Assembly (NCBI GenBank): GCA_965222075.1
Contig: OZ244937.1
Location: 2,176,001-2,240,000, forward strand
Source of the DNA: Candidatus Latescibacterota bacterium
GTDB lineage: Bacteria; Latescibacterota; UBA2968; GCA-2709665
Length of the DNA stretch: 64,000 nucleotides
Direction: 5' to 3'
Position 1 is the first letter of the stretch; each line of letters starts with the position of its first letter. The notes below the pieces were generated by a model, which was given only the letters and a program-made list of their open reading frames with translations, did not search any database and was not told where the DNA came from. The translations under genes were made by a program, and so were the position numbers. This document shows, piece after piece, positions 1-64,000 of the stretch.

Positions 1-1
1 G

Positions 2-301
2 CCGGTAGGCCAGCTCGATGCACCCCTTTGTGTGGTCTACCTGCCGCGCCCGCTCCTCAGCGTCGGGAGAGACGAAATCCTGGTGAATTGAAATCGCATA
101 CAGATCCAGCCCCTGAATCAGCGCCTCCCGCTTCAACCCCATAACATATCCGGCCTCCTCCGAGGCCATCTGCACGTGCAGAATCTCCACCCCGTCCAGC
201 CCCATCCGGCGGGCGTGACGCAGCACCGCCTCAATCGGAACCTTCTCCCCCCGGAAATGCCAGAAAGAGTAGGAAGACACGCCAAGACGCAATTTGAACA
301 T
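2..301 (-). CDS. sugar phosphate isomerase/epimerase (AP-endonuclease-2 TIM barrel), 5' part; runs off the window edge
   Basis: Manual translation from ATG at 301: MFKLRLGVSSYSFWHF...GLDGVEILH...HQDFVSPD...HTKGCIELAYR; open to the window start. Confidence 0.8.
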   Translation of the reverse strand, partial: MFKLRLGVSSYSFWHFRGEKVPIEAVLRHARRMGLDGVEILHVQMASEEAGYVMGLKREALIQGLDLYAISIHQDFVSPDAEERARQVDHTKGCIELAYR

Positions 302-314
302 TCCACACTCCCGG

Positions 315-1664
315 TTAGCGTTCGATCCCGTTCAACCGGCAGACCACATCGAACAGCGCCTGCACGGCGAACCGGACGTTGTCCACAGACACGCGCTCGT
401 CGTGTGCGTGGCACAGGTCGAAAAAATCCATCCCCGGTTCATACCGCATCGGGATAAACCCGTAGACCTGGATATCCAGCCCCGTTAGAAACCGGGCGTC
501 CGTCCCGCCCGTTACCATATAGGGCACCACGGCCCCCTCCGGGTCCAACCGCGCCATCGACGCCTGGACCGCCTCGAATAGCGGCGTCTCGTGCTCGAAT
601 TCCACCCCCGGCGCAAATGCCTTCTCCATCTCGTAATCGATACCCTCGCCCACAATCTCCTGAACCTCCCGCACAAATGCCGCCTCATCCACGCCCGGCA
701 GCGGTCGTCCGCTGAGCATGGCCGTTGCCTCCGACGGAATCACGTTTCGCTTCACCCCCGCCTCCAGCATCGTAGGGGCGCAGGTATTGTGCACCATCGC
801 ATCGAACATCAGCCGGGTCGCCTCATTGACCGGCAGCCGGTTCAAGGCCTCCGTATGTCCCTCCGGATGCAGCACTGCCCGAAGCAGATCCGCCACCTCC
901 GGCCGCTCCTGTGCTGCCGCCGCACCCTCAAAAAAGGCCCGCGCGCTGTCCGGCACCCGGTGGGGCATCTTCTGTTGTCTCAACGTATCCAGGGCCCGGG
1001 CCAAGTGAAAAATCGCATTGTCACCATGCGGCACCGAACTGTGCCCCGGCCGGCCTCGCGCAACCAGATTCATCGGCGCGCTTCCCTTCTCTGCCACCTG
1101 GCAGGTATAGACCGGACGCCCGTCGATCAGCAGGGCAAACCCGCCTCCCTCGTTGATCCCGTACTCCGCATCGAACACCTCCGGATGGTGCTCCACCAGC
1201 CACTGCACCCCGCACACCGCCCCCATCTCCTCGTCCGCCGCCGCCACCAGCACCAGGTCTCTCTTCAACGGAAGTCCCAGCCGCTTGCACAGCAGCAGCA
1301 CCTGCAAGTCCACTGCCGTCGTCAGCTTCGAATCGATCGCCCCTCGCCCCCACACGTGCTCCTGTGCCAACTCTCCTGCAAAGGGTGGATGCGTCCACTT
1401 CTCCGGCTCTGCCGGCACCACATCCAGGTGCGACAGCAGCAGCAGCGGCCGCTCCGACCCGTCACCCTCCAGCCGGACCACCAGATTCCCCCGCTCCGGC
1501 TCCGACGCCAGCGCCCGGGACGCGATCCCCTCCGCCGTCAACGCCTCGGCCACATGCCGGACCAGCGGCAGTTCGTTCCCCGGCGGATTGGTTGTATCGA
1601 ACCGAATCAGCGTCTGAAGCCACGCCACCGCCTCCTGCCCGGCCGCATTCCAATCGATGTTCAT
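315..1664 (-). CDS. M20/M25/M40 family metallopeptidase
   Basis: SHLDVVP, GRGAID, ADEE and HAHDERV motifs; start moved to MNIDWN after a GGAGG RBS. Confidence 0.9.
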   Translation of the reverse strand: MNIDWNAAGQEAVAWLQTLIRFDTTNPPGNELPLVRHVAEALTAEGIASRALASEPERGNLVVRLEGDGSERPLLLLSHLDVVPAEPEKWTHPPFAGELAQEHVWGRGAIDSKLTTAVDLQVLLLCKRLGLPLKRDLVLVAAADEEMGAVCGVQWLVEHHPEVFDAEYGINEGGGFALLIDGRPVYTCQVAEKGSAPMNLVARGRPGHSSVPHGDNAIFHLARALDTLRQQKMPHRVPDSARAFFEGAAAAQERPEVADLLRAVLHPEGHTEALNRLPVNEATRLMFDAMVHNTCAPTMLEAGVKRNVIPSEATAMLSGRPLPGVDEAAFVREVQEIVGEGIDYEMEKAFAPGVEFEHETPLFEAVQASMARLDPEGAVVPYMVTGGTDARFLTGLDIQVYGFIPMRYEPGMDFFDLCHAHDERVSVDNVRFAVQALFDVVCRLNGIER

Positions 1665-1782
1665 ACCTAACCTCCCACCCCCCTTCCCGACGCGAGAAGG
1701 GGGAAGCAAGCAGAATCGACCCGCTCAACCGGGTCGCCGGCCCCGCTTCGTGTCCTTCGGGCGGGGTTTCGCATCTCAGACC

Positions 1783-1811
1783 AATATCAACGGTCCGTCC
1801 TCCCCTGTCAA
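1783..1811 (-). promoter_or_regulatory. sigma70-like promoter for the M20 peptidase operon
   Basis: TTGACA-17 bp-GATATT on the minus strand. Confidence 0.45.
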
Positions 1812-1936
1812 GTCAAAATCACCCCACCGGTGAAAAAGTGCTTGACCTTAGAGCGGATGAAACCCCATGATAGGGACGGGCAGGACGGGCAGGACGGGCA
1901 TCAGCTTCTTACCGGAACAGACAGAGAAAAGCCAAA

Positions 1937-2719
1937 ATGAGAATCGACGTCCACATGCACGTGGCCGGAAACCTGGCCTCGGTCGGCTGGCGCGGCAGAT
2001 TTGAGGACGACCGGATCGTCATCGAAGCCGCGGACAGGCTGGAAATCGACCAGCTCTGCTGCTCTATCCCCATCCAGGGGGGCATCCACGCCACGCCTGA
2101 ACAGATCCGGGAGGTCAACAACAGCGTTCTCTACGCCATGGGGCGGTTTCCGGACCGCATCCTGGGCTACGCCTACCTCGACCCCGGCCACCAGAGAGAG
2201 GCCCTGGCCGAAATGGACCGGTGCATCCTGAAACACGGCATGATCGGCATCAAGCTTTACAACCAGTACAAATGCTGGGACCCGGTCGTCCTGCCCATCG
2301 TTGAACGGACCGTCGAACTCGGCGTCCCCATCCTCCACCACGGCGGGTACATCCCTCCCGAATATACCCGTCTGCCCCAGCCCAACCGGTCCCACGCCGG
2401 GGACTTTGCGCGCCTGGCCAACATCTTCCCCGAAGCGGTCATCATCGACGGCCACCCCATCTGCGGGGACTGGGCCTGGTCGCTCAAAACCCTGCGGGAC
2501 TCGCCAAATGTCTACATCGACACAAGCGGCTCCTTAAACGACGACGGCATGGTCGAAATGGCCGTTCGGGAGATCGGGGTAGACCGCATCCTCTTTGCCA
2601 CCGACCTCTCCATGGAGGCGGGGGTCGGCAGGGTGCTGGGGGCCGACCTCACCGACCAACAGCGCGAAAAGATCTTCTGGAAAAACATGGCAGGCATCTT
2701 AAAGCGGCGGAAGGCGTAG
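1937..2719 (+). CDS. amidohydrolase family protein (Amidohydro_2)
   Basis: IDVHMH, GIKL, ILHH, YIDTSGS and ILFATD motifs. Confidence 0.9.
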   Translation: MRIDVHMHVAGNLASVGWRGRFEDDRIVIEAADRLEIDQLCCSIPIQGGIHATPEQIREVNNSVLYAMGRFPDRILGYAYLDPGHQREALAEMDRCILKHGMIGIKLYNQYKCWDPVVLPIVERTVELGVPILHHGGYIPPEYTRLPQPNRSHAGDFARLANIFPEAVIIDGHPICGDWAWSLKTLRDSPNVYIDTSGSLNDDGMVEMAVREIGVDRILFATDLSMEAGVGRVLGADLTDQQREKIFWKNMAGILKRRKA

Positions 2720-2775
2720 CAAGGGGCAAAGTTGAGATCGTACTTCCTTTCACCTTCCACCTTCAAGGAGGTTCG

Positions 2776-3540
2776 ATGAAGGTCTTAGCATATACCACCA
2801 ACCCCTTCGGCGGGGTGCTTTCTACGCCTGATGGACTCCCGGAAGACCCGCAGGTGTTTCAGCAACAGCTCAATTACTCTGTAAAAACCTGGAAAACCGA
2901 AGGATTTCAGGTGGGATGGGTGGAAATCCCCATCGCCAGGTCGCAGTTAATCCCCATCGCCGTGGACGCGGGATTTGCCTTCCACCACAGCGGTAGGGAC
3001 TACCTGATGCTCACCCTCCGCCTGGTGGAAGGCGCCTTTATTCCTCCCTTTGCCACACATTACATCGGCGCCGGAGGCGCGGTGATAAACGATCGGAACG
3101 AACTCCTGGTCGTCTGTGAAAAACACCGGCGCTCCAAAACCCCCTACTACAAACTCCCGGGAGGGGCCCTGCGGCCGGGGGAGCACCTGGAAGACTGTAT
3201 CGTTCGGGAAATCCTGGAAGAAACAGGCGTCCGGACGCGTTTCGACGCCCTGGTCTGTTTCCGCCACTGGCACGGGTACCGGTATGACAAATCCGACATC
3301 TACTTTGTCTGTCGCCTGACCCCCTTGAGCCACGAACTCACCGTGCAGGAGGAGGAAATCGAGGAATGCCACTGGATGCCCGTACAGGACTACATGGATT
3401 CCGAATACGTCAGCATCTTTAACAAACAGATCGTGGAGGCCGCGCTGAACAGCGCCGGTGTGTCGCCCACCTTTATCGAAGGATATTCCGATCCTGAAAA
3501 ACACGAAATCTTCATGCCCCGTGACATAGATCACAAATAA
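2776..3540 (+). CDS. NUDIX hydrolase (NUDT6/AtNUDT-like with N-terminal pre-Nudix domain)
   Basis: Nudix box PGG...GE.....REILEETG; GFAFHH and ATHYIGAGG; AAGGAGG RBS. Confidence 0.9.
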   Translation: MKVLAYTTNPFGGVLSTPDGLPEDPQVFQQQLNYSVKTWKTEGFQVGWVEIPIARSQLIPIAVDAGFAFHHSGRDYLMLTLRLVEGAFIPPFATHYIGAGGAVINDRNELLVVCEKHRRSKTPYYKLPGGALRPGEHLEDCIVREILEETGVRTRFDALVCFRHWHGYRYDKSDIYFVCRLTPLSHELTVQEEEIEECHWMPVQDYMDSEYVSIFNKQIVEAALNSAGVSPTFIEGYSDPEKHEIFMPRDIDHK

Positions 3541-3588
3541 AGGCCCAATGCAGAGCATCGCCTTTCCACCTGCAAAGAGGTTCGACCC

Positions 3589-5628
3589 ATGGACATCCCG
3601 GATCATCTCTTCTACCCCACGGTCCTGGCCCGAAAAACCGACGACGACCCCGTCGTTCGCTCCCTCAACAGCTGCCTTCGCAACATTTGCGAGGGATACC
3701 TCACACCCGGGCATCAGGCCTACATCGACTACAACGAGCGGCAGGCCGACTGGTGGACACTCAGGCAGGGCGGCAGGCGTCTTTCCCTTGCCATCGAACA
3801 CCTCGCCGTTGGGGGTATTCTCTTAGACGACCGCTACACCAAAGCGGCCATCGACATCTTCGGGACCGTCGTCGAGTACCGCATCGTCGAAAACACCGGC
3901 GGCACCAACTACGGTCGCCCCTACCGCACCTGGCGGGACAACCCCTTAGACGCCGGCGTCAGTTCGGGCGGGCTTGCGCTTGGCCTCGACCTCCTCCGTC
4001 CGGTCCTCTCAGCAGAGGAGGTCTTGCAGTTCGGGACCTACCTCCTCCCCTTCGTCGACTATCTCCTCAACGATCCTCCCGACCCGGAAGGGAAGCAGCC
4101 CGAAAACAACATGGCCTGCATCGGGATGTACGGCCTGGGGCTCCTGTCCCTCGTCCTTCGATCCGCCGACATCCTGGATGAAGATCGGTATGCCCGGGCG
4201 CTGGACCTGGCCAGGTGGCGGGCGCTGCTCTTCCTGGAAAAGGGACACGATGGGGATGGCGCGTTTTACGAAGGCCCCGCCTACGGCAGCGCCACCCTCC
4301 ACTTTCTGGGTCCCCTGGCCTATGCGCTTGCCCGGTGTGGAGATCGAGACGTGGTGGAACACCCGGGCTGGGTACGCATTGTCGAGGGCCTCGCATACGA
4401 GATGATCCCCGCCACCGGCAGGCTCAACACATTGAATGACTGCAACGACCAGATCAACGTCTCCTGGGCCACCCTTGTTGCCTCCGAACAGCAGAACGGC
4501 CTGGCCCAGTGGGTCTGGCGACAGGTCGACAGCCCCCCCGATGACGGATCCGCCTGGGAGCCGTCCGACTATGCCTGGAGCGACACCGTCACCCGCTACC
4601 TCCTCTACTACGACGCCTCGGTCGTGCCCTTCTCGCCCAACCGGGCTGGCCTCCCCCCCGCCAGACACTTTCCCAACCGGGGCCTGGTGGACATCCGCTC
4701 CGGCTGGGACCGGAACGATTTTTTCCTCTCCTTCATCTGTGACGTCTCCCCTGCCGGCGGACATCGGCAGGCTGACCGCAACCACTTCTCCCTCCACACC
4801 CTCGGAGAATCGTTCGCCATCGATTCCGGCTACGCCCTGGACCGCCTGCCCGACACCACCGAAGTCCTCCGCCTGGGCGCTCTGGGTGAAGCCCACAACC
4901 TCCCCCTCATTCACGGTGAAATGCAGCGCCGTGGGCCGGTCTCGACCGACGGCATCCGTCGCGTCGCGCTCGACGCCCCCATCCCCTGCATCCAATCCGA
5001 AGCCGGCGAGAGCCACCGCTCGGCCGAGCGCTTCACCCGGCGCCTCGCCTGTCTCCCCTCGCCCGACGGGACGCCGTCCGCCCTGATCGTGGCTGACTAT
5101 CTCACCTTCGAGCCGATCCAGCGCCCCATGCTCTCCTGGCTCTTCCACACCCATGCGGACAACCAGATCGAACTCGGGCGGGACCGGTTCACCCTCACCG
5201 GCGGCCGGAAAGGCAACCGCTGCGACGTCCAGATCGTCACTCCCTGGCCTGGACGCTGGAGGAAAGAGACTTTTTTCGACCACCCCCGCCTCCGCTACGA
5301 CTGGTTTTACAACCCCTTCCTCTGTCTCGTCGTCCTGGCCCCCTACGACAGGGATGCAGCTCCCCCGGAAATCTCGACCGGAGGCACAGCAGATGGATGC
5401 GGCCTCTCCATCCGCATCGGCGACTGCCTCTACACGGCCTTAAGCGCGGCCCCGGAATGCACCCTTGTGTTCAACGGCATCGAAACCGACGCCGAATTTG
5501 CCCTCGTCTGCACGCGTGGAGACAAAATCGACACCTATCTCCTCACCGCCGGCACGCGGCTCTCGGCACAGGACCGGTCCCTCGTCGCGCAGTCCGCTCC
5601 GGTCGACTTCACAACCGACAGAAGCTGA
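3589..5628 (+). CDS. heparinase II/III-like polysaccharide lyase
   Basis: NNM, DGAFYEGPAY, RSGW, GHRQADRNHF, IDSG and AHN motifs. Confidence 0.75.
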   Translation: MDIPDHLFYPTVLARKTDDDPVVRSLNSCLRNICEGYLTPGHQAYIDYNERQADWWTLRQGGRRLSLAIEHLAVGGILLDDRYTKAAIDIFGTVVEYRIVENTGGTNYGRPYRTWRDNPLDAGVSSGGLALGLDLLRPVLSAEEVLQFGTYLLPFVDYLLNDPPDPEGKQPENNMACIGMYGLGLLSLVLRSADILDEDRYARALDLARWRALLFLEKGHDGDGAFYEGPAYGSATLHFLGPLAYALARCGDRDVVEHPGWVRIVEGLAYEMIPATGRLNTLNDCNDQINVSWATLVASEQQNGLAQWVWRQVDSPPDDGSAWEPSDYAWSDTVTRYLLYYDASVVPFSPNRAGLPPARHFPNRGLVDIRSGWDRNDFFLSFICDVSPAGGHRQADRNHFSLHTLGESFAIDSGYALDRLPDTTEVLRLGALGEAHNLPLIHGEMQRRGPVSTDGIRRVALDAPIPCIQSEAGESHRSAERFTRRLACLPSPDGTPSALIVADYLTFEPIQRPMLSWLFHTHADNQIELGRDRFTLTGGRKGNRCDVQIVTPWPGRWRKETFFDHPRLRYDWFYNPFLCLVVLAPYDRDAAPPEISTGGTADGCGLSIRIGDCLYTALSAAPECTLVFNGIETDAEFALVCTRGDKIDTYLLTAGTRLSAQDRSLVAQSAPVDFTTDRS

Positions 5629-5645
5629 AAATCCGAGGTAAAGCC

Positions 5646-6326
5646 ATGAAACCATACCCACGCTGCCACCGCATCACAGGCGCCCTTTCCGCCCTTGTCA
5701 TCACCACCTTTTTGGGACTGGGGTTCGCGCAGACGTCTGCTTCTCAGGAAACGAAAAACCCCCTGAAGAACTATCCGAAGATACCCATAAAAGAGGGAGA
5801 CCGCTGTTTCGTCTGCAACACACCGCTCACTGAGAGCGGTGTGGCCTTTCTCTATCGCGGACGGCGCGTAGCAGTGGGGACTTTCCATGTACGAACATTT
5901 TTCAACAACCCGCTGAAATACTTTTCCAGACTCCAGCCGAGGGGCGCCCTGTTTCAGGAAGATATCGTCCCCCAATCGCCGCTCAAGCCCGGCTGGCTGG
6001 TCTTCGGGATCTGGATCACCCTGGGGCTGGTTGCAGCCGCCTTCTGCACGCATACAGCGCTCCGGAAGGGACGCTCCCCGGCAGCCTGGTTTTTTATTGG
6101 ACTGGCAACCAATCTGATCGGTGTCCTGGTTGCGCTCAGGCAATCCCCGCTGGCGCGGGTAGACCTGCCCCCGAACCTGGCCAAAATTCCCACAACGGTC
6201 TCACCGATGTCCTGCCCCGACTGTGGTGCGGGAAACCACCCGTCTGCCTGGAAGTGTTCGGGATGCGGCGCTCGGCTGCAGCCCACAATGGAGTCTGAGG
6301 TACAACGTACGGAACGCTCCTCCTAA
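5646..6326 (+). CDS. membrane protein with periplasmic CxxC domain and C-terminal zinc ribbon
   Basis: GAGG RBS then MKPYPR; signal-like segment, CFVC, two TM helices, CPDC...CSGC. Confidence 0.7.
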   Translation: MKPYPRCHRITGALSALVITTFLGLGFAQTSASQETKNPLKNYPKIPIKEGDRCFVCNTPLTESGVAFLYRGRRVAVGTFHVRTFFNNPLKYFSRLQPRGALFQEDIVPQSPLKPGWLVFGIWITLGLVAAAFCTHTALRKGRSPAAWFFIGLATNLIGVLVALRQSPLARVDLPPNLAKIPTTVSPMSCPDCGAGNHPSAWKCSGCGARLQPTMESEVQRTERSS

Positions 6327-6348
6327 ACTGTGAAAAGAGAACCTGAAA

Positions 6349-8631
6349 ATGTTAAAAAAAATCCAGACATGGTCAGAAGAAAACCTGTTCGCCGCGGCCA
6401 ACGGCCCGTCCCGCCGGCCGCAGGTGTCGGCGAACTTGGAAAGCAACATCTCCGGTCTCTTCATTGTGGGCGACCTGGCCGGCGCGCCGGTCATCAAGCT
6501 GGCGATGGAACAGGGCCATAACGTTATCGAACACATCGCATCCCTGCCTCGTCTCTCCGGGGCCGACGACGGTGTCCTCGATGTCATTGTGGTCGGCGCG
6601 GGCGCAGCGGGCCTGAACGCCGCCCTGGCCGCGGTGGACAAAGGCCTCTCCTGCATGGTACTCGAAAAGGAAAAAATCGCCAATACCATCGAGAATTTCC
6701 CCGAAGGCAAATGGGTCTACGCCGAACCGGACAGTGTGCCTCCCAAAGGCAAACTCTGGCTGGACGGCGCCAGAAAAGAGGACCTGATCGGAAGGTGGCG
6801 CCAGATCGTTGAGGAAAATGGCCTCGATGTACGCACAGAGCAACCTCTAACCCGGGTTACCAAAGAACACAACCTGTTCAAACTGACCACACCCGGAGGC
6901 AGCTACCGCTGCTGCCGGATCGTGCTCGCTACCGGGCAGCGGGGCAACCCCCGCAAGCTCAATGTACCCGGCGAAGACCAGGAACACGTCTACCACCGCC
7001 TCTACAGCCCCCGGGAATACCACGACGAAGAGATCCTGGTCGTGGGCGGGGGCAACAGCGCCGTGGAGGCCGCCCTGACGCTCAGCGAGCAGAACCGGGT
7101 GACGATTTCCTACCGGCGTGGGGAATTCTCAAGGCTTTTCAAAGACAACAGCCGTGCGCTCGACGCAGCGATTGCCGGGGGCAAAATCCGCCTGCTCCTC
7201 AACTCCAACATCACGCATTTTGATGAACGGTCGGCAGCCCTCACCGTCGACAGGGGAGGCCGTGAGGAAGCGTTGAACATCCCTGTCCATCACGCGTTTG
7301 TCCTCATCGGGTCGGAGATCCCGGTCGAATTTCTCAAGTCCCTCGGCATCAAACTGGAAAACGAATGGGAAGGATCGCTGCTGCGCAGCGCGGCCCTCGG
7401 TCTGGCTGCCCTGGTCGGCCTCTGGTTCGCCGGTGGAGACACGGGCCTCGTCTCCCACTCCAGCCTGTCCACATCTGCCTGGGCCGGCGCATGCCTGGCG
7501 CTGGCTTGTGTCGCTGCGCTTATTCTCTACGGGCGCTCCGGAGATCGGTGGGCCTGGTTGGGCCTTTCCTTCCTGATCTGGTATACGATATACGGCGCCA
7601 AGGTGGGCAAAGGAGAAGAGTTCTGGCCCTTCAAAAACTGGGGCTACGCCGCCCTCTCCTTTTTTGACCGCCCCTGGAGCTTCTGGTACACCGTGATGTA
7701 CACCGGCCTGATGACCGTCTTCGGCATCCAGGCCCTGAAGCGGTGGGGCCTGGACCGGAAGGACCGGTTCCAGGTCTGGCGCTTCGTCAGCCTGCTCGGC
7801 TTTCAGTGGGTCTTCTTTTTCGTGATTCCGGAATTCCTCTTTCAGTGGGCGATAAAATACCAGTGGCTCGCCGACCTCTCCAAAGATCCCGTTTTCGCCG
7901 AACAGACCTGGCGCAGCTACGGCATCGTCTACGCCTGGCCCCTCTTCTTCTACACTTTCTTCTACAACCCCCACCACATCTGGGTCGTCTGGGGCGTGCT
8001 GCTCACCTTCGTCGTCATCCCTATCTTCGTCCTCTTCAACGGCAAACGCTACTGCTCCTGGATCTGCGGCTGCGGTGGGCTTGCCGAGACCTTCGGCGAC
8101 CGGTGGCGACACCTCGCGCCCAAAGGCAAGACTGCGATCAAATGGGAAAAAATGAACCTGGTCGTTCTCGTCCTGGCAACAGCCGTTACCGCCCTGATGC
8201 TGGTTAAAGATACCTGGGGCCTATTCAGAGAGGAGGCCGACCTGTCCATCGGCCTCTACCGCCTTTCCGTGGATGTCTGGCTCATCGGCATCCTGCCCGT
8301 AACCCTCTACCCCTTCCTGGGTGGGAAGATCTGGTGCCGCTACTGGTGCCCCCTGGCCAAGCTGATGGACCTGATGTCCCGGCTCTACATCAAGCTGAAC
8401 ATCAGCCGCTACCACATTGCGTCCAACGACAAATGCATCGCCTGCAACGAGTGCTCGCGCAACTGCTTGGTCGGCATCGACGTCATGTCCTTTGCCATGA
8501 AACAGGAAACGCTGGACAACGGCAACAGCTCGTGCATCGGATGCGGCATCTGCGTCACCGTCTGCCCGATGGATGTCCTCTCCTTCACCCCCAGGCCGCA
8601 GCAGCAACTGATTCCCATAGAACCCGCATAA
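6349..8631 (+). CDS. FAD/NAD(P)-binding oxidoreductase (TrxR/YpdA-like) fused to a membrane polyferredoxin (NapH/CcoG-like) with 2x[4Fe-4S]
   Basis: VVGAGAAG, VVGGGNSA, LATG; TM region; RYCSWICGCG, WCRYWCPL, CIACNECSRNC, CIGCGICVTVCP. Confidence 0.85.
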   Translation: MLKKIQTWSEENLFAAANGPSRRPQVSANLESNISGLFIVGDLAGAPVIKLAMEQGHNVIEHIASLPRLSGADDGVLDVIVVGAGAAGLNAALAAVDKGLSCMVLEKEKIANTIENFPEGKWVYAEPDSVPPKGKLWLDGARKEDLIGRWRQIVEENGLDVRTEQPLTRVTKEHNLFKLTTPGGSYRCCRIVLATGQRGNPRKLNVPGEDQEHVYHRLYSPREYHDEEILVVGGGNSAVEAALTLSEQNRVTISYRRGEFSRLFKDNSRALDAAIAGGKIRLLLNSNITHFDERSAALTVDRGGREEALNIPVHHAFVLIGSEIPVEFLKSLGIKLENEWEGSLLRSAALGLAALVGLWFAGGDTGLVSHSSLSTSAWAGACLALACVAALILYGRSGDRWAWLGLSFLIWYTIYGAKVGKGEEFWPFKNWGYAALSFFDRPWSFWYTVMYTGLMTVFGIQALKRWGLDRKDRFQVWRFVSLLGFQWVFFFVIPEFLFQWAIKYQWLADLSKDPVFAEQTWRSYGIVYAWPLFFYTFFYNPHHIWVVWGVLLTFVVIPIFVLFNGKRYCSWICGCGGLAETFGDRWRHLAPKGKTAIKWEKMNLVVLVLATAVTALMLVKDTWGLFREEADLSIGLYRLSVDVWLIGILPVTLYPFLGGKIWCRYWCPLAKLMDLMSRLYIKLNISRYHIASNDKCIACNECSRNCLVGIDVMSFAMKQETLDNGNSSCIGCGICVTVCPMDVLSFTPRPQQQLIPIEPA

Positions 8632-8652
8632 CGAACGAAAGGAGTTGCTACC

Positions 8653-9387
8653 ATGAGCACGCAAGGCCTTTCCCAATCCGACCTCGACCTCCTCCGCAAA
8701 TACGACACCCCCACCATCTGCAACGTCATCGAAGTCTTCAACGTCCGCCCCCGCAACACCGGCTACATGGACAGCCGCATCAAAGCCTGCTTCCCCGAAA
8801 TGCCGCCCATGGTCGGCTATGCATCCACCGCCACCTACCGGTCGGACGCCCCGCCCCGCGAAGGCGATGTTTACTCCAGCATCGACAACCAGGTCGCCGC
8901 CTTCGCTGAAATCCCGGGCCCACCCGTTGTCGTCTTCCAGGACCTGGACGACCCGTCCGTCGCGGCCACCTTCGGCGAAGTCATGTGCACCACCTACAAA
9001 ACCTTTGGCGCGGCCGGTCTGATCACCAGCGGCACCGCACGCGACCTGGACCAGGTCCGGGAAATCGGCTTCCCCGCCTTCAGCAACGGCGCCATCTGCG
9101 CCCACGCCTACTGCCACACCCTCTCGGTCCACGTCCCCGTCCGCGTCGGCGGCCTCACCGTCCACCCCGGCGACCTGCTCCACGGCGACTGCAACGGCGT
9201 CACAACCATCCCCACCCACATCGCCGGGGCCGTCGCCGGGGCCTGCGCGGACTACGTCACCGCCGAAGAGATCGTACTCGACTACCTCAAGAGCGGCGCC
9301 GTCACCCCCGAAGGCCTGGTCCAGGCCCGCGCCGAATGCAGCCGCATGATCGAGGCCCTCACCGAACGGGTTGCCAAAAGAATGTAG
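8653..9387 (+). CDS. RraA-like / HMG aldolase family protein
   Basis: DTPTICN, VGYA, FGEVM, RDLD and PGDLLHGD motifs. Confidence 0.85.
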   Translation: MSTQGLSQSDLDLLRKYDTPTICNVIEVFNVRPRNTGYMDSRIKACFPEMPPMVGYASTATYRSDAPPREGDVYSSIDNQVAAFAEIPGPPVVVFQDLDDPSVAATFGEVMCTTYKTFGAAGLITSGTARDLDQVREIGFPAFSNGAICAHAYCHTLSVHVPVRVGGLTVHPGDLLHGDCNGVTTIPTHIAGAVAGACADYVTAEEIVLDYLKSGAVTPEGLVQARAECSRMIEALTERVAKRM

Positions 9388-9429
9388 GGGCGAGGTGATC
9401 TCCCCCCTGCATTTTCGCCGGAGCCTGCC

Positions 9430-11436
9430 ATGCCGAAAAAGCGCAAGATCACCTGCAACGATCTCTACAAATTCCAGCTCGTCGCTGATGCGCAACTCTC
9501 TCCCAACGGCAAAGACGTCCTCTTTACCCTCACCCGGTTCCATCCCGATAGAAAAAAGGACACCTGCGAAAGCCACATCTGGCGGGTTCCCACCTCCAGC
9601 GGCGCCCCGCAGCAATTCACCAGCTCCAACGAATCCGAATCCACCCCCCGGTGGAGCCCGGACGGCAGCCGCATCCTCTTCCTCTCCGCCCGCGATGCAA
9701 AGGAAGAGCGAAAAGGGAAAAGCCAGCTCTGGATCATTCCGGCCACCGGCGGTGAGGCCGTAAAGATCACCGATGAAAAACACGGCGTCTCAGCGCCCGG
9801 ATGGTCGCCCGACGGAAAGAAAATCCTCTTCTTTGGCCGCGTGTCTGTCGATCCCCAGGAAGACAAGCTCCCCAAAGAAAAAAAAGGCGACGTCGTACGC
9901 ATCAAACGCCTCTCTTATCGTATGAACGGCGGGGGCTATCACCACACCTACCGCACCCACCTCTTCATCGTCTCCGCCCAGGGCGGCAGACCCCGCTGGA
10001 TCACGCGCGGAGACTGGGACGTGGAAACCGCTGCCTGGTCGACGGATGGGAAAAGGATCTTCTTTACCGGAAACGCCGAAGAGGACCTTGATTATACCTA
10101 CGCCCGCAACCTCTACGCGGTCCCCGCCGGAGGGGGAAAAATCAGAAAACTCTGCGATCTTTCGGGGCTGATCGGGTACCCCGCCCCCTCACCCGACGGA
10201 AAAACCATCGCCTTCATCGGAAACGACCTGAAGCGTTCTTACGGCACGAACAACAGCCTGTACCTGGTACCCGTCTCCGGCGGAAAATCGGTAAACGTCT
10301 CCCGGCACGCGGACATCAACATCGGCCAGAGCGTCGGTTCCGACTCCCGCGCCGACTCCCCGCCCTTCGGTCCTGTCTGGAGTCCCGACGGCCGTGAGGT
10401 CAAATTCCTCGCCTCGGTCAAAGGCGCCGACCGGCTCTTCTCTCTCAACACACAGACAAAAGAGATTACCGCCTGCACGTCGGACGATCAAACGGTCGAA
10501 TCCGTCTCCTACAACACCGACCACACCGTCGCGGCCTACACCCGGATGACCCCCACCGAGCTGGCCGAGGTCTGGGTCTGGAAACAGGGCCGCCCCGAAA
10601 AGCGCCTCACAAAATTCAACACCGCCCTCCTCTCCCGCCTGAACCTGGCCTCTCCCAAACGCTTCGCCTTCAAAGCCAGCGACAGCACCGAGGTCGAGGG
10701 CTGGATCATGCTCCCCTCCGACTCCCGCCGCAAAAAACACCCCGCCATCCTGGAAATCCACGGCGGCCCCCGCACGGCCTACGGCCTCGGCTTCTTCCAC
10801 GAATTCCACCTCATCAATGCCGCCGGCTTCGCTGTCTTCTACACCAACCCGCGCGGCTCCTCCAGCTACGGGGAGGACTGGGCCTGCGCCAGTATCTACG
10901 GCGACCGCGACTATAAAGACGTGATGGAAACCGTGAACCACGTCCTCAAAACCGAGCCCGTAGACCCCCAAAGACTCGGCGTTACCGGCGGCAGCTACGG
11001 CGGCTTTATGACCAACTGGATCGTGGGCCACACCGGCCGCTTCAAAGCCGCCTGCACGCAGCGCTCCATCAGCAACTGGGCCAGCTTCTTCGGCACCTCC
11101 GACATCGGCTGGCGCTTCTCCCAGGAAGAGATCGGCGGCCTCCCCTGGAAGAACCTGGAAGAATACTGGAAGCGCTCCCCCATCGCCTACGTCGAAAAGA
11201 TCACCACCCCCCTGCTCATCATCCACTCCGAAGAGGACTGGCGCTGCCCCATCGAACAGGCCGAACAGCTCTACACCGCCCTCAAATGGCTCAAGAAAGA
11301 CACTGAGTTCATCCGCTTCCCCAAAGAATCCCACGAACTCTCCCGCTCCGGCAAGCCGGTGCACCGCATCGAGAGATTGCAGGCCATCATCGGCTGGTTC
11401 GAGTGGAAGGTGATGGGGAGGAAAAACCAAAAATGA
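9430..11436 (+). CDS. S9 family peptidase (acylaminoacyl peptidase-like)
   Basis: WSPDG propeller repeats, IHGGP, GGSYGG, catalytic D and ESH. Confidence 0.92.
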   Translation: MPKKRKITCNDLYKFQLVADAQLSPNGKDVLFTLTRFHPDRKKDTCESHIWRVPTSSGAPQQFTSSNESESTPRWSPDGSRILFLSARDAKEERKGKSQLWIIPATGGEAVKITDEKHGVSAPGWSPDGKKILFFGRVSVDPQEDKLPKEKKGDVVRIKRLSYRMNGGGYHHTYRTHLFIVSAQGGRPRWITRGDWDVETAAWSTDGKRIFFTGNAEEDLDYTYARNLYAVPAGGGKIRKLCDLSGLIGYPAPSPDGKTIAFIGNDLKRSYGTNNSLYLVPVSGGKSVNVSRHADINIGQSVGSDSRADSPPFGPVWSPDGREVKFLASVKGADRLFSLNTQTKEITACTSDDQTVESVSYNTDHTVAAYTRMTPTELAEVWVWKQGRPEKRLTKFNTALLSRLNLASPKRFAFKASDSTEVEGWIMLPSDSRRKKHPAILEIHGGPRTAYGLGFFHEFHLINAAGFAVFYTNPRGSSSYGEDWACASIYGDRDYKDVMETVNHVLKTEPVDPQRLGVTGGSYGGFMTNWIVGHTGRFKAACTQRSISNWASFFGTSDIGWRFSQEEIGGLPWKNLEEYWKRSPIAYVEKITTPLLIIHSEEDWRCPIEQAEQLYTALKWLKKDTEFIRFPKESHELSRSGKPVHRIERLQAIIGWFEWKVMGRKNQK

Positions 11437-11646
11437 AAACCCAAAAAACAGCAACCGGGCCAGCTTCTTCCGTACCTCCGACAGCTGTTTTTGAAGGCCT
11501 TTCCTCGTCAATTCTCAGCAAGGATTGCATAACAGCCTGTACCTTTGTTATATTATGTGCGGACCGATGAGGGATTATTATAGTGCAGAATGTGCCAAAG
11601 GTGTTTGGAGTACAAGGATTGATCTCTACCGACACGGGATATAGGA

Positions 11647-11731
11647 TCGGAAAGCGCCCAGTCCAGGCCGCATCGCCGTCAAGGTCATCAACCACCTGGA
11701 GGACGAGGTGATGAAAGTGTTTCGCACATGA
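11647..11731 (+). pseudogene. 3' stub of a Type III R-M methyltransferase (Mod)
   Basis: Translates GRIAVKVINHLEDEVMKVFRT*, which I recognise as the C-terminus of Mod proteins paired with BPTD_3080-type Res; its stop overlaps the DUF262 ATG (ATGA). Confidence 0.7.
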
Positions 11732-13443
11732 ACTTCAACACGACCAACAACACGTTTCGCCAGTTAATGGGGAATGGGCTAAGTTATCGCGTTCCGAAGT
11801 TTCAACGGGACTATTCCTGGGGCCTCGACGAATGGGACGACCTGTGGCAGGACATTGTTGCGCTGTTCGGCGAGGACCCGGAACCCGCTCATTACATGGG
11901 CTATCTGGTACTGCAATCGGCGGACAACAGGGCGTTCGACATCATTGATGGACAGCAGCGCATGACCACGCTGAGCCTGTTAATGCTGGCAGCGGTGGCG
12001 CATCTGGCGGACTTGGCACCGCCGGGTGATCTGAATGACCCGCAACATCGGCGCGCTGAGCAGTTGCGTAGCAACTACATCGGCTACCTGGACCCGGTGA
12101 GCCTGGTATCGCGCTCCAAGCTAACGCTGAATCGGCATAACGATCGCTTTTACCAGAATTACCTGGTACCCCTGGAGCATCTGCCGCAAAGAGGCTTGAA
12201 CGCATCGGAACATCTACTGCGCCGGGCGTTTCTCTGGTTCAAGGAGCACATCAAGGAACGATCAGGTAATGACGGTGAATCGGTGGCGCGCTTTGTTGAC
12301 GTCGCGGTGGATAAGCTGTTCTTTACGATCATCACCGTGACTGACGAATTAAATGCCTTCAAGGTGTTCGAGACGCTGAACGCTCGCGGCGTGCGCTTGT
12401 CCGCCACCGATTTACTTAAGAATTACTTGTTTTCCGTCGTCTCGCGTGGCAACCCGCACGAATCGGAGATCAACACCCTGGAAGATCGATGGGAGGGAAT
12501 CGTCGGGCTACTGGGCAGTGAGAGCTTTCCCGAGTTCTTGCGGGTCTTCTGGAACAGCCGCAACAGGCTGGTGCGCAAGGCGAACTTGTTCAAAACCATT
12601 CGTGGCGCGATCACTGACAAGTCCGAAGTGTTTGAGCTGATCCGTGATATGGACAGGAGCGCCCGGGTGTACGCGGCCTTGCGCAGCCCGGAGGACGGAT
12701 CCTGGACAGCGGAGGAACGTGACAGCCTGGCCCAGTTGCAGATGTTCAACGTGCGTCAGCCGTTAGCATTACTGTTGGCGGCATTCGAGCGATTCGAGGA
12801 AGACAACCGCACCGGCTTTGGAAGCTTTCTGCGGGCTATCGCGGTAGTGTCGTTTCGATACAACGTGATTTGTAGCCGCCAAAGCAACGAGCAGGAGGTT
12901 GTATACAACCAGATTGCCCGTGGGATTTCGGCAGGCCGGATTAACAGCACGGCCGCAGCGATTGCGGAACTGCGGCCTGTCTATCCCGAGGACGCGGAAT
13001 TCAGGGCGGCGTTTGCAGACAAGGCGCTACGAACGCCCAGTAGCCGTAACAATAAAGTCGTGCGCTTTATCCTGTTTCGGCTTGAAGCGCAGTTGTCGGG
13101 ACAGCACTTTGAATTCGAGAGCGCGAGATACGGCATCGAACATGTGCTGCCGGAGAATCCCGGCGGTGACTGGGAGCAGTTTGATGACCAGCAGCGAGAG
13201 GCGTCCACCTACCGTCTGGGTAACATGATCCTCATGGCGACCGCGGACAATCGCGATCTGGGAAACGCGGGATTCGCCGAAAAACGACCGGTTTACCATG
13301 AGAGTAACTTCGCCATCACCCGCAGGCTGGCAGAAGACTACGACACCTGGACCGTGGAGAAGATTCGCACACACCAAGCCTGGATGGCGAAACAGGCTAC
13401 GGGCATATGGCGAATTAATCTCTGATGAGAAATGCGATTTCGC
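11672..13443 (+). repeat. ~1.77 kb direct repeat, copy 1 (mod 3' stub + DUF262 gene + phzF-like 5' stub)
   Basis: Collinear with 20453..22224 at a constant offset of 8781, with scattered substitutions. Confidence 0.95.
11728..13425 (+). CDS. DUF262-DUF1524 protein (GmrSD-like modification-dependent restriction nuclease), copy 1
   Basis: QRDYSW, IIDGQQR, FETLNARG (DUF262); EHVLP...LGN (HNH-like DUF1524). Confidence 0.9.
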   Translation: MNFNTTNNTFRQLMGNGLSYRVPKFQRDYSWGLDEWDDLWQDIVALFGEDPEPAHYMGYLVLQSADNRAFDIIDGQQRMTTLSLLMLAAVAHLADLAPPGDLNDPQHRRAEQLRSNYIGYLDPVSLVSRSKLTLNRHNDRFYQNYLVPLEHLPQRGLNASEHLLRRAFLWFKEHIKERSGNDGESVARFVDVAVDKLFFTIITVTDELNAFKVFETLNARGVRLSATDLLKNYLFSVVSRGNPHESEINTLEDRWEGIVGLLGSESFPEFLRVFWNSRNRLVRKANLFKTIRGAITDKSEVFELIRDMDRSARVYAALRSPEDGSWTAEERDSLAQLQMFNVRQPLALLLAAFERFEEDNRTGFGSFLRAIAVVSFRYNVICSRQSNEQEVVYNQIARGISAGRINSTAAAIAELRPVYPEDAEFRAAFADKALRTPSSRNNKVVRFILFRLEAQLSGQHFEFESARYGIEHVLPENPGGDWEQFDDQQREASTYRLGNMILMATADNRDLGNAGFAEKRPVYHESNFAITRRLAEDYDTWTVEKIRTHQAWMAKQATGIWRINL

Positions 13444-13533
13444 GTGGCCGACCCGCCCGCGAGGGCGCAAACTGGGAACCTCTACAGTGACCCGCCTGCT
13501 CGTCCATTCGGAAAGCGCCCAGTCCAGGCCGCA
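13432..13533 (+). pseudogene. chimeric stub: phzF-like N-terminus plus a second mod 3' fragment
   Basis: MRFRVAD start; LYSD..ARPFGK; 26 bp at 13508..13533 identical to 11647..11672. Confidence 0.5.
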
Positions 13534-13624
13534 ATCCTGCCAAATAGGACTCGCCAAAAAGATGATTCTCCAAATTTGGCTATCGTCTGGCTGTCTGATG
13601 GGGTGAGACATGGAGTGTATCAAC

Positions 13625-16600
13625 TTGACTGATCCATTCTTCGAACAACCTGTCCTCAACTCGCCTTACGAGTGCCCGAGCCGGCATTGGGAACTGGACG
13701 AGACGGGGCAGCCGACCCAGAAGATCATCGAAAGCCGCAGGCAGGCTGAATTCATCACGCCGATCCCGAAGCCGAAGAAGCGCAAGGGATCATCCGCGCA
13801 ACAGGCCACGCTGGTGTTCGACAAATCGGCAAAGAAGCTCCAGACCGACAGCCAGCAGTACGACTTGACGGAGATCATCAACGGAGTTCGCCGGCAGGTC
13901 GACCGATGGCGAAAAATACCTGATCAGCGCCAATGGCAGGTGACCCCGGAGACCGCTCGCCTGCTCCAGCACTGGCGGCACCACCGATTCAGTGACATCC
14001 AGCCCTTCTTCTGCCAGATCGAAGCGGTAGAGACCGCCATCTGGCTCACCGAGGTTGCGCCGCGCACGGGCCGAGCTGGCAAGAGATTCCTCGACCATCT
14101 GGCGAATGCCAATAACGACGCCAATCCGGACCTGCAGCGGCTGGCTCTCAAGTTGGCCACAGGCACGGGGAAGACCACCGTCATGGCGATGTTGATCGTC
14201 TGGCAGACCATCAACGCGGTCCGCCGGCCCCAGAGCCACAGGTTCACGCGCGGCTTCCTGGTGGTCACGCCCGGCATCACCATCAAGGACCGCCTGCGCG
14301 TGCTGCAGCCAAACGACCCGGACAGCTACTACCGAAGCCGCGAGTTGGTCCCGAGCGACATGCTCCCCGATCTGGAAAAGGCAAAGATCGTCATCACCAA
14401 CTACCACGCCTTCAAGCTGCGTGAACGCCTGGAACTATCCAAAGGCGGCCGTTCCTTGCTTCAGGGACGAGGCGAGACGCTCACGACCCTGGAAACCGAG
14501 GGACAAATGCTGCAACGGGTTATGCCCGAACTCATGGGAGTAAAAAACATCCTGGTCCTCAACGATGAGGCGCACCACTGCTATCGCGAGAAGCCGGGCG
14601 AGGGGGAGGAAGGCGCGCTCAAAGGAGAGGACAGGAAAGAAGCCCAAAAGAACACGGAAGCCGCGCGGCTGTGGATTTCGGGGCTCGAAACAGTCGGTGA
14701 AAAGCTTGGCATCAGCCAGGTAGTGGATCTCTCTGCAACGCCTTTCTTTTTGCGTGGATCAGGCTATTCCGAAGGGACATTGTTCCACTGGACGATGTGC
14801 GACTTTTCGCTCATGGACGCCATCGAATGCGGCATCGTCAAACTTCCCCGCGTGCCGGTGGCCGACAACATCCCCGGCGGCGACATGCCCAAATTCCGCA
14901 ATCTCTGGGAACACATCCGCACCAACATGCCAAAGAAGGGACGGGGCAAGAGCAAGCATCTCGATCCTCTGAGTCTGCCTGTGGAGCTACAGACCGCCCT
15001 GGAGGCCCTGTACGGGCATTACCGGAAGATCTTCACACTCATGGAGAAGGCGCGCATTGACGTTCCGCCGTGCTTCATTGTGGTCTGCAACAACACCTCG
15101 ACCTCCAAGCTGGTCTACGACTACATCTCCGGCTTCCACCGTGAGAACGACGACGGCTCAACGACGTTCGAAAACGGGCGCCTGGAGTTGTTTCGCAACT
15201 TCGACGAGGATGGCAACCGGTACCCAAGGCCCCGCACGCTGTTGATCGACAGCCAACAACTGGAGTCCGGTGACGCTCTGGACAAGAACTTCCGCAAGAT
15301 CGCCGCTGATGAGATCGAACGCTTTCGGCGAGAAATCATCGAGCGCACCGGCGACCGCCACCAGGCCGAGAAGATCAGCGACCAGGATCTGCTCCGCGAA
15401 GTGATGAACACCGTCGGCAAACCGGGCCGGCTGGGGGATTCGATCCGCTGTGTCGTATCGGTATCAATGCTCACTGAAGGATGGGATGCGAACACCGTCA
15501 GCCATGTCCTCGGCGTTCGTGCTTTCGGGACGCAGTTGCTCTGTGAGCAGGTCGTCGGTCGCGCGCTGCGGCGGCAATCCTACGATCTCAATGAAGATGG
15601 CCTGTTCGACGTCGAGTACGCGGACGTATTGGGCATACCGTTCGACTTTACGGCGAAGCCCGTCGTAGTCGCACCTCCGCGGCCGCGAGAGACCGTCCAC
15701 GTGAGGGCCGTGCGACCCGAACGGGACGCGCTCGAGATCCGTTTTCCGCGGGTGGCCGGGTATCGAGTGGAATTGCCGGAGGAAAGGCTTAGCGCCGAGT
15801 TCAACGAGGACTCAGTGCTGGAACTGACACCGGATCTGGTCGGTCCGTCAATCACCACGAACCAGGGGATTATCGGCGAGGGCGTTGACCTCAACCTGGT
15901 TCACACCAACGACCTGCGGCACTCGACCCTTCTGTTCCATCTCACCCAGCGGCTGCTCTACACCAAGTGGCGCGATCCGGGCGAAGAACCAAAGCTCCAT
16001 CTCTTTGGAGAACTCAAGCGCATCACCAGACAGTGGCTCGATGGCTGCCTCGTCTGCAAGGGCAGCACCTACCCTGCGCAACTTATGTACCAGGAACTGG
16101 CCGACATCGCCTGTGAGCGCATCACGGCCGCCATCACGCGAAAGGAAAGCCGCAGCCGTCCGGTCAAAGCTGTGCTCGATCCGTACAATCCCGTCGGCTC
16201 CACAGCCCACGTCAACTTCAACACGACCAGGACCAGCCGGTACGAAACGGACGCGCGCCGTTGTCACATCAACTGGGTCGTCCTCGACAGCGACTGGGAA
16301 GCGGAGTTTTGCCGCGTAGCTGAATCCCATCCGCGCGTCAAAGCCTACGTCAAGAATCACAATCTCGGTCTCGAGGTGCCCTATCGCCACGGGTCTCAAT
16401 CGCGGACCTATATTCCGGACTTTATCGTGGTCGTCGACGATGGCCATGGCGACGACGATCTCCTGCATCTCATTGTCGAGATCAAAGGCTATCGAAGAGA
16501 GGACGCCAAAGAGAAAAAGGCCACCATGGACACCTACTGGGTGCCCGGCGTGAATCATCACGGCCGCTACGGCCGCTGGGCCTTTGCGGAGTTCACCGAC

Positions 16601-16702
16601 GTGTACGAGATGCAGTCGGACTTCGAGGCCAGAGTCGAAGCCGAGTTCAACGAGATGATCGAGCGACACGCCGCTCGCCGTGCTTCGACAGAATCCAACT
16701 GA
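13625..16702 (+). CDS. Type III restriction endonuclease Res subunit (BPTD_3080-like)
   Basis: LATGTGKT Walker A, DEAH, EGWD, EQVVGRALRR, PDF...EIKG nuclease motif; TTG start after GGAG (ORF track gives 13610). Confidence 0.9.
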   Translation: MTDPFFEQPVLNSPYECPSRHWELDETGQPTQKIIESRRQAEFITPIPKPKKRKGSSAQQATLVFDKSAKKLQTDSQQYDLTEIINGVRRQVDRWRKIPDQRQWQVTPETARLLQHWRHHRFSDIQPFFCQIEAVETAIWLTEVAPRTGRAGKRFLDHLANANNDANPDLQRLALKLATGTGKTTVMAMLIVWQTINAVRRPQSHRFTRGFLVVTPGITIKDRLRVLQPNDPDSYYRSRELVPSDMLPDLEKAKIVITNYHAFKLRERLELSKGGRSLLQGRGETLTTLETEGQMLQRVMPELMGVKNILVLNDEAHHCYREKPGEGEEGALKGEDRKEAQKNTEAARLWISGLETVGEKLGISQVVDLSATPFFLRGSGYSEGTLFHWTMCDFSLMDAIECGIVKLPRVPVADNIPGGDMPKFRNLWEHIRTNMPKKGRGKSKHLDPLSLPVELQTALEALYGHYRKIFTLMEKARIDVPPCFIVVCNNTSTSKLVYDYISGFHRENDDGSTTFENGRLELFRNFDEDGNRYPRPRTLLIDSQQLESGDALDKNFRKIAADEIERFRREIIERTGDRHQAEKISDQDLLREVMNTVGKPGRLGDSIRCVVSVSMLTEGWDANTVSHVLGVRAFGTQLLCEQVVGRALRRQSYDLNEDGLFDVEYADVLGIPFDFTAKPVVVAPPRPRETVHVRAVRPERDALEIRFPRVAGYRVELPEERLSAEFNEDSVLELTPDLVGPSITTNQGIIGEGVDLNLVHTNDLRHSTLLFHLTQRLLYTKWRDPGEEPKLHLFGELKRITRQWLDGCLVCKGSTYPAQLMYQELADIACERITAAITRKESRSRPVKAVLDPYNPVGSTAHVNFNTTRTSRYETDARRCHINWVVLDSDWEAEFCRVAESHPRVKAYVKNHNLGLEVPYRHGSQSRTYIPDFIVVVDDGHGDDDLLHLIVEIKGYRREDAKEKKATMDTYWVPGVNHHGRYGRWAFAEFTDVYEMQSDFEARVEAEFNEMIERHAARRASTESN

Positions 16703-16767
16703 ACTCGCCCTCTTCGGTTCCTTCGCACGCGATCAGGCTGCCGAAGACAGTGACAGCCCCTGCCATA

Positions 16768-16796
16768 TTGACAATGTATATACATTATCGTAAGTT
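16768..16796 (+). promoter_or_regulatory. TA promoter with palindromic operator
   Basis: TTGACA-17 bp-TAAGTT; perfect 14-bp palindrome AATGTATATACATT at 16773..16786. Confidence 0.75.
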
Positions 16797-16802
16797 TGTG
16801 GC

Positions 16803-16918
16803 ATGAACATTACAATTCGGCTTCGTGGTATCGAGTTCGAATGGGACAGCACATGGTAGAAGCAAGTCGCGGGCGGCCATCCACGCCAGCCGAGAGAAAG
16901 AACTATGAAGAGCGATGA
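16803..16918 (+). pseudogene. BrnT-like toxin remnant (middle deleted)
   Basis: N-terminus MNITIRLRGIEFEWD then stop; C-terminus ...TPAERKNYEER* in another frame, overlapping the antitoxin start. Confidence 0.7.
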
Positions 16919-17195
16919 CTTGCGGAGACGACTGAACAAGAATCGGACGATGGTCCCTGTGAGCATTCGTATGCCGGAGGACGTGATTGAAGATCTTAAG
17001 CGAATCGCCCCCCAATTGGGATTCTCCGGATACCAACCACTCATTCGAGCCTACATAGGCCAGGGTCTTCGTCAGGATCTCGTGCGACTGGAAAACAACC
17101 CTGGACTTGAACGATTCGTCGAAAGTCTGCAGAACCACGGTGTAGACACGAAAACCATCGAACAAGCCATGGCCGATGCGAGGCGTTCTACCTGA
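16905..17195 (+). CDS. RHH/CopG-like antitoxin (BrnT partner)
   Basis: VSIRMPEDVIEDLKRIAPQLGFSGYQPLIRAYIGQGLR; position directly after the brnT remnant. Confidence 0.8.
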   Translation: MKSDDLRRRLNKNRTMVPVSIRMPEDVIEDLKRIAPQLGFSGYQPLIRAYIGQGLRQDLVRLENNPGLERFVESLQNHGVDTKTIEQAMADARRST

Positions 17196-17246
17196 TTTCC
17201 GAGGTCCGAATCTCTTTTACGCTGTCGCCTTACAGGCAGTCCGGGG

Positions 17247-17317
17247 GGGTTACAGTCGCTTCACGCCTTCCAATGGGCCAAGCATTCCGTGCTTGGCCAC
17301 TGAACGGACCGTTATAC
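17247..17317 (+). other. degenerate integron attC-like site
   Basis: Ends TGAAC-GGACC-GTTATAC (R' = GTTRRRY); central 9-bp inverted repeat GGCCAAGCA/TGCTTGGCC; TTCA/TGAA L boxes; R'' degenerate. Confidence 0.5.
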
Positions 17318-17320
17318 ACG

Positions 17321-17974
17321 ATGATTGCGCCGAACTACAGAAACCGTACGCCGAAAGAGATCATCTCCAAGCAGATCTATCACAACGCCTCAGGATTTAT
17401 GTACCGTGCAATGTCATGGCTCGACGTGGCAGATCAGTCTGGGCACTTCGCCGCGTTTCATTACGCCTGCATTGATGCACGGCTGGCTATCGAGCACCTC
17501 ATCTTCGAACAATTGGCCATTACCGCCGGCGATGACTTGGATGCCGAGAAATATAAGCGCTGTGTAGACAACCCTGGGAAACTCGACAAGCTTCTTCAGC
17601 AGATCGTCCCCGATTACGAGAAGTTGCAAGAATTCACTAAGCTTGTTGGTTCTCTTTCTCCCGGCCTCCCTCCGGTGAACCAATGGGATATCAAGGATTT
17701 GCGTAAGTCTTGGGGCCGCCTCTCCCGTTACCTGCATTGGACCGGTGCCCCTTCACATACTACCGAAAACCCTTCCTGGCAAGCTCAGGCGATTCAAGAA
17801 GTTGTGGCCATCATTGAGCCGATATGGCAAAAGATGAGATCCGGGCACAGCGGCTCGATCCGGCCTGAAACTATGCCGGGGCCGGTTCGGGAAATCTGGA
17901 ATGAATTCAGATCTGGCCAAATCGATTTCAAATCAGCCCAGGTTCGGCTGGACCTGGTCAGGGGTATCGACTGA
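17321..17974 (+). CDS. hypothetical protein, cassette-like
   Basis: 217-aa ORF starting 3 nt after the attC-like R'; YACIDARLAIE segment; lower GC than the core. Confidence 0.75.
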   Translation: MIAPNYRNRTPKEIISKQIYHNASGFMYRAMSWLDVADQSGHFAAFHYACIDARLAIEHLIFEQLAITAGDDLDAEKYKRCVDNPGKLDKLLQQIVPDYEKLQEFTKLVGSLSPGLPPVNQWDIKDLRKSWGRLSRYLHWTGAPSHTTENPSWQAQAIQEVVAIIEPIWQKMRSGHSGSIRPETMPGPVREIWNEFRSGQIDFKSAQVRLDLVRGID

Positions 17975-18079
17975 GGACGTAAAGGATAGCAACGGCACCG
18001 CGTTGGTGCGCAGGGCACACTGGACCGCACGTTTATGCCAGGTGTTAGTGCGCCAACGATCCTGGAATTTGAGGGACTA

Positions 18080-18406
18080 ATGAATAGAGATGAACTCCTG
18101 GACGTGCTCCGAGCACACAAGGCGACCCTTGCGCAACGCTTTGGTGTCACGAAACTCGCCTTGTTCGGATCGGTTGTTCGCAACCAGCTATCCAAAGACA
18201 GCGATGTCGACATCCTGGTTTCATTCCAGGGGAGGGCTGACTGGCGTCGGTATTTCGGCGTCCAGTTTTACCTTAAAGACCTGCTTGGCCATCCGATCAA
18301 TCTGGTCACCGACAAGGCGTTGCGGGTGACGCCACACTCTCCACACCACGGGAGAACTCGCAATGTCAGAAAAAAAACAGCACCAGGCATATCGGAGCCG
18401 GATTGA
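18080..18406 (+). pseudogene. MNT nucleotidyltransferase antitoxin with replaced C-terminus; no HEPN partner
   Basis: LFGS..R..SDVDILV; near-identical to the 19073 copy up to DKALRV, then unrelated sequence. Confidence 0.75.
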
Positions 18407-18770
18407 AGCACTACGCAGCGATGCCGAGTTCGACGGTTTCATTGTGAACGAGGCGTCCGAGAGGGATTTCTGGTCATTTGTAAATTCAGTGTCCTTCCTT
18501 CGCAAAGCGGAAGTGGTACTCGTGGACAATGGCAATCTGCGTGCTGTCTGGGACGGGAAGGATGGCAGCCACCTCGGGCTCCAGTTCCTCGGAAATCGAT
18601 TGGTAGAGTATGTTATTTTTAAACGCCGTCAGACCGACAGAGATGTTTCGCGAGCGGCCGGCCGAGACACGCTGGATGGCATCAAGAAGCAGATTCACGC
18701 TTTCGACCTCACTTTGCTGTTGCTCAGCGTGAGAAACCCTCAAACGTGGCTGGAAGTGTCCAGACACTGA
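18363..18770 (+). CDS. hypothetical protein
   Basis: 135-aa ORF with GGGAG RBS and protein-like composition. Confidence 0.6.
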   Translation: MSEKKQHQAYRSRIEALRSDAEFDGFIVNEASERDFWSFVNSVSFLRKAEVVLVDNGNLRAVWDGKDGSHLGLQFLGNRLVEYVIFKRRQTDRDVSRAAGRDTLDGIKKQIHAFDLTLLLLSVRNPQTWLEVSRH

Positions 18771-18799
18771 CAGCCGATATAAAACTCATGAGGAAACCA

Positions 18800-19003
18800 T
18801 TGAAACTGAAAGTTGTGATCCATCAAGCGGAAGAAGGCGGATATTGGGCGGAAGTACCCTCTATCCCCGGATGTGCGACGCAAGGGGAATCCTTCGAAGA
18901 GTTGCTGACCAACCTCTACGAGGCCGTTGAAGGTTGTCTGTCCGTTGAGGTTTGTGACGTCTCTGTCTCGGAGAAGGACAAGGTGATCGAAATCGCAGTA
19001 TGA
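18800..19003 (+). CDS. hicB: HicB family antitoxin
   Basis: MKLKVVIHQAEEGGYWAEVPSIPGCATQGES; TTG start after GAGG; stop overlaps a truncated ATG-AAA where hicA would start. Confidence 0.85.
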   Translation: MKLKVVIHQAEEGGYWAEVPSIPGCATQGESFEELLTNLYEAVEGCLSVEVCDVSVSEKDKVIEIAV

Positions 19004-19005
19004 AA

Positions 19006-19062
19006 CCGAGTTCAACGAGATGATCGAGCGACACGCCGCTCGCCGCGCTTCGACAGAATCCA
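19006..19062 (+). repeat. 57-bp copy of the res 3' end
   Basis: Matches 16641..16697 with one mismatch; the res reading frame continues to a TGA overlapping the MNT ATG. Confidence 0.9.
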
Positions 19063-19072
19063 GGGGAGACCG

Positions 19073-19363
19073 ATGACCAGGGATGAAATCCTGAACGCGC
19101 TCCGAACGCACAAGGCGACCCTTGCGCAACGCTTTGGTGTCACGAAACTCGCCTTGTTCGGATCGGTTGTTCGCAACCAGCTATCCAAAGACAGTGATGT
19201 CGACATCCTGGTTTCATTCCAGGGGAGGGCTGACTGGCGCCGATATTTCGGCGTCCAGTTTTACCTTGAGGATCTGCTTGGCCGCCCTGTCGATCTGGTG
19301 ACGGACAAGGCTCTGCGAGTGGAATTACGTCCCTATGTGGAGCGGGAGATCGTCAATGTCTGA
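19073..19363 (+). CDS. MNT nucleotidyltransferase antitoxin (MNT-HEPN)
   Basis: LFGS, SDVDILV, VDLVTDKALR.ELRPYVERE. Confidence 0.9.
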   Translation: MTRDEILNALRTHKATLAQRFGVTKLALFGSVVRNQLSKDSDVDILVSFQGRADWRRYFGVQFYLEDLLGRPVDLVTDKALRVELRPYVEREIVNV

Positions 19364-19409
19364 CGCCGACCAAGAAGCGCGTAGCTGGCGGCACTGCAAA
19401 ATCTGCTGA
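19356..19409 (+). pseudogene. HEPN/DUF86 toxin 5' stub
   Basis: MSDADQEARSWR, overlapping the MNT stop as in MNT-HEPN pairs; stops after 17 aa. Confidence 0.55.
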
Positions 19410-19446
19410 ACACGGCCAAAGCGGCCCCGCGTAAAATGAGGAATCC

Positions 19447-19920
19447 ATGAGAGAGAAAGTTTATCTCGAAACGACAGTGATTAGCTATCTGACTGCTTGG
19501 CGAAGTCCACAACTCTTGATGGCAGCACATCAAGAAGCAACGCGAATTTGGTGGGACGAACAGAAAAATAGCTTCGACATATTTACGTCAGAGGCAGTCA
19601 TTGAAGAAGCGTCAGCAGGCGATCCTGAGGCCGCGCAACGGCGACTTTCAGTGCTAGAGGATATTCCTGAACTCGATATCACCGATAACGTCCGCGATTT
19701 AGCCAAGTCGTTACTTGCCAATACTCCATTACCCGAAAAAGCCCAAATTGATGCACTACACATCGCTGTGGCTACTGTTCATGGGATGGACTATTTACTG
19801 ACATGGAACTGCTGCCATATTGCCAATGCAACTTTCCGCCACCGAATTGATACTGTTTGCGAATCCGCTGGTTACCAAGCACCCATTCTTTGCACACCTC
19901 TCGAATTAATGGAGGTATAA
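19447..19920 (+). CDS. PIN-domain (VapC-like) toxin
   Basis: VYLETTVISYL, DALHIAVA, DYLLTWNC.HIAN, ICTP.EL. Confidence 0.88.
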   Translation: MREKVYLETTVISYLTAWRSPQLLMAAHQEATRIWWDEQKNSFDIFTSEAVIEEASAGDPEAAQRRLSVLEDIPELDITDNVRDLAKSLLANTPLPEKAQIDALHIAVATVHGMDYLLTWNCCHIANATFRHRIDTVCESAGYQAPILCTPLELMEV

Positions 19921-19924
19921 GCTC

Positions 19925-20101
19925 ATGCAACCAGACCCAATCGTCGAAGAAGTCCGTAAGATACGCGATGCGTATGCTAAGAAATTCAACTATGACCTGG
20001 ATGCGATTTGTCGAGATTTACAAGAGAAGCAGAGGCTGGGCAAAAAAAGAGTGATTTCTTTGCCACCTAAACGCCCGAGAAAAATGAATGGCAGTGGCTA
20101 G
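19925..20101 (+). CDS. small putative antitoxin of the PIN gene
   Basis: Manual translation MQPDPIVEEVRKIRDAYAKKFNYDLDAICRDL... (58 aa); GGAGG RBS at the end of the PIN gene. Confidence 0.75.
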   Translation: MQPDPIVEEVRKIRDAYAKKFNYDLDAICRDLQEKQRLGKKRVISLPPKRPRKMNGSG

Positions 20102-20220
20102 TGCATCGCGGTGTAAATCTTTACACATGACAGCACTGCGGCTAATCTACTTGAGTCCCACGTTTTGGCGGAACTACATGGCGATCAGGGAAATGGGTAA
20201 TAACTTTCGCCACGATGCAC
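20101..20220. mobile_element. 120-bp MITE-like element
   Basis: 18-bp imperfect terminal inverted repeats (GTGCATCGCGGTGTAAAT vs GTGCATCGTGGCGAAAGT, 14/18), flanked by a CTA direct repeat. Confidence 0.5.
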
Positions 20221-20320
20221 CTAGTATCCGAAAAGCTTCGTTGCGTTGTTATAAATCGTGGAAATCCTACGAATGTCAGATGTTGATAAACTTCGACTCT
20301 TATTGTCAAAGAGATGTCCC

Positions 20321-20386
20321 ATTTCCAGCGCTGAACAACTCAAGGCATTGTTGAAGTCGCATTTGGAAGGCGACGACGAGCGCTTC
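20321..20386 (+). pseudogene. 5' stub of an AAA+ ATPase (IetA-like)
   Basis: ISSAEQLKALLKSHLEGDDERF resembles the N-terminus of AAA ATPases paired with S8 proteases; ATT where ATG is expected. Confidence 0.55.
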
Positions 20387-20423
20387 GTTTTATGAACCGA
20401 TCAGATCACGCAGCGAATCCTTG

Positions 20424-20512
20424 CGTCCCTTTGACAAACCGGCCTCCGGCGGATCGCCGTCAAGGTCATCAACCACCTCGGTGACGAGGTCATGAAGGTA
20501 TTTCGCACATGA
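20424..20512 (+). pseudogene. 3' stub of Type III Mod, third fragment
   Basis: RPFDKPASG-(frameshift)-IAVKVINHLGDEVMKVFRT*, overlapping the DUF262 ATG. Confidence 0.75.
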
Positions 20513-22224
20513 ATTTCAACACGACCAACAACACGTTTCGCCAATTAATGGGCAATGGGCTGAGTTATCGCGTTCCGAAGTTTCAACGCGATTATTCCTG
20601 GGGCCTCGACGAATGGGACGACCTGTGGCAGGACATTGTTGCGCTGTTCGGCGAGGACCCGGAACCCGCTCATTACCTGGGCTATCTGGTACTGCAATCA
20701 GCGGACAATAGGACGTTCGACATCATCGATGGACAGCAGCGCATGACCACGCTGAGCCTGTTGATGCTGGCGTCGGTGGCGCATCTGGCGGACCTGGCGC
20801 CGCCGGGTGATCCGGATGACCCGCAACATCGGCGCGCTGAGCAGTTGCGTAGCAACTACATCGGCTACCTGGACCCGGTGAGCCTGGTATCGCGCTCCAA
20901 GCTAACGCTGAATCGGCATAACGATCGCTTTTACCAGAATTACCTGGTACCCCTGGAGCATCTGCCGCAAAGAGGCTTGAACGCCTCGGAACATCTACTG
21001 CGCCGGGCGTTTCTCTGGTTTAAGGAGCGCACCAAAGAACGATCAGGTGATGACGGTGAATCGGTGGCGCGCTTTGTCGATGTCGCGGTGGATAAGCTGT
21101 TCTTTACAATCATCACCGTGACTGACGAATTAAATGCCTTCAAGGTGTTCGAGACGCTAAACGCTCGCGGCGTGCGCTTGTCCGCCACCGATTTGCTGAA
21201 GAATTACTTGTTTTCCGTCGTCTCGCGTGGCAATCCGCACGAATCGGAGATCAACACCTTGGAAGATCGATGGGAGGGTATCGTCGGGCTGCTGGGCAGT
21301 GAGAGCTTTCCCGAGTTCTTGCGGGTCTTCTGGAACAGCCGCAACAAACTGGTACGCAAGGCGGACTTGTTCAAAGTCATTCGCCACGCGATCTACGATA
21401 GGTCCAAAGCGTTTGAACTGATCCGCGACATGGACAGGAGCGCCCGGGTGTATGCGGCCTTGCGCAGCCCGGAGGACGACTCCTGGACAGCAGAGGAACG
21501 CGCCAGCCTGGCCCAGTTGCAGATGTTCAACGTGCGTCAGCCGTTAGCATTACTGTTGGCGGCATTTGAGCGATTCGAGGAAGACGACCGCGCCGGCTTT
21601 GGACGTCTTCTGCAGGCTATCGCGGTAGTGTCGTTTCGATACAACGTGATTTGTAGCCGCCAAAGCAACGAGCAGGAGGTTGTATATAACCAGATTGCCC
21701 GAGAAATTTCGGCAGGCCGGATTGACAGCACGGCCGCAGCGATTGCGGAACTGCGGCCTGTCTATCCCGAAGATGCGGAATTCAGGGCGGCGTTTGCAGA
21801 CAAGGCGCTGCGGACCACCAGTAGCCGCAACAATAAAGTCGTGCGCTTTATCCTGTTTCGGCTTGAAGTACAGTTGTCGGGACAGCGCTTTGAATTCGAG
21901 AGCGCGAAATACGGCATCGAACATGTGTTGCCGGAGAATCCCGGCGGTGACTGGGAGCAGTTTGATGACCAGCAGCGAGAGGCGTCTACCTACCGTCTGG
22001 GTAACATGACCCTCATGGTGACCGCGGACAATCGCAATCTGGGAAACGCGGGATTCGCCGAAAAACGACCGGTTTACCATGAGAGTAACTTCGCCATCAC
22101 CCGCAGGCTGGCAGAAGACTACGACACTTGGACCGTGGAGAAGATTCGCACACACCAAGCCTGGATGGCGAAACAGGCTACGGGCATATGGCGAATCAAT
22201 CTCTGATGAGAAATGCGATTTCGC
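20453..22224 (+). repeat. ~1.77 kb direct repeat, copy 2
   Basis: Collinear with 11672..13443. Confidence 0.95.
20509..22206 (+). CDS. DUF262-DUF1524 protein (GmrSD-like), copy 2
   Basis: Same length (565 aa) and motifs as copy 1. Confidence 0.9.
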   Translation: MNFNTTNNTFRQLMGNGLSYRVPKFQRDYSWGLDEWDDLWQDIVALFGEDPEPAHYLGYLVLQSADNRTFDIIDGQQRMTTLSLLMLASVAHLADLAPPGDPDDPQHRRAEQLRSNYIGYLDPVSLVSRSKLTLNRHNDRFYQNYLVPLEHLPQRGLNASEHLLRRAFLWFKERTKERSGDDGESVARFVDVAVDKLFFTIITVTDELNAFKVFETLNARGVRLSATDLLKNYLFSVVSRGNPHESEINTLEDRWEGIVGLLGSESFPEFLRVFWNSRNKLVRKADLFKVIRHAIYDRSKAFELIRDMDRSARVYAALRSPEDDSWTAEERASLAQLQMFNVRQPLALLLAAFERFEEDDRAGFGRLLQAIAVVSFRYNVICSRQSNEQEVVYNQIAREISAGRIDSTAAAIAELRPVYPEDAEFRAAFADKALRTTSSRNNKVVRFILFRLEVQLSGQRFEFESAKYGIEHVLPENPGGDWEQFDDQQREASTYRLGNMTLMVTADNRNLGNAGFAEKRPVYHESNFAITRRLAEDYDTWTVEKIRTHQAWMAKQATGIWRINL

Positions 22225-22448
22225 ATCGTCGACACCTTCACCGACAGCCGCCCCGAAAAGCGCCTCACAAAATTCAACACCACCCTCCTCTCCCGCCTGA
22301 ACCTGACCTCTCCCAAACGCTTCGCCTTCAACGCCAGCGACGGGACCGAGGTCGAGGGCTGGATCATGCTCCCCCCGACTCTCGCCGCAAAAAACACCCC
22401 GCCATCCTGGAAATCCACGGCGGCCCCCGCACGGCCTACGGCCTCGGC
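22213..22448 (+). pseudogene. phzF-like 5' stub fused to an internal copy of the S9 peptidase gene
   Basis: MRFRIVDTFTD (PhzF-like N-terminus), then 22247..22448 matching 10589..10791 with a 1-bp deletion and substitutions. Confidence 0.8.
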
Positions 22449-22575
22449 AATGGATACCGATCACACTGGAATCAGATGTCGTTGATCCTTTCGAAAGTGT
22501 TCGCGCAACGCCCGGCGATACTGTTCAAACTCTTCGTTTCTTTCCCGGCAGGTGTCGCTGGATCAGAATCGTATG

Positions 22576-23442
22576 TTATTCCCCCACCACGTCCTCCAGT
22601 GCCTTCAGAACCGGGTCCAGGTCAAACACGTATCCGAACATCAGCGACAGCCGCCACAGCGCGATCTGCTTCGCCCACTCATCCGTACAGCTCTCCGCAT
22701 TCTCCACCGCTGTCGTCGCCTGCCGGATCGTGGAGCAGACGTATCCCATCCGGCTCATATCGATCATCCCTCCCGGGCTGGCCAGCAGGCACCAGTTGAT
22801 CGCAAACCCCACGTAAATCAGGTTCCAGATCCCCCGCTCCCGGCACGCCGCGTTGAGCTGGTGCGAGTTGATCACCACCGCCTCCCCCGGTTCCGGCATC
22901 GCCTGCGGCGCAAAATCAATATATTTGAACCCCGCCGCAATATCGGCATTATTGTGCGCCCCCTGCGTCTGCACTCCCCGCTCCTCCCCCCACTGCTTCC
23001 GAAGCGCATCCTCCACCGCCCCGGCCGGCCGTTCGGGCGGGGGGCCCGCCATCTCTCTGATCCGCCGGTACTCCTCATACTGCTCCGTATAACTCTCCCC
23101 CGACGCCACGTGCATCACCGTCAACCCCGCTTTGCGCGCCGCTCCCAAAAGCGGCGGAAAAATCTTCTCAGAAATCTCCATCGCCCTGGGCAGGTACTCC
23201 ACCACCCGGAACCAGCCCACGTAGGGCGAATCCGGCCCGGCCGGAATCTCATCCACCAGCCCCGGATTCCACGCATGCATACTCACCAGCGCCGTCTTTT
23301 CAAACGGCACATCTAAAATCCGCGTCGTCCACCCCGAAAACCCCCGTCCCGGAATATCCGCCCCTACATCCGCATCGTGCTGCCGGTAATAATGCGCCGG
23401 CAACCTCAGAATCTTACCCATAATTTCCTCCTGTCTCCCCAA
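22576..23442 (-). CDS. isochorismatase / cysteine hydrolase family protein
   Basis: TALV, LIYVGFAINWC (catalytic Cys); start uncertain (possibly MGKILR). Confidence 0.7.
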   Translation of the reverse strand: MGRQEEIMGKILRLPAHYYRQHDADVGADIPGRGFSGWTTRILDVPFEKTALVSMHAWNPGLVDEIPAGPDSPYVGWFRVVEYLPRAMEISEKIFPPLLGAARKAGLTVMHVASGESYTEQYEEYRRIREMAGPPPERPAGAVEDALRKQWGEERGVQTQGAHNNADIAAGFKYIDFAPQAMPEPGEAVVINSHQLNAACRERGIWNLIYVGFAINWCLLASPGGMIDMSRMGYVCSTIRQATTAVENAESCTDEWAKQIALWRLSLMFGYVFDLDPVLKALEDVVGE

Positions 23443-24657
23443 TCAAACAACCCCTTCTCTGCGCAATCCCTCAATCTCCTCAATCGACATCTCCAGGTAC
23501 CCTCCCAGCACCTCCTCCGTGTGTTCTCCCAGCTTCGGACCTCGCTGGTGTTCAACGCTCGCATCGCTGATCTGAATCGCGTTCGCCACCACGCGTACCA
23601 CCCCGAAATCCGGATGTGGAAGCTCGAGTATCATCTCATCTTCGGCCACCTGCGGGTCCCGGAACGCCTCTTCCACCGTATTGACAGGGGCGCATGGAAC
23701 CTGTCCTTTGAGCAGGTCCAGCCACTCGGCCGTCGGTTTCTGCCGCGACAGATCCTTCAGCATCGGCACCAGCGCTTCCCGGTTTTCCAGGCGGTTCGCA
23801 AAACTCCGAAAACGGGGGTCGTCGGCCAGTTCCGGCGCACCCAGAATCCGCACCAGGTTTTGATAGAACTTCTCCTTGGCGCACATCACCACAAGCCATC
23901 CGTCCTGTGTGGGCAGCACCTGGGACGGGATCTGCGACGGGTGCGAAGAATCCGCCATCCGCTGCGGCTGATAACCTCTGGTCAGATGCCACGCCCCGAC
24001 GTATCCCAACTGGGAAAGCGCCGTATCGAACAGGTTTACGTCCACATCGCACCCCAGGCCGGTCTCACGGGCGCGCAGAACCGCGCTGATCAGCCCCAGG
24101 GACGCCATCACCCCCCCGTTCAAATCGACCAGCGACAGCCCCGTCTTCTGCGGCGGCGTTCCCGGTTCGCCCGTCAAACTCATCCAGCCGGCATACCCCT
24201 GCATCAGATAATCGTACCCCGGCTCATCCGCGCGGGCGCCGGTGCGGCCGAACGCGGACAGGGAACAGCACACAACCGACCGCTTCACCCCTCCCAGCGC
24301 AGCGTAGTCCAGCCCCAGTTTGGCCGGCAGATCCCCCCGTAAATTGTTGAACACCCCATCTGAAACCCTCACCAGGGGATACAGCACCTCCCGCACCCTC
24401 GGATGCTGCAGATTCAGCGTCATGCTTTTCTTATTCCGGTTAAAACTCTGAAAATAGATACTGTCCTGCTCCACCGTATAGGGCGGAACATACCGGGCCA
24501 CATCCCCCTCCGTTCCGGGATTCTCGATCTTGATGACCTCCGCGCCCAGATCCGCCAGCATCATCGTCGCCCAGGGCCCCGCCCCGAACTGCTCAACCGA
24601 AATGATCCGCACCCCGTCTAAGGGCGGACGGGCGCCTGTCCTGTTTTGATCTCTCAA
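23443..24657 (-). CDS. family III CoA-transferase (CaiB/BaiF)
   Basis: AGPWATMMLADLGAEVIKIE, NRNKKS, GYD motifs. Confidence 0.92.
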   Translation of the reverse strand: MRDQNRTGARPPLDGVRIISVEQFGAGPWATMMLADLGAEVIKIENPGTEGDVARYVPPYTVEQDSIYFQSFNRNKKSMTLNLQHPRVREVLYPLVRVSDGVFNNLRGDLPAKLGLDYAALGGVKRSVVCCSLSAFGRTGARADEPGYDYLMQGYAGWMSLTGEPGTPPQKTGLSLVDLNGGVMASLGLISAVLRARETGLGCDVDVNLFDTALSQLGYVGAWHLTRGYQPQRMADSSHPSQIPSQVLPTQDGWLVVMCAKEKFYQNLVRILGAPELADDPRFRSFANRLENREALVPMLKDLSRQKPTAEWLDLLKGQVPCAPVNTVEEAFRDPQVAEDEMILELPHPDFGVVRVVANAIQISDASVEHQRGPKLGEHTEEVLGGYLEMSIEEIEGLRREGVV

Positions 24658-24733
24658 ACCCGCCTCTCCTGAGGGTCGGCCATCTTACGCACCCCTGCCT
24701 GGATTGCCAAATCCGGCAAGCGCAAAGCCCCGA

Positions 24734-25588
24734 TCAGCTCGCCCCTTCATGCAGTTCCAGAATCCGCCGTGCCCGCTTGACAACCGGAAGATCGACCATC
24801 CGGCCGTCTGCGGCAATCGCCCCCCCACCTTCTGCTTCAAACGTGGCCACCACGCGCCGTGCCTGTTCAACCTCTTCATCCGTTGGACGATATACCCGGT
24901 GAACAACCTCGATCTGCCCGGGGTGAATCACGGCCTTGCCGGTAAATCCGAGTTCGCGGGCCCTGCGCGTCTCCCCGGCCAGTCCATCCGGATCTCGAAT
25001 ATCTAAGTAGACCCTGTCAACCGCCTGGAGGTGCACGCTGGCCGCCGCCACAACAACCGCCGACCGGGCGTAGAGCATCTCGCCGGCTGCCCCTTTCCCG
25101 GTCGAAAAAATCCCCAGGTCCAGCGCGAAATCCTCCGCTCCGAACATCAGCCCGACCAGCCTGGGACAGGCAGCGGCAATCGCCGGCGCCTGGACCAGGC
25201 CCAGGGCGCTCTCGATCGTCGCCAGCAGACGCACACTGCCCTGCGGGAGTCCCGCTGCAGGCTCCCGCTCGCTCAGGGCCGTATCGACTAAGCGCACATC
25301 GTCGGGCCGTTCCACTTTCGGCAGCGCCAGTCCGTACAGACCCGGCCGGATCACCTCCTGCAGATCCGCATCCAGTTCAGCGTGTCCGGCAGCATGCGTG
25401 CGCACAAGACGATGGGCCTTCCCCGGAACGCTATCCAAAGCTGCGCCCACCCGTTCTCGAGCCGTATCCACCGCATCGGGCGGCACCCCGTCCTCTAAGT
25501 CGAATATCACGGCATCCGGCTCCAGGCCGAGGGCCTTGTCGATCATCCTCTGCCGGTGTCCGGGCACAAACAGCCAGGACCGCATCAT
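24734..25588 (-). CDS. CitE-like CoA-ester lyase (HpcH/HpaI aldolase family)
   Basis: RSWLFVPG, IFDLEDGV, LPKVE, FGAEDF, GKAVIHP. Confidence 0.9.
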   Translation of the reverse strand: MMRSWLFVPGHRQRMIDKALGLEPDAVIFDLEDGVPPDAVDTARERVGAALDSVPGKAHRLVRTHAAGHAELDADLQEVIRPGLYGLALPKVERPDDVRLVDTALSEREPAAGLPQGSVRLLATIESALGLVQAPAIAAACPRLVGLMFGAEDFALDLGIFSTGKGAAGEMLYARSAVVVAAASVHLQAVDRVYLDIRDPDGLAGETRRARELGFTGKAVIHPGQIEVVHRVYRPTDEEVEQARRVVATFEAEGGGAIAADGRMVDLPVVKRARRILELHEGAS

Positions 25589-25634
25589 CACCCAACCCCC
25601 TGCCCCCCTTCCCTGCAAGGAAGGGAGAACCGGT

Positions 25635-26150
25635 CTATCCTTCGTCTATCTCAGGGAAGCGGTCTTGCGAGTTGTTCCGCTTGTAGACCATGATACCACG
25701 CACAAAATCGATCACAACCTTGCCATCCTGATTGATCCCCCGCGACCGAACCTTGACAATACCCGCCTCCGGGTAGGACTTCGACTCCCGCTTCGACAGC
25801 ACCTCGGTCTCGCAATAGAGCGTATCCCCCACAAAAACCGGATTTGGGAGCCGGACCTCTTCCCAACCCAGATTCGCCATTGCGTTTTCACTCACATCCG
25901 TCACACTCATGCCCACCACCAGGGCCAGGGTAAACGTGCTGTTGACCAGGATCTGTCCCCACCTGGACTGCTCGCTGTACCGGGCGTCAAAATGCAGCGG
26001 ATTTGTATTCAGCGTCAGGTGGGTGAACAACAGATTGTCCGCCTCCGTCACCGTGCGGCCGAACCTGCTCCGGTACACATCTCCGACTTCAAAATCCTCG
26101 TAGCACCTTCCCTCCCATCCCGTTTTGATCCTCTTCTTAGACCCTGCCAT
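25635..26150 (-). CDS. MaoC-like enoyl-CoA hydratase (RipB/Ich-like)
   Basis: GRCYEDFEVGD, RTVTEADN, NTNPLHFD, PVFVGDT. Confidence 0.88.
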   Translation of the reverse strand: MAGSKKRIKTGWEGRCYEDFEVGDVYRSRFGRTVTEADNLLFTHLTLNTNPLHFDARYSEQSRWGQILVNSTFTLALVVGMSVTDVSENAMANLGWEEVRLPNPVFVGDTLYCETEVLSKRESKSYPEAGIVKVRSRGINQDGKVVIDFVRGIMVYKRNNSQDRFPEIDEG

Positions 26151-26317
26151 GCCACGCCCTTTCTCAGGTCTGTCTGCTCCCATCCGCCTGAAAACCGGAA
26201 GTTACCGCATGCAAAATGCAAATATATAAACGTGGATATTTGAAAACAATACCGTATATTATAGCGTTTTGCCCCGGCCCATCCAACCGATTTTCGACAA
26301 CCCGTTTGGAATCTTTA

Positions 26318-27538
26318 ATGTCCGACACCGCGCCTTCACCCTCCGGCCTCCTCACCCGTGGATTCGTCGCCCTGCTCATCGTCTCCTTCTTCTCCAGTTT
26401 CATCTCCTCTCCCCTCTACTCGCTCCTGCCGGTCTATGTGGACAAAGCGCACCTCGGATCTCCCCTCTTTGCCGGCTTTCTGAAAGCGCTCTTCCTCATC
26501 CTGGGCGGGCTCTTCGCTGTCCCCGCGGGCATGCTCTGCGACATGCTCGGCGTCAAGCGCATACTCATCCTGGGCATTGTTGGCCCGCTGCTTGCAGGCT
26601 TCATCTTCCTCACCGGCGACCCCCTCATCCTGGTTGCGCTCTGTATCGGCCTGGGCGCCACCTTCGGCTTCAGCAGCACCGGCGGACAGAGCTACCTCTT
26701 GGGCGCCGTCTCCCCCTCCGTGATTGGCCTCGCCTCCGCCGGCTACTTCTTAGGCAGCACCCTCGGCACCGCGTCGGGCAGCCTCTTTGCAGGCCCCATC
26801 GCAGACGCCCTGGGCTATCAAGCGCTTGGTATGGTCGCCTGTATCGCCTCTGTCTGTCTCATCGCCGGCGCCCTCTTCCTCCTCCCTGAACTCCCGCGTA
26901 GCGGCGAAAGCATCCGCTCCGTATCCCGCTCCTTCGCCGGCTACCTGAGTCTCCTCCGCCGCCGGGAAGTTCGCCTCCTCCTTGGCATCCGCTACCTTCC
27001 CACCTGCTACTGGGGCGCCGTCACCCTCCTTGTTCCGCTCCTCATCTCCCGCATCTCCGGCACCAACACGTCGGCAACGACCTACACCGCGATCAGCCTC
27101 ACCGTCGCCGGCGCCTTCCAGATCCTCACCGGCCGCCTCTGCGACCGCATCGGCCGGTGGCGCCCCATCCTCATCTCCGCTGCCTGCGTCGCCCTCAGCG
27201 CCCTGGGGCTCGCCCTTACGGCCCACACCCTCCCTGGGCTCTACATCTTCGGCGTCATCGCCTCCGCCTCCGCCTGGTCCCTCTCCACCACCATGCCGGG
27301 CCTCCTCAAGCTCACCGCACGAGACGGCGAAGAAGGCCGGGTCGTCGGCATCGCCCACGTCGCCTGGAGCGCCGGCATGCTCTCCGGCAACTTAGGCGGC
27401 GGCAAACTCATCGAATGGGGCCCCACCCTCCCCTTTGGTATCGCCGTCGTCCTCTGCGTGGGCGCCGTCGCCTGCGGCGTGGGCCTCTACCGCGTCCACC
27501 GTGCAGCCGACCCGCCGCCTGGCGCCCCTTCCAAATAA
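26318..27538 (+). CDS. MFS transporter
   Basis: About 12 hydrophobic segments; G.LCD..G.R motifs in both halves. Confidence 0.88.
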   Translation: MSDTAPSPSGLLTRGFVALLIVSFFSSFISSPLYSLLPVYVDKAHLGSPLFAGFLKALFLILGGLFAVPAGMLCDMLGVKRILILGIVGPLLAGFIFLTGDPLILVALCIGLGATFGFSSTGGQSYLLGAVSPSVIGLASAGYFLGSTLGTASGSLFAGPIADALGYQALGMVACIASVCLIAGALFLLPELPRSGESIRSVSRSFAGYLSLLRRREVRLLLGIRYLPTCYWGAVTLLVPLLISRISGTNTSATTYTAISLTVAGAFQILTGRLCDRIGRWRPILISAACVALSALGLALTAHTLPGLYIFGVIASASAWSLSTTMPGLLKLTARDGEEGRVVGIAHVAWSAGMLSGNLGGGKLIEWGPTLPFGIAVVLCVGAVACGVGLYRVHRAADPPPGAPSK

Positions 27539-27681
27539 GTTGATTCGCCCCCTCCAATTCGTATATTGTACGGACAGCATCCAAACGCCACCGGATCACC
27601 CTCCCCTGCCTGGCGCACGCGCCCGACGCCGTACTCGTGCCCCGCGTGGTATGGAAGACAGATCGCTACCGGGAGGTCGGA

Positions 27682-28863
27682 ATGGACGAAATCCGCATCG
27701 GCATCGCCGGGCTGGGCCACCGCGGCCTGGGCTGGATCAGGTTGTTACAAAAGGTCCCGGGCTACCGCATCACCGCCGTCTACGACTGGATCGAGCCCCT
27801 GCAGGAGCGGGCCCTGTCGGCGATCCAGAACCGCGACAACGTCAAAACCTTCAGCAACTACGAGGACTTCCTGGCCTGGGAGGGCATCGACGCCGTCGGC
27901 CTCTGCGTGCGCCGTCCGGACCAGGGGGCGATGGCCGCGCAGGCCCTGGAGGCGGGTAAACACGTCAACGCCGAGGTCCCCGCCGCGCACACCCTGGAGG
28001 ACTGCTGGCGGATCGTCACCGCCGCAGAGCGCACCGGCCTGGTCTACCAGCTCGGCGAACAGGCGCGATACTGGGGGTTTGTCGAGGCCTGGCGGGACCT
28101 GGTGGCGGAGGGACGCCTCGGACGCGTGACCTATTGCGAGGGGCAGTACATCGGCTACTACGGCACGCGCCAGTTCTTCCAGGACACGGATACGGGGCGC
28201 TTCTACAGCATCGAAGACCTCCCCGCGCACCCGGAAGCGGAACCGACCTGGCTGCACAGCATGCCCCCTATCCACTACCTCCCCCACGAGCTCAGCCCCA
28301 TGCTCAAGGTCCTGGACGACCGCGTCGTCGAGGTCACCGCCATGAGCACGGCCAGCCCCAGCTACTCGCACCCGGAAATCGGCCAGCCCGACATCCAGAT
28401 CGCGTTGATGAAAACCGAAAAAGACGCCATCCTGCGCATGGCCACCGGCTTTACGCAGAAGATCCCCAGCCGCCGGGGCCACCACTGGTACCAGATCATC
28501 GGCACCCGCGGCTGCATAGAGTGGAAACGGTCGGAAAAGGGCCGTCCCCTGATGTGGCGGGCAGACGCGCAGATGCACGACCTGGCCGAAGTCGACTGGC
28601 GCTTCGAGCGCACGGACGCCCCCGCAGGGGCCCGCAGCAGCGGCCACGGCGATGCGGACTACTACGTCCATGCCGCCTTCCGGGATGCCGTACGCGACAC
28701 CAAACCCCTGGAATTCGACGTCTACCGGGCAATCGAAACCGCGGCCCCCGCGATCCTGGCCGCCGAATCGATTGCCCGGCGGACCTGGCTCACGGTGCCC
28801 GATTTCCGGCCAGGCGAGGCGCGACCGCCCGGAAGGATGGATGATGGCAGACCCCACACATAA
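27682..28863 (+). CDS. Gfo/Idh/MocA oxidoreductase
   Basis: IGIAGLGHRG, AGKHV.AEVP, GHGDAD; GGAGG RBS. Confidence 0.88.
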   Translation: MDEIRIGIAGLGHRGLGWIRLLQKVPGYRITAVYDWIEPLQERALSAIQNRDNVKTFSNYEDFLAWEGIDAVGLCVRRPDQGAMAAQALEAGKHVNAEVPAAHTLEDCWRIVTAAERTGLVYQLGEQARYWGFVEAWRDLVAEGRLGRVTYCEGQYIGYYGTRQFFQDTDTGRFYSIEDLPAHPEAEPTWLHSMPPIHYLPHELSPMLKVLDDRVVEVTAMSTASPSYSHPEIGQPDIQIALMKTEKDAILRMATGFTQKIPSRRGHHWYQIIGTRGCIEWKRSEKGRPLMWRADAQMHDLAEVDWRFERTDAPAGARSSGHGDADYYVHAAFRDAVRDTKPLEFDVYRAIETAAPAILAAESIARRTWLTVPDFRPGEARPPGRMDDGRPHT

Positions 28864-30262
28864 GAAGAGCCTCCTGAGACTCGGCGCCTGTATTCTTTTA
28901 GCGGTTATACTCTGGATGATGCCGGTGCCTCAGGGATTGTCTTCCAAAGGCTGGCAGATCTTTTCGGTGTTTATCTCTGTGATTGTAAGTTTTGTCCTGC
29001 GCCCTTATCCTATGGGACCTATGGTCTTGTTCGGGCTGGTCGCATTGATGGTGAGCAAGACGCTTACGGCTCCCGAAGCGCTTTCAGGCTACGGAGATAC
29101 CACAGTCTGGTTGGTCGTCGCCGCTTTTCTGATCGCCGGTGGAGTTGTGCACACAGGATTTGGCCGCCGGTTGGCTTTAACGCTCGTAAGTTGGCTTGGC
29201 AAGTCCACCCTGGGGCTGGGGTATTCACTGTGTGGCGCCGAGTTGCTGCTGGGACCGGTCGTGCCCTCCAACACCGCCCGGGGTGGAGGAATCCTGGCGC
29301 CGATTATGAATTCGCTGGCTCACGCGCTGGACTCCCGTCCAAATCAAAACCCCGAGCGAGCCGGGCAGTATCTGGCTCTGGTTGGGGCGCATGCCAATCT
29401 GATTACAGCCGCGATGTTTCTGACCGGAATGGCCGCCAACCCGCTGGTCGCCAAAGCAGCAAGAGATTTGTTTGACATTGATTTTGGCTGGGGGGACTGG
29501 GCACTCGGCGCAGTGGTACCCGGACTCATAGGCCTCGGTCTGCTTCCACTTTTTATCTACTACCTGGGTAAGCCTGCACTGGAGGACACACGTGCGGCCC
29601 AGGAAACGGCGCAGGAAGAACTCCGGAAAATGGGCCCCTGGAAATCGGGCGAAAAGGTGATGAGTGTGGTCTTCATCGTACTGATTGCGTTATGGTCTAC
29701 AAAGGCGCTCCACGGCCTGAGCAACACCCTGGTTGCCTGGATAGGCGTCAGCCTGCTGCTTCTAACCAGGACCGAGAAATGGGAGGCCGTCAAAGGGAAT
29801 GATCAGGCGTGGGACACACTCGTATGGCTTGGCGGTCTGCTGACGATGGCGAATAGCCTTAAAGACTACGGATTTATCGACTGGTTTGCAGCCAGCACGC
29901 GGGCATGGGTAGATGGCTTTGATGGGATCACGGTTATTCTTCTCCTCGCCCTGGTTTATTTCTATTCTATGTACTGTTTTTCCATGCTCACCGCTCATAT
30001 TTCTGCTATGGTCGCTGCCTTTTTTGCAGTGGCCCTGGGCGCAGGCGCGCCGGCAATGCTAACCATTGCCATCCTCGCTTACTTTTCCAACCTGTGTGCG
30101 TGTACAACCAACTACTCCACCGGACCGGTGATTATCTACTTCGGACTGGGGTATGTATCACCGCATCAATGGTTTGCCAAAGGGTTCCTGGTATCACTTT
30201 TTCATCTTGCTATCTGGTTTGGCACAGGATTGATCTGGTGGAGGATGTTGGGATGGTGGTAA
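28841..30262 (+). CDS. DASS family divalent anion transporter (CitT/DiT1-like)
   Basis: WLVVAAFLI, PSNTARGGGI, AMFLTGMAANPL, WDTLVWLG, WW..LGWW. Confidence 0.92.
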   Translation: MMADPTHKKSLLRLGACILLAVILWMMPVPQGLSSKGWQIFSVFISVIVSFVLRPYPMGPMVLFGLVALMVSKTLTAPEALSGYGDTTVWLVVAAFLIAGGVVHTGFGRRLALTLVSWLGKSTLGLGYSLCGAELLLGPVVPSNTARGGGILAPIMNSLAHALDSRPNQNPERAGQYLALVGAHANLITAAMFLTGMAANPLVAKAARDLFDIDFGWGDWALGAVVPGLIGLGLLPLFIYYLGKPALEDTRAAQETAQEELRKMGPWKSGEKVMSVVFIVLIALWSTKALHGLSNTLVAWIGVSLLLLTRTEKWEAVKGNDQAWDTLVWLGGLLTMANSLKDYGFIDWFAASTRAWVDGFDGITVILLLALVYFYSMYCFSMLTAHISAMVAAFFAVALGAGAPAMLTIAILAYFSNLCACTTNYSTGPVIIYFGLGYVSPHQWFAKGFLVSLFHLAIWFGTGLIWWRMLGWW

Positions 30263-30304
30263 ATCCTTATCCCCCGCTCACAGGAGAGTTTGTGACACCT
30301 TCCG

Positions 30305-32011
30305 TCAAAACTCATTCACCATCCGCACGTGCACCTTCCCCTGTGCCGGGCTGTCCCCCTTCGTCAACCCGTAGTCCAGTCCGATCATCCCCAGCCGGGA
30401 CACCGCTCTTAGCCCCACGCCATAGCCGATTGGAAACAGATGCCCTCCGTCGACCTCCGGATCGTCCAGATAGCCCAGATCGAAGAACAGAAACGCCCGC
30501 GACCGGCGCCCCAGCAGCATCCGCCACTCTAAATTGGCCCAGGCCGCCTGCGCCGCCAGAAATACCTCCTCCCGGTGCCCCCGAATCGTGGTCGTCCCCC
30601 CCAGCCGCAGACGCGCGTCGGGGGCAACCCGGTCCCCCTCTTTCACCCCGGCGTTGTGGAGGCCGACGGCCAGCACAGACCGTTTTCCCAGCGGCAGAAA
30701 ATGCGTCAGATCCAACGCATACTGCCGACGGACCTGTCCCCTGCCGCCCCGAAGCGCCCGGCCGTAGCTGAACCGGCCCCGGTATAAAAGCCCCGACCTC
30801 GGGTTCCACCGATTGTCCCTGCGGTCGTACTGCATGCCCCCTTCCAGCGCCCAGGTTCGGCTCTGGAAAAACCGTCCGAGGCCGCTCGAATCGGGCCGTA
30901 CGCCCCCCCTCCGGAACCCGACGCGTACCCCCAGGTCCGGTGAGAGAGCCAACACCAGGCCGGCCCCAACGCTGTTTTCCACGTACCCCGGGCGCTGCCG
31001 CACCATCAAGTCTACTTCTGCCGAAAGGGGATGCCCCAGCACCCAGAGCTCCCGGTAGCGCAGGTTCAGATCCGACGCGGCCGGTCCCTGGCGTCCCCAC
31101 GAGACGTGGCCGCCCCTGCCTGTACCCAGTAAATTGTCGAAATCCAGCGTAAACGTCCCCGTCAGCGCATGCGTCAGCCCCCCCGGGCCCGGCGCGTAGC
31201 TCAGCCCCCCTTCAACCCGGGTGGCGCTCGCCTCCCGCACGGCAACCACCAGAGCCCAGCGGCCCGTGTTCCCTTCCTGCTCTAAGGTTGCCCCCCTCAC
31301 CTCCAAGAGGAAGGGAAGCCGCCGCAGGGCCTGCAGCGCCCGGTCCACGCGCCGCTGGTCGTACGGCTCTCCCGGCGCAAGTCGCATCTCCCGCAGAAGC
31401 ACCCCTGCTCGTGTCACCCGGTTGCCCGTAAAACGGATCGTATCGACCCGGACAAAAGGCCCCTCCTCAATCGCTACCCGAACCTGCGCCAGATCCTTTC
31501 CCGGTTCGATCCCCACCTCGGGCCGTAGTGCGGCATAGGGATAGCCCCGGTTCTCGTAGACCCGGAGCAGGGCATCCATATCGGCCTCCAGGTGCCGGCT
31601 GACCAGAGGCGTCCCCGGCCGGGAGGCCATCGCCTCCAACAAAGCGTCCAGCGCGATCTGCCGGTTGCCGGTCACCTCGACCGACGCGACCCGCGTGAGC
31701 CGTCCCTCCTCAACCCGGAAGCGGACCGAAGCGCCCTTCTCCGAAAGCCCGACCTCCGGAGGCGCTACGGCCGCCTGCCAGTACCCGGCATCCCGGTACC
31801 CCTCCAGAATACGGCGGAGGTCCTGCCGCAGCAGCAGGCTGTCCAGAGAGATCCCGGCCCGCGTCACCAGCCATCCCCGCACCCGGTCCTCCGACATCCG
31901 GCGTACCCCCTCAACCCGCACCCGCCGCACGATCGGACGTTCCGCTCCCTGTAGAACGCCCAAAAGCCCAAATGTCAACAGCAAACTGACCAGAACATAA
32001 CGCACCACCAT
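30305..32011 (-). CDS. Omp85 (BamA/TamA) family outer membrane protein
   Basis: POTRA repeats, NLLGTG, IRG, GYGVGLR, terminal Phe; AGGAG RBS. Confidence 0.88.
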   Translation of the reverse strand: MVVRYVLVSLLLTFGLLGVLQGAERPIVRRVRVEGVRRMSEDRVRGWLVTRAGISLDSLLLRQDLRRILEGYRDAGYWQAAVAPPEVGLSEKGASVRFRVEEGRLTRVASVEVTGNRQIALDALLEAMASRPGTPLVSRHLEADMDALLRVYENRGYPYAALRPEVGIEPGKDLAQVRVAIEEGPFVRVDTIRFTGNRVTRAGVLLREMRLAPGEPYDQRRVDRALQALRRLPFLLEVRGATLEQEGNTGRWALVVAVREASATRVEGGLSYAPGPGGLTHALTGTFTLDFDNLLGTGRGGHVSWGRQGPAASDLNLRYRELWVLGHPLSAEVDLMVRQRPGYVENSVGAGLVLALSPDLGVRVGFRRGGVRPDSSGLGRFFQSRTWALEGGMQYDRRDNRWNPRSGLLYRGRFSYGRALRGGRGQVRRQYALDLTHFLPLGKRSVLAVGLHNAGVKEGDRVAPDARLRLGGTTTIRGHREEVFLAAQAAWANLEWRMLLGRRSRAFLFFDLGYLDDPEVDGGHLFPIGYGVGLRAVSRLGMIGLDYGLTKGDSPAQGKVHVRMVNEF

Positions 32012-32094
32012 AACAAGCATCTCCTGTTGAACCGCAAAGACACAGAGAGACTCGGGTATCGGGCTCTGCATCCTCTTTCGTCTCTGCGATCAAT

Positions 32095-35000
32095 TTAAAA
32101 CCTCGCGCGCACCTCCACCCGTCCCAGGTGCAGCACCGGACGGCCCGGACGCCTGCGGCCGTCGTAGACCAGCAGCGCCGTCAGGTATCGGGCAAGCCGG
32201 TAATCCACTCCCACCCGCCAGACCAAGTTGTGTCCTGCCCGATGTCCCTCGGCCATGCCCAAAAAGAGCGGCAGCCGTCCCGTTGCAGACACGCGGATCC
32301 AGTCCAGGCTGCCCCGCACCCGTCCCCTCCCCGGCAGGCCCCGGATGACCTCCGGCTTCAGCGAAAGGCGGGCGGCGTCCAACCCCCGGACCTCCTCCCG
32401 GTCCCATCCCATCCCCGCGCGCAGGCCCGTCTGCCAGCCCCGTGCAAAGCGCCAGCGCCCTCGGAGAGAAAATGCACCCGACCCGATGCCGTAGGCAAAA
32501 GGCCCCTCCCCCTTCCTGTGACGGCGTCCACCCGACGCCTCCGTCTCCAGTTCAAACCCGGACCCGATCTGAAAACGTCCCAGAACCGCGCCCTCGGCAA
32601 GGGCCTCCATTCCTCCTTCCGAAAGCGTCCGGTCCAGCCGGGACCGCTGCCGGGCAGAGATGCGAAACGACGCCCGGCGGCTGTAGCGAAAGAGATACAG
32701 CCTGGTCCGGATGTCCCGTCGCCCGCTGATCACCTCGTTTCCGGACCAGAACCGGTACAGGTCCCAGGGCGCAACCCCACTGTATCCTGGAAGCACCCGC
32801 CGGTCCGCCTCTAACGAAAGATCCAGCGACACCCCGGCCAGGAAGCGCTGCCAGCCTCCTGCCGGAGACCGCAGCAGGCGCTTGAGCGCCACCTCGAACC
32901 GGGCGCCCAACACCGCCTCCCGCACCGGCCGAAATCCCCCATCATCCCCGTAAAACACCTCATAATCCCCATCCACATCCGGGACAAACTCCTCCCTGTC
33001 CTGCACCCCATCTCCGTCCACATCCTCCCAGAGGTAGATGCCCCGTCCCTGTCCCACATACACGAAAACCGGCTGCCGATTCGGCGCGCCCGTACTGGAA
33101 ATCCGGTAGGAAATCTGCTGCGACAGCGCTCCGTTGAACGGAGCATATCCCAGGCGCAGCCGGGCCAGGTCGGTGTGTCGGTCGCGCTCTCCCTGCTGTG
33201 GATACCGGACCGCGCTCCGGCTGTATTCTCCAGAAAGCGAAAGCCCGCCCCAGCCGGTTACCCCCGCCCGATGCCGGTGGGACCAGCTTTGAAGGCTGTC
33301 GCGCCATCCCCCCTCTAAGCGGTGCGTCCGGCGCAGGATCAGCGCCGACGTCCAGGACCAGGGGGTCCGGCTGCGGGTCGAAACATCCCAGGTCAGTTCC
33401 CGGACCTTTACCCCTTCGGGCATGCTGGCCCGCTCGGGAGCAAAGGCATAAAAAAGCGAAGACCCGCCAACCGCGCCCCCGTGTGCGGTCTCCGACGCGA
33501 ACCGGAAGCCTGGACGGACCTTCCAGAAGGCCGCAGACACCCTGCCCTGCCGCCGGGACAGGCGGCCGCCCCCCTGAGAGACCTCTTGGAAGAGATAGCG
33601 CACATCAGGCGCATGGGGCCTGGAAACCTCGATCCCCACTTCGCGGCGTGCCGCAGGGCGGCTCCCGTTCCGCCGGCCGTATTCCAGGTTGAACCGAACC
33701 CCCTGCGCCGGGATGTAATGAAGCGCCACCTCGCCTGACCGCTCATCGCCTCGCTCGGACTCCGAGCGCCACCCCCAGCGCCCCTCGGTCTCCACCCGGT
33801 CGATCCGGTCAAATCCGGAAAACCGGGCCCCCACCTGCCGGTAGGACCCGGCCAGCCTGATCCGGCCAAGCGATTGTCCTGCCACAGACAACGCGTTAGG
33901 CACAAGGTCGACCCCCACCCGGAAGGCCTTCCCCCGGCTCCGCTCCTGCTCATCGGGTGCAAGGGGGGTGGACGTCTTGTCGCTAAAGGCCAACTCTCCG
34001 CTCAAACTCACCCCCTCCAGGAGCGTGTACCTGGCGTCCAGAACCGTCACCTGCTGCAGCGAAGGGGTGGGCACGGGCACGGAAAGGCCGGCGGCAGGAA
34101 GGGCACGATCGGCCTCCCGGATAAACGTCGTCCCCAGCCAGAGACGGTCGTCGGCCAGGGCCAGCCTGCCCTGTAGCCCCACCATGCGGCGCCTCGATCC
34201 CCCGTCTAAGATCTGGTATTCCACCGAAATCCGGCTCTCCGCCGAAATCGGATGGGCCGGCGTAAAGGTCAAAAGCCCCCGTTCATAATCGATTGCATAG
34301 TCCTGCCCCTCTCCCCGCCTCAGCAGGCGGCCGTCTAAGTAGACCCGTTCCGATCCCGCCACCACCGGACCGCCGCCCCCTCCGGCTCCCCCTGAAAGTC
34401 GGTAGGGCCCCTGGTAGCCCTGGGAAGGCGCAATCCGGTGGGTCGCCCACCGTCCTTCGGACACCGCGCCGAAAAGCCTGGCCTCCCCTCCCGGCAGCGA
34501 GACTGCAAGCCTGGCCCCCTGCAGGCGCCGCCGGTACCGCCCAAACGTCGTCTCGCCGAAAACCACATCCTGGTCGCCCAGACCCGCCGACAAAGACCGG
34601 GACCGAACCTGGAAGGTGACCCGGTCGAGTTCCTGCAAACTCCGGGTCCGGCCCTCGGGCTGCAGAGGAAGATTCCGGTCCGAAAGCAGCGCAAGCACCT
34701 CCACCCCCTCCGTGACCTCTCCGGAGATGTGCACCCGCAGGGACTGCGTCAATTCAGGAGCCCGATCCGACCCGAACTCCACCTGGATACGCTTGGTCCC
34801 GCCGATATCCAGCCCGGGCCCGGCGGCGGCCGGTCCCTGGAAGGGTGCCTCCGCCCGCGCCTTTGGAGGACGCGGCTGCGGGGATGCCCCCTCCGTCCCT
34901 CCAGCCGGCCGCTCGCGACGCCGGTAGACCGGCCGCAGCACCTGTGGTGACTGCCGAAACCGGACCAGCACGGGCACCCCCCGGGGCAGATCTCGAAAAA

Positions 35001-35244
35001 AAGTCAGCAGGGCATCGTCAATCCGGTAGTCCAGTCCCCGCACCTGCAGACGACCCGCCACCCGGACCGATACGCTCACCTCTAAGATCGGACGGTCGGA
35101 GATACAATAGGGGCCCCGGCTGCCGTCCGCCTTAAACGTCCGCTCCATATCAAAAAGTGTAACCCGATCCGGACCGGCCCGGGCCGCGGCAGACAGGCCC
35201 AGGAGGCAGAAAAGCACCAGACGTGTGTAATTGGGCTTTACCAT
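32095..35244 (-). CDS. large outer-membrane beta-barrel, SprA-like segments, function unknown
   Basis: Signal peptide; QGPY.L...GSERVYLDG..L.RG...DY.IDY..G.LTF; amphipathic strands; terminal Phe. Confidence 0.7.
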   Translation of the reverse strand: MVKPNYTRLVLFCLLGLSAAARAGPDRVTLFDMERTFKADGSRGPYCISDRPILEVSVSVRVAGRLQVRGLDYRIDDALLTFFRDLPRGVPVLVRFRQSPQVLRPVYRRRERPAGGTEGASPQPRPPKARAEAPFQGPAAAGPGLDIGGTKRIQVEFGSDRAPELTQSLRVHISGEVTEGVEVLALLSDRNLPLQPEGRTRSLQELDRVTFQVRSRSLSAGLGDQDVVFGETTFGRYRRRLQGARLAVSLPGGEARLFGAVSEGRWATHRIAPSQGYQGPYRLSGGAGGGGGPVVAGSERVYLDGRLLRRGEGQDYAIDYERGLLTFTPAHPISAESRISVEYQILDGGSRRRMVGLQGRLALADDRLWLGTTFIREADRALPAAGLSVPVPTPSLQQVTVLDARYTLLEGVSLSGELAFSDKTSTPLAPDEQERSRGKAFRVGVDLVPNALSVAGQSLGRIRLAGSYRQVGARFSGFDRIDRVETEGRWGWRSESERGDERSGEVALHYIPAQGVRFNLEYGRRNGSRPAARREVGIEVSRPHAPDVRYLFQEVSQGGGRLSRRQGRVSAAFWKVRPGFRFASETAHGGAVGGSSLFYAFAPERASMPEGVKVRELTWDVSTRSRTPWSWTSALILRRTHRLEGGWRDSLQSWSHRHRAGVTGWGGLSLSGEYSRSAVRYPQQGERDRHTDLARLRLGYAPFNGALSQQISYRISSTGAPNRQPVFVYVGQGRGIYLWEDVDGDGVQDREEFVPDVDGDYEVFYGDDGGFRPVREAVLGARFEVALKRLLRSPAGGWQRFLAGVSLDLSLEADRRVLPGYSGVAPWDLYRFWSGNEVISGRRDIRTRLYLFRYSRRASFRISARQRSRLDRTLSEGGMEALAEGAVLGRFQIGSGFELETEASGGRRHRKGEGPFAYGIGSGAFSLRGRWRFARGWQTGLRAGMGWDREEVRGLDAARLSLKPEVIRGLPGRGRVRGSLDWIRVSATGRLPLFLGMAEGHRAGHNLVWRVGVDYRLARYLTALLVYDGRRRPGRPVLHLGRVEVRARF

Positions 35245-35273
35245 AATGATCCCAATTCAACATCAAGTCAAAC

Positions 35274-35319
35274 AGACGACGGACGACGGCTTTAGAGGGT
35301 TGACCGTGGTCCGTCGTCT
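35274..35319. repeat. 46-bp palindromic intergenic repeat, copy 1
   Basis: AGACGACGGACGACGG...CCGTGGTCCGTCGTCT; a similar element lies at 50747..50792. Confidence 0.75.
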
Positions 35320-35384
35320 CACACAAAAAACGGGATATCCCGACCACAGAACGGAATATCCCGGCTCTACTTCAAACGTCCCCC

Positions 35385-36344
35385 TCAACGGCGGGGGACG
35401 AGGATCTGGAATTTCTGCACGCGGCTGTTCCCTGTATCCAGCACGTAGAGCACATTGCGCGGCCCCAGCACCAGCCCCCGAGGGCCCTTGAAGGTCCCGG
35501 ATTTCTGTCCTGGCTCGGGCCCGCCGATCCACTTGAGAACCTCTCCGCTTTCCAGGTCAAAAACCAGCACCCGGTGGTGCCCGGTATCTGCCACGAAAAG
35601 CGTGCCCTTCACACCTACGCAGACCCCGGCAGGCTCTGATAGCGTCCCTTCTCCCAGGCCCCGCTTGAAATTGCCAAACCGATCAAAAACCGCAATCCGA
35701 TCGTTTTCGCTGTCGCAGACGTAGACCTCTGCCTTCTCACCCACCGCAAGCCCGAGGGGACGCCGCAGTCTGCCGGCGCCGTAGCCGTATCCCCCAAAAC
35801 TACGATCCGTCTGGTTGTACGTGCTGATCTGCACCATCTGGTCGGCATCGGTATCGCTCACATACAGCTCACCCTCTTCAGAAACCGCAATCCCGCCCAG
35901 CGCTCCCAGGGCGATCGGGCCTTCCACATCCTGTCCTCCCACCAGGCCCAGCAGACGGAAGTGCGGGCTGAAAATCTGGATCCGGTGATTGCGGCCATCG
36001 GCCACATACAGCTCCAGCCCTCCCCTCCCAACCGCCACCCCTGCGGGCCGATTGAACTGGCCCGCATCCCAGCCGAACCCACCCACTTCGGACAGGTAAC
36101 CCCCATCCAGATCGAATTTCTGAATGCGGTCATTCCCGGTATCGGCCACATAAAGACTCCCGACAGGGTCCACGGTAATCCCGGAAGGATCGTGAAACTG
36201 CCCCTGCCCGTTCCCTTTCTGACCAAACGCCGAAACAAACCGGAAATCCACCTTTACCGGCGCCGCCTTTTGCGCAAACGCGCTCCCGGCAAGGAGAAAG
36301 AACCAAATCAATACGCGGCAAATCGCCCAAATTGCAATTTGCAA
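35385..36344 (-). CDS. secreted NHL-repeat beta-propeller protein
   Basis: Six GQF..P.GI....LYVADTGN.RIQ-type repeats after a signal peptide. Confidence 0.9.
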   Translation of the reverse strand: MQIAIWAICRVLIWFFLLAGSAFAQKAAPVKVDFRFVSAFGQKGNGQGQFHDPSGITVDPVGSLYVADTGNDRIQKFDLDGGYLSEVGGFGWDAGQFNRPAGVAVGRGGLELYVADGRNHRIQIFSPHFRLLGLVGGQDVEGPIALGALGGIAVSEEGELYVSDTDADQMVQISTYNQTDRSFGGYGYGAGRLRRPLGLAVGEKAEVYVCDSENDRIAVFDRFGNFKRGLGEGTLSEPAGVCVGVKGTLFVADTGHHRVLVFDLESGEVLKWIGGPEPGQKSGTFKGPRGLVLGPRNVLYVLDTGNSRVQKFQILVPRR

Positions 36345-36368
36345 TTCCCTATCCTTTCATATCCTGTC

Positions 36369-37592
36369 CTATAGCTTCAAATTCTGCTGAATGCTCTCCA
36401 CCGCCCGCGCCACATCCTCGTGGTGCCCAAACGCACTCAGCCTGAAATAGCCCTCGCCGCCTGGCCCGAACCCGGCCCCCGGCGTGCCTACCACATGCGC
36501 CTCTGCAAGAAGCTGATCAAAGAAATTCCACGAACCCATCCCACGGGGCGTCACCATCCAAAGATAGGGCGCATGCACCCCCCCGTACACCTTAACCCCT
36601 ATCGCCTCAAGCGCCGTGCGAATCCGTCTCGCATTCTCCATATAATAATCCACGGTGCCCTGACACTCTCTTTTTCCCTCTTCCGTAAACGCCGCGAGCG
36701 CCCCCTCCTGAACAATGTTCGAAGCGCCGTTAAACATCGTGCTCTGACGTCGCATCCAGAGTGCATTCACCTTGCCGGGTTCTGTCCCCTCCACCACCAG
36801 GTCCATAGGAACCACGCTCCAGCCTAAGCGCACGCCGGTAAACCCGATATCCTTGGAAAAACTGTTGATCTCAACCGCGCATTCCCCGGCCCCATCCACC
36901 TCATAAATGCTCCTGGGCAGATCCGGATCGGAGATATAGGCACAATAGGCCGCATCAAAAATAACCACAGCCTTGTGTTCCCGGGCATAATTGACAAACT
37001 TCTGCAGCTGCGCTTTGGTTGCAACGGCCCCTGTGGGATTGTTGGGATTGCACAGATAGATCAGGTCCACCTTCCCCTCAGGCAGCTCGGGAAAAAACCC
37101 ATTCTCGTCCGTGCAGGGCATATAAACCAGCCCACCGTACTGCCCATCCACACACACACCGGTCCGCCCGGCAATCACATTGCTGTCCACATACACAGGA
37201 TAGGCCGGATCCTGCACGGCAACGACATTCTCCAGGCCAAAAATCGACTGGATGTTGGCGGAATCGGGCTTTGCGCCGTCACTCACAAATATCTCCGACG
37301 GGTCGAGCGTCACACTGTAGCCGGCATAGCGCTCCACCAGCGCTTCTCTCAGTTGGGTTGTGCCCTCATAATCTCCATATCCGGTATAGGTCTCCACATC
37401 CGCCAGCTTATCCACCCCCTGGTGAAGGCCGGCCACAATGGCTGGCGTTAAAGTCTCGGTAGTATCCCCGATGCCCAGGCGCATCACCTCAACACCGGGA
37501 TTTGCTTCCAGGAACGCCTGCGTTCTCCTGGCAATCTCAGGAAAAAGATATCCCGCTGCAAGTTTGTCGTAGTGGGAATTAAGGGTTGCCAT
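36369..37592 (-). CDS. dapL: LL-diaminopimelate aminotransferase
   Basis: GYLFPEI, LGIGD, SDGAK, PNNPTG, SFSK..GFTGVRLG, RLSAF. Confidence 0.95.
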   Translation of the reverse strand: MATLNSHYDKLAAGYLFPEIARRTQAFLEANPGVEVMRLGIGDTTETLTPAIVAGLHQGVDKLADVETYTGYGDYEGTTQLREALVERYAGYSVTLDPSEIFVSDGAKPDSANIQSIFGLENVVAVQDPAYPVYVDSNVIAGRTGVCVDGQYGGLVYMPCTDENGFFPELPEGKVDLIYLCNPNNPTGAVATKAQLQKFVNYAREHKAVVIFDAAYCAYISDPDLPRSIYEVDGAGECAVEINSFSKDIGFTGVRLGWSVVPMDLVVEGTEPGKVNALWMRRQSTMFNGASNIVQEGALAAFTEEGKRECQGTVDYYMENARRIRTALEAIGVKVYGGVHAPYLWMVTPRGMGSWNFFDQLLAEAHVVGTPGAGFGPGGEGYFRLSAFGHHEDVARAVESIQQNLKL

Positions 37593-37771
37593 CTTCTCTT
37601 TGTGTCCTTTCTTTAAAACCTTCTCATCTTTCGCCGCCTCTCCAACCCAACAATATATGCAGCTTCCCCGACGATGTCAAAAGGTCTACAGCCCCTTGTC
37701 CACCACAAAAAAATCGCCACTTTCAAAGGGGGGCTGAAAGCGACGATTACAGGAACGGGGTCCCAGAAACA

Positions 37772-38329
37772 TCAGACTTCCATAATCTCCTTTTCTTTTC
37801 CCTCCAGAATCTCGTCGACTTCCCCGACAAACGCATCGGTCAGCTTCTGAACCTGTTCCTGGCCCCGTTTGGCGTCATCCTCGGGGACCTCGCCATCCTT
37901 CCGGGCCTCTTTGAGCAGGTCGTTGGCATCACGGCGGGCGTTTCGAATAGAAACCCGACCCTCTTCCGCCATCTGCCGCACCACCCGCACCAGTTCCTCC
38001 CGACGCTCCTCGGTCAGCTGCGGAATCGGCAACCGGATGATACTGCCGTCATTGGAAGGCACCAGACCCAGGTTCGAGGCCAGAATAGCCTTTTCAACGG
38101 CGGGAATGGCGCTCTTGTCCCAGGGCTGAATTGTAATCAGGCGGGGTTCTGGCACTCCCATATTGGCCACCTGATTGATCGGAACCTGAGACCCGTAGTA
38201 CTCTACCCGAATCGCATCTAAAAGGGCCATATTGGCCCGGCTGGTACGGACCGTGGCGGTTTCGTACCGAAAGGCCTCTACGGACTTCCGCATTGCACGC
38301 CTGGTATCGGCAAGAATTTCATCAACCAA
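37772..38329 (-). CDS. frr: ribosome recycling factor
   Basis: RT.RAN, VEYYG, IQPWD, PQLTEERR, IRNARRDAN. Confidence 0.97.
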   Translation of the reverse strand: MVDEILADTRRAMRKSVEAFRYETATVRTSRANMALLDAIRVEYYGSQVPINQVANMGVPEPRLITIQPWDKSAIPAVEKAILASNLGLVPSNDGSIIRLPIPQLTEERREELVRVVRQMAEEGRVSIRNARRDANDLLKEARKDGEVPEDDAKRGQEQVQKLTDAFVGEVDEILEGKEKEIMEV

Positions 38330-38401
38330 TGGCTACCCCCTTTGAAGCCGGCAAACGGCAAACGGCCCCCACCACAGGTAAAAATCCACGTTTCACGGCC
38401 T

Positions 38402-39004
38402 TTACCCGCTCTCTTCACCCAGCACGTATCGCACAAAACGCCGAATGCTCACATTTTCACCGCTCTTGGCCGCAAGCTCCGTCTCCAGGTCTTTGACCGT
38501 CTTATCGAGATCCTTGACAAAGGGCTGCTCTAACAGACAGACCTCCTGGTAGTACTTTTCGAGACGCCCTTCCACAATCCGGTCGACCACGTTCTCCGGT
38601 TTCCCTTCCCCAAGGGCCTGCTCCCGGTAAATCCCGCGCTCCCTTTCCACGACCACAGGGTCCAGATCCTCTCGGCTAACCGCTAAGGGAGCATTCGCGG
38701 CAATATGCATGGCCACATCCCTGGCAAAGGCCTGAAACTCATCGGTTCGGGCCACAAAATCGGTCTCGCTGTTGACCTCGACCATCACCCCAAGCTTGTT
38801 TCCGGTATGGATGTAAGAGACAATAGCCCCCTCTCTGGCCGCCCGCCCCATACGGTCTTCCGCCTTGGCGATACCGCGCTTTCGAAGAACCTCGATCGCC
38901 CTCTCCATATCCCCGTCGGTTTCCTCAAGCGCACGTTTGCAATCCATCATCCCAACGTTGGTTTTTGCGCGCAACTCCTGAACCTGTTTTGCAGAAATTG
39001 CCAT
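38402..39004 (-). CDS. tsf: elongation factor Ts (short form)
   Basis: LR..T..GMMDCK.AL, EVNSETDFVA, GEN..IRRF. Confidence 0.97.
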   Translation of the reverse strand: MAISAKQVQELRAKTNVGMMDCKRALEETDGDMERAIEVLRKRGIAKAEDRMGRAAREGAIVSYIHTGNKLGVMVEVNSETDFVARTDEFQAFARDVAMHIAANAPLAVSREDLDPVVVERERGIYREQALGEGKPENVVDRIVEGRLEKYYQEVCLLEQPFVKDLDKTVKDLETELAAKSGENVSIRRFVRYVLGEESG

Positions 39005-39052
39005 AATCTCGTTCTCCCTGCAAGCATAAGCGCCGCGAACAATAATTGGTCT

Positions 39053-39829
39053 CTACTGGGTAATCTCTGTAATCTCAGGTCCCGATACGACCCCGGCTTC
39101 CGCCCTGCCCCCCTCTTCTGCAGGGGTCTGCGCCGAATGCTCTTTTCGGACTTTCTGACCTTCGATCACGGCATCGGCCATAAGCCGGGTAATCAGGGCA
39201 ATAGACCGGATGGCATCGTCGTTGCCTGGAATAGGATAGTCGATCTCGTCGGGATTACAGTTGGTATCTACAATGGACACAATGGGGATCTCCAGACGGT
39301 TGGCCTCTCCCACGGCAATCTTCTCCTTCTTGGTATCCACAATAACGACCAGCCCCGGCAGGCGCCCCATATTTCGGATTCCACTCAGAGACTTCTCAAG
39401 CTTACCCCGTTCTCTGTCCAGTTGCAAAACCTCTTTCTTCGTCAGGCGCTCGTAAGAACCGTCTGTACCCATCTTATCTAAGGCTTCAAGACGCCGAATA
39501 CTCTGACGAATGGTTTGAAAATTGGTCAGCATCCCGCCCAACCAGCGCTCGGTAACATGGAACATGTCGCATCGCTCAGCTTCACGGAGAACCACATCTT
39601 GGGACTGCTTTTTGGTGCCGACAAAAAGAACCGGTTTGCCGTTTTCGACAGCTTCACGCACGACCTGATAGGCCTGTTCGATATGTCTCAGTGTTTTTTG
39701 AAGATCGATAATATAAATGCCGTTGCGTTCTGTAAAAATATACTTCTTCATTTTCGGGTCCCACCTGCGCGTCTGGTGCCCGAAATGCACCCCGGCTTCA
39801 AGGAGCTCCTTCATCGTAACAACAGCCAT
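39053..39829 (-). CDS. rpsB: 30S ribosomal protein S2
   Basis: [28 protein letters not shown]. Confidence 0.98.
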
Positions 39830-39851
39830 TGATACCTCCTGAACATATACT

Positions 39852-39928
39852 GGGTTTATCCTCTGTACCCGTCATCTCGCAGCCCCGTCAGAGATCGACA
39901 CCCAAGCCGCGATCGGGATACATGTGAA
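39852..39928 (-). promoter_or_regulatory. rpsB 5' leader (t44 / S2-autoregulatory-like RNA)
   Basis: CACATGTATCC...GGGTGTC...GGGTACAGAGGATAAACCC, the pattern I recall for rpsB leaders. Confidence 0.65.
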
Positions 39929-39995
39929 TTTGGCACACCCCTCAGGGATGCCTGTAAAGCCATGCAGCCTGTCAGGTTAGACGCTATGAACAGGC

Positions 39996-40388
39996 TTACC
40001 GCTTGGAGAACTGGAAGCGTTTGCGTGCACCGGGCTGCCCCGGCTTTTTACGCTCTACCTCTCGGGCATCGCGCGTTAGCATACCGGCCGCTCGGAGCGG
40101 TTTTCTCAGATCTTCGTCCATAGCCAGAAGACTCCGGGCAATGCCCAGGCGGATCGCGCCCGCCTGACCGCTTAAGCCTCCCCCTTTGGCGCGGGCTACG
40201 ATGTCGTACCTCCCCATCGACTCCGTGATCTGGAGAGGGCGTTCCACCAGCAGCACCAGCGTCTCTCGCTTCAGATAATCCAGGACCGGTCTTCCGTTAA
40301 CCGTAATCTGGCCGGAACCGGAGAAAACCTGAACGTTCGCTGTCGCGTTTTTGCGTCGACCTGTAGCAGAAACAAGTGGTTCGGGCAA
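39996..40388 (-). CDS. rpsI: 30S ribosomal protein S9
   Basis: TGRRK, GGG.SGQAGAIR, VERKKPG...ARKRFQFSKR. Confidence 0.98.
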   Translation of the reverse strand: MPEPLVSATGRRKNATANVQVFSGSGQITVNGRPVLDYLKRETLVLLVERPLQITESMGRYDIVARAKGGGLSGQAGAIRLGIARSLLAMDEDLRKPLRAAGMLTRDAREVERKKPGQPGARKRFQFSKR

Positions 40389-40432
40389 AAAGTCACCTCC
40401 TTTCGCCAGCCATTGGAAAGATCCGAATCCGA

Positions 40433-40867
40433 TCAGGCAAAATCGATCGGCTCGGGACTCTGGCTTTGATGCGGATGCTCGGCCCCCACATAGATCCGGA
40501 CCTTCTTCATCATCTTGCGGCCCAGCCTGTTGCGCGGAAGCATGCCTTTAATAGCGTGTTCTAATACAAACTCGGGCTGGGTCTCAAGTAACCTTTTGAG
40601 GCTTTTGGTCTTGAGCCCCCCCGGATATCCGCTGTAGCTCGTGTAAACCTTATCCTCGGGTTTGTTGTTGCCCGTAACACGGATTTTACCGGCGTTGACG
40701 ATCACCACGTGATCGCCGGTATCGATATGGGGGGTATAAATCGGTTTGTGTTTCCCTCTGAGTATCCTGGCCACTTCGCTTGCAAACCGCCCCAGCACCT
40801 TCCCTTTTGCATCGGCCACGTACCATTTTCGTTCCACGTCGCTCGCTTTGGCGCTCATCGTCTTCAT
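40433..40867 (-). CDS. rplM: 50S ribosomal protein L13
   Basis: LGR.AS, GKHKP.YTPH.DTGD, GMLP.N.LGR. Confidence 0.98.
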
Positions 40868-40952
40868 ATCCAGACGGCGTCATCCATGGGAAATGCCGCC
40901 CTTATGTCACCTCCTCTCTCACTCAGCTGTAAATTTAGGTGTTAAGCTTCAA

Positions 40953-40980
40953 AAGATATATATCAACATTTTTTTGTCAA
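40953..40980 (-). promoter_or_regulatory. rplM operon promoter
   Basis: TTGACA-16 bp-TATCTT in an AT-rich stretch. Confidence 0.6.
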
Positions 40981-41014
40981 GGAATAATCCGGCCGGAACA
41001 GCGCCTCTGGAGAC

Positions 41015-41069
41015 AAAAAAGCGCCACACGACGGGAGACCGGTTGCCCGATCACATCTCCGTGCGGCGC
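41015..41069 (-). terminator. intrinsic terminator
   Basis: GCGCCGCACG...CGTGTGGCGC stem with a GCAA-capped apical stem, followed by T6. Confidence 0.75.
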
Positions 41070-41213
41070 AATACGTTCGACAGCCTCCATCTCACGGAAC
41101 CTCAAACTGCTGATGGCCCGCCGAGATGACGAATTGCGTGTCGTTCGGTGACTGTTTAGATTCGCCAGGTGCGCTACCGATCGAGATGTAGATCCCGCTC
41201 CTGGCGAGCGCAT

Positions 41214-41249
41214 CTAACTACAGCCACCTCCACTGGTCGTATCGCTCAT
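41214..41249 (-). CDS. 11-aa micro-ORF MSDTTSGGGCS
   Basis: ATG directly after an exceptionally long SD; TAG stop inside hairpin 1. Confidence 0.4.
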   Translation of the reverse strand: MSDTTSGGGCS

Positions 41250-41277
41250 TAGACCACCTCCTTTCTGTGTAATCGAA

Positions 41278-41306
41278 AATATAGGGTATCCCCAGGAGGA
41301 AGTCAA
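41278..41306 (-). promoter_or_regulatory. sigma70-like promoter of the small RNA
   Basis: TTGACT-17 bp-TATATT. Confidence 0.7.
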
Positions 41307-41376
41307 TCGCTTTTTCTCCATCGCCCGGCACCCCCCACCCCTCCCGGCACCGCCAAAGTTCAAGTCGGAACTTTTT

Positions 41377-42273
41377 TTATGTCCGTGGATCCAGCACATC
41401 CCTCAGCCCGTCGCCCAAGAGGTTAAACGCCAGAACGGTCAGAAAGATGGCAAGGCCGGGAAAGGTCAGCACCCAGGGGGCGCTCAGAATCAACTCCCGT
41501 CCCTCGTTCAGCATGGCGCCCCACTCCGGGGTTGGCGGCTGCGCTCCCAGGCCCAGAAAGCTGAGACCTGCGGCATCTAAGATAGCGGTGGCCAGTCCAA
41601 GCGTCGACTGGACAATCAGGGGGGGCAGACAGTTGGGAAGCACAGCGAACACGAGAACCCGCAGGTCTCCCGCCCCAAGGGCCCGAACCGCCTGCACATA
41701 GTCCTTCTCCCGCACCGAAAGGGCCGAGGCACGCACCAGCCGGGCATACTGGGGCACCGCCACAATCCCCACGGCCAGCATGGCATTGTCCAGGCCTGGG
41801 CCCAGAACGGCCACAATCCCGATTGCCAAGAGGATGCTTGGAAAGGCCAGCATCAGATCCATAGCCCGCATCAGCGCCTGATCCAGCAGGCCGCCCCAGT
41901 ACCCCCCCGTAAGCCCGATGGCCGTCCCCAGAATCAGGGCGATCAGCACCGCGACCACTCCGATCCGCAACGAGATCCGGGACCCGAAAATCACCCGGCT
42001 CAGAATATCCCGGCCAAAATCGTCCGTGCCGAAGGGGTGTGTCGGAGACGGTGGAGAAAGCCGGCTGTAGAGATCCTGTTCCAGCGGATCATAGGGCGCA
42101 GCCAGCGGCGCGGCAAGGGCCAGCAGCAAGAACCCCAGCAGCAGCACACCGCCCGCCACAGCAAGGCGGTTTACCCCCAGCCGCCGCCACAGCATCCCCC
42201 CCCACCCTTCCGACTGGCCTATTTGTGAAACATCAGTCGTTGGTACTATCATATACAGGCTTCTCCACACCAC
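41377..42273 (-). CDS. dppC: peptide/nickel ABC transporter permease (DppC-like)
   Basis: HPFGTDDFGRD, AAGLSFLGLG, PEWG, NLLGDGLRD; start uncertain. Confidence 0.9.
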   Translation of the reverse strand: MVWRSLYMIVPTTDVSQIGQSEGWGGMLWRRLGVNRLAVAGGVLLLGFLLLALAAPLAAPYDPLEQDLYSRLSPPSPTHPFGTDDFGRDILSRVIFGSRISLRIGVVAVLIALILGTAIGLTGGYWGGLLDQALMRAMDLMLAFPSILLAIGIVAVLGPGLDNAMLAVGIVAVPQYARLVRASALSVREKDYVQAVRALGAGDLRVLVFAVLPNCLPPLIVQSTLGLATAILDAAGLSFLGLGAQPPTPEWGAMLNEGRELILSAPWVLTFPGLAIFLTVLAFNLLGDGLRDVLDPRT

Positions 42274-42355
42274 CCCCGGTTACAGGTCCCGGTCCCCTGT
42301 TCCTCCCCATCCTTTTTTGCCTCTGCCTTTAACCTGAAACGTGGAATCTGGAACT

Positions 42356-43363
42356 TTAGTTTTCGTACTTAATCCTCGGGTCCAACCATGCATACAGCAC
42401 ATCTGCAATCAGATTGATCACGACAAACGTCGCCGCAATCAAAAGCACCCCCCCCTGGATTGCCCTGAAATCCCGGGCATAGACCGCCAGCAGCAGCCAC
42501 CGCCCCACACCGGGCCAGGCGAAAATCGTCTCTGTAATCACCGCTCCCCCGAGGAGGTAGCCGAACTGTAAGCTGATCACTGTGAGCACCGGAATAAAGG
42601 CGTTTTTGAGCGCATGCCGAAAAATCACGACGCGTTCGGACAGCCCCTTGGCCCAGGCCGTGCGTACATAGTCCTCTTTGAGCACCTCCAGCAGGCTGGA
42701 GCGGGTCATGCGCGCAATCACCGCCGCGGGAACCGTCCCCAGCGTCACCCCCGGCAGAACCAGGTGCCACAGGGCGTTGCCAAAAGCATAAAAATCTCCC
42801 ACCAGCAGGCTGTCTACCAGGTAGAGCCCCGTTGCGGAGGGAATAAAAACGTGGGCGCTCAGCCGACCCGACACTGGAAAAATGCCCAGGAAAAGCCCCA
42901 GCCCAAGGATCAGAACCAGCCCCAGCCAGAAAATCGGCATCGAAACGCCCACCAGCGAACCCAGCATCCCCACGTAGTCCAGCAAAGATCCCTTCCGGGT
43001 GGCCGAAAGCACACCCGCAACAATCCCCCCCACAATGGCCAGCATCATACTGACGAAGGTCAGTTCCAGCGTTGCCGGAAATCGGACCAGCAGTTCTACC
43101 GACACCCGTTCGTGGGTCTTGATCGACCGCCCCAGATCCCCTTGAAGCAGCCCTGATAGGTACCGGCCGAACTGCACGTAGAGGGGCTGGTCCAGCCCCA
43201 GTTGGCGGCGCAGCGTCTCCAGGCTCTGAGCGCTGGCCCGCTCCCCCAGCATCACCTGCGCAGGGTCTCCAGGCACCAGGTGGACCATCAGAAAAACCAG
43301 CACACTGATGCCCAGAAGCGTAGGAATCAACAGGAGCAGACGTTGAAGTACAAAAGCACGCAT
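42356..43363 (-). CDS. dppB: peptide ABC transporter permease (DppB-like)
   Basis: PGDPA, GLDQPL..Q, RHALKNA, ETIFAWPG, DPRI. Confidence 0.92.
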   Translation of the reverse strand: MRAFVLQRLLLLIPTLLGISVLVFLMVHLVPGDPAQVMLGERASAQSLETLRRQLGLDQPLYVQFGRYLSGLLQGDLGRSIKTHERVSVELLVRFPATLELTFVSMMLAIVGGIVAGVLSATRKGSLLDYVGMLGSLVGVSMPIFWLGLVLILGLGLFLGIFPVSGRLSAHVFIPSATGLYLVDSLLVGDFYAFGNALWHLVLPGVTLGTVPAAVIARMTRSSLLEVLKEDYVRTAWAKGLSERVVIFRHALKNAFIPVLTVISLQFGYLLGGAVITETIFAWPGVGRWLLLAVYARDFRAIQGGVLLIAATFVVINLIADVLYAWLDPRIKYEN

Positions 43364-43381
43364 ATTGTAAGATTTGGCCCT

Positions 43382-43407
43382 GTAGGGGCCGACCTGTGTG
43401 TCTGCCC
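43382..43407 (+). repeat. GTAG-class REP-like palindrome
   Basis: GTAG followed by GGGCCGAC-CTGTGT-GTCTGCCC hairpin, between dppA and dppB. Confidence 0.6.
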
Positions 43408-43436
43408 TGGTGCGGGGTGGGGGCCGCTGCCCGTTG

Positions 43437-44993
43437 CTACCGCACGATTTCCACGTTGTGAAACCACTTGCTGCCCGTTGGGTGAAGCCGGAACCCCTTC
43501 ACCACCTTCTTAAACGCGGCCGTCTGTGCCGCATGCACCAGGGGCACCCAGGGGGCGTCCCGGTGAACGATCACCTGCGCCTGCCGGTAAAGCGCCGTGC
43601 GGCGGGACATATCGACCTCTCGTTGCGCCTCCACCAGGACCTTATGGAGTTCCTCGCTCCGGTAAAATGCAATATTGCTCGCCGGGTGGACCGTCGCGCT
43701 CTTATCCAGCAGCACATAGAGGAAATTATCCGGATCGCCGTTGTCCCCCGTCCAGCCCAGAAGGGCCATGTCGTGCTGTCCGCGCTGGATCTTGTCCAGA
43801 TACGTCCCCCACTCGAAACTCCTGATCTCCGCCTCGATGCCCACCTCCCTCAAATTGGCCTGAATGGCTTGCGCAATCTTCAACGGTTGAGGCATATAAG
43901 GCCTGGGCACCGGCATGGCCCACAGGGTCGTCTTAAATCCGTTGGGATACCCCGCCTCGGCCAGAAGTTGCCGCGCCTGCTCGGGGTCGTATCCATATCC
44001 GTCGATGCCTTCGTGGTAGCTCCACAGCGTAGGCGGAATCGGATTCACAGCCGGCAGGGCCAGCCCCTGGTAAAGGTTGTCCACCAGCGCCTGCTTGTTG
44101 ATCGCGTGGTTCACGGCCCGGCGGACCTTGAGCAGGCCGAACGGCTGCCGGTCCATATTCATCGCCAGGTAGCCCACATTCATCCCGGACTGCGACAAGA
44201 GCTGGAGTTTTGGATCGGCCTCGATATTGGGCATAAAATCGGGCACCAGGTTGTCCATTCCGTCAATCGAGCCCTGTATCAGCGCAATCAGACGCACCGA
44301 ATTTTCCGGAATACTCCTGAAGATGAGCCGGTCGACCCCGGGCGGGGGGCCCCAGTAGTCCGCATTGCGTTCCAGCACAACCCGATCGTCTTTGATCCAT
44401 TCCACAAACCGGAACGGCCCCGTACCCACCGGATGCCGGGGATAGTCGCTGGCCCACTTCCGCACGGCGGCGGGACTGACAATCCCGCAGAAATTCATCG
44501 CCAAGTTCGAAAGAAAAGGCGCATTAGGCCGCTTCAGTTCGATCTCCACCCGATAATCGTCCACCTTCCGCATGTCCTTGACAATATCGCTCATCGACAT
44601 GCTGTTCCAGTACTGATACGCCCCTTCCACGTGGTGGAAGGGGTGGTCGGTCATAAACTGCCGGCCCAGCGAAAAGACCACCGCATCGGCATTAAAGGGC
44701 GTACCATCGTGGAACACCACGCCCCGGCGCAGGTGGAACGTCCACGTCAACCCGTCTTCGGAAACCGTCCACGACTCGGCCAGACTCGGGATCAACTCGG
44801 TATTCTCCGGCTTAAAGTTCACCAGCGTATCGTAGATATTATCACAAACCTTGAACGACTCCCCGTCGGTCTCCAGCGCCGGATCCAGACCCACCGAATC
44901 CCCCCCACGGCCGAACACAAGCGTGCGATTCTCCTGCTGACCGCAGGAAACAACACACAGGAAAAGCACGGTAAACAGCCAGCGCATGTACAT
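43437..44993 (-). CDS. dppA: dipeptide ABC transporter substrate-binding lipoprotein (DppA-like)
   Basis: Lipobox VVSC; LAESW, FHDGTPFNA, GTGPF, RPYMP, GWTGDNGDPDNF. Confidence 0.92.
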   Translation of the reverse strand: MYMRWLFTVLFLCVVSCGQQENRTLVFGRGGDSVGLDPALETDGESFKVCDNIYDTLVNFKPENTELIPSLAESWTVSEDGLTWTFHLRRGVVFHDGTPFNADAVVFSLGRQFMTDHPFHHVEGAYQYWNSMSMSDIVKDMRKVDDYRVEIELKRPNAPFLSNLAMNFCGIVSPAAVRKWASDYPRHPVGTGPFRFVEWIKDDRVVLERNADYWGPPPGVDRLIFRSIPENSVRLIALIQGSIDGMDNLVPDFMPNIEADPKLQLLSQSGMNVGYLAMNMDRQPFGLLKVRRAVNHAINKQALVDNLYQGLALPAVNPIPPTLWSYHEGIDGYGYDPEQARQLLAEAGYPNGFKTTLWAMPVPRPYMPQPLKIAQAIQANLREVGIEAEIRSFEWGTYLDKIQRGQHDMALLGWTGDNGDPDNFLYVLLDKSATVHPASNIAFYRSEELHKVLVEAQREVDMSRRTALYRQAQVIVHRDAPWVPLVHAAQTAAFKKVVKGFRLHPTGSKWFHNVEIVR

Positions 44994-45048
44994 AGGAACG
45001 CCCCATAAGAAGGGGTCAGCAATCACTGACCACCCACCAACCCACCAC

Positions 45049-46050
45049 TCACTTCTCCGAAAACGCGGCGTCGAACGCCACTCCGGAGGATTCGAAATCG
45101 ATGCTGTTCACAAATGCGCAGGCCTCGGCCGCCCCGTGCTCCCGGTCCATCCCCGAGTCCTCCCACTCCACGGACAGCGGGCCGTTGTAGCCGATATCGT
45201 TCAGTGTCCGAATAATCTCCTCGAAATCCACACTCCCCCTTCCCAGCGACCGGAAATCCCACGATCGGTTCGGATCTCCAAAGTTCGTATGCCCCCCAAA
45301 CACACCTGCGCGCGTGGGCAGAGGCGAGGCGTAAACATCCTTCATATGGACGTGATAAATCCGATCGCCGAACTCCCGGATAAATCCGACGTAGTCCACA
45401 TTCTGGTAAAGCAGATGGCTTGGATCGTAATTAAACCCGAACTCCTTCCGGTTCTTAAGCGCCTTCACCGCCCGCGCTGTCGATACGGTGTCAAACGCGA
45501 TCTCGGTCGGGTGGACCTCCAGCGCAAATTTGACCCTGTTCTTTTTAAACGCATCTAAGATTGGATTCCACCGGTCCGCAAAATCCTTGAACCCGGCCTC
45601 AATCGCCGCCGGATCAACGGGTGGGAAAGCGTAGAGCAGGTGCCAGATCGAAGACCCGGTGAACCCGTTCACCACCTTCACCCCCAGCGCCTTCGCCGCC
45701 TCGGCCGTCACTTGCATCTCCCTGGCCGCGCGCCGCTTCACCTGCTCCGGCTTCCCGTCGCCCCATACCCTGGGCGGCAGAAGCGCCGCGTGGCGTTCAT
45801 CGATATGATCACACACCGCCTGTCCCACCAGGTGGTTGCTAATCGCCCAGAACGTCAGCCCGTACTTCTCTAAAATCTCGTGCCGGCTCCGGCAATACCT
45901 GTCGCTCGACGCTGCCTTGCGCACGTCTAAGTGGTCGCCCCAGCAGGCGAGTTCCAGACCGTCGTAGCCCCAATCGCTCGCCTTCTGTGCAAGCGCCTCA
46001 AGCGGCAGGTCCGCCCACTGGCCGGTAAATAATGTACACGGTCTTGCCAT
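45049..46050 (-). CDS. sugar phosphate isomerase/epimerase
   Basis: [41 protein letters not shown]. Confidence 0.9.
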
Positions 46051-46143
46051 AACAGATGCTCCTCCCAACTGCGGAGTGTGGATTGCAGATTGCGGAATGA
46101 AAGATAAAAAACCCGCAACTCCTTAAAGGGGGCCCCGGGGGGA

Positions 46144-47313
46144 TTATACCCTGGATACTTTCACCCACCGCTTCGACTTCGCCGACTGGACCGCCGCCTC
46201 CATTACCGCCTGGACCTTTGTCCCCTCTTTGAAGTCGGGCGACGCCTTCCGATCCCTGACGATCGCCTCGAAGAAATCCTTCACCTCGTGGACAAATGTA
46301 TGCTCCCAACCCACAAGGTGTCCCGGCGGCCACCATGCCGACATGTAGGGATGCGACCCTTCATTCACAATAATCTCCCGGAACCCCTGGACGTGCTCCT
46401 CGTCCTCCCGAGAATAGTACTGCAACTCGTTCATCTTCTCCAGGTTGAACGCAATGCTCCCCTTGCTGCCGTTGATCTCAAACCGGTTGTGGTTGCGCCT
46501 GCCGGCCGCGAATCGGGTCGCTTCGAACGAACCCAGCGCTCCATTCTTGAACCGGGCCAGAAACAGCGTGGCATCCTCCACCGTCACCGTCCCGGTCCTC
46601 TTTCCCCTGTCTCCCGTTGCCCCCAATGAGACGTCGATCGATGCTACAAGCGGGCGTTTCTGGATAAAGGTCGTATCCGCCCCCACAACCGTATCGATAT
46701 CCCCTACCAGGTGAAGCGCAAGGTCAATAATATGGGCGCCCAAATCCCCGAGTGGCCCAGAACCCGACAGGCGCTTCTTCAGGCGCCACACCAGCGGAAA
46801 ATCGGGATCGATAATCCAGTCCTGCAAATAAACCGCCCGCCAGTGATAAATCTGCCCGATCCGCCCCTCCTGAATCAGCTGCTTGGCCAGGGCTACCGCA
46901 GGCACCCGCCGGTAGTTGAAAGCCACCATCGTCTTTTGGTTCGACTTATTGGCAACCTTCAGAATTTCCTTCGCCTCTATTAAGTTGTTCGCCAGCGGCT
47001 TTTCACAAATCACGTGCTTGCCGGCCTTCAGCGCCTCAATCGCCATCGGTTTATGCATATTTCCGGGCGAACAGATATCCACTACATCGATATCCTCTCG
47101 CGCAACCACCCGCCGCCAGTTCGTCGCGTACTCCTCCCACCCAAACTGTGCCGCGGCCTGGCTCACCGCCTCCCGGTTCCGGCCGCAGATCACTTTCATC
47201 ACAGGTTCGACGCCGGTATCCGGGAAAAACATAGACACCTTACGAAACGCGTTGCTGTGCGCCTTCCCCATAAAGGAATAACCAATAAGCCCGATGTTCA
47301 ACTGTTTGGCCAT
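46144..47313 (-). CDS. Gfo/Idh/MocA oxidoreductase
   Basis: GYSFMGKAHS, GKHVICEKP, YLQDW, GDLGAH, WWPPGH. Confidence 0.92.
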   Translation of the reverse strand: MAKQLNIGLIGYSFMGKAHSNAFRKVSMFFPDTGVEPVMKVICGRNREAVSQAAAQFGWEEYATNWRRVVAREDIDVVDICSPGNMHKPMAIEALKAGKHVICEKPLANNLIEAKEILKVANKSNQKTMVAFNYRRVPAVALAKQLIQEGRIGQIYHWRAVYLQDWIIDPDFPLVWRLKKRLSGSGPLGDLGAHIIDLALHLVGDIDTVVGADTTFIQKRPLVASIDVSLGATGDRGKRTGTVTVEDATLFLARFKNGALGSFEATRFAAGRRNHNRFEINGSKGSIAFNLEKMNELQYYSREDEEHVQGFREIIVNEGSHPYMSAWWPPGHLVGWEHTFVHEVKDFFEAIVRDRKASPDFKEGTKVQAVMEAAVQSAKSKRWVKVSRV

Positions 47314-47506
47314 AATACCCTCCTTTGACCCACATCGCAACCAACCAAAAGCAGCGTCTCGTGAAACCCATCCAATATATCAATCCCTCTACTCTTGTCA
47401 ACGGATTTTGGAACCAGAACCTCAGTGAAAATCAGGATTCGCTTCACGCTTCGCAGCGGATCCTCGATAAAAAACGGGTCCTGCAACGCTTTTTCGATTC
47501 GGTAGT

Positions 47507-49069
47507 TCATGCCCTTTTCTCCTTCAGCTCTGCCTGGATTGTCTCTGCCGACTTAAGGGCCACCTTATGCCATTGCCCGCCCTCCTGCCGCCAGGAAAAA
47601 TGAACGTCTGCGTCACCACCGTTGAAAAACCGCACCACGCCTTCCTCCGACACCGGCGGAATCACCAGCATCAGCACCTCTTCTGGCAGACCTGGACCTC
47701 CGACCTCTGGCGCCACCTCAACCGCCGGGCGCACGGCACCCTGCACCTCCTGCGTCCCCAGCAGCAGTGGTCCGTAGCACCCCGTCACCGCGCCCCATCC
47801 CCAGTTACGCCCGTGTCCCGCCGCCACAGAACAGACCGCCCCGCCCATATCCGCGTGCTCCCGCCCTCCACGCAGCACCCGCCGTGCCATCCGCAACCGC
47901 CTCACCGCCTGCTTCAACGCCCTTTCGGCATAACCCGCGTCTCCGGTCATCCGATAGCCCAGTGTCAGCGCCGCCGTGCATGGCTCCCTGACCGGTGCCA
48001 CGCTGCCCGCCGCATCGTCCCAGATCCCCCAGAACACCATATCCGCCCGCTTCCCAACCCCCGGCGGCGTCCGCCGCCGGACCTCCGGAAACACCATCGC
48101 CAGCTCCCCCTCCTGCTCGGGCGGCATCCGGTCCACCATCTCCCGAATCCGCTCATCCAGGGAATCGTCCCCGAACGTCTCACGGTAGTACGAAACCGCA
48201 GCCGCGCCCGGATCGGCATAGGAGTCGTGCAACTCGTCCACCAGCGGTTGGGCAATCCGGAAGGCCGCGTCTTGGAACACCGCCTCGCCCGAGGCCCGAA
48301 ACAGGTCGCCCAGCGCGTATATCGCCCCCGACGCCAGCAGCATCTCCACGCCGATCAGAGGGTCTCCGGGCACATGGTGGCTCATCACGCTCCTCCGGGC
48401 CTGTGCCTCGGTCAGGTCCGCTGCCCACACCGGCTCACCCTCCGGCCCCCACATAACCGGCAGCGGCCCCTCCGGAACCTCGACGATCATCTTCGCCCGC
48501 CGCCGCCCGTAGCGAAGCGCCCACTCCAGGTAGCTGATCTCCCCCAGCACCCGGTGTGCCGCCAGCGCCATATGGACAAACCGGAAATGCTCGGCCAGCT
48601 CATTGGCAAATTCCCGGTCCTGTTTGACCGTCCGCGTTCCGATATAATACCCGTAAAACCGGTTGCGCTCCCAATCGAACCAGGCTGGAATCTCCGGGAT
48701 CCAGTTTCCGATGTGGTGCGCTGCATCTTCTAACAACCCCCTGGCTTTTGCATCCTCCGGAAAGAGTCCCAGGTATCGCGGCAAAAACAGCAGGAACGGC
48801 TCCGTTCCGTGGTGCGCTTCGGCCTCCGGCTCGTACCCGTGCACGCACTCCCGTTCCACCCACCCGGCCAGCAGGTCTCTCAGGTACTCGAAATGCGCTT
48901 TCGTCCCGGTGCTCCCCGTCACCAGATAGTGCGGAAACCAGGCTAAGGAATAATTCGCCTCGTCTTCGCCTCCCCCGTGGCGGCCGGGAGGGTCCATCTC
49001 CCAGCTTTGCGCCAGCCACGCCTCCATCTCCTCCCGCAGCGCCTGGTAGGGTTCAAAACAGGCTTCCAT
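47507..49069 (-). CDS. hypothetical protein (possibly an alpha/alpha-barrel enzyme)
   Basis: 520-aa ORF with GGAGG RBS and minus-strand codon style; no family recognised. Confidence 0.7.
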   Translation of the reverse strand: MEACFEPYQALREEMEAWLAQSWEMDPPGRHGGGEDEANYSLAWFPHYLVTGSTGTKAHFEYLRDLLAGWVERECVHGYEPEAEAHHGTEPFLLFLPRYLGLFPEDAKARGLLEDAAHHIGNWIPEIPAWFDWERNRFYGYYIGTRTVKQDREFANELAEHFRFVHMALAAHRVLGEISYLEWALRYGRRRAKMIVEVPEGPLPVMWGPEGEPVWAADLTEAQARRSVMSHHVPGDPLIGVEMLLASGAIYALGDLFRASGEAVFQDAAFRIAQPLVDELHDSYADPGAAAVSYYRETFGDDSLDERIREMVDRMPPEQEGELAMVFPEVRRRTPPGVGKRADMVFWGIWDDAAGSVAPVREPCTAALTLGYRMTGDAGYAERALKQAVRRLRMARRVLRGGREHADMGGAVCSVAAGHGRNWGWGAVTGCYGPLLLGTQEVQGAVRPAVEVAPEVGGPGLPEEVLMLVIPPVSEEGVVRFFNGGDADVHFSWRQEGGQWHKVALKSAETIQAELKEKRA

Positions 49070-49072
49070 CGA

Positions 49073-49348
49073 TCATCCTCCTACATAAAACCTCTGTACC
49101 AGAATCGTTGCCAGCCCCAGATAGATAAAAAGCCTCAGGATATCGTTGGTCGTCGTAATAAACGGCCCCGAAGCCACCGCAGGATCGATCCCGACCCTGG
49201 AAAACACCAGGGGCGCCAGCACCCCTTTGAGCGCCTCCTGATCTTCCAGCGCCAGGAGCTCGTACACCACCTCCACCAACGCCTCGATGCGGGCCTCTGT
49301 CTCACCGCCGGGAATGTCGGGAACCTTCGGTTCGTCTGCCACGGCCAA
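49073..49348 (-). pseudogene. mgtE: mgtE remnant (N- and C-termini fused in frame)
   Basis: C-terminal GIDPAVASGPFITTTND is the MgtE signature; only 91 aa. Confidence 0.8.
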
Positions 49349-49357
49349 CCTCTCGTT

Positions 49358-50722
49358 TTACACGCTCGCCAACCCAACCCGGAACGCCTCCACAATCCTG
49401 TCCGCCTCCGCCTCGATCAAAATCAGCGGCGGCGACAGGAAAAACATGCTCTCGGGCCCGGCCATTACGTGGCTCATCCGCCCCACCAGCACGCCTTCCT
49501 CCCGGATCCGGGCGTGCACCTGTGCCATCCGTTCCCCATCCAGCATCGCCCCATCTTCACCCACCAGCTCCACGGCCGCCATCAATCCCCTCCCCCGCAC
49601 ATCGCCAACAAAGGGCGAGTCCAGTCCCCGGAGGCCCTCCAGGAGGTGCGCCCCCACCCGGGCCGAATTTTCCCAGAGCCGTTCGCCCATCAAAATCTCA
49701 ATATTGGCCAGGGCCGCTGCGCAGCAGACCGGATGCCCCCCATACGTGGCCACCTGCGAAAGCTCCCGCTCCTCCTGTGGCTCGCCCAGAAAGGCCTCGA
49801 AGACCTCCGGCGTAACCGCGCATGCCCCCAGGGGCAGGTACCCGCTCGTTACCCCCTTCGCAATCGTCATCATGTCCGGCACCACCCCCCAGTGCTCCGA
49901 GGCAAACAGCTTCCCCGTACGCCCGAACCCCGTAATCACCTCGTCAAAAATCAGCAGCGTCCCGTATGTATCGCAGATCTCCCGCAGCCTGGGCAGGTAC
50001 TCATCCGGCGGAACGATCACCCCGCCCCCTCCGATAATCGGCTCGACAATAACCGCCGCCACAGTCTCCGGATCTTCCCGGATAATGACCTCCTCTACCT
50101 CCTCCACACAGGCCAGCCCGCAGGCAGGGTAGGTCAACTTCAGCGGACACTGGTAGCAGTAGGGCGGATCTACATGCATGAACCCCGGCACCAGCGGCTC
50201 AAACCTGTTCCGGCGCTTCACCTGCCCCGTTGCCGACATCGCCCCGTACGTAAACCCGTGGTACCCCTGGTAGCGGGCGATCACCTTGTACCGGTTCTGA
50301 CCGGGATATTTCTGCCGCCCGTACTGCCGGGCGATCTTCAGCGCCGTCTCGTTGGCCTCCGACCCACTGTTGCAGAAAAACAGGTGGTTCAGATCCCCCG
50401 GCAGAATCCCGGCCAGCCGCGCCGCCAGTTGGGCCGCCGGCGCCGTCACCTGTAAGTTCGGATAGTACGGCAGCCGACGCATTTGATCGTACACCGCCTC
50501 TGCAATCTCCTCTCTGCCGTAGCCCACATTCACATTCCACAGACCCGCGTAAGCATCCAGGTAAGACCGTCCCTCTCCGTCCACCAGCGTGGTCCCCTTC
50601 GCCTCCCGGATCACCGTCAGGTCCCGGTTTTCCAGCGACCTGTGCTGCAGCATCGGGTGCCACACGTGGGCGCGGTCCTGCGCCCGAACCTCCCGAACGT
50701 CCAGATTCTCTGTCTGGGACAT
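49358..50722 (-). CDS. class III aminotransferase
   Basis: GLWNVNVGYG, SGSEANE, YHG, FDEVITGFGRTG, AKG.TSGY; AGGAGG RBS. Confidence 0.93.
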   Translation of the reverse strand: MSQTENLDVREVRAQDRAHVWHPMLQHRSLENRDLTVIREAKGTTLVDGEGRSYLDAYAGLWNVNVGYGREEIAEAVYDQMRRLPYYPNLQVTAPAAQLAARLAGILPGDLNHLFFCNSGSEANETALKIARQYGRQKYPGQNRYKVIARYQGYHGFTYGAMSATGQVKRRNRFEPLVPGFMHVDPPYCYQCPLKLTYPACGLACVEEVEEVIIREDPETVAAVIVEPIIGGGGVIVPPDEYLPRLREICDTYGTLLIFDEVITGFGRTGKLFASEHWGVVPDMMTIAKGVTSGYLPLGACAVTPEVFEAFLGEPQEERELSQVATYGGHPVCCAAALANIEILMGERLWENSARVGAHLLEGLRGLDSPFVGDVRGRGLMAAVELVGEDGAMLDGERMAQVHARIREEGVLVGRMSHVMAGPESMFFLSPPLILIEAEADRIVEAFRVGLASV

Positions 50723-50746
50723 TGACACCTCCTGTTTTCTATAAAT

Positions 50747-50792
50747 GGACGACGGACGACGGCTTTGGAAGTTTGGCCGTGGTCTGTCGTCT
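50747..50792. repeat. 46-bp palindromic intergenic repeat, copy 2
   Basis: GGACGACGGACGACGG...CCGTGGTCTGTCGTCT. Confidence 0.75.
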
Positions 50793-50958
50793 GCGGTCCC
50801 TACTCTGTGGTAATTTTATCTTGACGCCCCCGGTCTCCTTCGCTAATTTGTAGCCTCCGTATCGTGCGTGCAGGTGTCCATCATAGCGCATTCATCCGAC
50901 AAAGTCAAGACCTACCGGCGCCCGTGAACCGCCCCAGGGCCTCTAACCGACCCCCTTT

Positions 50959-52263
50959 ATGCCTTCACCCGAGCACCACACCGTCATTATTGTCGGGGGC
51001 GGTCCGGCCGGCCTTCCGCTTGCCGTCGTCTTAGGCGGCTGGCACCCCTGCTACCGGGGCGGCGACCTGTTTCACCATCGCTACCCCCAGCTCGACGCCT
51101 ACCTGAGTCGAATCGACGGCGGCCTCCTCGGGCTCGACTTCGGAGCCATCGTCAAAGCCGGCATCCGGCCCGTCGACCTCTTCCGCCTGCTCCACCATCC
51201 CGGCCTGAAGTTCCGGGGAGTTGAGGAGATCGCCCTCGAATTCCGAAAAGCGGACCCCATCGACTACCTCCTCATCACCCAGGAGGAGGTCGGCGGTCTC
51301 TGGAACAACGTCCCCGAAAACCTCCTCACTCTCTCTCCTGGCCAGTGGATGGAATTTGCCTTCTACCCCCTTGCGCAGCACATCCAGGAACAGGACATCG
51401 ACTTAGACGTCAACGACCTCATCGTCAAACACAACCTCCTCAACTATTACCACCGGGTGCCCGGCCGTTTCGACCAGACCGGCCGTATCCACACCCACGA
51501 AAAAGTCGCCCGCATCGAACCCCACGACCTCGGCTTCCTGCTCACCACCCGGCACGTCGGCACCCAGACAACCCACCGCTACACCTGCAAGTACCTCGTC
51601 TACGCCGTTGGCCAGCGCAGCATCCTCCGCCGGCTCAACGTCCCCGGCGAGGACCTCCCCTTTGTCACCAACCACTACGACAGACCCGAGGACTTCCCGG
51701 CAGAGCGCATCGTCGTGGTCGGAGGCGGCCGGTCCGCCGACTGGGCGGCCACCGAACTCTACGACGCCGGAAAACAGGTCCACTACGTCATGCGCCAGCC
51801 CTTCAAACAGCACTGGAAGCTCATCAGCGACAGCCGCCACGGCCTCCCCTACTATGCCCGCATCGCCGAAATCATCGAAAGCCGCTCCCCCCGCTTCGAC
51901 ACCCGCTACGAGACCCGGATTCAGAAGATCGAGCAAGGCCCCGCCGGAGGCCTGGTCACCCTCACCGGCAACCACAGGGAGCAGACCCTCGAAGTCGATC
52001 ACGCCATCCTGGAAATCGGCGGCATCGCCGACTACTCCCTCCTCCGGGGCTTCCCTCCGCTTCGGTTCGTCAAAAAGTACGACCGCTACCGCTTCCAGGT
52101 CCACCAGCTCCCCACCCACCCCCACAGCTACGAGTCCCTCGCCATCCCCAACCTCTACCCGGGCGGCTACCTCGCCGAAGGCCTCGGCCTGGTCGTCATC
52201 GCCATGCACGGCGCCACCTATGCCATCGCCGGCGACATCCTCCGGAAAGAAGGGTGGATTTAA
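50959..52263 (+). CDS. FAD/NAD(P)-dependent oxidoreductase, OSGIN-like
   Basis: IVGGGPAG, GGLW...TLSPGQWM, VVGGGRSA, YES...NLY..G. Confidence 0.8.
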   Translation: MPSPEHHTVIIVGGGPAGLPLAVVLGGWHPCYRGGDLFHHRYPQLDAYLSRIDGGLLGLDFGAIVKAGIRPVDLFRLLHHPGLKFRGVEEIALEFRKADPIDYLLITQEEVGGLWNNVPENLLTLSPGQWMEFAFYPLAQHIQEQDIDLDVNDLIVKHNLLNYYHRVPGRFDQTGRIHTHEKVARIEPHDLGFLLTTRHVGTQTTHRYTCKYLVYAVGQRSILRRLNVPGEDLPFVTNHYDRPEDFPAERIVVVGGGRSADWAATELYDAGKQVHYVMRQPFKQHWKLISDSRHGLPYYARIAEIIESRSPRFDTRYETRIQKIEQGPAGGLVTLTGNHREQTLEVDHAILEIGGIADYSLLRGFPPLRFVKKYDRYRFQVHQLPTHPHSYESLAIPNLYPGGYLAEGLGLVVIAMHGATYAIAGDILRKEGWI

Positions 52264-52386
52264 AACGAGCCCCTTCAAATTTTAATGGACATTTCACGAC
52301 GGGAGTATTATCCATGAAGAATGGGATATGATGGACCAAGACAAGCTCCGATCCCCAGCCATAGTCCCTTTCCTTGAGGAATCTCC

Positions 52387-53592
52387 ATGTCTTCTCCCAT
52401 CGCCATCCAGGACGTCCATACCATCCTCACCCAGCCGGCCGGTTCCCGCCTCATCGTGGTCAAAATCCTCACCTCCCAGCCCGGACTCTACGGCCTTGGC
52501 TGCGCCACCTACACCCAGCGCTTCCATGCCGTCCACACCGCAATCGAAAAACACCTCAAACCCTTCCTCATCGGCCGGGACGCCGATCGGATTGAAGACC
52601 TCTGGCAGATGGCTATGGTCAATGGCTACTGGCGCAACGGCCCCGTGCTCAACAACGCCATCTCCGGAGTGGACATGGCCCTCTGGGATATCAAAGGCAA
52701 ACGGGCCGGCATGCCGCTCTACCAGCTCCTGGGCGGCAAATGCCGGGAGGGGGCGGCCGTCTATGCGCACGCCGACGGGAAAGACAGGGATGAAGTCGTC
52801 GAGAACGTCCACAAATTCAGAGAACAGGGCTACCAGTACATCCGGGTACAGATGGGCGGCTACGGAGGCCGCGCCTCTAAGCTTCACAGACCCCAGGGCG
52901 CTCCGGAGGGGGCTTATTACGACCCCCGGGAATACTGCCGTGCCATGCTTGACATGATCGAACACGTCCGCGCAGCCGTCGGCCCCGACGTCGAACTCCT
53001 CCACGACATCCACGAGCGCCTCCGTCCCATCGACGCCGTCGCCTTTGCCAAAGCCGTTGAACCCTTCAACCTCTTCTTCCTCGAAGACCCGCTCGCCCCG
53101 GAAGACCTGGAGTGGTTCCGCAACATTCGCGGGCAGTGCGCCACGCCCATCGCCATGGGTGAACTCTTCAACCACCCCCGCGAGTGGACCCCGCTCATCC
53201 AGGACCGCCTCATCGACTTCATCCGCATGCACATCAGCCAGATGGGCGGCCTCACCCCGGCCCGGAACGTCGCCGCCTTTGCCAACATGTACGGCATTCG
53301 CACCGCCTGGCACGGGCCGGGAGACGTTTCCCCGGTCGGCCATGCCGCCAACCTTCACCTCGACCTCTGGGCGCCCAACTTCGGCGTCCAGGAATGGTGC
53401 CGTTTCAACGACCTCGTCTACGACCTCTTTCCCGGCACCCCGGAGGTTCGCAGCGGCTACATGTATCCCAACGATCAACCCGGCCTGGGCATCGACATCA
53501 ACGAGGACCTGGCCGCCAAATATCCCTGCACGGACGAAGTCATCCAGTGGACCCAGACCCGGGCGCCGGACGGCGGTCCTATGCGTCCATAG
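52387..53592 (+). CDS. RspA / mannonate dehydratase-like enolase superfamily protein
   Basis: YWRNGPV, DMALWDIKGK, LLHDIHER, FFLED, AMGE, TAWHGP. Confidence 0.92.
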   Translation: MSSPIAIQDVHTILTQPAGSRLIVVKILTSQPGLYGLGCATYTQRFHAVHTAIEKHLKPFLIGRDADRIEDLWQMAMVNGYWRNGPVLNNAISGVDMALWDIKGKRAGMPLYQLLGGKCREGAAVYAHADGKDRDEVVENVHKFREQGYQYIRVQMGGYGGRASKLHRPQGAPEGAYYDPREYCRAMLDMIEHVRAAVGPDVELLHDIHERLRPIDAVAFAKAVEPFNLFFLEDPLAPEDLEWFRNIRGQCATPIAMGELFNHPREWTPLIQDRLIDFIRMHISQMGGLTPARNVAAFANMYGIRTAWHGPGDVSPVGHAANLHLDLWAPNFGVQEWCRFNDLVYDLFPGTPEVRSGYMYPNDQPGLGIDINEDLAAKYPCTDEVIQWTQTRAPDGGPMRP

Positions 53593-53621
53593 CTGCACGC
53601 TGACACAGGAGATCCATCCAC

Positions 53622-53846
53622 GTGAACCTGATCTCACCCAAAAAAATCGCTGAACTCACGCCCGACAACACCTACGACCGATTTCCCGACGGGCGGCCCA
53701 GAGTCCCCGACGACATCCTGGAACGCATGCGGAAAGTCACCACCGAAGAGGCCTACACCCCCGGTGAAGTGGACCGGAAGTGGTCGGAAGAGATGGAAGC
53801 TGATTTTGCGGCGTGGAAAAAAAGCAATAAAGGAGCCTTCCCATGA
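53622..53846 (+). pseudogene. RraA-like family remnant (N- and C-termini fused in frame)
   Basis: RFPDGRPRVPDDILERM..VTTEEA joined to YTPGEVDRKW..E.EADF; homologues as I recall them are much longer. Confidence 0.6.
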
Positions 53847-54710
53847 TTCGAATCGGCATCGTCGGCGCGGAAAACAGCCACACCGTCGCCATCTCCAGAC
53901 TCCTCAACATCGAAAAAAAAGTCCCCGGCTGCCGGGTCATCTGTGTCTGGGGAGAGGCCTCCAGGTACGCCAGAGACGCGGTGGAAAGGGGGGGGGATTC
54001 CTGCAATCGTCAAAACCCCCGAAGACATGATCGGCAAGGTCGACGCAGCCGTCGTGGACCACCGCCATCCCAAATATCACCTGCCCGCGGCCCGGTCCCT
54101 GCTTGAGGCGAAGATCCCCCTTTTTATCGACAAACCCTTCTGCTACCGGGTCAAAGAGGGAAAAGAATTCCTTGCGCGTGCGAAACGGCTCAAAGTCCCG
54201 GTCTGCTCCTTCTCGGCGCAGCCCAAACAGGCTTCCGCGGTCGCGCTCCGCAAAGAGGCAAAAAAACTGGGCCGCATCGTCTCCGTCATAACCACCGGCC
54301 CCTGCGACATCCGGTCAAAATACGGGGGCGTCTTCTTCTACGGCATCCACCAGATCGACCAGCTCGTTCGCCTGTTAGACGACCCTGTCACGCACGTTCG
54401 GGTCAACTTAGGCAAAAAGAACCACGCCGCCACCCTCTTCTCGGCCGGTGGCGCCATCTCCACCGCCAACTTCATCAGCGATGTCCGTCCCCCGTTCCAC
54501 GTCTCGATCATCGGTGAAAAGGGGCGGATCGACAGACAGATCGTCCGTGACGCACACCCCCACCTGATCGGTACCCGGACATTCTGCAGAATGTTCAAAA
54601 CCGGGAAAACCGATGAAACCGAACAGAGTATGCTCACGCCGATCGCCGTGCTTGAAGCCCTGGAGAAATCGATCAAAACCGGGAAAAAGGTCAAAGTCCC
54701 GTCTATCTGA
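53843..54710 (+). pseudogene. Gfo/Idh/MocA oxidoreductase frameshifted at a G9 tract
   Basis: Two ORFs (53843..54106 and 53943..54710) join if one G is removed at 53988..53996; collinear with the downstream paralog. Confidence 0.85.
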
Positions 54711-54757
54711 TGCGCGTTGACAGAAAGCCAATACCCCTTTTACCAAGGAGAAACGAC

Positions 54758-55630
54758 ATGGTCCGAATCGGCATCGTTGGTGCGGAGAACAGCCACACCG
54801 TCGCCATTGCGAAAACCCTCAACATCGACAAGAAGGTCCCCGGTTGCCGCATCGTCTGTGTCTGGGGCGAAGCTCCCAGGTACGCTAAGGACGCCGTGGA
54901 ACGGGGGGCGATTCCCGAAATCGTCAAAACATCGGAAGAGATGATCGGAAAAGTGGACGCAGCCTGCGTCGACCACCGCCACGCCAGGGATCACCTGCCC
55001 GCGGTCCGACCTCTGCTTGAAGCGAAGGTCCCCCTCTTCGTGGACAAACCCTTCTGCTACCGGGTCAAAGAGGGAAAAGAATTCCTTGCGCGTGCGAAAC
55101 GGCTCAAGGTTCCGGTCTGCTCCTTCTCCGTGCTTCCCAAACAGGCCGCTTTCGCCGAATTAAAAAAAGAGACCCGAAAACTGGGCCGGGTGATCTCGGT
55201 TATCACCACCGGCCCCTGCGACATCAAATCGAAGTACGGCGGCGTCTTCTTCTACGGCATCCACCAGGTCGACATGGCCCTCCGCCTGCTGGACGACGAG
55301 GTCACCCACACCCAGGTCAACCTGGGCAAAAAGAACCACACCGCCACCCTCTTCTCGGCCGGCGGGGCCATCTCCACCCTCAACCTCTTCACCGAGGGGT
55401 ATACCTCCTTCCAAGTCTCGGTCATCGGTGAAAAGGGACGGGTGGACAGGCAGATCACCTACGACGACAACACCTACCTCTCCGGCATCCGGTCCTTCTG
55501 CAGAATGTTCAGAACCGGCAAAACCGACGAAACCGACCAGACGATGCTGATGCCGGTGGCCGTACTGGAGGCCATGGAAAAGTCGATCAACCAGAAGCGG
55601 AAGGTCAAGGTGCCGCCTGCCTCGCTGTGA
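54758..55630 (+). CDS. Gfo/Idh/MocA oxidoreductase (intact paralog)
   Basis: IGIVGAENSH, FVDKP, FFYGIH; AAGGAG RBS. Confidence 0.88.
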   Translation: MVRIGIVGAENSHTVAIAKTLNIDKKVPGCRIVCVWGEAPRYAKDAVERGAIPEIVKTSEEMIGKVDAACVDHRHARDHLPAVRPLLEAKVPLFVDKPFCYRVKEGKEFLARAKRLKVPVCSFSVLPKQAAFAELKKETRKLGRVISVITTGPCDIKSKYGGVFFYGIHQVDMALRLLDDEVTHTQVNLGKKNHTATLFSAGGAISTLNLFTEGYTSFQVSVIGEKGRVDRQITYDDNTYLSGIRSFCRMFRTGKTDETDQTMLMPVAVLEAMEKSINQKRKVKVPPASL

Positions 55631-55809
55631 ACCGATCTAAAACAACCGGTGAAAAACTATGGGTATCCCAGGCAGAACTGCTATCTTACCTGCCATTGGC
55701 ATCCGCATAATCTCAGCACCCTCCGGAGATTTCGAGTAAAAACAGAAAAACCCGCCGCCGATTGGGCTCGGCAGCGGGGCAACGGGAGATCGGTGCATCC
55801 TGGTCCTCT

Positions 55810-57066
55810 TCAAAAATAGAACCGAAGGGAGCCAAAATAGAGGGTAGGGTAGAGCCTGAACTCCGACCGTCGTTCGACCTCAATCCGACCGTCCATCCCC
55901 CCCGGTCCCATCCCGATAAACACACCTGCCGTCGCAAAAACATCCTCGGCAAAACTGTACCCCACCCGAGGCGCCAGAAAGGCCGAGCCATCTCCTATGT
56001 TCGCAAGCGCCTGCAAACTCAGCGTCAAGAGCGGTGTGGCCTGGTATGTGAAACCGGGCGCCACGTAGTGCCTGCCCATCAGGTAGACCCCACCTTCGGT
56101 GAAGGCGGTTTTGTTCAGCACGCCAGGGTACGCACCAGACGCGCCCGCTCCGCTAAAATGATACTCCACAAACCCGTAAACCCCACCTGAAAACTGGTAA
56201 TCCAGCCCCCCGGAAATCCGGACATAATCCTCATCCAACCGGGAGCCTCCGGCGGCTTCGGCCAGGGTCCAGGCCGCCTCCAGCCAGGCCCCGGCGCCCC
56301 CGACCGCCCGGGCCAGGTCCACCCCCAGGAGCAGATGCTCCTTGAACACCATCGCCATCAGCAAAAGGTCCGTCTCCATCAAGTAGAACCTGCCCCGCAA
56401 AAACGCGGCGCCCGTCTTCACCGAAAAGCCATTGCCAAAAACAACGCCTGCGTCTAACTCCCCCATCGCCCCCACAGGCAGCCTCACCCTCAGCGCATCC
56501 ACCCCCGCCCGTTCCTCATTGTCCAGCGCCTCGTAGGTAAAAGGCGCGATCACATCGGTCGGATTCACCACCCGGGCCGATCCAAAGGCAATCGGCTGCC
56601 GACCTAAGTAGACATCCGCAGCAGGCAGGGAAACCGTAAAAAAGACCCGGTCCAGATTCTGCGCAAGGGCGAAGGTTCCCGGAGCCTTACCCAACCCCGG
56701 ATAGAGATACGCCCGCAGGTCCGCCCCCCGGTATGAAAGCGACTCCGGCCGGGGCAGCGCCGTCCCGGAAAAGCCCCTCTGTCCTTTCCGGACCTGCGGT
56801 GTAAGCGCATAGGCAACCTCCCCCGAAACCGTCCGGTTCGGCTGCCAGAACGCCTTCAAGCGGATCGGGTACACACCCCCCACCGATCCGGCAGTCCCTT
56901 CCACGCGCGCCGGGTCCAGCACAGTCAAAAAACCCTTCACATACCCGCCAACCCGCAGCGGCCCGTCATCCGCAGCGGCCCTTCCCTCTGCCAGAAAAAC
57001 AGCAGCAAAAAACCAGAGAAAAAAACGGCTGATTTCAAACAGGCTTGTATTGTAACGACTTCCCAT
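55810..57066 (-). CDS. putative outer-membrane beta-barrel protein
   Basis: LDR, LGRQPIAFG...NPTD, GVDALR, terminal YF; start uncertain. Confidence 0.75.
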   Translation of the reverse strand: MGSRYNTSLFEISRFFLWFFAAVFLAEGRAAADDGPLRVGGYVKGFLTVLDPARVEGTAGSVGGVYPIRLKAFWQPNRTVSGEVAYALTPQVRKGQRGFSGTALPRPESLSYRGADLRAYLYPGLGKAPGTFALAQNLDRVFFTVSLPAADVYLGRQPIAFGSARVVNPTDVIAPFTYEALDNEERAGVDALRVRLPVGAMGELDAGVVFGNGFSVKTGAAFLRGRFYLMETDLLLMAMVFKEHLLLGVDLARAVGGAGAWLEAAWTLAEAAGGSRLDEDYVRISGGLDYQFSGGVYGFVEYHFSGAGASGAYPGVLNKTAFTEGGVYLMGRHYVAPGFTYQATPLLTLSLQALANIGDGSAFLAPRVGYSFAEDVFATAGVFIGMGPGGMDGRIEVERRSEFRLYPTLYFGSLRFYF

Positions 57067-57115
57067 TTTCAAGCCGTTAAGAACGTACCCAAAAGTGTTC
57101 ACAGTATTGCAAATA

Positions 57116-57811
57116 CTACCTCACTTCATCCTCTACAATCTCCCCATCCCGCAGCGCCACCAACCGCTTCGCCCGGTCCATAATCATCTGATCGTGGGAG
57201 GAAAACACAAACGTCATCCCCCGCTTCTCGTTCAACTCCCGCATCATATCTAAAAGCCCGCAGCCCGTGGCCGAATCCAGGTTGGCCGTCGGTTCATCCG
57301 CCAGAATCAAATCCGGCTGTGAGACCATCGCCCGGGCAACGGCCACACGCTGCTGCTGCCCGCCCGAAAGCTGTACCGGGCGCCTCTCCTCCATCCCTTC
57401 AAGGTCCACCTCTTTGAGAATCTCCGCAACCCGCCCGCGCCGCTCGCGTTCCGAAACCCCTTGCAGGAGCATCACATACTCAATGTTCTCACGCACCTTC
57501 AGCACCGGAATCAGATTGTAAGACTGGAAAATAAACCCGATGTGGTCCCTTCGAAAATCGGACAGTTCGCTGCCGCTCATCCCGCTGATGGGCCTCCCCG
57601 CCAGCAGCACGCGCCCCGAGGTCGGCGCATCCAGTCCGCTGATAATATTCAGCAGCGTCGTCTTGCCCGACCCCGAAGGCCCGGCAATCGCCGTAAACTC
57701 GCCCCGCACAATCGTAAGGTCGATCGACTTCAACGCCAAGACCTCCACCTCCCCGGAACGGTAGACCCTGGACACCCCCTCGGCACGGATTACGGCTGAA
57801 TTGTCGGACAT
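57116..57811 (-). CDS. ABC transporter ATP-binding protein (LolD/MacB-like)
   Basis: [26 protein letters not shown]. Confidence 0.95.
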
Positions 57812-57843
57812 ACCACACTTTCTGTTTGGAGATTCACAGCGGA

Positions 57844-59070
57844 CTAATCGTGTGCCTTCATCGCCTCCGCCGGCGTCAGCCTTGCGGCAAACACCGCCGG
57901 ATAGATCCCGGCGATCAGGGTAAACAGAAAGACGACGAGCGGGAACACGACGAACTGCTCCACCTGCAGAACCGGGTAGATCAGTTCCCGAATGGTCATC
58001 TCCGCAAACTCGATCCCCACATAATCGATCCCGGACAGGGAAAAGGCATAGGTAACCCCGAATCCGATCGCGCTCCCGACCAGAATACTCAGGATCGAAA
58101 GCGCGCCCGCCTCAAAGAGGATCATCAGCGCCATCCGGAAGGGCCGCGTCCCCACCGCGCGCAGCACACCGAACTCGAACATCCGTTCGTAAAGCGACAT
58201 AAACAGCGTATTCATAATGCCCAGCGACACCACGGAAAAAAGAATAACCGCCATGATAAAGGAGGAATACTGCGACATCTGCACGACCTTATCCAGTTGT
58301 GGCATCAGCGCCTTCCAGCCTAAGGCCTTATTTCCATCCTGTGAATAGCGCGACCAGAAATCCGATTCGGTGTCCCCGGACAGCCGGAGGTCGTCGAACT
58401 GCAGCGCGACCTCATGCACCCCACCTGCCAGTCCCAGCAGCGCCTGTGACGTCTTCAAATGGATAAACCCCACTCCGCTGTCCATCTCCCGGACATTGAA
58501 GCGAAAAACCCCCCCAATCCGGAACATCTCCTGTGCCAGCTCGCCCGTCTCCGCCTCCGCAACCGTCACCACTACCCGGTCGCCCGGCGCCACCTCCAGC
58601 GTCTCCGCCAGCTTCTCCCCGATCAGCATCTTTCGCAGCCCCCCCGCACTGAGGTAGGCCCCCTTCACCAGCGCCTCATCCAGTTTGGAAATCTCCTTCT
58701 CAAGCTGGGGGTCGATGCCATAAAGCAGGACAGAACTGGCATTTGCAGGCGATGCAAGCATCCCAAAGGCCTGCGTTCGAGGGGAGAACCTTTTCACCGC
58801 CTGTTCTCCCCTCAGCCGCTCCAGCAGTCGGGAGAGGTTGTTCACCGTCTTTTCCACCTCAAGCGTACTCCGGAACCCCTCCGAATGGATCTGCCCCTGG
58901 CCCAGAAACGTATCGGTTGCCGTCCGGATCATACTCTCGATCATGCCGATCATCATCGCATCCGTAAAAATCAGCGCCGCCAGGCCGATCCCGATGGCCA
59001 AACTCGCCAGCACCGTCCGCCTGATATTCCGAAAGATATTCCGCCACGCGATTTTAAACAGGAATAGCAT
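57844..59070 (-). CDS. ABC transporter permease (FtsX/LolE-like)
   Basis: IAWRNIFRN.RRT, ER..EFGVLRAVG, YPA..AARL.P. Confidence 0.92.
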   Translation of the reverse strand: MLFLFKIAWRNIFRNIRRTVLASLAIGIGLAALIFTDAMMIGMIESMIRTATDTFLGQGQIHSEGFRSTLEVEKTVNNLSRLLERLRGEQAVKRFSPRTQAFGMLASPANASSVLLYGIDPQLEKEISKLDEALVKGAYLSAGGLRKMLIGEKLAETLEVAPGDRVVVTVAEAETGELAQEMFRIGGVFRFNVREMDSGVGFIHLKTSQALLGLAGGVHEVALQFDDLRLSGDTESDFWSRYSQDGNKALGWKALMPQLDKVVQMSQYSSFIMAVILFSVVSLGIMNTLFMSLYERMFEFGVLRAVGTRPFRMALMILFEAGALSILSILVGSAIGFGVTYAFSLSGIDYVGIEFAEMTIRELIYPVLQVEQFVVFPLVVFLFTLIAGIYPAVFAARLTPAEAMKAHD

Positions 59071-59142
59071 CTCGTCTCCTCTCTTCCCAACCCCACCTCG
59101 ATCGCGAGTCACAAGTCACGAGTCCCCCCCTCGCTTTTGACT

Positions 59143-60357
59143 TTAATAACTCCGCATCGCCTTCACCGGCGTCACCCTCGCCGCGCGTAGCGCCGGAAAA
59201 ACGCTCACGACCACCGCCGTACCGATGGTGATCGCCGTCGGAATCCAGAACACCTGAAACGAGACCTTGCCCACCAGCCGGTCGAGCATGAAGCCGCCGT
59301 ACTCAATCGGTATAGGATACACGATTCCGTATATTGAAAGCAGATAATTTCCAGCCAGACTGGCCGCCCCCCCCAGCAGAATGCTCAAAACGGACAGGTA
59401 GGCCGTTTCCAGGACGATCAGCTTAAACACATCCTCCGGCCGTGTGCCCAAGGCCCGCAGCACCCCAAACTCACGCGTCCGCTCCAAGATCGTCATCAGC
59501 ACCGTATTGAGCACCCCGATGCCTACAATCACCATAATAATACCCAGAGAGATCCACATCCCCTTAACGTCGGCCCGCATCGCCTGATAGAACGCCGCCT
59601 CAACCACCTGCCAGGGGGCAACATCCAGCGACGGGTCATCCAGCGCACCCCGCACCACCTCTGCCATGGAGGCCGACTTCGTGTGATCCGTCAAAATCAC
59701 GGCGAGCTCATGCACACGGCCGTCCAGCGCCAGGAACGCCTGCGCGGCCTCTATATGCATATAACAGGTTATCCGCTCACGAACATCGTTCGAGTCGCCT
59801 ACGGTTCCGACGACCCGGAACAGATCGTTGGCAATCGACCCGTCCGCGGCCTGTCCGATCAGCACGATCTCATCGCCCACCTGCGCCTTCAAAACGACCG
59901 CAAGCCCGTGGCCCAGCATCACCTCTCCCGACGGTTGTTCGGACAGAAACCGTCCCGCGCTTACTTTGCCCTTCAGTCGAGTGGCGCTGGCCTCCCGGAA
60001 CGGATGCACGCCCACAACCTGTGCCCCCGCCGTCTTTTTCCCCGCAGCGGCCAGTGTCGGTGAAAAAACCCGGGGCGCCCACGCCTCCACACCGGGCAGC
60101 GAGGCGATCCGCTCACCCAGAAGGTCCAGATCCTCAAGCGTTTTGTAAAGCGACGGCTTGTCCAGATAGCCCTCTTTATGCACCTGGATGTGGCCGGTAC
60201 GGTCCCGTGTAAACATATCGATCAGATTCGAATAGGTCCCCTCCGAGATCCCCAGAGACAGGGAGCAGAACAGAAACCCTCCCGCCATCGTCAGCGCCGT
60301 CAAAAGCGACCGCCGCCTCTGCCGAAACAAATTCCGAAACGCGATCTTTGAAACCAT
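59143..60357 (-). CDS. ABC transporter permease (FtsX/LolE-like)
   Basis: AFRNLFRQRRR, ERTREFGVLRALG, PALRAARV.P. Confidence 0.92.
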   Translation of the reverse strand: MVSKIAFRNLFRQRRRSLLTALTMAGGFLFCSLSLGISEGTYSNLIDMFTRDRTGHIQVHKEGYLDKPSLYKTLEDLDLLGERIASLPGVEAWAPRVFSPTLAAAGKKTAGAQVVGVHPFREASATRLKGKVSAGRFLSEQPSGEVMLGHGLAVVLKAQVGDEIVLIGQAADGSIANDLFRVVGTVGDSNDVRERITCYMHIEAAQAFLALDGRVHELAVILTDHTKSASMAEVVRGALDDPSLDVAPWQVVEAAFYQAMRADVKGMWISLGIIMVIVGIGVLNTVLMTILERTREFGVLRALGTRPEDVFKLIVLETAYLSVLSILLGGAASLAGNYLLSIYGIVYPIPIEYGGFMLDRLVGKVSFQVFWIPTAITIGTAVVVSVFPALRAARVTPVKAMRSY

Positions 60358-60424
60358 GATTATTTAATTTGACCCCGTTTTTGCCTTTCTCCGCGTCCTC
60401 TGCGTCTCTGCGGTGGGTGATCCC

Positions 60425-61195
60425 TTACCGCCGCTTCCGGAGGTTTCGCAATGTAAAAACTCCCTTCTCCAGCCTCTGATCGAACCGGGCGTCTATGTAT
60501 CGGATCACCGTCCGGTGACCCTCCTTGTTCAGCGGCGTCATCTCCATCACCGCCGGCAGGGTCCGCCCGCCAAATGCCCGCACCTCCCGGAACACCATCT
60601 CCCGCATCCGGTTGCCCTTCTCATCGTAAAAATCCTCCCGGACGGGAATGAGGTCCACCTTCCGAACCGTAAAGACGATCTTACCCCACACCGTCGCTGT
60701 CTCGATCCTGGGCGTAAGCACGATTTCATACACATCGTCCCGCTCCGGCTCCCCCAACGCGGGGTCATAGTCCTCTGTGTACGAACTCTCCTTCACAAGA
60801 TCGTCGTTGGTAAAATCCGACCCCATCCAGGACCCCATCATCATAGAAGGCGGCACCTTCATCACCTTGTTGATCTTCGGAAAATAGTTCCACATCTCCG
60901 TCCCCTTGCGCAGCGTCGCAATGCCCGCGTCCTTCTTGGGAGAGGTGATGGTAATAAAGGTCCTGTCCATTCCCTCCGTCCACATCCGCATCTTCAGCGT
61001 CCGCTCCCAATTGGGCGTCACAATGTCCATCTCCACCTCGGCATAACTCGTCTCGGCCCGATAGAGCTTATCCACCCGCTCAACAATCTCATGTATATCC
61101 GGCGTTTCCTCCTCGGCCCCGGAGGGATGGAAACCGATCAAAACGCCCAAACAGGCAGACAGAAGCAAAATGGTAAAACAGGACATCATTTTCAC
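60425..61195 (-). CDS. outer membrane lipoprotein-sorting protein (LolA-like fold)
   Basis: MWNYFP, SWMGSDFTNDD, FTLRNL; signal peptide. Confidence 0.88.
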   Translation of the reverse strand: MKMMSCFTILLLSACLGVLIGFHPSGAEEETPDIHEIVERVDKLYRAETSYAEVEMDIVTPNWERTLKMRMWTEGMDRTFITITSPKKDAGIATLRKGTEMWNYFPKINKVMKVPPSMMMGSWMGSDFTNDDLVKESSYTEDYDPALGEPERDDVYEIVLTPRIETATVWGKIVFTVRKVDLIPVREDFYDEKGNRMREMVFREVRAFGGRTLPAVMEMTPLNKEGHRTVIRYIDARFDQRLEKGVFTLRNLRKRR

Positions 61196-61204
61196 CTTTG
61201 CACC

Positions 61205-61954
61205 CTACCTCCTCCAGAACGGACTCGCGGCCTCTGAAAACGTCACCCGCCCGAAATCGTTCGGCGAGTGAAACTGGGGCTCCTCCGTCCCGCTTGCAGA
61301 CCACTGGCTGTACTGCGGATTGGTCTTACCGCCGCACCGGTTGAGCCCCAGGCGCCAGACGTCCCCAGGCACCGGGGGCGCGTGTTTGGCCGCCCCGGCA
61401 AAATTTCGAAATGGAATTGCCACCTCCAGGATCCAGTACTCGTCGGTATCGCTGTCGTCGTTCAGCGTTCCCACAATCGACGTGGCAATCCGGATGTCCT
61501 CCCCATTCCACTCTTCCTTCACCGGCACCCCCGGTCCTTCGGGGTGGAACTGATCCAGAAAAATTCCCAGCACATTCATTTCAATATTGAAATACGAACG
61601 GGGTCGATCCGGATCTGGCGCGGTGAACACCTCCACGCAGTCGTCCCGGGATACGGGGTCGTCGCGCTGCGTATACTCCGCCCAGATGTAGGCGTCCTCA
61701 CAGACAAAGGAAACATAAAGATTCTCATCGTCCCACAGCAGCTTGGCCACCGTCTGCTCCTTCTTTCCCTCCGTCCACCAGGGAAAAACAAACGCCCCCA
61801 CATCCGGCGCTGCCGACCAGCAAGGCTCGTCCAGCCGTCCATCGATCGTAATCGGCGTCCCCGCCCGGTAGATCGTATACTCACCTGCAGAAGCAGGAGA
61901 AACCAGCGCACAAACAAAAGCGACTGCAGCAAGACAAAGCATCAAATACGCCAT
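61205..61954 (-). CDS. secreted carbohydrate-binding family 9-like protein
   Basis: IDGRLDE..W, LLWDDENLYV, DDCVEVF, W.LE.AIP, FH.P..FG. Confidence 0.85.
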   Translation of the reverse strand: MAYLMLCLAAVAFVCALVSPASAGEYTIYRAGTPITIDGRLDEPCWSAAPDVGAFVFPWWTEGKKEQTVAKLLWDDENLYVSFVCEDAYIWAEYTQRDDPVSRDDCVEVFTAPDPDRPRSYFNIEMNVLGIFLDQFHPEGPGVPVKEEWNGEDIRIATSIVGTLNDDSDTDEYWILEVAIPFRNFAGAAKHAPPVPGDVWRLGLNRCGGKTNPQYSQWSASGTEEPQFHSPNDFGRVTFSEAASPFWRR

Positions 61955-62013
61955 CGCACGTCTCCTCAACTTAAGAAGCTGTCTTAAAACCTCCATCGGA
62001 ACCTGAAACTTTC

Positions 62014-62784
62014 TCACCCTTCACACAAAGACCGCAAAAACTTCGCATCCGCCCTGAGCGCCTCCTCGGGATTCTCCTCCCGGACGAACTCCACCTCTAA
62101 GTACCCGTCAAAACCGGCCTCTTTTAGTTTGGCCACAACGGCGGAATAATCGACAAACCCTTCGGCGATCAGACTGCGCCCGCTGCTGCCCACCTCTGTA
62201 TAATTCTGCGCATGCACCGTCGTCACATGCCCTGCAACCTTCCCCACCTCTTCCAGCACCCGCCCCGGATCGTGGGTGTACATGGGCTGAAAATTGAGCC
62301 GGAAATTGGGCCGGTCCACGCCCTCTAAGAGCCGGAGGCAGCCCTGGGCGGTATCGGAGAGGTAGCCGTTGTGCATTTCCACGGCCAGGGTCGCCCCCTG
62401 CTCACCGGCCCGATCCGAAAACGTCCGAAACCCCGAAATGGCGGTCTCCCATTCGCCCTCACCCGCCTCGGCCGAACCGTTCTGCCCGGCCCAGATGCGG
62501 ATCTTGTCCGTCCCCAGATCCCGGACGATCTTCAGCGCATCCTCCATCTCCTGAGCAAACGCCTCGGAAGTCGGATTGGCATAGGAACCGTACTGAGAGA
62601 CCTCCAGCCCACGTTTCCGGATGGCCGCCGAGGCCCGTCGAGCATAGTCCGCATCGTAGACGGCCGGCATATGGTCGGGCTTCCCCCACGGCTCCACCCC
62701 ATCAAAGCCGGCCTGCACAGCCAGATCCAGGGCGGCCTCGAAAGGGCGGTCTTGAAACGCAATTGTGCAAAGCGCGATTTTCAT
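62014..62784 (-). CDS. sugar phosphate isomerase/epimerase
   Basis: GFDGVE.W, IRIWAG, AVEMH, GFDGYLEVEF. Confidence 0.88.
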   Translation of the reverse strand: MKIALCTIAFQDRPFEAALDLAVQAGFDGVEPWGKPDHMPAVYDADYARRASAAIRKRGLEVSQYGSYANPTSEAFAQEMEDALKIVRDLGTDKIRIWAGQNGSAEAGEGEWETAISGFRTFSDRAGEQGATLAVEMHNGYLSDTAQGCLRLLEGVDRPNFRLNFQPMYTHDPGRVLEEVGKVAGHVTTVHAQNYTEVGSSGRSLIAEGFVDYSAVVAKLKEAGFDGYLEVEFVREENPEEALRADAKFLRSLCEG

Positions 62785-62903
62785 GGCAAGCCTCTCTTTC
62801 TTTGAAAACGGCAAACAACAGTTGCTTTTTTCCACATTGCTCACGACCAATAATAGGGCTACGCTTGACAAATGTCAACGACGAACCCGGGAGCCAATCG
62901 AGT

Positions 62904-62939
62904 TTGCTTGAAAGTGGGACGGATCTGCGTTATATTCAA
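62904..62939 (+). pseudogene. 36-bp tyrosine recombinase fragment
   Basis: LLESGTDLRYIQ matches box II of XerD/IntI-like integrases; the flanking catalytic motifs are absent. Confidence 0.5.
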
Positions 62940-63035
62940 AGGAGCTATACAGGTCTGTATAATTCAAGCGGAGGAGAAAATGCGTATGAATCCGTCCGTT
63001 GTGATACTCGGTTTGATTTCACAGGAGAGAAAGCC

Positions 63036-63989
63036 ATGGCGGTGAACAACACGAAAAAGACCCCCGACTGGGTGTGTGTGACCCGCAAGGCGGCGTGGCA
63101 AGCGCGGGATTCACAGGGCGAGTTCGTGTACGACGACCACCTGTGGATCCTGGGCGGGTGGTTCACGCCTCAAACGCCCAATCCACGCGATGTCTGGAAA
63201 TCGCCTGACGGCAAGCGGTGGACGTGCACCGTGGAGGTTGCGCCATGGGAGTACAGCGATCTGCCGGCGACGATGGTGTTCAAGGCCAAGATGTGGATTA
63301 TGGGCGGGCGAAAACTGCCCGGCGCCAAGAACTGCAACGAGGTTTGGTCCTCCACCGATGGGGCCAGGTGGACCCTGGAGACGGACAACGCCGGCTGGTG
63401 CCCGCGGGTATCGCCTTCGTTTGTGGTGTTCAAGGACAGGATGTGGATTATGGGCGGGACCGAAAACTTCTACGATGATAACGACGAGACGCTCAAGAAC
63501 GACGTCTGGTCCTCGGCCGATGGCAAGGCGTGGAAACCGGAGATTCAGAACGCGGGCTGGTCGAAGCGGACGCATGCTCAAGCTGTGGTGTTCGACAACA
63601 AGATCTGGATCATGGGCGGCGGACACTGGCACCCGGAAACCATCCCGGTCAACGATGTGTGGTGCTCCCAAGACGGGGTGAACTGGACACAGGTGACGGA
63701 TGCCGCGCCGTGGAAGCCGCGAATGTGGTTCTCATTGGTCGTCTACCGCGACCGGATGTGGGTCCTGGGTGGGTGGTCAAAGGTGGACGGGAATTTCGGG
63801 GATGTCTGGTATTCGAAGGACGGCGTGAACTGGGCGGAGTTGAAGTCTGACGTGATCTGGACGAAGCGCCACGAGCATTCGGCCTATGTGTTCCAGGACA
63901 AGATCTGGGTGGCCGGCGGTCATGCCGAGCCCCTCAACAGCGAGGTCTGGTCCCTGGAGATTCCGGAGACGTGGTTTGGTGATACGTAA
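63036..63989 (+). CDS. Kelch-like beta-propeller protein
   Basis: Six W..R.....VF..K.W..GG...NDVW.S.DG..W repeats; AGGAG RBS. Confidence 0.85.
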   Translation: MAVNNTKKTPDWVCVTRKAAWQARDSQGEFVYDDHLWILGGWFTPQTPNPRDVWKSPDGKRWTCTVEVAPWEYSDLPATMVFKAKMWIMGGRKLPGAKNCNEVWSSTDGARWTLETDNAGWCPRVSPSFVVFKDRMWIMGGTENFYDDNDETLKNDVWSSADGKAWKPEIQNAGWSKRTHAQAVVFDNKIWIMGGGHWHPETIPVNDVWCSQDGVNWTQVTDAAPWKPRMWFSLVVYRDRMWVLGGWSKVDGNFGDVWYSKDGVNWAELKSDVIWTKRHEHSAYVFQDKIWVAGGHAEPLNSEVWSLEIPETWFGDT

Positions 63990-64000
63990 TATTGGCAGGT

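Follow-up and report, generated by a model that had tools for sequence, protein, structure and literature searches.

We find that the minus-strand element at positions 41306-41015 of the window (the whole 64,000-nt stretch of the Candidatus Latescibacterota contig OZ244937.1 analysed here), which runs from promoter to T6 terminator, is most likely a real, separately transcribed and free-standing gene that encodes a small RNA of ~256 nt (41270 to ~41015, minus strand), and that this is very probably a stand-alone RNA gene of the Ms_IGR-5 type. The RNA most likely works by direct engagement of the ribosome, on which it would dock and by which it would be translated. We put the probability of the whole statement, an Ms_IGR-5-type small RNA gene with a ribosome-driven mechanism, at about one half; the ribosome-driven mechanism taken by itself we rate a little short of an even bet.

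Transcription would start from a sigma-70-type promoter (41278..41306, minus strand; score 10/12) that consists of TTGACT (41306-41301), a 17-nt spacer and TATATT (41283-41278). The -10 hexamer, as TATATT, TATTTT or TATGTT, is found in 32/32 loci of the host's own order, and TTGACT stands in register at 22 of these 32. The predicted 5' end of the RNA, 7 nt past the -10 hexamer, is the A of an ACAC (41270, minus strand) that is unchanged in 31/31 aligned copies and that falls on position 1 of the Rfam Ms_IGR-5 model in the alignment. The element closes with an intrinsic terminator made up of a long hairpin and T6 (41015..41069, minus strand, from sequence and fold), which carries compensatory changes (AU 14/GC 14; CG 17/AU 10/GU 4). 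The element is single-copy in its own genome, and its fold is more stable than those of shuffled sequences (z = -3.08; 1 of 200 shuffles folds equally well). A sequence-only reading of this DNA had listed a promoter, a 16S-tail complement, an ORF, hairpins and a terminator, each of which we find at the coordinates given here, and its view of a stand-alone structured RNA is supported, with a conserved promoter and terminator of its own, the 16S-tail complement and the mini-ORF. Two longer ORFs, of 78 aa (40977-41213) and 61 aa (41214-41399), are taken as spurious; they are not conserved as frames because relatives carry indels.

Contigs 100% identical to the element span 41045-41270 in RNA libraries (runs X14, X16, X17 and X15), which do not prove transcription because such libraries can contain DNA, and which cannot reveal ends, strand or whether the template was RNA. 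One contig starts exactly at 41270 and comes from X15, an RNA run by presumption only. The contigs stop at 41065 in both X14 and X15 (two studies), at 41057 in X16 and at 41045 in X17, and we claim no 3' end from these stops. No contig lies over 40954-41044 or 41271-41450, uncovered stretches that prove nothing, and none of the RNA-library contigs links the element to oppC or rplM, an absence that proves nothing either. Word depth is 29-52 for the element contigs versus 4-5 for rplM-side contigs (X14, X16), although contig depth cannot rank genes. All three P6 contigs stop at 41228, perhaps because the assembly branches there within conserved sequence.

The family assignment comes from graded similarity. 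Over the whole window, no Rfam family reaches its gathering score. A permissive search returns RF02471, Ms_IGR-5, over 41126-41270 with 23.5 bits and E = 0.0025 (cut-off 45 bits, not reached), the only RF02471 match in the whole genome. Scores with this model descend from 176.5 bits in Mycobacterium through 83-98 in other actinobacteria, 49.6 in Blastocatellia, 48.8 in Acidimicrobiales and 42.5 in Zixibacteriota to 27-41 in own-order copies and the 23.5 of this copy; because the graded series joins it to true RF02471 members, the element belongs to a catalogued family, and the earlier suggestion of an undescribed system has to be given up. The model aligns end to end, through ACACA, AGGAGGUGGUC, GAGGUGGCUG, UAG, CUGGCGAAU and CAGUCACC, and the element is, as judged from these alignments, a divergent member of a superfamily around Ms_IGR-5. 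It shares with Ms_IGR-5 the 5' ACAC, the extended Shine-Dalgarno (SD) sequence AGGAGGUGGUC, a start codon within a hairpin loop, a frame of 11-12 codons with UAG just 3' of GAGGUGGCUG, a long-range helix that joins GGUGGCUG to a GGCGAAU-preceded CAGUCACC, a terminator beyond it, and the probable organisation as a stand-alone gene. It differs in that its frame is shifted by one base and specifies another peptide, that its 3' half adds a covarying hairpin and a large terminator hairpin, that its host is not an actinobacterium (the Rfam scope is Actinobacteria), and that opp genes and rplM flank it in the own order.

Ms_IGR-5 is IGR-5 of M. smegmatis, or ncMSMEG15794c, which Rfam describes as an actinobacterial small RNA of unknown function. 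The available extracts of PMC8079986, PMC8780764, PMC4974804 and PMC10454040 state no function for it; those of PMC4974804 report homologues with ribosomal reads in M. abscessus and M. smegmatis. The original paper, going by its title, first recovered the family by a foreign-Hfq pull-down. Our literature search found no paper on the function or the cross-phylum spread of Ms_IGR-5-type RNAs. As a possible homologue we considered and rejected ncRv0810c of M. tuberculosis (905078-905167; PMC5241402, supplement file 5), which nothing ties to the family and which, in the excerpts available, is reported to be necessary for optimal growth of M. tuberculosis; a search of the literature and of the PMC5241402 supplement found no entries ncRv10812, ncRv0812 or ncRv10813.

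Among relatives, blastn finds the element in 40/41 genomes of two families, the own genome included, and the sole miss (G012) is 92% complete. A covariance model, R1, which is narrow (effective sequence number 1.01), recovers it in 17/18 genomes of family f1 and 30/30 of f2, and in 0/64 genomes of f3, a sister family of the same class, where pattern matches in 3 of the 64, with GATC and long gaps, look like chance and were discarded. The element is dispensable at least in G038 (reported to be ~100% complete, a figure perhaps rounded), because its only detected copy there is split by a Mutator-family transposase. Further afield, a pattern scan returns at least 120 loci in many phyla; these loci are mutually related, and the pattern fixes AGGAGGTGGTC and GAGGTGRCTG, so that invariance of both boxes is by construction. 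Among the matches listed are Acidobacteriota, Heliobacteriaceae, Planctomycetota, Zixibacteriota and Syntrophobacter, besides Actinomycetota and other groups, together with two named records of the own-order form labelled Candidatus Latescibacterota (L070 and L100). In the shared core, a 5' stem is joined by an internal loop that holds a super-SD and by a hairpin loop with the start codon, and the short frame ends just past a second SD-like box, GAGGUGG, paired to the anti-SD-like CAGUCACC.

The first of these boxes, SD1, is AGAAAGGAGGTGGTCTA (41250..41266, minus strand). It is complementary to the 16S tail over 17 nt, 15 of them conserved, and lies 5 nt from the predicted RNA 5' end. The own 16S gene ends ...GGCTGGATCACCTCCTTTCTAGGG, and the SD1 17-mer pairs with UGGAUCACCUCCUUUCU through 15 Watson-Crick and 2 G-U pairs, so the 17-nt pairing with two wobbles that had been proposed from the sequence is borne out against this genome's own 16S 3' end. 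The duplex is worth -27.5 kcal/mol, versus -29.7 for a perfect complement (duplexfold); the SD of nearby rplM is also long (-22.9 kcal/mol). A search of the 5.36-Mb genome on both strands finds the complement of the 15-nt free tail once with 0 mismatches, in the rDNA itself, at one site with 1 mismatch, SD1, and at another 21 sites with 2 mismatches; SD1 is the closest 16S-tail complement in the 5.36-Mb genome, the rRNA gene itself apart. With G-U pairs and helix-45 bases allowed, a 17-nt run is found at six genome sites, SD1 included, and an 18-nt run at one. The last two positions of SD1 (TA), the 16S partners of which we take to belong to helix 45, vary in relatives, and the other 15/17 are kept; GAAAGGAGGTGGTC is unchanged in 31/31 aligned copies. 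Across phyla, the pattern-free positions upstream of AGGAGG hold G in 134/134, A/G in 134/134 and A/G in 134/134, which is to say only tail-pairing bases, and at a fourth position A/G in 123/134; by this comparative measure the pairing with the ribosome's 16S tail is under selection. GGUC and GGUGGCUG double as stem strands, and structure alone might explain why they are conserved. SD1 is only about half unpaired (0.47) in the minimum-free-energy fold, where it pairs in part with the U tail.

SD1 is directly followed by an 11-codon mini-ORF, MSDTTSGGGCS (41214..41249, minus strand; ATG AGC GAT ACG ACC AGT GGA GGT GGC TGT AGT TAG), with its ATG at 41249 and its TAG at 41216-41214. A start codon and open frame are present in 134/134 distinct copies, with the other two frames open in 21/134 and 0/134, and the length is 11-12 codons in 104/130. 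The stop codon is TAG in 114/130 copies, TAA in 11/130 and TGA in 5/130; by comparison, TAG ends only 22.6% of the 3,966 long frames counted genome-wide. In copies from family f8 of the same phylum (L166, L167), the second box reads CAGGUGAC and a 14-codon frame ends ~25 nt past it with TAA or TGA; because these copies deviate, neither a stop 8 nt after the second box nor UAG is universal.

These data bear on whether the RNA is a decoy or sponge, in which SD1 would titrate 30S subunits or the anti-SD tail and translation of the frame would be incidental. A complement of 15-17 nt, the top site of its kind in this genome, is what a decoy would offer, only purines stand opposite the U residues of the 16S tail across phyla, and the Rfam consensus of the unrelated-looking CC2171 also opens with GAAAGGAGGUGAUCC. 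We nevertheless consider a decoy unlikely, since it needs no start, frame or stop, all of which are kept against the control frames, and since stoichiometric titration would demand very high copy numbers. The same conservation sorts the three functions first proposed for this locus: neither an untranslated 30S decoy nor a 16S-maturation factor sits well with a strictly kept start, frame and stop, and a ribosome-sensing RNA comes closest, but the peptide that was part of that proposal is not conserved between clades.

The second box, SD2, is GGAGGTGG (41224..41231, minus strand, from sequence). It falls within the ORF, the 3' end of its GGAGG core is 7 nt ahead of the last sense codon, and its duplex with the 16S tail is worth -15.0 kcal/mol. 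The stop lies 7 nt past GAGGTGG in this copy, 6-9 nt past it in 130/130 copies and 8 nt in 107, a spacing partly fixed by construction of the search pattern.

Both boxes are embedded in a predicted fold. The 5' domain (41231..41269, minus strand, from folds and alignment) consists of two stems, P0 and P1, with SD1 in the internal loop between them. P0 joins CAC 41269-41267 to GTG 41233-41231 (fold and cross-phylum counts), and P1, which encloses the start codon, joins TGGTC 41256-41252 to GACCA 41238-41234 (fold). Within the order both sides change in only 2/32 pairs of this domain, which is too conserved there, and we therefore used cross-phylum counts for P0: it covaries across phyla, with 85.1% of cells paired in register versus 15.9-55.8% with a slid partner, and with several Watson-Crick pair types per position. 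Hairpin 1 (P2; 41147..41228, minus strand, from folds, with 93-97% of cells paired) has an apical loop with an invariant CATCTC. In its stem GGTGGCTGT (41228-41220) pairs with the anti-SD-like ACAGTCACC (41155-41147), which is preceded by CTGGCGAAT, and further pairs are formed by TTAGAT/ATCTAA and TCGCCAGG/CCTGGCGA; an 8/8 complement to P2a lies downstream in 104/134 distinct copies and a 7/8 complement in 29. Hairpin 2 (41078..41143, minus strand) is specific to the own order and shows compensatory changes in many pairs (e.g., CG 17/AU 14, AU 19/GC 10, CG 22/UA 9), and over the element as a whole such changes occur in 18/57 predicted pairs. A candidate pseudoknot between CAUCUC of the hairpin-1 loop and GAGAUG of the terminator 5' arm shows no covariation; both strands are nearly invariant, and the changes consist of one wobble and two breaks.

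The strands of P2 are also where an ordinary base-pairing small RNA might keep its seed, for example in CAGUCACC or in the GCGAAU loop, with SD1 and the mini-ORF acting as a 5' stabiliser. Such stabilisation has a precedent in the STAB-SD of cryIIIA, where ribosome binding protects the RNA from 5'-end-dependent decay. The placement of SD1 5 nt from the predicted 5' end is in keeping with this role, both strands of the CAGUCACC type and a G-N-N-AAT motif turn up repeatedly in different phyla (104/134 copies), and the foreign-Hfq pull-down named in the original title points the same way. Against this, P2 hides the candidate seed as long as no ribosome opens the helix, and the invariance of both P2 strands across phyla goes beyond what a seed needs; we hold this explanation to be improbable.

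Within the order, codons 5-11 of the mini-ORF are nearly invariant in nucleotides (3/21 columns variable, against only 72-79% identity between L13 proteins), and codons 2 and 4 vary freely. The peptide ends in ..TSGGGC(S/R) here, whereas other clades have ..EVAxx; the cause is a one-base shift of the frame with respect to GAGGUGG. That MSDTTSGGGCS is a functional micropeptide could be argued from the strong SD, the conserved frame and a TSGGGC(S/R) that is invariant within the order except for G-to-D in 3 copies, but it is very unlikely: the same RNA core is read in another frame in other clades, within the order only 1/7 third-codon positions of codons 5-11 varies, which indicates constraint on the RNA, and neither a signal peptide nor a hydrophobic segment can be read off the sequence. 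Translation of the mini-frame, rather than its peptide, seems to matter, as far as sequence comparison can tell.

The position upstream of a ribosomal operon, pointed out earlier, is confirmed within the order, where L13 follows 370-590 nt downstream of the element start in 29/32 loci, and does not carry over beyond it, where neighbours are unrelated: L13 matches 0/78 longest downstream ORFs outside the order except at one own-order-type locus (L100), and the 37/78 tested upstream ORFs with Pfam matches fall into more than 20 unrelated families. That the element adjoins rplM-rpsI is due to synteny inherited in this order alone, and not to regulation. A cis-acting leader or attenuator of rplM-rpsI, for example for L13 or S9 autoregulation, would account for that linkage and for the terminator located between element and rplM, but we give it hardly any credence, given the diverse neighbours outside the order, two own-order genera (L029, L030) without L13 downstream, a second, separate promoter-like site (TTGACA-16-TATCTT) past the terminator, and Rfam searches in which no ribosomal-protein leader model, the L13 leader included, reaches gathering score in the window or E <= 10 in 40850-41450. 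Nor does an attenuator switch emerge from constrained folds within the energy model, in which a ribosome footprint forced unpaired at the start or at the stop leaves the terminator hairpin unchanged and yields no anti-terminator.

The ribosome-driven mechanism that we favour would run as follows. In the closed RNA, P0 and P1 would flank the internal loop that holds SD1, which complements 15-17 nt of the free 16S tail, and the start codon would lie in the P1 loop. A 30S subunit would dock on SD1, as its complementarity and the conservation of this complementarity suggest. GGUC, the 3' part of SD1 that is otherwise held in P1, would have to open for initiation, because the full duplex reaches within 1-2 nt of the AUG. 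Translation of the 11 codons would then unwind P0, P1 and the 5' strand of P2, and with UAG in the A site GGAGGUGG would stand 7 nt upstream of the P-site codon, matching the SD1-AUG spacing, where SD2 could pair with the ribosomal anti-SD instead of the intramolecular anti-SD-like ACAGUCACC. The RNA would thus toggle between a closed and a ribosome-opened state with the peptide as a by-product, and its output could be the holding of a ribosome or a report on translation or termination capacity.

Parts of this design recur in known systems. CC2171 of Caulobacter (RF01867) is likewise a stand-alone small RNA, of ~160 nt, and its consensus opens with GAAAGGAGGUGAUCC and continues with GUG, which places a perfect complement of the 16S tail close to the 5' end. 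Its model is unmatched in 40850-41450 at E <= 10 and gives weak matches, of 22-23 bits versus a cut-off of 75, on two other-phylum loci; at present we see a shared design and claim no homology. CC2171 is described as a small RNA of unknown function with expression confirmed by Northern blot in M. extorquens, according to the available part of one preprint (bioRxiv 10.1101/2022.01.24.477521). The 5' SD-like box of our element resembles a STAB-SD, and differs from it in being followed by a start codon and a conserved frame. A STAB-SD attracts 30S subunits to an SD-like site close to the 5' end of an RNA and serves no normal gene. The prfB frameshift site has an internal SD at a fixed distance upstream of a stop read by one release factor. 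The element is like it in having an SD-like box at a fixed distance from a single-release-factor stop, and unlike it in lacking a continuing downstream frame, in using UAG (RF1) rather than UGA, and in a P-site spacing of 7 nt rather than 3.

On a broader and decidedly speculative view, RNAs of the Ms_IGR-5 type, and perhaps those of the CC2171 type with them, would make up a single ancient class of ribosome-gauging RNAs that spans phyla. A 30S subunit captured by its full 16S tail would translate about one footprint (11-12 codons) and be clamped at an RF1-only stop by the second SD, where the terminating and the next initiating ribosome would touch, and the open or closed state, or the parked ribosomes, would report or buffer RF1 capacity or the supply of free ribosomes. 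If this improbable scenario were true, a ribosome-gauging RNA would be the RF1 counterpart of the prfB autoregulatory site. Speculation aside, one core design recurs in distant bacterial phyla beside unrelated genes, with its full-length 16S-tail pairing, a mini-frame whose peptide can vary, a second SD-like box facing an anti-SD mimic and, mostly, a UAG stop. Such conservation suggests a basic interaction with the translation machinery, and tractable carriers exist, such as M. smegmatis and Streptomyces, with Caulobacter for the similar-looking CC2171.

We find that every part of the structured RNA with a 16S complement and a mini-ORF proposed in the sequence-only reading is present on the minus strand at 41306-41015. 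The element opens with a promoter (TTGACT-17-TATATT) and a conserved 5' end, ACAC, at the predicted +1 (41270); these are followed by the 16S-tail complement SD1, AGAAAGGAGGTGGTCTA (41266-41250), and an 11-codon frame, ATG..TAG (MSDTTSGGGCS; 41249-41214), both read from the sequence, and then by hairpin 1 (stem P2; 41228-41147), hairpin 2 (41143-41078) and a large terminator hairpin with T6 (41069-41015). Its fold is more stable than that of shuffled sequence (z = -3.08). The host's own 16S gene ends in GGCTGGATCACCTCCTTTCTAGGG, and the 17-mer pairs with this end through 15 Watson-Crick and two G-U pairs, as that reading had claimed, with a duplex energy of -27.5 kcal/mol compared with -29.7 for a perfect complement. 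When the whole 5.36-Mb genome is searched on either strand for the 15-nt complement of the free 16S tail, only the rDNA (0 mismatches) and the element (1, the G-U) match with at most one mismatch, and a further 21 sites have two.

No Rfam family matches the element at gathering thresholds. At permissive thresholds, the segment 41126-41270 gives an end-to-end alignment to RF02471 (Ms_IGR-5) that scores 23.5 bits (E = 0.0025; cut-off 45), and the aligned blocks are the same ones that are conserved in the element's relatives. A pattern scan of one genome per species (AGGAGGTGGTC, a 12-40-nt gap, GAGGTGRCTG) returned at least 120 loci; those among the matches listed are mostly from Actinomycetota, with others from Terriglobales, Blastocatellia, Heliobacteriaceae, Syntrophobacter, Planctomycetota, Zixibacteriota and Eisenbacteria, and with two records labelled Candidatus Latescibacterota that have the form found in the host's order, OppC or L13 alongside. 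RF02471 scores form a continuum across the sampled loci, from Mycobacterium (176.5 bits), Micromonospora (98.5), Kineococcus (85) and Blastococcus (83.5) through Blastocatellia (49.6), Acidimicrobiales (48.8), Zixibacteriota (42.5) and copies from the host's order (27-41) to Syntrophobacter (32.9), Planctomycetota (26.2), Heliobacteriaceae (23.4) and Terriglobales (21.1). We read these loci and the element as one superfamily of which the RF02471 model captures the actinobacterial branch; on sequence grounds the element is a divergent relative of Ms_IGR-5 that lies outside RF02471 by Rfam's own threshold. The sequence-only interpretation is partly right. The element is not an undescribed system; it adds a new variant, from outside the actinobacteria, to an RNA family already in the catalogue. 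The consensus of RF01867 (the Caulobacter sRNA CC2171), taken from its matches on two loci (L099 and L065), starts with GAAAGGAGGUGAUCC and then GUG, a perfect 16S-tail complement; RF01867 and RF02471 share no Rfam clan, and RF02471 has below-cut-off matches in the control genomes of Caulobacter vibrioides and Thermus thermophilus. Super-SD sRNAs may make up a broader class.

The anatomy is shared across phyla among the matches listed. Stem P0 joins the four bases at -8 to -5 before AGGAGG to the four just before AGGUGRCUG; 85.1% of cells pair in register, compared with 15.9-55.8% when the partner is slid, and the Watson-Crick types vary at each position (e.g., AT 67, CG 30, GC 16, TA 3), which is real covariation. 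SD1 occupies the internal loop between P0 and P1 (GGUC/GAC), and the start codon the P1 loop. The positions 5' of AGGAGG, left free by the search pattern, are G in 134/134 distinct copies listed and A/G in 134/134, 134/134 and 123/134, so that opposite the U residues of the 16S tail only U-pairing bases occur, the signature that pairing to an unchanging partner would leave. The frame, which begins at an NTG close to SD1, is open as far as the conserved stop in all 134 distinct copies, compared with 21/134 and 0/134 for two control frames. In the 130 listed copies scored, it spans 11 (n = 24), 12 (80), 13 (10), 14 (11), 15 (2) or 17 (3) codons. In the same 130, the stop lies 6-9 nt 3' of GAGGTGG, at exactly 8 nt in 107, and is TAG in 114, TAA in 11 and TGA in 5; TAG ends only 22.6% of 3,966 long frames of the host genome. 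For P2, GGUGRCUG pairs with a downstream CAG(U/C/A)CACC-type strand, complementary at 8/8 positions in 104 of 134 listed copies and at 7/8 in 29, at a median distance of 74 nt (range 22-239). The peptide itself is not conserved: it ends in ..TSGGGC(S/R) in the host's order and in ..EVAxx elsewhere among these matches, as a one-base offset separates the two frames with respect to GAGGUGG. In the host's order, codons 5-11 vary at 3 of their 21 columns, although the L13 proteins there share only 72-79% identity.

The element is single-copy in the host genome and was found by blastn in 40 of 41 genomes of two families, host included, the one negative genome being 92% complete. ACAC, GAAAGGAGGTGGTC, ATG, GAC(C/T)AGTGGAGGTG, CTGT and TAG are invariant in 31 aligned copies, and the -10 hexamer is retained at 32/32 loci of the order. 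RNAalifold finds compensatory changes in 18 of 57 predicted pairs, most of them located in hairpin 2 or the terminator; the 5' domain, in which 96% of cells pair, varies too little inside the order for covariation to show (both-side changes in only 2/32 pairs). In a sample of the phylum, a covariance model of this domain, R1, is positive in 17/18 genomes of family f1 and 30/30 of f2, matches none of 64 in sister family f3, and matches weakly in f4 and f8. Family f8 carries a more divergent form (L166 of G065, L167 of G057, around position 1500), which is shorter and has its own TTGACA promoter, a GCAC/GUGC P0, CAGGUGACUG where the element has GAGGUGGCUG, a frame of 14 codons (MEGCSAGDCWGFVL or LDSYSCAGDCWGCDA) closed by TAA or TGA, and a 3' part of AAAUCCAAACAG..CACC followed by a terminator.

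The gene order, all on the minus strand, is family-5 solute-binding protein, OppB-like and OppC-like permeases, element, L13, S9, S2 and EF-Ts. L13 follows the element at 29 of 32 loci of the order (exceptions L025, where the contig ends, L029 and L030), and OppC precedes it at 23. The run rplM-rpsI-rpsB-tsf (38402-40867, minus strand), which immediately follows an opp-type peptide ABC transporter, differs in context from the truA-rplM-rpsI order usual in Bacillus. Immediately 3' of the element's terminator lies a promoter-like site of rplM's own, TTGACA-16-TATCTT (40953-40980, minus strand). Long SDs are not rare in this genome, as the rplM SD, GAGAGAGGAGGTGAC, is itself a 13-bp 16S-tail complement (-22.9 kcal/mol; within 40868-40931, minus strand). 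Elsewhere in the host genome, beyond the window, a 4-kb stretch of the minus strand holds three near-identical sites, TTGAGAAAGGAGGTTGTGGTCCGATGA.. (G000:C1 1028856, 1029771 and 1032514), which look like a small tandem gene family with a common long SD-like leader. Outside the order, 37 of 78 upstream ORFs tested at the listed loci have Pfam matches, to more than 20 families (e.g., class-IV aminotransferase at six mycobacterial loci, GCV_T, PMSR, Na+/H+ antiporter and ABC ATPases), and at the 78 long-flank loci listed, the longest downstream ORF codes for L13 only at L100, which is of the host order's type. By these comparisons the element is very probably a free-standing gene, its neighbours outside the order being unrelated.

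RNA-library contigs from one study (runs X14, X16 and X17, metatranscriptomic libraries labelled sponge metagenome) are 100% identical to the element over 41045-41228, and an identical contig from X15, a run whose RNA status is a guess, covers 41065-41270 and starts exactly at the predicted +1; since contigs of this kind reveal neither the strand nor the ends of a transcript and RNA libraries may contain DNA, they lend weak support to transcription. In published work, Ms_IGR-5 appears as an Rfam hit with RNA-seq validation marked 'yes' in S. lividans (PMC8079986) and among the matched sRNA transcription units of S. avermitilis (PMC8780764); ribosomal reads are reported for its homologues in both M. 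abscessus and M. smegmatis (PMC4974804), and it corresponds to ncMSMEG15794c (PMC10454040). The passages concerned assign it no function. Our literature search found no paper on its function or cross-phylum spread, and bioRxiv supplements might hold more.

Constrained folds leave the terminator intact and so speak against an attenuator; the RNA is accordingly taken as a putative ribosome-operated switch or ribosome holder. The conserved 16S-tail complementarity, frame and folds, the promoter and the terminator are observed; in the proposed mechanism, a 30S subunit would dock on SD1, forming a duplex that would reach to 1-2 nt from the AUG, so that the GGUC part, otherwise paired in P1, would have to yield for initiation. 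Elongation along the frame would unwind P0, P1 and the 5' P2 strand. Once UAG stood in the A site, the GGAGG of SD2, the second SD-like box inside the mini-ORF, would end 7 nt 5' of the P-site codon, which matches the distance from SD1 to AUG, and the ribosomal anti-SD could then displace the intramolecular anti-SD-like strand from SD2. Against a ribosome-operated switch stand an SD1 of which the energy model leaves only about half unpaired, the second box of f8 (CAGGUGAC) with its later TAA or TGA stop, and the one detected copy in G038, a relative reported as ~100% complete (figures may be rounded): this copy (L030) is split within hairpin 1 (5' piece 2955-3015, 3' piece 1491-1543) by a ~1.4-kb insertion coding for a Mutator-family transposase (PF00872, E = 3e-61). 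The invariance of the two boxes is of limited use for this reading, as the search pattern fixes both. The element is of real interest for translation biology.
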